Program-made: the position numbers and the translations under genes
The notes under the pieces: model-generated
What the model was told of the DNA's origin: nothing
Database searches by the model: none
The model's input: only the letters and a program-made list of their open reading frames with translations
Shown here: positions 1-20,000 of the stretch, one piece after another
Layout of the letters: each line of letters begins with the position of its first letter
Numbering within the stretch: position 1 is the stretch's first letter
IMG/VR virus record: IMGVR_UViG_3300032300_000143
From: an uncultured virus (IMG/VR IMGVR_UViG_3300032300_000143)
Taxonomy: Duplodnaviria; Heunggongvirae; Uroviricota; Caudoviricetes
Length of the DNA stretch: 20,000 nt
Reading direction: 5' to 3' (one strand)

Positions 1-231
1 TTGAATCTCCGGACCTTCGCTGTCAGATGTAGAGGCATACAGGCTATCGTCATTAGTCTCGTCATCATTCATTAGCCAGTTGCGAATTCGTTGTTTAAGT
101 GTTAATTTCATAATTTTATTTTCTATACATGGTTTCGAGGTCCGACGCAATAACGTAGATTTTCTACTCATTGATCGTTGTAATCGATTAACGGACCTTG
201 CCGTCGATGCTACTGCGTATCCACCACTCAT
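1..231 (-). CDS. Hypothetical protein, runs off the left edge (partial)
   Basis: Hand translation: ATG at 231 overlaps the TGA of the upstream gene (ATGA) and the frame stays open to position 1 (MSGGYAVAST...MKLTLKQRIRNWLMNDD...). Alternative start at 111. Confidence 0.65.
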   Translation of the reverse strand, partial: MSGGYAVASTARSVNRLQRSMSRKSTLLRRTSKPCIENKIMKLTLKQRIRNWLMNDDETNDDSLYASTSDSEGPEIQ

Positions 232-755
232 TTGATAATCTCATCTTTGCCATATTGATCCCAACTAGTAAACTTATTTCTATCTAGTAGGTCGTGGAGG
301 TTATGACACCACACTCCTGGATTAGTTGCTTTGAAATCTTTATCGTCAATCTTTATTGTAGCATTATAACCCAGCTGTTGTAAATAGGGCAGTTTAACCG
401 AAATCTGCGGAATGAACTGTTGCTTTTCCACAAGCCCACTTTCTAATAGACCCTCGATCTCACTGACATCTAGATCCAATGTACACCAGTAGCCCTGTTC
501 TAAACAGAAATAGATCATGTCTTCCCACATACGCCAATTTTCTGTGTCGTTAACACCATTAGTTTTAAAACTTTGATTAGCGCCAAAGTAGATATGTGTG
601 CAATCATTGTTCTGGGCCATTGTAGTAATAATCTGATCGTCGTGAACACCGACTACAAATAGAGTTTTCTTTCCGTATGCAGGAGTCTTTTCGATCTCAA
701 TGCCAGTAAAAAATGTAATGTTGGTAGCAACACCGTCTGTATAATCACGCTTCAT
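228..755 (-). CDS. Phage hypothetical protein (alpha/beta-like)
   Basis: 175-aa ORF overlapping both neighbours; motifs GIEIEKTPAYGKKTLFVVG and HIYFGANQSF; no confident function. Confidence 0.8.
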   Translation of the reverse strand: MKRDYTDGVATNITFFTGIEIEKTPAYGKKTLFVVGVHDDQIITTMAQNNDCTHIYFGANQSFKTNGVNDTENWRMWEDMIYFCLEQGYWCTLDLDVSEIEGLLESGLVEKQQFIPQISVKLPYLQQLGYNATIKIDDKDFKATNPGVWCHNLHDLLDRNKFTSWDQYGKDEIIK

Positions 756-1185
756 TTTTAAAACTTTCTGATTTCATTTCTTGTGTACTTTTACGTTCTT
801 GATGTTCTGCTTCGTGAGCATCGCATAGTGTGCGGATCCAGCCACCGTTTCTGCGTGTGCCAATAGCGCCACATTCTTCGCAGGCAATATCGGCCCACGA
901 CTCTGCCATACGAACCATTCCACTGATTTCATCGTCACCGCCATCGTAGTAGAACCGCAAGCCACCAAACTTTTCTTTGATCTGTGCCACAGTGACCTGC
1001 GGAATAGGACAGCATTGTTTCTCTTTCCAATCAATGTGATGTTGTATGTTGGAACACAACTTTTCAAGAATAGGAAACCATCCTTTACCTACAGCAAAGC
1101 CGCCATACTTGCCGCCAAACATCTTTGGAAAACGTTCTTCCATCTGTTTAGCAAAGGCATCATACTTTGCATATTCGTCACTCAT
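745..1185 (-). CDS. Phage hypothetical protein with QIKEKFGGLRFY motif and a C-terminal CxxC...C-H possible Zn site
   Basis: ATG at 1185 couples to the upstream TAA (TAATG); KEKFGGLRFY motif is common in phage hypotheticals; CEECG...RTLCDAH. Confidence 0.8.
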   Translation of the reverse strand: MSDEYAKYDAFAKQMEERFPKMFGGKYGGFAVGKGWFPILEKLCSNIQHHIDWKEKQCCPIPQVTVAQIKEKFGGLRFYYDGGDDEISGMVRMAESWADIACEECGAIGTRRNGGWIRTLCDAHEAEHQERKSTQEMKSESFKNEA

Positions 1186-1373
1186 TACCAAGTACTCACG
1201 TCAGTATTATCAACTTTAACTTCCTTACCCAACAGTTCGAACTGAACTGTTGTAGTAGGTCCAATTCCACTAGAGTGATCCTCAACAATTTCAAATTGAG
1301 AGACTTCTGGAAAACGCTGGGCAATATCTGCCAAGGTTTTAATTTGAGTCTGTGTTAGTGTATATTTTTTCAT
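1185..1373 (-). CDS. Small hypothetical protein
   Basis: 62-aa ORF coupled to both neighbours (ATGA and TAATG overlaps). Confidence 0.75.
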   Translation of the reverse strand: MKKYTLTQTQIKTLADIAQRFPEVSQFEIVEDHSSGIGPTTTVQFELLGKEVKVDNTDVSTW

Positions 1374-1579
1374 CGTTCGTCATCAAAGTCGACAGTTTCG
1401 TGATCGTGTTCCCATTGTTTACGTCTTAGTATAGCAAGTTCGTCTCTTAAAAGCAACCTTTGTTTCTTCAATTCTTGCATTTTAATATCTTCAAACAGCC
1501 CATTCTTTTCCAAAGTATCGATTTTTTGGTCTAATACTCTATGAGATTCTTCTAAATGTTTAATTCTGTTTTCGTACAT
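1370..1579 (-). CDS. DUF465/YdcH-like helical-hairpin protein
   Basis: RIKHLEESHRVLDQKI...MQELKKQRLLLRDEL fits the DUF465 pattern; AAGGAG RBS upstream. Confidence 0.75.
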   Translation of the reverse strand: MYENRIKHLEESHRVLDQKIDTLEKNGLFEDIKMQELKKQRLLLRDELAILRRKQWEHDHETVDFDDER

Positions 1580-1581
1580 AG

Positions 1582-3219
1582 TTACTCCTTATTGATATCT
1601 TCCTCTAACGAACGTAAATTATCGTCGTCTTGTTGATCAAACAACGGCAACCCGTCTGGACCAATTCTTACAGGCGCTAAATCTTCAATAGTGTATAAAG
1701 AGTTAAACACGTTGTCTGCAGGACCTCCCTGTAGTCTAGCACCTTCTAGACTCTTTAAGAATAATTGTGCAGAGTCAATCATATCAAATGCTTCTGCTTT
1801 ATTCTTAGTGTTGAATAATTCTTCAATGAATGTAGAAAAATATAATATTTTGTTTGGAACCCAATCGCTATATTCTTTTTCTTTTTTACCCTCAACACCT
1901 TTTATTCTCCAATCTGGTTTGAACCGTTCACATTCAATGTCCATTAATTGCTGAGCACGTTGTACAGCAACAATATGACATTCAACATTGTGTCCCATCA
2001 TTAGTGCGTAACTAAAACTATCCCACGATGTTTTGTTTGGAATTTTACCCAGTTTGTTAAGTCTTGGAACTGTGTGATAGTGTTCTGTGTTTAAATGATT
2101 AAACTTAACATTTCCAAGTTCTGCATCTGTCTTACGAACACCGTAGTCATAATATGCAATGTCGCCCATTGTTAGTCGACTTGCAAACTCGCTTTCAAAC
2201 GGAAAAGGAATGTCGTGTCGTCCTGACAGGCCTTTGTTATCGGGAGCCTTATCCATAATAACACTCCAACGCTTGTTGGTATGCTGTGCGTTTGTGTACA
2301 CCAGTCCGTGAGCAGTAGCAATAAACGGGCTTGCACAGTCGAAGCTGATTGTAAGATTGGGATTAATGTGTTTACGAATCTGCCTTTGAATCAGCGTCAA
2401 GTAGCAACTCCAATCTAATTGTGCAGTACCCAAGAAGTGAATCCAGTCTTTGCCATCTAGCATACCTTCTTCACGCATTGTCATTAGGCGTTTTAGTGTA
2501 ATAGGCATCTTACACATATTAGCACCACCAAATGCCCAACCTTCTGCTTCCTTGCCGGCATACTTGCCTTTAGGATCACTAAACTCTACAACACCTCGAT
2601 ACCATTTTTCAGCAGTATCCCAGTCACCACCTTGTAATACATTAAGCCATTTAGTCTGACCTAAACGATTCTGCAAGAAGTAATCATTGTTAAAGCGAGT
2701 CTTGTCTAGACAGTCTTCAAAGGTTTTTAAACCAGTCTTTGGACTATGAATATGATCACAGGCCCATGTAGGAACGTCTAACATCATTGACCAATCAGCA
2801 GTTAACTCTAACCATTCAAGAATCTTTTTGCGAGTTTTATTAGCTTCGGCACCTTCGAAGTTTAACCAATCAAACTTAAGAACACCTTTACCAATCTGAT
2901 AACCACCGGAGTCGCCTAAGATCATTGTATTAGGCCGATCACGTTGCTGAATCATAGACTCTTGATCCATTGACTTTTCTAAATCAAGTTGTGCGTGACC
3001 TGCAGAATACAACGCATACTTATAGGTAAAATAGCCTTGTTCTGGATTTAAAAAGTTCATACCTTCAATGCCGCGATCAAATCCTGCAGGAATTCGTTCT
3101 TTAGAAACAAATTCTTCTAGGCGTTGTTTAGCAATGTATGTAGAATAAAAAGAACTAATAGCTGGCAAATACACAGCATAGTCTTTTTGTAAAGGGGTTA
3201 GGTTAACCGGTGCTTTCAT
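1582..3219 (-). CDS. tRNA-guanine-transglycosylase-fold protein, probably a DpdA-like DNA 7-deazaguanine transglycosylase
   Basis: TGT-family motifs in order: GDSGGYQ, MMLDVP, NVLQGG, GWAFGG, IHFLG, ISFDCASP. Likely start MKAPVNL at 3219, right after the upstream stop. No CxCxxC Zn site of bacterial Tgt is visible. Confidence 0.75.
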   Translation of the reverse strand: MKAPVNLTPLQKDYAVYLPAISSFYSTYIAKQRLEEFVSKERIPAGFDRGIEGMNFLNPEQGYFTYKYALYSAGHAQLDLEKSMDQESMIQQRDRPNTMILGDSGGYQIGKGVLKFDWLNFEGAEANKTRKKILEWLELTADWSMMLDVPTWACDHIHSPKTGLKTFEDCLDKTRFNNDYFLQNRLGQTKWLNVLQGGDWDTAEKWYRGVVEFSDPKGKYAGKEAEGWAFGGANMCKMPITLKRLMTMREEGMLDGKDWIHFLGTAQLDWSCYLTLIQRQIRKHINPNLTISFDCASPFIATAHGLVYTNAQHTNKRWSVIMDKAPDNKGLSGRHDIPFPFESEFASRLTMGDIAYYDYGVRKTDAELGNVKFNHLNTEHYHTVPRLNKLGKIPNKTSWDSFSYALMMGHNVECHIVAVQRAQQLMDIECERFKPDWRIKGVEGKKEKEYSDWVPNKILYFSTFIEELFNTKNKAEAFDMIDSAQLFLKSLEGARLQGGPADNVFNSLYTIEDLAPVRIGPDGLPLFDQQDDDNLRSLEEDINKE

Positions 3220-3220
3220 A

Positions 3221-3958
3221 TTAGGCCGCTTGTGCTGGAATGATATATTTGTAAGTAGCAAGTCCGCTATCTAAAGTAATCTGAATGGCACCTTCATTAC
3301 TCAACGACATCTTGGTGTTGTTAACATCTGCAATCTTAAGGATGCTCAAGATTGGCATAACAGGCCAAGTCCAACCGCGATCCAATTTACCAGTTACACC
3401 CATTGCAAAAATAAATTCACCACCGTGTGTACTAGCATCACCGAATATGAATTTTAATTTATCACCATCAGTTTTTGCCAAGAATGTTGGATGTTCGTTG
3501 TTAGCACCTGCTTGAAAGTTGAAACGTTGTACAGCACTAACTGTTGGTTCAATTTCTACATCCCACTTAACGCCACGAAATTTGACAGTCTTCATCTTTT
3601 CGTTGATGATTTCTGTATTCATGAAACGATAGTCGTTCTTGAAGTCTCCGTCTTTGTTTTCAAAGTGTAAGCCTGTTGGAATTGTTTCGCCATTACGATC
3701 AGCAGTAGTAATACTAATCTTAGCATTTTCTTTGTACTCAGCACCGTCTAACAAATATTTCAATTTGTTTAGTTGCGGCATACCAAATACACCCATCATA
3801 TCCGGGTATGGTGCAGTAGTTTCAGCTTCCATAATCACTGAACGGTCATCGGCCATTGAATTGATTACAGTTTTATTTTGATCACCAGTGACTTTAACTG
3901 TGGTCAAGAAGCCTAGGTTCTGTGTGTGCGATACGATATCTTGTAAAATGTCTTTCAT
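3221..3958 (-). CDS. Probable DNA sliding clamp (gp45/PCNA-like processivity factor)
   Basis: 245 aa (clamp-sized), directly downstream of the DNA polymerase, alternating helix/strand pattern, C-terminal ...GAIQITLDSGLATYKYIIPA typical of clamps; AGGAG RBS. Fold is inferred. Confidence 0.6.
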   Translation of the reverse strand: MKDILQDIVSHTQNLGFLTTVKVTGDQNKTVINSMADDRSVIMEAETTAPYPDMMGVFGMPQLNKLKYLLDGAEYKENAKISITTADRNGETIPTGLHFENKDGDFKNDYRFMNTEIINEKMKTVKFRGVKWDVEIEPTVSAVQRFNFQAGANNEHPTFLAKTDGDKLKFIFGDASTHGGEFIFAMGVTGKLDRGWTWPVMPILSILKIADVNNTKMSLSNEGAIQITLDSGLATYKYIIPAQAA

Positions 3959-3981
3959 TGAAAGTTCTCCTGTATATTAAG

Positions 3982-4010
3982 ATTATATTTAGATCTAGAG
4001 TAAAAAGCAA
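3982..4010 (-). promoter_or_regulatory. Sigma70-like promoter upstream of the clamp gene, overlapping a TAAATA late-type box (3986-3991)
   Basis: Minus strand TTGCTT-N17-TATAAT, followed by AGGAG and ATG at 3958. Confidence 0.6.
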
Positions 4011-4017
4011 CCGCAAT

Positions 4018-6687
4018 TTACTCAAAGTCAAACAATTTTGCGAATGTATTATCACTGCGAGTTGAACTGATGTCCCATTCCAAGACGCCAATCAAATTTT
4101 CTAACTTTTCATCGATAACTGCATTTTCCATTTCAGCATCGTTGAAAGGCAAATCCTTAAACCATTGAGGTAGTCTAAGTTCATCTACCGGGTAGGCTAC
4201 TGAGGTATACCCCATAGGATTATCTTTGACCTTACAGACAATTACTTTGGCACCGTCTGTAATAGCCATTGAATATTTGTCATCCATCATACGTTTTAGT
4301 GTATTCCAATTGAGACTAGCTCGAACGTGTCCCGGCATATTGGCCTTGCCGGCTTTCTTTTCTTTGTCGCGATATTCACTAATGTTGTTAGCACGTTTTG
4401 GACTACCCTTCTCCCATCCTGGGCGAGTCTTGAACTCGGTGCGAAAATTAGTAATATATTCTAACACTTCTTCTTTTCCCGCGCCATTAAGTACTTTGGT
4501 AAGTACTTCGCTGAGAAAATCTTGAATTACAACAGGGGTATCGGATCTTTTTAGATCAAGTCCCATTGCTTTGATTTTGCCAGGAGCACCCCCAGTGTCT
4601 GCTCTTTTTCCTTCTTTGTCATAATAAAGGACTGCATATCGCTTCTTGGTAATGAATAGTCCTTTGGAAGCAACAATCTCGCGACCTGCTTTGATGACTT
4701 CTCCCCTACTTTTTGGGCAGTGAAATGCATCTTGCATAAACTTTGGGAAGGTTCCATTAACAGTTTCTCCTATAGTATCGTAAAGTTCAACAACTGATTC
4801 CTTACTCCAAGGAATAGCCCCTTTCTCAATGTCCTTCTTCAACGTAGCATACGCTGAGAAGTAACAAGAGTCTGTGTCACCGTAGATGATCGCTTTGCCA
4901 ATATGATCATTATCTCCGGTAATAATTTCATTTACTTTACCTGCCATATGACGAGCAATGGCACGACCTGTTAGTGTAGTTGATTGTCCAATACGGTTGT
5001 CAAAGAATCTGCAACCAGGATTAAGAATAGCACCATACAAACTGTTCAAATTAATCTTTTTGACTAACTGACGTTTGTCCCAGTATTCTTCTTCAATCTT
5101 ATTACCGGCTGCAATACAATCTTTTAGTTTGGCCTGCATTTCTTTACGTTCAGCGTACCAACGTTTTAACAAGCCGGGAATGATACCTTCTTTCTCATAG
5201 GTAAAGATTGTGCCGTTAGCACTAAGCATCCAAGGCTGATTGCTTTCAAAGATTAGATCATAGGCCTGAGCAGCACTAAGTGTATCTACTCCGCCATCTT
5301 CCCAGTCGATAGTAATTTCTCGACCAACATTTCGTTCTAATACCGCGGCATATTCCAATGAACCAAATATACCTTCCCAAGCGGATGCAAATGATTTACC
5401 TTTGGCAATTTCAGCAGCAATATAATCTTTAGTGCCATCTTGACGCAACTGACCAACAATAGTTTCCGGACCCATGTTTAGAGCACGAATTGCTGACGGA
5501 TATAGTGAGTTAATATCTAACGAACCAATCCACTCGTGAATGCCTTTTTTGGGATAGGCCACATAAGCACCAGCGGCTTGATTACTAAAGCCTTCTTCTC
5601 GACTTATTCTATTGGGAACAATCATGCCACGCTTGTGAGCTTCATTGATAATGGCCTGTTCCGTAACTGCAACAGCACCCATTGTGGTCTGTAGTAGAAC
5701 AGTACATTCGTGTGCCAGTGTGTTAGCAAGAGCCAGAAACTTTAATTTCTTGTCTAGCTTTTCCAACAGCATACAGTCTTGTCTGTTGTACTCGATGAAT
5801 CTACGGAAATCGTTGTTGTATAACTGATCAAGTGTACCTTCGTACACAGTCTTGTTTTCACCAATTTCCATCTCGCCAATAGCGTCCAGTCGATAGGTAT
5901 GGCGTTCTTCATATGTGTACTTGCGATACAGTTCAAGACTGTCTAAGTGTACACGACCAATAAGATCGTACGTGACAGCGGCCTTACCGTATTTTTCGTA
6001 CTCACGCTTCTTGGGAAACTGATTCCACAAACAAAAACGTCTTGTATCTTCCTTACTTAGAACTTTTGTTACACGATTAACTGTGTAAGGAATATCAAAG
6101 CCTTCTGAGTTCCAACCACTTAGTACATCTGCATCTTGTATTAGATCCAAGAACATGTCTAACATATCTGCTTCGTTATCAAACAAATACGTGTTAGGAA
6201 ATTCTTCAACTTGCTTTTTAGCCTCGTCCATACTTAATGTCTTGGGAGGAATGGCCAAACAGACCATAGTCTGCATCCATTGTAGGTAGACAGCAATAGC
6301 AGTAATTGGCATAAATGCGTCCTCTGGACTAGCATAGCCACGTTCTGGATCAAAGTCTACCTCAATGTCGAACCATGCTACATTTAACTTAGGTGCATCA
6401 ACATTAAGGTAATTGTCTTCCAGACAGCGATAAATGGGATTGATATCGCTTTCAAAAAGTTTTTTGTTTGAATGAATTGCAAGTTCTTTGCGATGTTCTT
6501 TGACGTTTTTTGAACTTACTCGTGAAAGAGGTTGTCCAAAAATACTTGTGAATTTACCCTTGGCATCCGGGTAATAAAATATATGACGGGCAGGGTATTC
6601 TTTATAATGTCGTTCGCCTTTATCATTGCGTTCAACAACATTGATCATATCCTGCTCTCTATTATAGAAAGCGTCTACGTAACTCAA
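4018..6687 (-). CDS. Family B DNA polymerase (T4 gp43-like) with 3'-5' exonuclease
   Basis: ExoI FDIE, ExoII GWNSEGFDIPY, ExoIII YNRQD; polymerase motifs DINSLYPS, KINLNSLYG, YGDTDS, KKRYA; TTG start with AGGAG RBS; C-terminal KLFDFE clamp-binding-like tail. Confidence 0.97.
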   Translation of the reverse strand: MSYVDAFYNREQDMINVVERNDKGERHYKEYPARHIFYYPDAKGKFTSIFGQPLSRVSSKNVKEHRKELAIHSNKKLFESDINPIYRCLEDNYLNVDAPKLNVAWFDIEVDFDPERGYASPEDAFMPITAIAVYLQWMQTMVCLAIPPKTLSMDEAKKQVEEFPNTYLFDNEADMLDMFLDLIQDADVLSGWNSEGFDIPYTVNRVTKVLSKEDTRRFCLWNQFPKKREYEKYGKAAVTYDLIGRVHLDSLELYRKYTYEERHTYRLDAIGEMEIGENKTVYEGTLDQLYNNDFRRFIEYNRQDCMLLEKLDKKLKFLALANTLAHECTVLLQTTMGAVAVTEQAIINEAHKRGMIVPNRISREEGFSNQAAGAYVAYPKKGIHEWIGSLDINSLYPSAIRALNMGPETIVGQLRQDGTKDYIAAEIAKGKSFASAWEGIFGSLEYAAVLERNVGREITIDWEDGGVDTLSAAQAYDLIFESNQPWMLSANGTIFTYEKEGIIPGLLKRWYAERKEMQAKLKDCIAAGNKIEEEYWDKRQLVKKINLNSLYGAILNPGCRFFDNRIGQSTTLTGRAIARHMAGKVNEIITGDNDHIGKAIIYGDTDSCYFSAYATLKKDIEKGAIPWSKESVVELYDTIGETVNGTFPKFMQDAFHCPKSRGEVIKAGREIVASKGLFITKKRYAVLYYDKEGKRADTGGAPGKIKAMGLDLKRSDTPVVIQDFLSEVLTKVLNGAGKEEVLEYITNFRTEFKTRPGWEKGSPKRANNISEYRDKEKKAGKANMPGHVRASLNWNTLKRMMDDKYSMAITDGAKVIVCKVKDNPMGYTSVAYPVDELRLPQWFKDLPFNDAEMENAVIDEKLENLIGVLEWDISSTRSDNTFAKLFDFE

Positions 6688-6699
6688 ATTTTTCTCCTA

Positions 6700-6754
6700 T
6701 GTCTTTTGTGGCAGACAAATACCGAATGTGCGGTTTATGGCCCAGCTTACCATC
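6700..6754 (-). promoter_or_regulatory. Structured leader of the polymerase gene: two hairpins with GCCAYAAA 8-nt loops (putative translational operator)
   Basis: Minus strand GC(T)GG-GCCATAAA-CCGC (6746-6730) and TGTCT-GCCACAAA-AGACA (6717-6700); the second lies immediately before TAGGAG. Confidence 0.5.
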
Positions 6755-6764
6755 TATTGTATAT

Positions 6765-7058
6765 TTAATTACTTAGCATTCTGATGAGGCCGACAGTGTC
6801 AATTGCGGTTAGCAGACAATAGTTAGCCAGCATACCAAAAGATTTCCTAGTCCAAGCAGCCCAAGCATACATAGCACAGCCAGCGATCCAAATGGGATAA
6901 AGAGCAAGAAGCGGCGGAGTGGGGACTGTGAGCGCCATAGTAATCGCGCAGCCAATGCTAATAGCCCAAGCAAGCAACTCAACAGCAAAGCGAACTCTGT
7001 TAGACTTAAAGTCATCCTTTATCCACTGTATTGTTGGTGCAAATATTGTGCCAATCAT
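6765..7058 (-). CDS. Small membrane protein with about 3 TM helices
   Basis: 97 aa with three hydrophobic segments; ATGA overlap with the upstream gene. Confidence 0.8.
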   Translation of the reverse strand: MIGTIFAPTIQWIKDDFKSNRVRFAVELLAWAISIGCAITMALTVPTPPLLALYPIWIAGCAMYAWAAWTRKSFGMLANYCLLTAIDTVGLIRMLSN

Positions 7059-7318
7059 TCCGGTAGACGTTTAGTGACACCGAGGATCATTTCGATATCA
7101 TTCCATTCTTGTTCGTGATCTTTCCAATTATCTTTGTGTGCAATCTTAATTGCCTTGTTGATAATGCTGGGTTTAATTTGTAATTCTTCTGCAACTGCTT
7201 TAACAGTTTCTTTAAGACCCTCTGACAGATCTTCAATTTCGCGAATCACATTAGAACCTTCATTAATAAGACGTTCCAGTTTGGCTTTTTCTTCGGGACC
7301 ATACATTCTTGTAGACAT
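7055..7318 (-). CDS. T4 DsbA-like double-stranded DNA-binding protein
   Basis: 87-aa helical protein; ...KETVKAVAEELQIKPSIINKAIKIAHKDN... parallels T4 DsbA in size and residue pattern; AGGAG RBS. Confidence 0.6.
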   Translation of the reverse strand: MSTRMYGPEEKAKLERLINEGSNVIREIEDLSEGLKETVKAVAEELQIKPSIINKAIKIAHKDNWKDHEQEWNDIEMILGVTKRLPE

Positions 7319-7337
7319 AATTCTCTCCTATAGAACT

Positions 7338-7366
7338 ATTATATAGTCAAAGAAAAAGCCGGTCAA
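7338..7366 (-). promoter_or_regulatory. Sigma70-type promoter for the replication operon
   Basis: Minus strand TTGACC-N17-TATAAT; the -35 box lies inside the terminator hairpin. Confidence 0.75.
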
Positions 7367-7382
7367 CTAATTGCCGGCTTTT
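7349..7382 (-). terminator. Intrinsic terminator ending the late cluster (possibly bidirectional)
   Basis: Minus strand AAAAGCCGG-CAATTAGTTGA-CCGGCTTTTTCTTT, 18 nt after the stop of the 322-aa gene. Confidence 0.8.
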
Positions 7383-7400
7383 AGATACTAATTGGACGTA

Positions 7401-8369
7401 TTATCTACGTTGCTCACTGAGTACATCGTACATTTCAAATGTACCGCCCATGCGCTCATAGACCATACCAGCATAAACGTCAGCCTTCATGCCTTCTCCG
7501 ATTTTTGTTCTAGCAACACGCTGAGCCCAAGCCCATAATTGATTGTCGACTGGATCAATCTGTTGTTGTCCGCCACTTTCAACAACCAATGCCATCATTT
7601 CTTTGAATGATAAATTTGTTTCTATACTTTCTTTTACTGCTTGCTTTTTGCCTTTTGGTATTATCTTGCCTTCGGTCTTCTTGGCAATGGCTTTCTGTAG
7701 ACCAGGAGGAAGTTTTTTCTGCTTGTCTGAAAGACCTTTTTTATCTGTGGGCTTGTTATCACCTTTGTCGCCAGCAGCTTTTTTCATTGGTTCTTTTTTG
7801 TCACCGTCTTTGTCAAGATCTAAGAAGTCTGGCTTAGCACCTTCTTCCATTTTCTTTTTCTTATCGGCTTTCTTTTTGTCAGCCTCTTCTTTCTTGGCTT
7901 CGACCATTTTCATGAACTTGCTTTTGAATTCTGGCTCAACGCTTTCTACTTTCTTGCCATCTTTAACACGAGTCACCGAACCCTTGCCGTATTTTTTTTC
8001 ATAGTCCTTGCTGTCTTTGTCATGGGCTTTATCTGCTGCCTTATCTGCTGCCTTATCTGCTGCACTTTGTGATTTAGCTTGACTCTTAGGTTCAGTGTGT
8101 GGTTCATCGCTGAAGCGATTGGGATTCTCTTTGTGTTTAGTTACACCTTTTGTTGAACGATCAATAGTCCCACCAGTAGACGATTTTTCTTCTTTAACAT
8201 CTTCTTCTTTCTTTTTCTTGGCTTCAGCAACATAGGTTGTTTGGCCAGCTAGTACACGAAGTTGTGCATCTTCGTTGAGTTGCACAGCTTTGTCTAATAC
8301 AGGTGGTGCAGGAGTTGTCGGTGGTGCTTCCATTCCGTCAAGTTTGCTTAGTATTGCTTTAAAGTCCAT
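7401..8369 (-). CDS. Highly charged probable internal head/prohead core protein with a DxDxDG motif
   Basis: Lys/Glu/Asp-rich; many LNE/VAE/VKE/MVE/MEE sites; KPDFLDLDKDGDKKEPM; (ADKA)n repeat. Confidence 0.7.
   Translation of the reverse strand: MDFKAILSKLDGMEAPPTTPAPPVLDKAVQLNEDAQLRVLAGQTTYVAEAKKKKEEDVKEEKSSTGGTIDRSTKGVTKHKENPNRFSDEPHTEPKSQAKSQSAADKAADKAADKAHDKDSKDYEKKYGKGSVTRVKDGKKVESVEPEFKSKFMKMVEAKKEEADKKKADKKKKMEEGAKPDFLDLDKDGDKKEPMKKAAGDKGDNKPTDKKGLSDKQKKLPPGLQKAIAKKTEGKIIPKGKKQAVKESIETNLSFKEMMALVVESGGQQQIDPVDNQLWAWAQRVARTKIGEGMKADVYAGMVYERMGGTFEMYDVLSEQRR
8029..8063. repeat. 12-bp tandem repeat, about 3 copies (TTATCTGCTGCC), encoding (ADKA)n
   Basis: Copies at 8029-8040 and 8041-8052, plus an 11-nt partial copy at 8053-8063. 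Confidence 0.9.
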
Positions 8370-8370
8370 T

Positions 8371-8682
8371 TTAGTTTCCTTGATTTTTTCTGTTCAGCCA
8401 CTGGTCTTTGAGGCTTTGTTTAACTTCGTTTTGTAGAGATTCTTCAAAGTCTCTAGGTCCCGATTCGATTTGACTAGCTGCCATTTTTTCATATTCCATA
8501 TAATGATATACAGAACTAATATAATCAGCAGCTTTGGTAATTTTTGATTGTACCCAACCATCTAATTCATCGTTTTCTCCGATCAGCTTAAACAATTTGG
8601 CAGAATACTGATTCAGCTTGTAAAGCTCAGCTCTAGCCATTTTGGCTTCGTGATCGTCAACTGGTTGTTTTTCTAGGTCCAT
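8371..8682 (-). CDS. Hypothetical protein, probable late/virion protein
   Basis: 103 aa, DHEAKMARAEL...GWVQSKITKAADYI; TAAATA lies 4 nt before the ATG. Confidence 0.8.
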   Translation of the reverse strand: MDLEKQPVDDHEAKMARAELYKLNQYSAKLFKLIGENDELDGWVQSKITKAADYISSVYHYMEYEKMAASQIESGPRDFEESLQNEVKQSLKDQWLNRKNQGN

Positions 8683-8686
8683 ATTA

Positions 8687-8692
8687 TATTTA
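8687..8692 (-). promoter_or_regulatory. T4-like late promoter core (TAAATA)
   Basis: Minus strand GATAAATA-TAAT-ATG; the motif includes the upstream stop codon; no SD. Confidence 0.55.
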
Positions 8693-8872
8693 TCTTCTTA
8701 TAATGGATTCACCGGAAGCCTTAGACTTCTTTTTAGTGGTTTTATTCTGTTTAAAACTGCCGCCAAACAGTGTACCTACAGTAGGGCCGAAACCCCCTTT
8801 GATCAAAGTGGCTCCCATGCCGGCACTTGTAGCACCTGCTGTAGCTGTTTCTAAAAGTTCTTTGATTTTCAT
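8690..8872 (-). CDS. Small probable internal head protein
   Basis: N-terminus MKIKELLE (capsid-targeting-like) followed by TATAGATSAG; basic C-terminus. Confidence 0.7.
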   Translation of the reverse strand: MKIKELLETATAGATSAGMGATLIKGGFGPTVGTLFGGSFKQNKTTKKKSKASGESIIRR

Positions 8873-8876
8873 ACTC

Positions 8877-9215
8877 TTATTTATTTTTCTTAGCGCGACC
8901 CGCTTTCATGTTAGCTAGCCAGTGTGCTAGTTGCCCTTTACGACCGCCCTGTTTAGCAGTCTTACGCAAGCTGCTTACACTAGCTTTGGTATTAATACCG
9001 TGACGTTTACTGTCGCCTTTATCTTGTGGATTACGGCCATCGGCAAAGTTTTCGTGCTCAATGCTTTCCCCACCACCGCCACCATCTCCAAACCCACCAT
9101 CTCCACTGTAGCCAGCATAGTATCCGTAGCCACCGTAAGGTCCGGGACCGTAAGCAGCCCAGCGAGGTTTACGCTTGCGTTTTTTTCTTTCAACTATGAA
9201 TTCTGCAGCTCTCAT
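8877..9215 (-). CDS. Probable internal head protein, Gly/Tyr-rich and basic
   Basis: [10 protein letters not shown]-terminus, RKKRKRKPR patch, [12 protein letters not shown]...GGGGGE tract, second module from [13 protein letters not shown]. Confidence 0.75.
8878..8883 (-). promoter_or_regulatory. T4-like late promoter core (TAAATA)
   Basis: Minus strand AATAAATA-AGAGT-ATG(8872). Confidence 0.55.
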
Positions 9216-9571
9216 TCGTGAAATTGATGATCGTCTTGGTAATTGTCTGCTATTGAAAAACTACTGCCGCAACCGCAGGTTGTTTCAGCATTGGGATTTG
9301 TTATCACAAACTGACTGCCTGATAGGTCTTCTTTGTAATCGATGCTGGCTCCCTGCAAGTATTGCATGCTCATGGCATCAATCAATACTATGAAATTGCC
9401 TACAGAAATTTCAAAGTCATCGGCATTTTGTTCTTCATCAAGAGTAAATCCGTAACTCATCCCACTGCAACCGCCACCTTGAACAAATGTACGAAGTTTG
9501 ATATTTGAATTGTTTTCTTCACTAAGAATATCCGTAATTTTGAATTGAGCATTTTCTGTAATTGTAATCAT
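9212..9571 (-). CDS. erpA: A-type Fe-S cluster carrier (ErpA/IscA, HesB family)
   Basis: [42 protein letters not shown]; all three conserved Cys present. Confidence 0.9.
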
Positions 9572-9768
9572 ATTGGTTTTTCTCCGGTTAGGTACGGTAA
9601 ACTAAACCACAATTGAAACCATTCTGGCGTGCCTGGTTTGATATTGTGTTTTTTCATCAGCTTACCTTTTTCATTGCCTGTAATACTTATATTGCTGCCG
9701 TCGTAGAGTTGATAGCCTTTGAATTCATTAATGCCTGCTAATCTTTTAATCTGTTCCAGCTCATCCAT
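9568..9768 (-). CDS. Small hypothetical protein, probable late/virion protein
   Basis: 66 aa; [33 protein letters not shown]; coupled to its neighbours. Confidence 0.75.
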
Positions 9769-9769
9769 A

Positions 9770-11023
9770 TCACATTCCGCCGCCTACCAGGTCTCCTGGT
9801 TTAGTTGGTTTGTTTTTCTTAGCACCATCATTGCGCCACTGACCTGCTGGTCCTTCCTTGTGTCCAACCTTGGCGCCAGCAAACATCGAGCCTTCGCCTA
9901 CCTTGCTGTCCATTTGCTTTAATAAGTCTTGTGCTTTTTCTACACTGATCATAAATCGTCCGGTTCTATCAGGATTCGCAGCTTTTTGTAGATACTCTTT
10001 ATTGTAACCTTTTGGTGCTTCTGCTTTTGCAGAAGCGTTATCAGTTGCTTGTTGTGTTGCTGTAGGTTTTAATCCACCAGTGTAGCCACCTTGCCCATCA
10101 GGTGTAACTCTAGCCTGCGCACTACCTGCACCGAATGCCATAGCCCCTGCTAGTCCAGCAGCAGCAGCACCTTGTTTAATCCCTTTCCAACTAACTTCAT
10201 CTAAACTTTCTGTAGCTGTTTCGCCTGTAATAGAAACGGTCCATTGTTTGCCAGTAGCTGCTGATTTTTTAACGGCCCAATCCTTTAGCTGTTGATAGTG
10301 AGCCTGTTCACGTTGATCGTCTGCATACTGACCGCGACCTTTAAATACTTTCCACTTCTTACCGTTAATATAAACAGCAAAGTTGTTAGGCGGCTCTGTA
10401 TTGCCTTCGTCCCAATCTTCAGGATCTCTTACTCTTTCTGCCACACCTTGGCTTTTTTGTGCTTTTTCTGCTGCAGAAATAGTGCGCCATAGGTTATTCA
10501 TTGGCCCTTCCATACTACGAGCTTCGCGTTCGCGATCTGTTAAATTCTGTTCACGATCGGCATACTGCCAATTGCTTCCACCTAACGATTTGTACTGTGC
10601 CTTCATGCGTTCGTACTCTGCCTTTAATTCTGGCAGTTTGGCAATATTATCCGCCATCTGTTTGTCAGCAGCGGTCTTACGTGCAACTTCGTCCCTAGCC
10701 TTCAATCGATTCAGACCTCGTTCTCTTTTATTGAAAGTAGCTAGATCTTTGGCTTTTTTCTCTGGGTCGTTGTTAAACATTGCACCCATTTGACTCTGCG
10801 CTTTTTGCATTGCAGCTTTCTTACGATAGTCACCTAGACTAACTTCGTGCAGTGCAGATTCCATAGTAGCAATTTCTTTTTTGTGTTTAACGTCGCCTTG
10901 CTTCTCGGCTTTCTTCTTGTCTTTGTGTTGGCCAGCTTTGCCAGCCAGCGAAGCATTTTTAGCCACAAAGTTTCGAGGTTTTGATTCTTTTTTTAGTTCT
11001 ATAATAAATTCTTTTGCTTTCAT
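9770..11023 (-). CDS. Modular probable internal head polyprotein
   Basis: MKAKEFIIE N-terminus; basic modules separated by LHE, GVAE, LDE, VGE sites; internal hydrophobic AAAAGLAGAMAFGAGSAQA segment. Confidence 0.75.
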   Translation of the reverse strand: MKAKEFIIELKKESKPRNFVAKNASLAGKAGQHKDKKKAEKQGDVKHKKEIATMESALHEVSLGDYRKKAAMQKAQSQMGAMFNNDPEKKAKDLATFNKRERGLNRLKARDEVARKTAADKQMADNIAKLPELKAEYERMKAQYKSLGGSNWQYADREQNLTDREREARSMEGPMNNLWRTISAAEKAQKSQGVAERVRDPEDWDEGNTEPPNNFAVYINGKKWKVFKGRGQYADDQREQAHYQQLKDWAVKKSAATGKQWTVSITGETATESLDEVSWKGIKQGAAAAGLAGAMAFGAGSAQARVTPDGQGGYTGGLKPTATQQATDNASAKAEAPKGYNKEYLQKAANPDRTGRFMISVEKAQDLLKQMDSKVGEGSMFAGAKVGHKEGPAGQWRNDGAKKNKPTKPGDLVGGGM

Positions 11024-11631
11024 AATTGGCCTTCTTTTTCAATCCAAGGTTCAAGTCCTTGTCTAACCGCAGCAAAGACTTCATCGGCATCACTACCTAG
11101 TCCTGCCGGTAATCCTGTTTTAAACGATTCAAAGTCGTTCATAATAGCAGCAGCCCGCATCTTGCTTGCACTCATGCCTTCAGCACCTTCTGCATCGGGA
11201 TCTCTAGCACCGCTTGATACAATCTTGATTGATTTGAGATTGTAATCAACACCGTTTTGTTTATTGAACAATTCTGTAAATGCCGGCACACGATCTGAGC
11301 CGCATACAAAGATAACATTCTCAAAACCTTGTTTCTCTAAATTTTGAAGAATTCCAATAGCAGTACCTACTGATGTGTCACCAATATCAATATTAGGAAA
11401 TGCCTGTTGAATGAATCCCAGCTTAACATCAAAGGGCAACGGATTTTCATATCTTGTTTTGTTCTTGCCGGTTGGCTTATGAGTTTGGGACACAAATAGG
11501 AAATGAGCATCGGCCTTTTGTTTCAATATAGCATCAACTACCTTCTGATGGCCAATTGTGGGAGGATTCATTCTACCGAATGCAACGGCAGCAGTTTTTC
11601 CCGCCTGCTCAAATAGTTCTAAGAGTCTCAT
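11020..11631 (-). CDS. Cytidyltransferase-like (HIGH-motif) nucleotidyltransferase
   Basis: AFGRMNPPTIGH (HIGH-like), NPL, VCGSDR, GARDPDAEG-AEGMSASKMR; pattern known from T4-like phage cytidyltransferases. Confidence 0.85.
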   Translation of the reverse strand: MRLLELFEQAGKTAAVAFGRMNPPTIGHQKVVDAILKQKADAHFLFVSQTHKPTGKNKTRYENPLPFDVKLGFIQQAFPNIDIGDTSVGTAIGILQNLEKQGFENVIFVCGSDRVPAFTELFNKQNGVDYNLKSIKIVSSGARDPDAEGAEGMSASKMRAAAIMNDFESFKTGLPAGLGSDADEVFAAVRQGLEPWIEKEGQL

Positions 11632-11966
11632 TGGTCGTAGTCGCCTCTTTCCATATGCTTTTCTTGTTCATTAGCTATCATCTTGGCTAACTCTATCAGT
11701 TTTTCTTTAGGGAATTTATCTTCAGAGCTTTCAATTTCAAACTTTTCACAGTATGCTTCTTTACAAGATTCTAAAGGCCGTATATAAATTTTGTAGGCAT
11801 CGGGATGGCCTCGATACTCTTTATGACGATCTACAGCCGGAAAGAAATAATTTTTTAACACAGCATCGTCATTATCGATAAAGAATTTTAAGTCGTTGGT
11901 CCAGTCTACATCATCTTGTTCTGAAGTAGGTGCCCCTATTGCACTAAACATTTCTCTTAATAACAT
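11628..11966 (-). CDS. Hypothetical protein, probable late/virion protein
   Basis: Likely start MLLREMF at 11966 (TAATG coupling); 112 aa, acidic and helical. Confidence 0.75.
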   Translation of the reverse strand: MLLREMFSAIGAPTSEQDDVDWTNDLKFFIDNDDAVLKNYFFPAVDRHKEYRGHPDAYKIYIRPLESCKEAYCEKFEIESSEDKFPKEKLIELAKMIANEQEKHMERGDYDQ

Positions 11967-12889
11967 TACCAGCTCCTGCAACTCCAGTAACGGGCTTTGT
12001 GGCGCGGTCCTGGATTGGCACAATTGTGTCTAGCACGGAAACTTTTTCTACGTGCTGGATTTGATTTCTTAATACGCATTTTTTTATCGCCAAAGTTTAC
12101 CTTGACCACATTGCCCTGCGGATTTTTCACATATACTTTAGATTTCTTTACATCACCGGCCATCTTCTTGCCCAACTGAACTTCGCGACCTTGATATTTG
12201 GCTTCGTCTACATTACCTTCCGCTACACCTTTGTGTTCACCTGTTTTGGGATTTTCGTGATCACCAACTTTAACACCTTTTTTATAAACTTTCTTTCCTG
12301 TGCTTGGACTAATATAGTAATCGCCTTTGGCATCGTATCCGATACTTTTTATTTTGTATTTTGCACCACTGTTGCCTTCTGCCACACTTTCGTTCTTAGC
12401 TTTACCCTTGTGTGCTTTACTGAATCTATCTTTGAGAGCACCTAATTCTTCTTGACTTGCACCGTCACGAGCTGCTTGTGCAGCTTTAGTCATGTATTCT
12501 TTACCGTGTTTTTTAACTCCGGTATAGTATTGAAGACCACTTTCTTCTACTTCATCTTCTTTGATCTTTTCGCAATCGTTGACACGCTTGCCTGCGTTCT
12601 TGCCTGTGCCGGATTGTGTGCCAGTTTTTCTATAACCTTTCCAGCAGCTCTTAGGTCCAGCAACACCTTCTACAAGTTCACCTTCAAAAAATCGTACACC
12701 TTCGTTAGTCAGCATTTCTAAGGCAGTATCATCTAGTTCAACAACAATACCGTCTTCTAAAACTTCTACTATGTGAGTAGAAATTTCAAAATCAGGACTA
12801 AAACTGATACCAAATTCATCTCCAATTTCTAGTGTATTGGATTCTTCTAAATTTTCTAATGCAGATAATTTGTCTAAAAGGTCTCTCAT
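11966..12889 (-). CDS. Modular probable internal head polyprotein with a C-terminal RRKSFRARHNC...ARYWSC domain
   Basis: Start MRDLLDKL at 12889 (GGGGA RBS); CWKGY module; LVE/VEE/VAE/VDE junctions; basic Cys/His C-terminal domain seen in large DNA viruses. Confidence 0.75.
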   Translation of the reverse strand: MRDLLDKLSALENLEESNTLEIGDEFGISFSPDFEISTHIVEVLEDGIVVELDDTALEMLTNEGVRFFEGELVEGVAGPKSCWKGYRKTGTQSGTGKNAGKRVNDCEKIKEDEVEESGLQYYTGVKKHGKEYMTKAAQAARDGASQEELGALKDRFSKAHKGKAKNESVAEGNSGAKYKIKSIGYDAKGDYYISPSTGKKVYKKGVKVGDHENPKTGEHKGVAEGNVDEAKYQGREVQLGKKMAGDVKKSKVYVKNPQGNVVKVNFGDKKMRIKKSNPARRKSFRARHNCANPGPRHKARYWSCRSW

Positions 12890-12919
12890 AGTATTCCCCG
12901 AGGTAATACTATATTTATC
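12888..12919 (-). promoter_or_regulatory. Late promoter (TAAATA, 12912-12917) overlapping an RBS/start-sequestering hairpin
   Basis: Minus strand GATAAAT-ATAGTATT-ACCTCGGGG-AATACTAT-G: a perfect 8-bp stem encloses the RBS and the AT of ATG. Confidence 0.65.
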
Positions 12920-12931
12920 GCTTTGCAAATT

Positions 12932-13309
12932 TTAGTAATTATAACGAACTTGCGTTATTGTGCCTTCGATTAGTCTATAACCTAGACGAATCCAAACAAA
13001 ATTACCGGTAAAGTTACGTATTTCATTGGTTGCAAGTGGAGTACTGTCTAGTGATTCTAGGTTTTCTGCTGAATTGTCATAGATGACATCGACCCAATCA
13101 TTGTCTCCGGGGTAAAGTTCTAAAGAACCTTGTAGTTTAACTGATCCTTTGAAATTGTTAAATTCAAACATCACGGTATGCAGTCCACCATTCTTTCGAT
13201 GATAGCCCGCTCCTTTGAATTTATCAGTGAATACATAAGAAATTCCCGAAGTACCATCCCAGGTTTCGGTGCTAGTTGACGATAATAAAATAATGCTTTC
13301 AGTGGCCAT
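12932..13309 (-). CDS. Hypothetical beta-rich protein, probably structural
   Basis: 125 aa, strand-rich (GSVKLQGSL...NFTGNFVWIR); TAAATA lies 4 nt before the ATG. Confidence 0.75.
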   Translation of the reverse strand: MATESIILLSSTSTETWDGTSGISYVFTDKFKGAGYHRKNGGLHTVMFEFNNFKGSVKLQGSLELYPGDNDWVDVIYDNSAENLESLDSTPLATNEIRNFTGNFVWIRLGYRLIEGTITQVRYNY

Positions 13310-13987
13310 CTAGTATTTATCGACTACTATGCATTCATATACCTTACCTAGCACCTGTGAATCCCGCATTTTCAACATCAGCAACGTGTTTGCATCCTCA
13401 ACATACATATATCTTCGATCCCAATACCAATCAGTAGTTAAAAACCAAATTTTAACAGAATTAGAAATTAAAATTTTATCATTCTGGGTACCTAACCAAT
13501 TTATATATCTAATTTTAGAATCCTTATCTCCTTTAAGTTTGTGTGGAAGAAGATAAACTTTGTACCTGTATTTGCTATGAGGTAATTTTTTTGTTAGAAT
13601 AAAATCAGTATTTTCCAGCAGTTCTAAATTATTTCCTGTGGGTGCGTATCTATTTACGATAATGGATTCAAACTTTAATGATATTGTGTCAAATATATCT
13701 ACATTGTTTGCATACAGATCAATAGTATTAGCTTCAATGCGTTTGGCAAAGTCTTGCTGATTTAAACCTGATAAAAATGTAGTAAGCTCTAAAAAAGATA
13801 TTTTATTTTTTAGAGCTTTGTGATGCGAAGAAAAAACACTCTTAGTGTATGTTGTCGGACTCTTAAGAAAATTAATGGTTTCATTATATCCAAGTAGTCT
13901 ATACAAAGACACACCCGGGCAAAACAGTGTGATTTTGTACAACCACTTGTTGTAAAATTTTTTCTTGGTAAGTTTAGGTTTCTGCAT
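13310..13987 (-). CDS. Hypothetical protein, AT-rich, possibly with an internal two-domain duplication
   Basis: Likely start MQKPKL at 13987 overlapping the clpA end; KKFYNKWLYKITL and KKLPHSKYRYKVYL are similar segments. Confidence 0.75.
   Translation of the reverse strand: MQKPKLTKKKFYNKWLYKITLFCPGVSLYRLLGYNETINFLKSPTTYTKSVFSSHHKALKNKISFLELTTFLSGLNQQDFAKRIEANTIDLYANNVDIFDTISLKFESIIVNRYAPTGNNLELLENTDFILTKKLPHSKYRYKVYLLPHKLKGDKDSKIRYINWLGTQNDKILISNSVKIWFLTTDWYWDRRYMYVEDANTLLMLKMRDSQVLGKVYECIVVDKY
13314..13319 (-). promoter_or_regulatory. T4-like late promoter core (TAAATA)
   Basis: Minus strand GATAAATA-CTAG-ATG(13309); no SD. Confidence 0.55.
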
Positions 13988-16295
13988 TTGTCGTAACAGC
14001 CGGTAATGACAAAGCATGTTTCCTCGCTTTCTTTTCAGCTTTGGTCAAGGGTTTTTGAATTTCCTCAACAACAAAATCCAAGTCATCATTGACAACATTG
14101 ATCTTGACTAATCCGCCTTCTTTTAAATCACCAAACAACACTCTACGACTCAATGGCGATTTGATCTTGTTGTCGATTAATCTTGCTAAAGGTCTAGCAC
14201 CCATCTTTTTATCATAGCCCTTGGCTGCCAACCACTTGGTTGTTTCTGTATTTACACTAATTTCAATACCCTTGTCTTTTAACTGATTGTTTAGTTCCCC
14301 AACAAATTTCTTTACAATCTGTACAACAACTTCTTGACTGAGCTTGGTAAATTTAATCACAGCATCTAAACGATTACGGAACTCCGGAGCAAAGAATTTT
14401 TTAATTGCCTTGTCATCTTCTCCGTCCTTTGATAAATCTCCAAATCCAATGGTATTGTTTTCATTGTCCCTAGCCCCGAGATTGCTGGTCATAACAAGTA
14501 TACAGTTACGCCCATCTGCTTGTTTGCCATTTGATCCTGTAACAAATCCATTGTCCATAAACTGCAATAGAATATTGCTAACATCTGGATGTGCTTTTTC
14601 AATCTCGTCTAGCAACAGCACACAATTTGGTGTTTCCTGTAACTTGGTTATGAGTTGTCCGGCATTATCTTCATAACCAACATACCCAGGAGGAGCACCG
14701 ATTAATCTAGCCACTGAATGCTTTTCTTGATACTCACTCATATCAAATCTTACCAAGGGCATTGACATTTTTTCACTGAGCTGTCTAGCAGTTTCAGTTT
14801 TACCGCAGCCAGTTGGCCCAAGAAACAAGAAACTACCAATAGGTTTATTAGGAGTCTTCATTCCTGCCTGCGCTACAAATATCTTATCCAATAGATTATC
14901 CACAGCTTCATCTTGTCCGAACACAGCAGATTTCATACCGTTTTCTAGATCTGCAAGATTTTTGCTTTCTTTCTGTGCCACGTTCTCCAACGGCATATTA
15001 ATCATTTTGCTTAGTTCATAGGTAACCTGTTCTACATCAACAATTTGATCAACACCTTCTTCGATAACAGTATCTTTGATTTTATATCTTGCAGCAGCAC
15101 AGTCTAAAATATCAATGGCCTTGTCCGGCAACTTTTTATCATTCATGTATTTCATTGACAGCTTTACAGCTTGATCAATAGCAGCATCTGTGATTTTAAC
15201 ATTGTGATGTTGCTCATAGTACTTGCGAATACCTTTGATAATTTTTACACTGAGTTCCGGAGTAGGTTCATCAACAATTACACGTTGGAATCTGCGCATT
15301 AGAGCACGATCCTTTTCAAAATGCTTGCGATATTCTTCCCATGTAGTTGATGCAATTAATTTAATAACACCTTTGGTTAATATAGGCTTAAGCATATTAG
15401 ACATATCGTTGCTGGATTGACTAGATGCACCAGCACCTTGCATCATGTGAGCTTCGTCAATAAACAAGATTATCTTGCCTTTCTTTTCTAGTGCGGTCAA
15501 TACTGCTTTAAGACGTTCTTCAAAATCACCGCGATACTTGCTTCCGGCAAGCAATGCTGAGATGTCAAGAGTGTAAACACTGTGATCCTGAATAAACTTA
15601 GGAACTTTCTTTTCAAAGATCTTGCGGGCCAGTCCTTCTGCAATAGCAGTCTTACCAACTCCGGGATCACCTACCATCAGCACATTACATTTACTGCGTC
15701 GAGCAAGTATCAATTGTATTTTTTCTAATTCTTCATCTCTGCCAATAACTGGATCTATCTTGCGTTGTTTGGCGTGCAAACTTAAATTTGTACAGAATTG
15801 ATTTAATATTTTTTCTACTTGATTTACATTCACTACTTGATGTTCACTTTCTTCTTCTTCTTGAATTATGTTTTCGTGAATATATTTCACAAATTTTTCT
15901 TTGTGTATTCCGCCTTTATTAAAGAAATAAAAGGCAAAACTATTTTTTTCACTTAGTATACTTGCAATAACATCAAATATTTCTATCTTTTGTCGACCAC
16001 TGAACAAGACTTGACTAAAACAACGATTGAGAACTCTTTCTACAGAATGAGTTTTTTTTGGTTTCTCAACGGCTGCATTTTTAATATCTTCAAGATTATT
16101 TTTGAGATAATGCTCTAGATTGGTTTTAATAAAATTAGCATCGGCACCGTATTGCTCTATGAGTTTGAATGTCGGTTCATCACTTATCATACCAAATGCT
16201 AGATGTTCGATAGTGATATATTCGTGTGTCAGCTGTTTAGCAACTCCTACAGAAAATTCAAAGATATTTTGTAGACTTTGACTTGGTTCGATCAT
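13974..16295 (-). CDS. clpA: ATP-dependent Clp protease ATP-binding subunit ClpA-like
   Basis: N-domain HEYITIEHL; DPVIGRDEE; two Walker A (GDPGVGKT, GPTGCGKT) and Walker B (FIDEAH, LLDEIEKAH) motifs; pore loops KYRG and GYVG; IGF ClpP-docking loop; no ClpB middle domain. Confidence 0.93.
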   Translation of the reverse strand: MIEPSQSLQNIFEFSVGVAKQLTHEYITIEHLAFGMISDEPTFKLIEQYGADANFIKTNLEHYLKNNLEDIKNAAVEKPKKTHSVERVLNRCFSQVLFSGRQKIEIFDVIASILSEKNSFAFYFFNKGGIHKEKFVKYIHENIIQEEEESEHQVVNVNQVEKILNQFCTNLSLHAKQRKIDPVIGRDEELEKIQLILARRSKCNVLMVGDPGVGKTAIAEGLARKIFEKKVPKFIQDHSVYTLDISALLAGSKYRGDFEERLKAVLTALEKKGKIILFIDEAHMMQGAGASSQSSNDMSNMLKPILTKGVIKLIASTTWEEYRKHFEKDRALMRRFQRVIVDEPTPELSVKIIKGIRKYYEQHHNVKITDAAIDQAVKLSMKYMNDKKLPDKAIDILDCAAARYKIKDTVIEEGVDQIVDVEQVTYELSKMINMPLENVAQKESKNLADLENGMKSAVFGQDEAVDNLLDKIFVAQAGMKTPNKPIGSFLFLGPTGCGKTETARQLSEKMSMPLVRFDMSEYQEKHSVARLIGAPPGYVGYEDNAGQLITKLQETPNCVLLLDEIEKAHPDVSNILLQFMDNGFVTGSNGKQADGRNCILVMTSNLGARDNENNTIGFGDLSKDGEDDKAIKKFFAPEFRNRLDAVIKFTKLSQEVVVQIVKKFVGELNNQLKDKGIEISVNTETTKWLAAKGYDKKMGARPLARLIDNKIKSPLSRRVLFGDLKEGGLVKINVVNDDLDFVVEEIQKPLTKAEKKARKHALSLPAVTTNAET

Positions 16296-16323
16296 TAGTA
16301 TTATTTCCTTAATTCAACAACTT

Positions 16324-16352
16324 ATTTTAACAAATTATAAATCTATTGTCAA
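16324..16352 (-). promoter_or_regulatory. Near-consensus sigma70-type promoter for clpA
   Basis: Minus strand TTGACA-N17-TAAAAT with an extended -10 TG; the -35 box overlaps the dnaJ TGA; AAGGA RBS downstream. Confidence 0.75.
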
Positions 16353-17179
16353 ATAAATTTTAACTTTGTTTGTTCAACAGCATCTTTTTGTTCAGAGTTT
16401 AAATTCTTTGGAATTTCTATCTGTACTTTAATCAACAAATTACCTCTGACCTTGGTTCGCATATTGGGTAAGCCTTCTCCCCGGCAACTTAATACAGTGT
16501 CGGGTTGTGTGCCTGCTGGAATACCTATTGTTAATGTTTTTTTGTCAATGGTTTCTATAGTTATTTCAGTTCCTAGTATAGCATCCCAGGGAGAAATAAA
16601 TTTCTTTATCATTAACATGTCGCCCTGTCTTTGAAACACAGAATGTTGTTTGACCAATACATTCACAATTAAATCGCCTGGTGGCACATCTTTTAAGGTA
16701 TGTTCTCCCATGCCTCTATATCGTATCTGTTGTCCGTTTTCTATACCTGGCGGAACTTCAATATTCACTAGCCGTTTACTGCCATTGGGTATTCCTATCT
16801 CTGCATCTATTACTTTGCCCTTGAGTATGTCTTCGAGAGAAACTTCGATGTTTACATTTAATGTTTTATTTTTTCTTATTGGCCTGCCCCCAAATCCAAA
16901 ATTACCAAAGACATCTTCAAAGTTACCTGTATTGAAATGAAATTCAAACGGACTTCCTTGCCTATAACTAGTATGTTGAGCATTGGGATCTACTCCCATA
17001 TCGATCATCTGTTTCTTTTGAGGATCACTGAGTGTTTCGTAGGCCTCAGTGACTTCTTTGAATTTCTTTTCATCACCGCCGCGATCGGGATGGTGTTTCA
17101 TAGCCATTTTTCTGTATGCAGATTTAATCTCTGCCTCAGAAGCGTTTTTTGATATACCAAGTGTAGTGTAATAGTCCAT
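16349..17179 (-). CDS. dnaJ: DnaJ-class co-chaperone, type II (CbpA-like, no zinc finger)
   Basis: J-domain DYYTTLG...AYRKMAMKHHPDRGG...AYETLSD; G/F region; C-terminal GDL, IPAGTQP, GEGLP; no CxxCxGxG repeats. Confidence 0.93.
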   Translation of the reverse strand: MDYYTTLGISKNASEAEIKSAYRKMAMKHHPDRGGDEKKFKEVTEAYETLSDPQKKQMIDMGVDPNAQHTSYRQGSPFEFHFNTGNFEDVFGNFGFGGRPIRKNKTLNVNIEVSLEDILKGKVIDAEIGIPNGSKRLVNIEVPPGIENGQQIRYRGMGEHTLKDVPPGDLIVNVLVKQHSVFQRQGDMLMIKKFISPWDAILGTEITIETIDKKTLTIGIPAGTQPDTVLSCRGEGLPNMRTKVRGNLLIKVQIEIPKNLNSEQKDAVEQTKLKFI

Positions 17180-17190
17180 GTTTTTAAATT

Positions 17191-17222
17191 AAAAATGAAA
17201 TAGGGTCGCAAGCGACCCTATT
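17191..17222 (-). terminator. Intrinsic terminator after the membrane cluster
   Basis: Minus strand AATAGGGTCG-CTTG-CGACCCTATT-TCATTTTT: 10-bp stem, CUUG tetraloop, U-rich tail. Confidence 0.8.
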
Positions 17223-17242
17223 ATTTAAGCAAGATTTTAAAC

Positions 17243-17473
17243 TCACACAATTTTTATCAGTGCAGAAACTCCATATACCAACATGGTTTTTAATTGAATA
17301 TCATCCGCTTCTGATTCCAAAATATCAGTTCGAATTAAATCTTGCAGCAGCTCGTTATATTCTGATTGGCTGATCTGTCCAGCTTGAAATGCTTCAGTAA
17401 TCTGTAATGCATATTGCGCTCTCTGAGCCATTGGCCCCTGTCCTTGTGCTAACTGGTGTAATTCCTGACTCAT
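17243..17473 (-). CDS. Small helical hypothetical protein
   Basis: 76 aa, TAATG-coupled to the lipoprotein gene; contains GQISQSEYNELL. Confidence 0.75.
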   Translation of the reverse strand: MSQELHQLAQGQGPMAQRAQYALQITEAFQAGQISQSEYNELLQDLIRTDILESEADDIQLKTMLVYGVSALIKIV

Positions 17474-17871
17474 TAGAATCTCCCTATAACAGTCTTAGCC
17501 ACTGTGGAGCTTTGTGTAATTAAAATCTTCTTTTTTATATCGCAATAGATTTCTGTACCTTGTTTTTCCAGGCTACGTTTATAAAAGTCGTCTACTGTAG
17601 ATTCCATAGGTTTAACAAGTGTTAGCACATCTTTGGTTCCCTTGCTATCACTATATAAAATAAACCATTGTATGTTATCTTTAATAACTTTAACCTGTGG
17701 TGCATGAGGTTCTTTGCAGTTTAATTTTTCAACACTTTGTCTAATATCAATCACGCTTCTACTTTGATTGTCATCCCAAAAACTAGGTATTTGATCTTTA
17801 ATATTTTGAAAAGAAAAGGTTGCACACCCTTGTAGAAGTGCAACCAGGCCTATTAAAGCTAGACGTTTCAT
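17473..17871 (-). CDS. Putative lipoprotein
   Basis: MKR + hydrophobic stretch + lipobox LQGC; two more Cys in the mature part. Confidence 0.8.
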   Translation of the reverse strand: MKRLALIGLVALLQGCATFSFQNIKDQIPSFWDDNQSRSVIDIRQSVEKLNCKEPHAPQVKVIKDNIQWFILYSDSKGTKDVLTLVKPMESTVDDFYKRSLEKQGTEIYCDIKKKILITQSSTVAKTVIGRF

Positions 17872-18092
17872 TTTTTCTTACCGTCAGGTACTTCTGTAGC
17901 TTCGTGTTTTTTGTGCTTCTTAACTTCTTTGCACTCTTGCTTGGGCTTTTTGGTCTTTGGATCAATAACAGGCTTGCCGTCTTTGCCCTGTAGGTCAACA
18001 CAGATTTTTTTAGTTTCTGGAGCCTTTTCTTGAGCAACAGCCGGAGACATTGCAAATGCTGAAACTAACAATAATGCTAATAAATTTTTCAT
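17868..18092 (-). CDS. Small secreted/periplasmic Lys-rich protein
   Basis: Start MKNLLALLLVSAFAMSPAVA at 18092 with AAGGA RBS; Sec signal with AVA site; two Cys in the mature part. Confidence 0.8.
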   Translation of the reverse strand: MKNLLALLLVSAFAMSPAVAQEKAPETKKICVDLQGKDGKPVIDPKTKKPKQECKEVKKHKKHEATEVPDGKKK

Positions 18093-18102
18093 GATTATTC
18101 CT

Positions 18103-18636
18103 TTAAATTTGTGGTTGCTCTGGTTGCATAGGTGCCGGCTTGCCACCAAACCCTGCTACCACTGCTGGTGCTGAAACTGAAGTTGTCCCCCAGCTTGGTG
18201 CTGTTGCAACCGCTGGCGCTCCAAATCCTGAACTGCTACCAAAGCTGCTTGGTGCTGATGAATTAAAACCACCGGAGTTGCCGAAGCTTCCTGATTGCGG
18301 TTGGCCAAATGCTGGAGTCCCGCCCGCAAATCCTGTTGCTGGTGTTTGTAGTCCGCCATTGTTTGCTCCTCCTAGTTTTTCCTGTGTGCGACCGAATGCC
18401 GCAATACCTAGTACTGCACCCATTGCAATGTGGAATAGGCCAGCACCTTGAAGTGTTAACGGATTCCATTGTGTGATTGGAGAATGAGTGAATGTTTGCA
18501 ATAGACTCCATAGGATGGGAAATATAACCATGTCCATAGTACAGACTAGCATATACATCCAACCCATCATTGGACGCCATTTTGAATTCATCCAATCTTC
18601 TTTCTTTTGCTCGCTTACGCTTTTAACTTCGCTCAT
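18103..18636 (-). CDS. GTA-type 3TM holin-like membrane protein with a low-complexity FG-rich tail
   Basis: W-x4-WRPMMGW and GAVLGIAAFGRTQEK match the family pattern; AGGAG RBS. Confidence 0.7.
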   Translation of the reverse strand: MSEVKSVSEQKKEDWMNSKWRPMMGWMYMLVCTMDMVIFPILWSLLQTFTHSPITQWNPLTLQGAGLFHIAMGAVLGIAAFGRTQEKLGGANNGGLQTPATGFAGGTPAFGQPQSGSFGNSGGFNSSAPSSFGSSSGFGAPAVATAPSWGTTSVSAPAVVAGFGGKPAPMQPEQPQI

Positions 18637-18656
18637 TTTCCGCTCCTATTTAATTT

Positions 18657-19526
18657 TTATAAACCGCTTGCACCAACTGTAGCCCACTCACGTGCGCCAT
18701 TTGGTAATGACTGTTCACAAGCTAACTGTGCTACCATTGTTACAACAATACCTGCCACAACAGCCGCACAACTTTGCGGAACAATCATAGCACCGGCAGC
18801 TACATCAAACGACTTAGCCAATGAGAATGCAATAGCGTCAGTTAGAATTTTCTTGTTGGCTTCGCCAATTGCTTTACGCACATCAGGTGCCATCCAAATT
18901 AATTCAACGAATGCTTGTGCTGTTAAATCACAGGCTGCACCTAATGCTACAGCGCCTACAGTTTCTTTAGCAGCCAAATACAAAATAGCAGTTGAGCTTA
19001 ATGGAGCAGTTGCAGCCACTGTGGTTGCTTGACTGCTTGGCTCTGGACGATATAACAATGCGGCAAATATTGTACCTAGTGCAATGCTAACACCGATCTG
19101 GCAGTAGTTGGCTTGCACCCACTCAGCCATTAATTCGCCACCACGTGCGACACCATATACACCTGCACGAGCACCTTGCTCCATGGCTCTGATAGCTAAC
19201 TTGCTACCTGCATCAATATCACCAAGAGCGGCATCAGCTACTTTAGCAGACCACATACCGTGACGAGTGAAACCAACTTTGGCTTGTCCGGCAGCACTAA
19301 CTCCGATGTTGTTAACACTGTTGATTGCGTTTCTTGATAACTGTTCAGCTTGTGAAGTTAGTTTACCAGCGCCGTCAGTGATCTGTTGACCTGCAACACT
19401 AATTGCTTTGGGTGTTTCTTTGATCACAGTATTGATAACATTAGTAGCAGGTGCTACCACTTGCTGAATAGCCTGGATAGGGTTAGGTATCTTAGGTATC
19501 TTCGGTAACTTTGGCATTTTAAACAT
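18657..19526 (-). CDS. Hypothetical Ala/Gly-rich membrane-associated protein
   Basis: 289 aa; PKxPKx N-terminus, amphipathic first half, hydrophobic helices and 4 Cys in the C-terminal half; AAGGAG RBS. Confidence 0.75.
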   Translation of the reverse strand: MFKMPKLPKIPKIPNPIQAIQQVVAPATNVINTVIKETPKAISVAGQQITDGAGKLTSQAEQLSRNAINSVNNIGVSAAGQAKVGFTRHGMWSAKVADAALGDIDAGSKLAIRAMEQGARAGVYGVARGGELMAEWVQANYCQIGVSIALGTIFAALLYRPEPSSQATTVAATAPLSSTAILYLAAKETVGAVALGAACDLTAQAFVELIWMAPDVRKAIGEANKKILTDAIAFSLAKSFDVAAGAMIVPQSCAAVVAGIVVTMVAQLACEQSLPNGAREWATVGASGL

Positions 19527-19546
19527 TGTAAATCTCCTTTAAATGA

Positions 19547-19816
19547 TTACTTGGTTTTTTGCTTTATTTCGGCAACTTCTTTACGAAGATACTCAAAATC
19601 TTTTCTCAGTAATTCAACATCGGTTGTATTACGGCCCGGTTGTTTTATATAACTAGAAAATCTTTCATCAGCCAGCATCACTGTGTGTTCTAACTCAGAA
19701 ATTCTTGTTTGAGTGCTAAACACATACCAACTGGCTACTAACAATGCACCCACTACTGAAATCAAAGTCTTTAAGGGAACAGTGACTTCGGTCTTTTCAT
19801 CTAACTGAACAGCCAT
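19547..19816 (-). CDS. Single-pass membrane protein with a C-terminal coiled coil
   Basis: TM segment LISVVGALLVASWYVF followed by a heptad-like charged helix. Confidence 0.75.
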   Translation of the reverse strand: MAVQLDEKTEVTVPLKTLISVVGALLVASWYVFSTQTRISELEHTVMLADERFSSYIKQPGRNTTDVELLRKDFEYLRKEVAEIKQKTK

Positions 19817-20000
19817 TTAGTTGTCCCCTAGCTTACTCAGTTTGGAGATATAGTTTGTCATCATGTGATCAAACACACCAATATATTTTTGTCCCTTGGC
19901 TCTGGCTTTTAATCTACTACGAATCATATCTTTTACTTGTTGCCAAGGACTTAGATCTCTAAACTCTCCGTAGAAATTCATGTACTTGTGTGTGCCGTGA
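19817..20000 (-). CDS. C-terminal part of a class-3-like lipase (alpha/beta hydrolase), partial
   Basis: Hand translation HGTHKYMNFYGEFRDLSPWQQVKD...GVFDHMMTNYISKL*; H-G...Y and D-H-x-M-x-x-Y fit the catalytic-His end of class 3 lipases. The GxSxG motif would be outside the window. Confidence 0.55.
   Translation of the reverse strand, partial: HGTHKYMNFYGEFRDLSPWQQVKDMIRSRLKARAKGQKYIGVFDHMMTNYISKLSKLGDN

Follow-up and report, generated by a model that had tools for sequence, protein, structure and literature searches.

The locus considered here raises the question of whether the short leader in front of a phage DNA polymerase gene contains a regulatory RNA and, if so, by what that RNA would be read. 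The sequence analysed (hereafter the window) is the whole stretch of 20,000 nucleotides of an uncultured virus, IMG/VR record IMGVR_UViG_3300032300_000143. On its minus strand, 74 nt separate an upstream ORF from the ORF of the polymerase, and an earlier note, made from the letters of the window, had described in this interval two tandem hairpins with different stems and near-identical 8-nt loops, suggesting a duplicated operator or another ligand-binding RNA. The letters are as described on the minus strand: the 74 nt hold both hairpins, at 6751-6694, between the stop codon of the upstream ORF and the Shine-Dalgarno (SD) sequence and TTG start codon of the polymerase ORF.

The 889-aa product matches the Pfam DNA_pol_B family (1.9e-34) and an exonuclease domain (2.1e-19). 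Its nearest cultured relative is the polymerase of Sinorhizobium phage Phosso, with 50% identity across 99% of its length, followed among the cultured jumbo phages by those of Agrobacterium phage Atu_ph07 (46.5%) and of the 121Q/Rak2-like group (about 43%); a search of a phage collection at the DNA level with 1.1 kb from the locus gave no match. It is noted that the polymerase of Atu_ph07 (L108, 1501-4470) is annotated as two adjacent CDS. The 97-aa upstream ORF has a weak Pfam match to YwiC (E 7.8e-5), under the curated cut-off. The start of the polymerase gene is placed at a position common to relatives that use ATG there. The weak TTG start codon pointed out in the earlier note is true of the window and is common only in its closest relatives, whereas most others have ATG at the same place, and thus the weakness of the start is not a conserved property of the leader. 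The coordinates are collected in Table 1.

Table 1. Positions of the polymerase leader, its parts and the two flanking genes in the window.
Feature	Position	Strand	Remarks
Family-B (T4 gp43-type) DNA polymerase gene	4018..6687	-	TTG start 6687-6685; 889 aa
Whole conserved leader, match to covariance model R1	6682..6766	-	From upstream stop codon to polymerase codon 2; 96.3 bits, E 3e-25
Shine-Dalgarno AGGAG	6694..6698	-	From sequence; kept in alignments
Hairpin 2, 5-bp stem TGTCT/AGACA, 8-nt loop GCCACAAA (6712-6705)	6700..6717	-	
Unit 2 GGT, proposed 5' strand of second pseudoknot, inside near-invariant GGTATTTG	6721..6723	-	
Hairpin 1, 4-bp stem with bulged T 6744, 8-nt loop GCCATAAA (6741-6734)	6730..6746	-	
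Unit 1 GGT, proposed 5' strand of pseudoknot helix S1	6749..6751	-	From column pairing
TAAATA box, overlapping upstream stop TAA 6767-6765	6762..6767	-	Candidate, promoter-like
Upstream ORF, 97 aa	6765..7058	-	Stop TAA 6767-6765; 5' limit of the element, outside it

In hairpin 1 the stem is formed by G6746, C6745, G6743 and G6742 with C6733, C6732, G6731 and C6730, and the linker between the GGT and the stem is AA. In unit 2 the corresponding linker is ATT, and the end of hairpin 2 is followed by TA and then GGAG, so that a gap of 2 nt separates it from the SD sequence.

Taken by itself, the window gives no reason to single out these hairpins. The fold of the 121-nt leader stretch is not special (z = +0.71), and the window contains 4 copies of the motif GCCAYAAA where 1.98 are expected, a count that is reached in 27 of 200 shuffles. 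On the window sequence alone the two hairpins are no more than chance, and the argument below is based on the comparison with relatives.

A scan of IMG/VR with the polymerase of the window matched at least 601 stretches, from which 80 loci with polymerases 78-100% identical were kept. Their leaders gave an alignment (A1) of 50 distinct 84-nt sequences, in which compensatory changes occur in both hairpins as described, and from A1 the covariance model R1 was built. The sample was then widened by IMG/VR scans with the polymerases of loci L058 and L145 and of phage Phosso. At E < 0.01, R1 matched 76 of the 80 loci of the first set, 75 of the 79 new loci of the second set and 64 of the 65 new loci of the third set, counts that are not additive because the sets share contigs. 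At all 9 loci that R1 missed, the polymerase match begins inside the protein at a contig edge, and the leader is absent because the 5' end of the polymerase gene is off the contig. In total there are 304 loci, 293 of them with leader, giving 180 distinct 100-nt leaders. Among these, 123 distinct cores belong to polymerases with identity of at least 69%, of which 95 were used and 28 near-duplicates left out; together with the window, L183, L262 and L282 they form the R1-aligned alignment A2 of 99 rows, 98 of them distinct.

In A2 the pairing of both stems is retained while their letters change. For hairpin 2, 99.8% of the cells are paired and double changes occur in all five pairs, with the pair of columns 68-81, for example, being AU in 38, CG in 34 and GC in 26 leaders. 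For hairpin 1, double changes occur in all four model pairs (pair 31-41: GC 56, AU 40), and the lower fraction of paired cells, 84.9%, arises because the bulge moves and some of the stems have 5 bp. The direct parse of each leader, with one bulge allowed, finds a hairpin 1 stem of at least 4 bp in 97 of the 98 leaders, with 46 distinct stem sequences, the sole exception (L253) having a 9-nt loop that the parse overlooks; a hairpin 2 stem of at least 4 bp is found in all 98, with 36 distinct stem sequences. For the whole structure, 94.8% of cells are paired against 81.1% in shuffles, and the covariation score is 0.408 against 0.165, with none of 500 shuffles reaching 0.408 and the slid controls reaching at most 0.079. 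Moreover, G-U cells number 8 in hairpin 2 and non-standard cells only 1, in keeping with an RNA of the same sense as the mRNA. Note also that the combination of plain MAFFT with RNAalifold proposed GGU:GCC and CCG:YGG helices in place of hairpin 1. This alternative, which results from misplaced gaps in the plain MAFFT alignment, was rejected; its CCG:YGG helix is broken exactly where the whole stem of hairpin 1 has been replaced.

The loops behave in the opposite way to the stems: stem letters vary across relatives and loop letters are fixed. Loop 1 is constant as GCC-A-Y-A-A-N, with GCCATAAA in 41, GCCATAAT in 21 and GCCACAAA in 9 leaders, plus others, and loop 2 is constant as GCC-N-N-A-A-A across the distinct leaders. 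The columns of the loops and of the GGY triplets have a pairwise identity of 93%, as compared with 38% at the shared four-fold third positions at the start of the polymerase gene, which places the neutral sites close to saturation and shows selection on the leader. Both the covariation of the stems and the conservation of the loops, the absence of which in relatives would have spoken against a regulatory RNA, are thus found in 98 distinct leaders. Together they show a selected RNA fold of the sense strand, which would form the structured 5' leader of the polymerase mRNA.

A further contact can be deduced from the GGY triplet that stands 2-3 nt upstream of each stem and that co-varies with the GCC of the loop. 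In unit 1, columns 19-21 of A2 pair with the loop columns 32-34 in 99% of cells: the pair 19-34 is GC in 94, AU in 3, GU in 1 and unpaired in 0 leaders, the pair 20-33 is GC in 97, and the pair 21-32 is UG in 77, CG in 17 and UA in 2. In unit 2, columns 55/57/58 pair with columns 70-72 in 95.6% of cells, in a model alignment that shifts the unit 2 triplet of L262 and L282 by one column. When the leaders are placed on the polymerase tree (IQ-TREE in quick mode, 98 rows, L148 left out), the double change from G-C to A-U is found in three separate lineages, namely L223, L235 and L262/L282, with 0 mismatches among the 98. L223 has A-U while its sister L179 retains G-C (support 96), L235 has A-U while its sister L245 retains G-C (support 100), and the outlying pair L262/L282 has AGT with loop GCT in both units. 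Since only unit 1 is altered in L223 and L235, the contact would be made within a unit and not between the units. In addition, the ACC loop variants (L228, L250 and L183) all accompany GGT, giving a U-A pair.

The resulting topology is a helix S1 of 3 bp, a linker of 2-3 nt, a helix S2 (the hairpin stem) of 4-5 bp, a spacer of 0 nt and an A-rich loop of 5 nt, lengths which we take to be those of a textbook H-type pseudoknot. Because GGY and the loop GCC co-vary, it is probable that each unit is a mini H-type pseudoknot in which the GCC of the loop pairs back to the GGY. We go no further than probable, since true covariation is seen in a single pair out of the three in S1; the two pairs besides 19-34 are nearly invariant or changed on one side only. 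For the second helix of the H-type fold, the hairpin stems, double changes are found in 9 of the 9 stem pairs. The earlier note had proposed a 5-bp pseudoknot between ATGGT and GCCAT. Its inner part, the GGY:GCC pairing, stands, with 99% of cells paired, but of its outer pairs one is present in only 28 of 97 leaders and the other in 72 of 98; the 5-bp version was thus rejected for the 3-bp GGY:GCC core, the outer two pairs not being conserved.

We now consider where the element occurs. The leader of the window is matched by R1 with 96.3 bits, and the next best match in the window has 10.1 bits. In 5 large records of relatives, one of which has 353,123 bp and an estimated completeness of 98%, R1 has one strong match each. 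A second match, of 15.9 bits, in two of the large records lies inside a clamp-loader-like coding region and was taken as chance. In the 353-kb relative, stems of at least 4 bp around GCC-N-N-A-A-N number 15, as compared with 11.2 +/- 2.7 in shuffles, and among these 15 only the one in the polymerase leader abuts an SD sequence. In IMG/VR, the unit 2 pattern was found in at least 120 stretches; among the matches listed, 120 of 120 have a perfect 5-bp stem and all lie upstream of the polymerase gene, 118 directly before the polymerase N-terminus and the remaining 2 with the polymerase start about 170-200 nt further, behind a small inserted ORF. Moreover, the element is retained where the upstream gene differs between lineages. 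The reading of the earlier note as a cis-regulatory RNA with two related units and a probable pseudoknot contact is thus strongly supported by the covariation, the loop conservation, the uniqueness in the genome and the exclusive linkage to the polymerase.

Outside this group the element was not encountered. The leaders of the cultured relatives Phosso, Atu_ph07 and 121Q contain no such element (in 121Q a terminator-like hairpin with a T-run is seen upstream of the polymerase start), a longer pattern gave no match in one genome each of 185,579 prokaryote species, and in the region of T4 gene 43 the best R1 score was 10.5 bits, with no match on the operator. The scan for a known RNA family that had been suggested gave none: Rfam 15, applied to 6400-7100 of the window with E up to 10, yielded only two irrelevant matches of about 15 bits, and at the gathering score there were 0 matches in the loci of five relatives. 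Searches of full-text literature found no description of the element. As far as these records go, the element belongs to a large group of uncultured giant (jumbo) phages.

The distribution within the wider clade was followed by sorting the 180 distinct leaders, with a regex classifier, by polymerase identity to the window. Two units are present in all 33 leaders at identity of at least 90% (one unit 0, none 0), in 36 at 80-89% (one unit 1, none 0), in 47 at 70-79% (one unit 9, none 4, an inserted ORF having pushed the element upstream in these four), in 4 of the 45 distinct leaders at 60-69% (one unit 14, none 27) and in 0 below 60%, where one unit is likewise found in 0 and none in 5 of 5; the loci at 70-89% that were classed as one-unit and given to R1 matched as full elements. 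The one-unit form is a GCCAYAAN-loop hairpin after GGC or GGT, with its 3' arm inside or touching GGAG, and since the 3' arm of the stem is part of GGAG, the one-unit fold would hide the SD sequence. The two-unit form looks like a duplication of the unit proximal to the SD sequence. In other leaders at 60-69% the polymerase start overlaps the upstream stop and there is no leader at all. In L273, L281, L285, L288 and L289, and likewise in L297, L304, L307, L309 and L319, the polymerase start overlaps or abuts the stop of an upstream membrane-protein gene and no intergenic leader is left. The overlapping start and stop in the leaderless relatives suggests that translational coupling takes the place of the operator. 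As 27 of the 45 leaders at 60-69% are without a unit, some of them with overlapping starts, the control is dispensable and would be an accessory, acquired or lost in the course of the wider clade's evolution.

Two side observations on these leaders are noted. In L183 (1398-1500), L346, L370, L201, L226 and L230 a small ORF of about 35-60 codons lies between the element and the polymerase, overlapping the polymerase start in L183, and in the small-ORF lineages the element precedes the small ORF. In the one-unit relatives L294, L278, L312, L321, L270 and similar, a further conserved hairpin is seen about 40-70 nt upstream of the start, with a stem that covaries as GCTC/GAGC, GCCC/GGGC and GTTC/GAAC, a loop ACGTYAC or CGTAA, GAGTC before it and CATGAATCA after it; this hairpin may be an extra module of the same leader family.

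Regarding transcription, 57 of the 98 distinct leaders have a TAAATA box upstream of the first GGY, no more than 45 nt away and in 51 of them at 9-12 nt, and many of the leaders without it have TAAGTA or a TATAAT-like box at the same place. The TAAATA box is possibly a promoter, from which transcription would begin immediately ahead of the first module. The alternative is coding constraint, the box overlapping the upstream stop and C-terminal codons. A scan for promoters of the sigma-70 type found no site at the element, with the nearest good one at 7366-7338; there, on the minus strand (7338-7366), the window has a near-consensus sigma-70-type promoter, TTGACC, 17 nt and TATAAT (11 of 12), upstream of an 87-aa ORF (7055-7318, minus strand) resembling DsbA, a phage transcriptional regulator. 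The polymerase may be co-transcribed from this promoter. Contigs from freshwater metatranscriptomes cover the element in 3 of the 4 runs examined, although such libraries can also hold DNA, and one RNA-library contig extends from 6491, inside the polymerase gene, across both hairpins as far as 6755 and then continues into the upstream sequence of a relative. Because the libraries can hold DNA and the contigs show no ends, these data only weakly suggest the leader in RNA.

We propose, tentatively, that the leader is a translational operator specific to the polymerase gene, most plausibly an autogenous one, a reading that we regard as possible and somewhat short of probable. In the proposed mechanism, the leader would consist of two tandem modules, each with a GGY, a linker of 2-3 nt, a stem of 4-5 bp with free sequence and an 8-nt loop of GCC followed by A-rich letters. 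In the folded module the 3-bp helix S1 (GGY:GCC) and the 4-5-bp helix S2 would form, with the A-rich loop crossing S1. A protein binding to the folded modules would then block the access of the 30S subunit to the SD sequence, and this protein would be the polymerase itself when it is off the DNA, as in T4, RB69 and RB49. By this leader the phage would probably limit the amount of its polymerase. That a protein binds, and which one, we infer by analogy and from the specificity for a single gene. The reason for giving the autogenous operator this much credit is that, with one target in a 353-kb genome, the gene's own product is the simplest binder and no RegA-family gene was found, there being 0 matches to the RegA family (PF01818) in the 98%-complete 353-kb relative. 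Selection experiments on at least one other nucleic-acid polymerase recover RNA pseudoknot ligands, which makes binding by the polymerase plausible while not being evidence here. On the other side, DNA polymerase of this kind works as a monomer, and the two sites for such an enzyme need explaining, which counts against the autogenous reading. It also counts against it that some T4-related polymerases do not autoregulate, according to passages of the review by Uzan and Miller (PMC3014915). Further points on this side are the relatives at 60-69% polymerase identity, which often have a single unit or none, and the differences from the T4 operator in sequence and loop register that are set out below.

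If the binder is not the polymerase, it could be another protein of the phage or the host, that is, a dedicated repressor or activator, perhaps a dimer reading both modules, which would block the SD sequence or make it accessible. Two modules with the same GGY/GCC/A-rich signature would suit a dimer or a cooperative binder, the conserved single-stranded linker GGTATTTG suggests direct contacts, and most ORFs of the window are without assigned function. We nevertheless consider this rather unlikely, since it would be unusual for any but an autogenous regulator to have a single target in a genome of 353 kb, no RegA-family gene was found in the nearly complete relative, and no conserved neighbour gene on the upstream side travels with the element. 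Tertiary structure or a small ligand, and not a protein, could also account for the strict conservation of loop and linker. In a tandem small-molecule riboswitch each mini pseudoknot would be an aptamer, and its ligand-induced folding beside the SD sequence would set the translation of the polymerase. Several classes of translational riboswitch typically take the shape of small H-type pseudoknots beside the SD sequence, and guanidine-II has tandem hairpins with identical loops, both likenesses being in favour of this explanation, as are the near-invariant nucleotides at the S1/loop junction and the hiding of the SD sequence by folding in the one-unit relatives, with the stem 3' arm within GGAG. 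By contrast, the element is confined to one gene family and one phage clade (120 of 120 among the matches listed), with no match of the pattern tried in the genomes of the 185,579 species, the modules have only about 21-24 nt each, the SD sequence lies outside the structure in the two-unit form, and no Rfam family matches. A riboswitch is thus improbable by our estimate, and the same low standing applies to its specific version, riboswitches of a new class whose GGY:GCC mini pseudoknots would be folded by a nucleotide-related metabolite, coupling the synthesis of the polymerase to the supply of precursors. If it were true, the 21-24-nt modules would be the smallest tandem aptamers yet, confined to a clade of uncultured jumbo phages.

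It is also conceivable, while unlikely, that the element acts with no ligand at all, by protecting the mRNA from RNases in the manner of a 5' cap, by directing its processing, or by offering the ribosome a standby or enhancer site. Stable 5' structures are generally known to protect mRNAs, transcription may start from the TAA(A/G)TA box, 9-12 nt upstream, in which case the transcript would open with the first module, and the closest relatives, with their weak TTG start codon, might depend on such assistance. Neither protection nor standby, however, needs the invariant letters of loop and linker or the conserved pseudoknot pair; moreover, the sigma-70 scan found no promoter at the element and one RNA-library contig spans the polymerase gene, the element and upstream sequence. 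What we regard as very improbable is a site at the DNA level (a protein operator or an origin) or a chance pair of inverted repeats. The insignificance of fold and motif count on the single sequence would be expected from it, but the stem letters vary with complementarity kept and with G-U pairs present, which is the signature of RNA pairing and unlike a DNA palindrome read by a protein, and the observed covariation is reached by 0 of 500 shuffles.

Returning to the autogenous operator, we compare the leader with known systems. In T4, gp43 represses its own translation via a hairpin and a sequence overlapping the ribosome-binding site (RBS), as described in passages of the Uzan and Miller text (PMC3014915), and in the T4 record a 5-bp stem with an 8-nt loop stands 8 nt before the SD sequence. 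The gene 43 operators of T4, RB69 and RB49 are like the leader here in their position in the leader of a family-B polymerase gene, adjoining the RBS, and in having a single target gene, and in hairpin 2 the stem has 5 bp and the loop 8 nt, as in the T4 hairpin, with A-rich letters in the 3' half of the loop. Operators of the T4 type, however, consist of one hairpin of about 16-18 nt, which in T4 stands about 8 nt from the SD sequence, whereas here there are two modules, the second ending 2 nt from it; binding by the polymerase is established for T4, while here it would follow by analogy. In the gene 43 passages of the review the top of the hairpin is described as identical in T4 and RB69, the UAAC/UAAA loop bases as important, and pseudoknot formation as lacking evidence in the T4 operator (PMC3014915), whereas a pseudoknot contact is likely here. 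The likeness of the YAAA loop end to these UAAC/UAAA bases of T4/RB49 (PMC3014915) was given little weight because the register of the loop differs from that in T4. Both the letters and the register of the T4 operator loop differ from the GCC-N-Y-A-A-A here, with no sequence homology, and R1 has no match at the T4 operator. Judged by its letters, the element is no homologue of the operator in front of T4 gene 43; it would work like it while standing outside that family.

Other leaders resemble it in other ways. The gene 32 operator of T4-type phages, where a leader pseudoknot is the nucleation site for the gene's own product, the single-strand binding protein gp32 (PMC3014915, in the parts on gene 32), is alike in that a replication gene carries an RNA pseudoknot in its leader. 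It differs in having one pseudoknot of larger size, which lies about 40-70 nt upstream and precedes an A/U-rich tract that lacks structure, and belongs to another gene with a sequence unrelated to the element here. The thrS leader has two like hairpins, resembling tRNA, for a dimeric enzyme. In rpsO a leader pseudoknot next to the SD sequence is bound by the gene's own product, S15, as noted in the same review (PMC3014915). The rpsO and thrS operators are thus alike in being folded leaders beside the SD sequence bound by the own product; they differ in belonging to host genes, in their unrelated sequences and in that their folds mimic the normal RNA ligand of the protein, whereas no mimicry can be named here. 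RegA acts on many sites that are without RNA structure and of variable sequence, with SELEX ligands that are A+U-rich, in the review's passages on RegA (PMC3014915); such sites are unstructured, whereas the element here is structured. Among the riboswitches the small pseudoknot classes are alike in size and in position on the SD side, preQ1-I, SAM-II, guanidine-III and guanidine-II being very small pseudoknots or paired hairpins upstream of or overlapping the SD sequence. The element differs from these riboswitches in that the short helix is conserved and the long helix is free, with no multi-gene regulon.

Autogenous control of a replicative DNA polymerase is so far known from a few T4-type phages. 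If the autogenous reading is true, the same logic would extend to jumbo phages that are only distantly related, with about 43-50% polymerase identity to cultured relatives, and the operator would be built from two miniature pseudoknot modules instead of one hairpin. The specific recognition of RNA by a DNA polymerase could then be tested on a second ligand, an unrelated and very compact one. Whatever binds to it, the leader represents a new class of structured RNA, supported by covariation and available in about 100 distinct natural variants, which is useful for RNA annotation of phage metagenomes and which offers an evolutionary series from no leader, via one unit overlapping the SD sequence, to two units.

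Finally, we note two other genes on the minus strand of the window. The ORF at 13974-16295 encodes a 773-aa ClpB/Hsp104-like double AAA+ ATPase (AAA_2 1e-57, ClpB_D2-small 4e-25, Clp_N 1.4e-8), and the 203-aa ORF at 11020-11631 matches phage cytidyltransferase families (phrog_3041, 8e-50).
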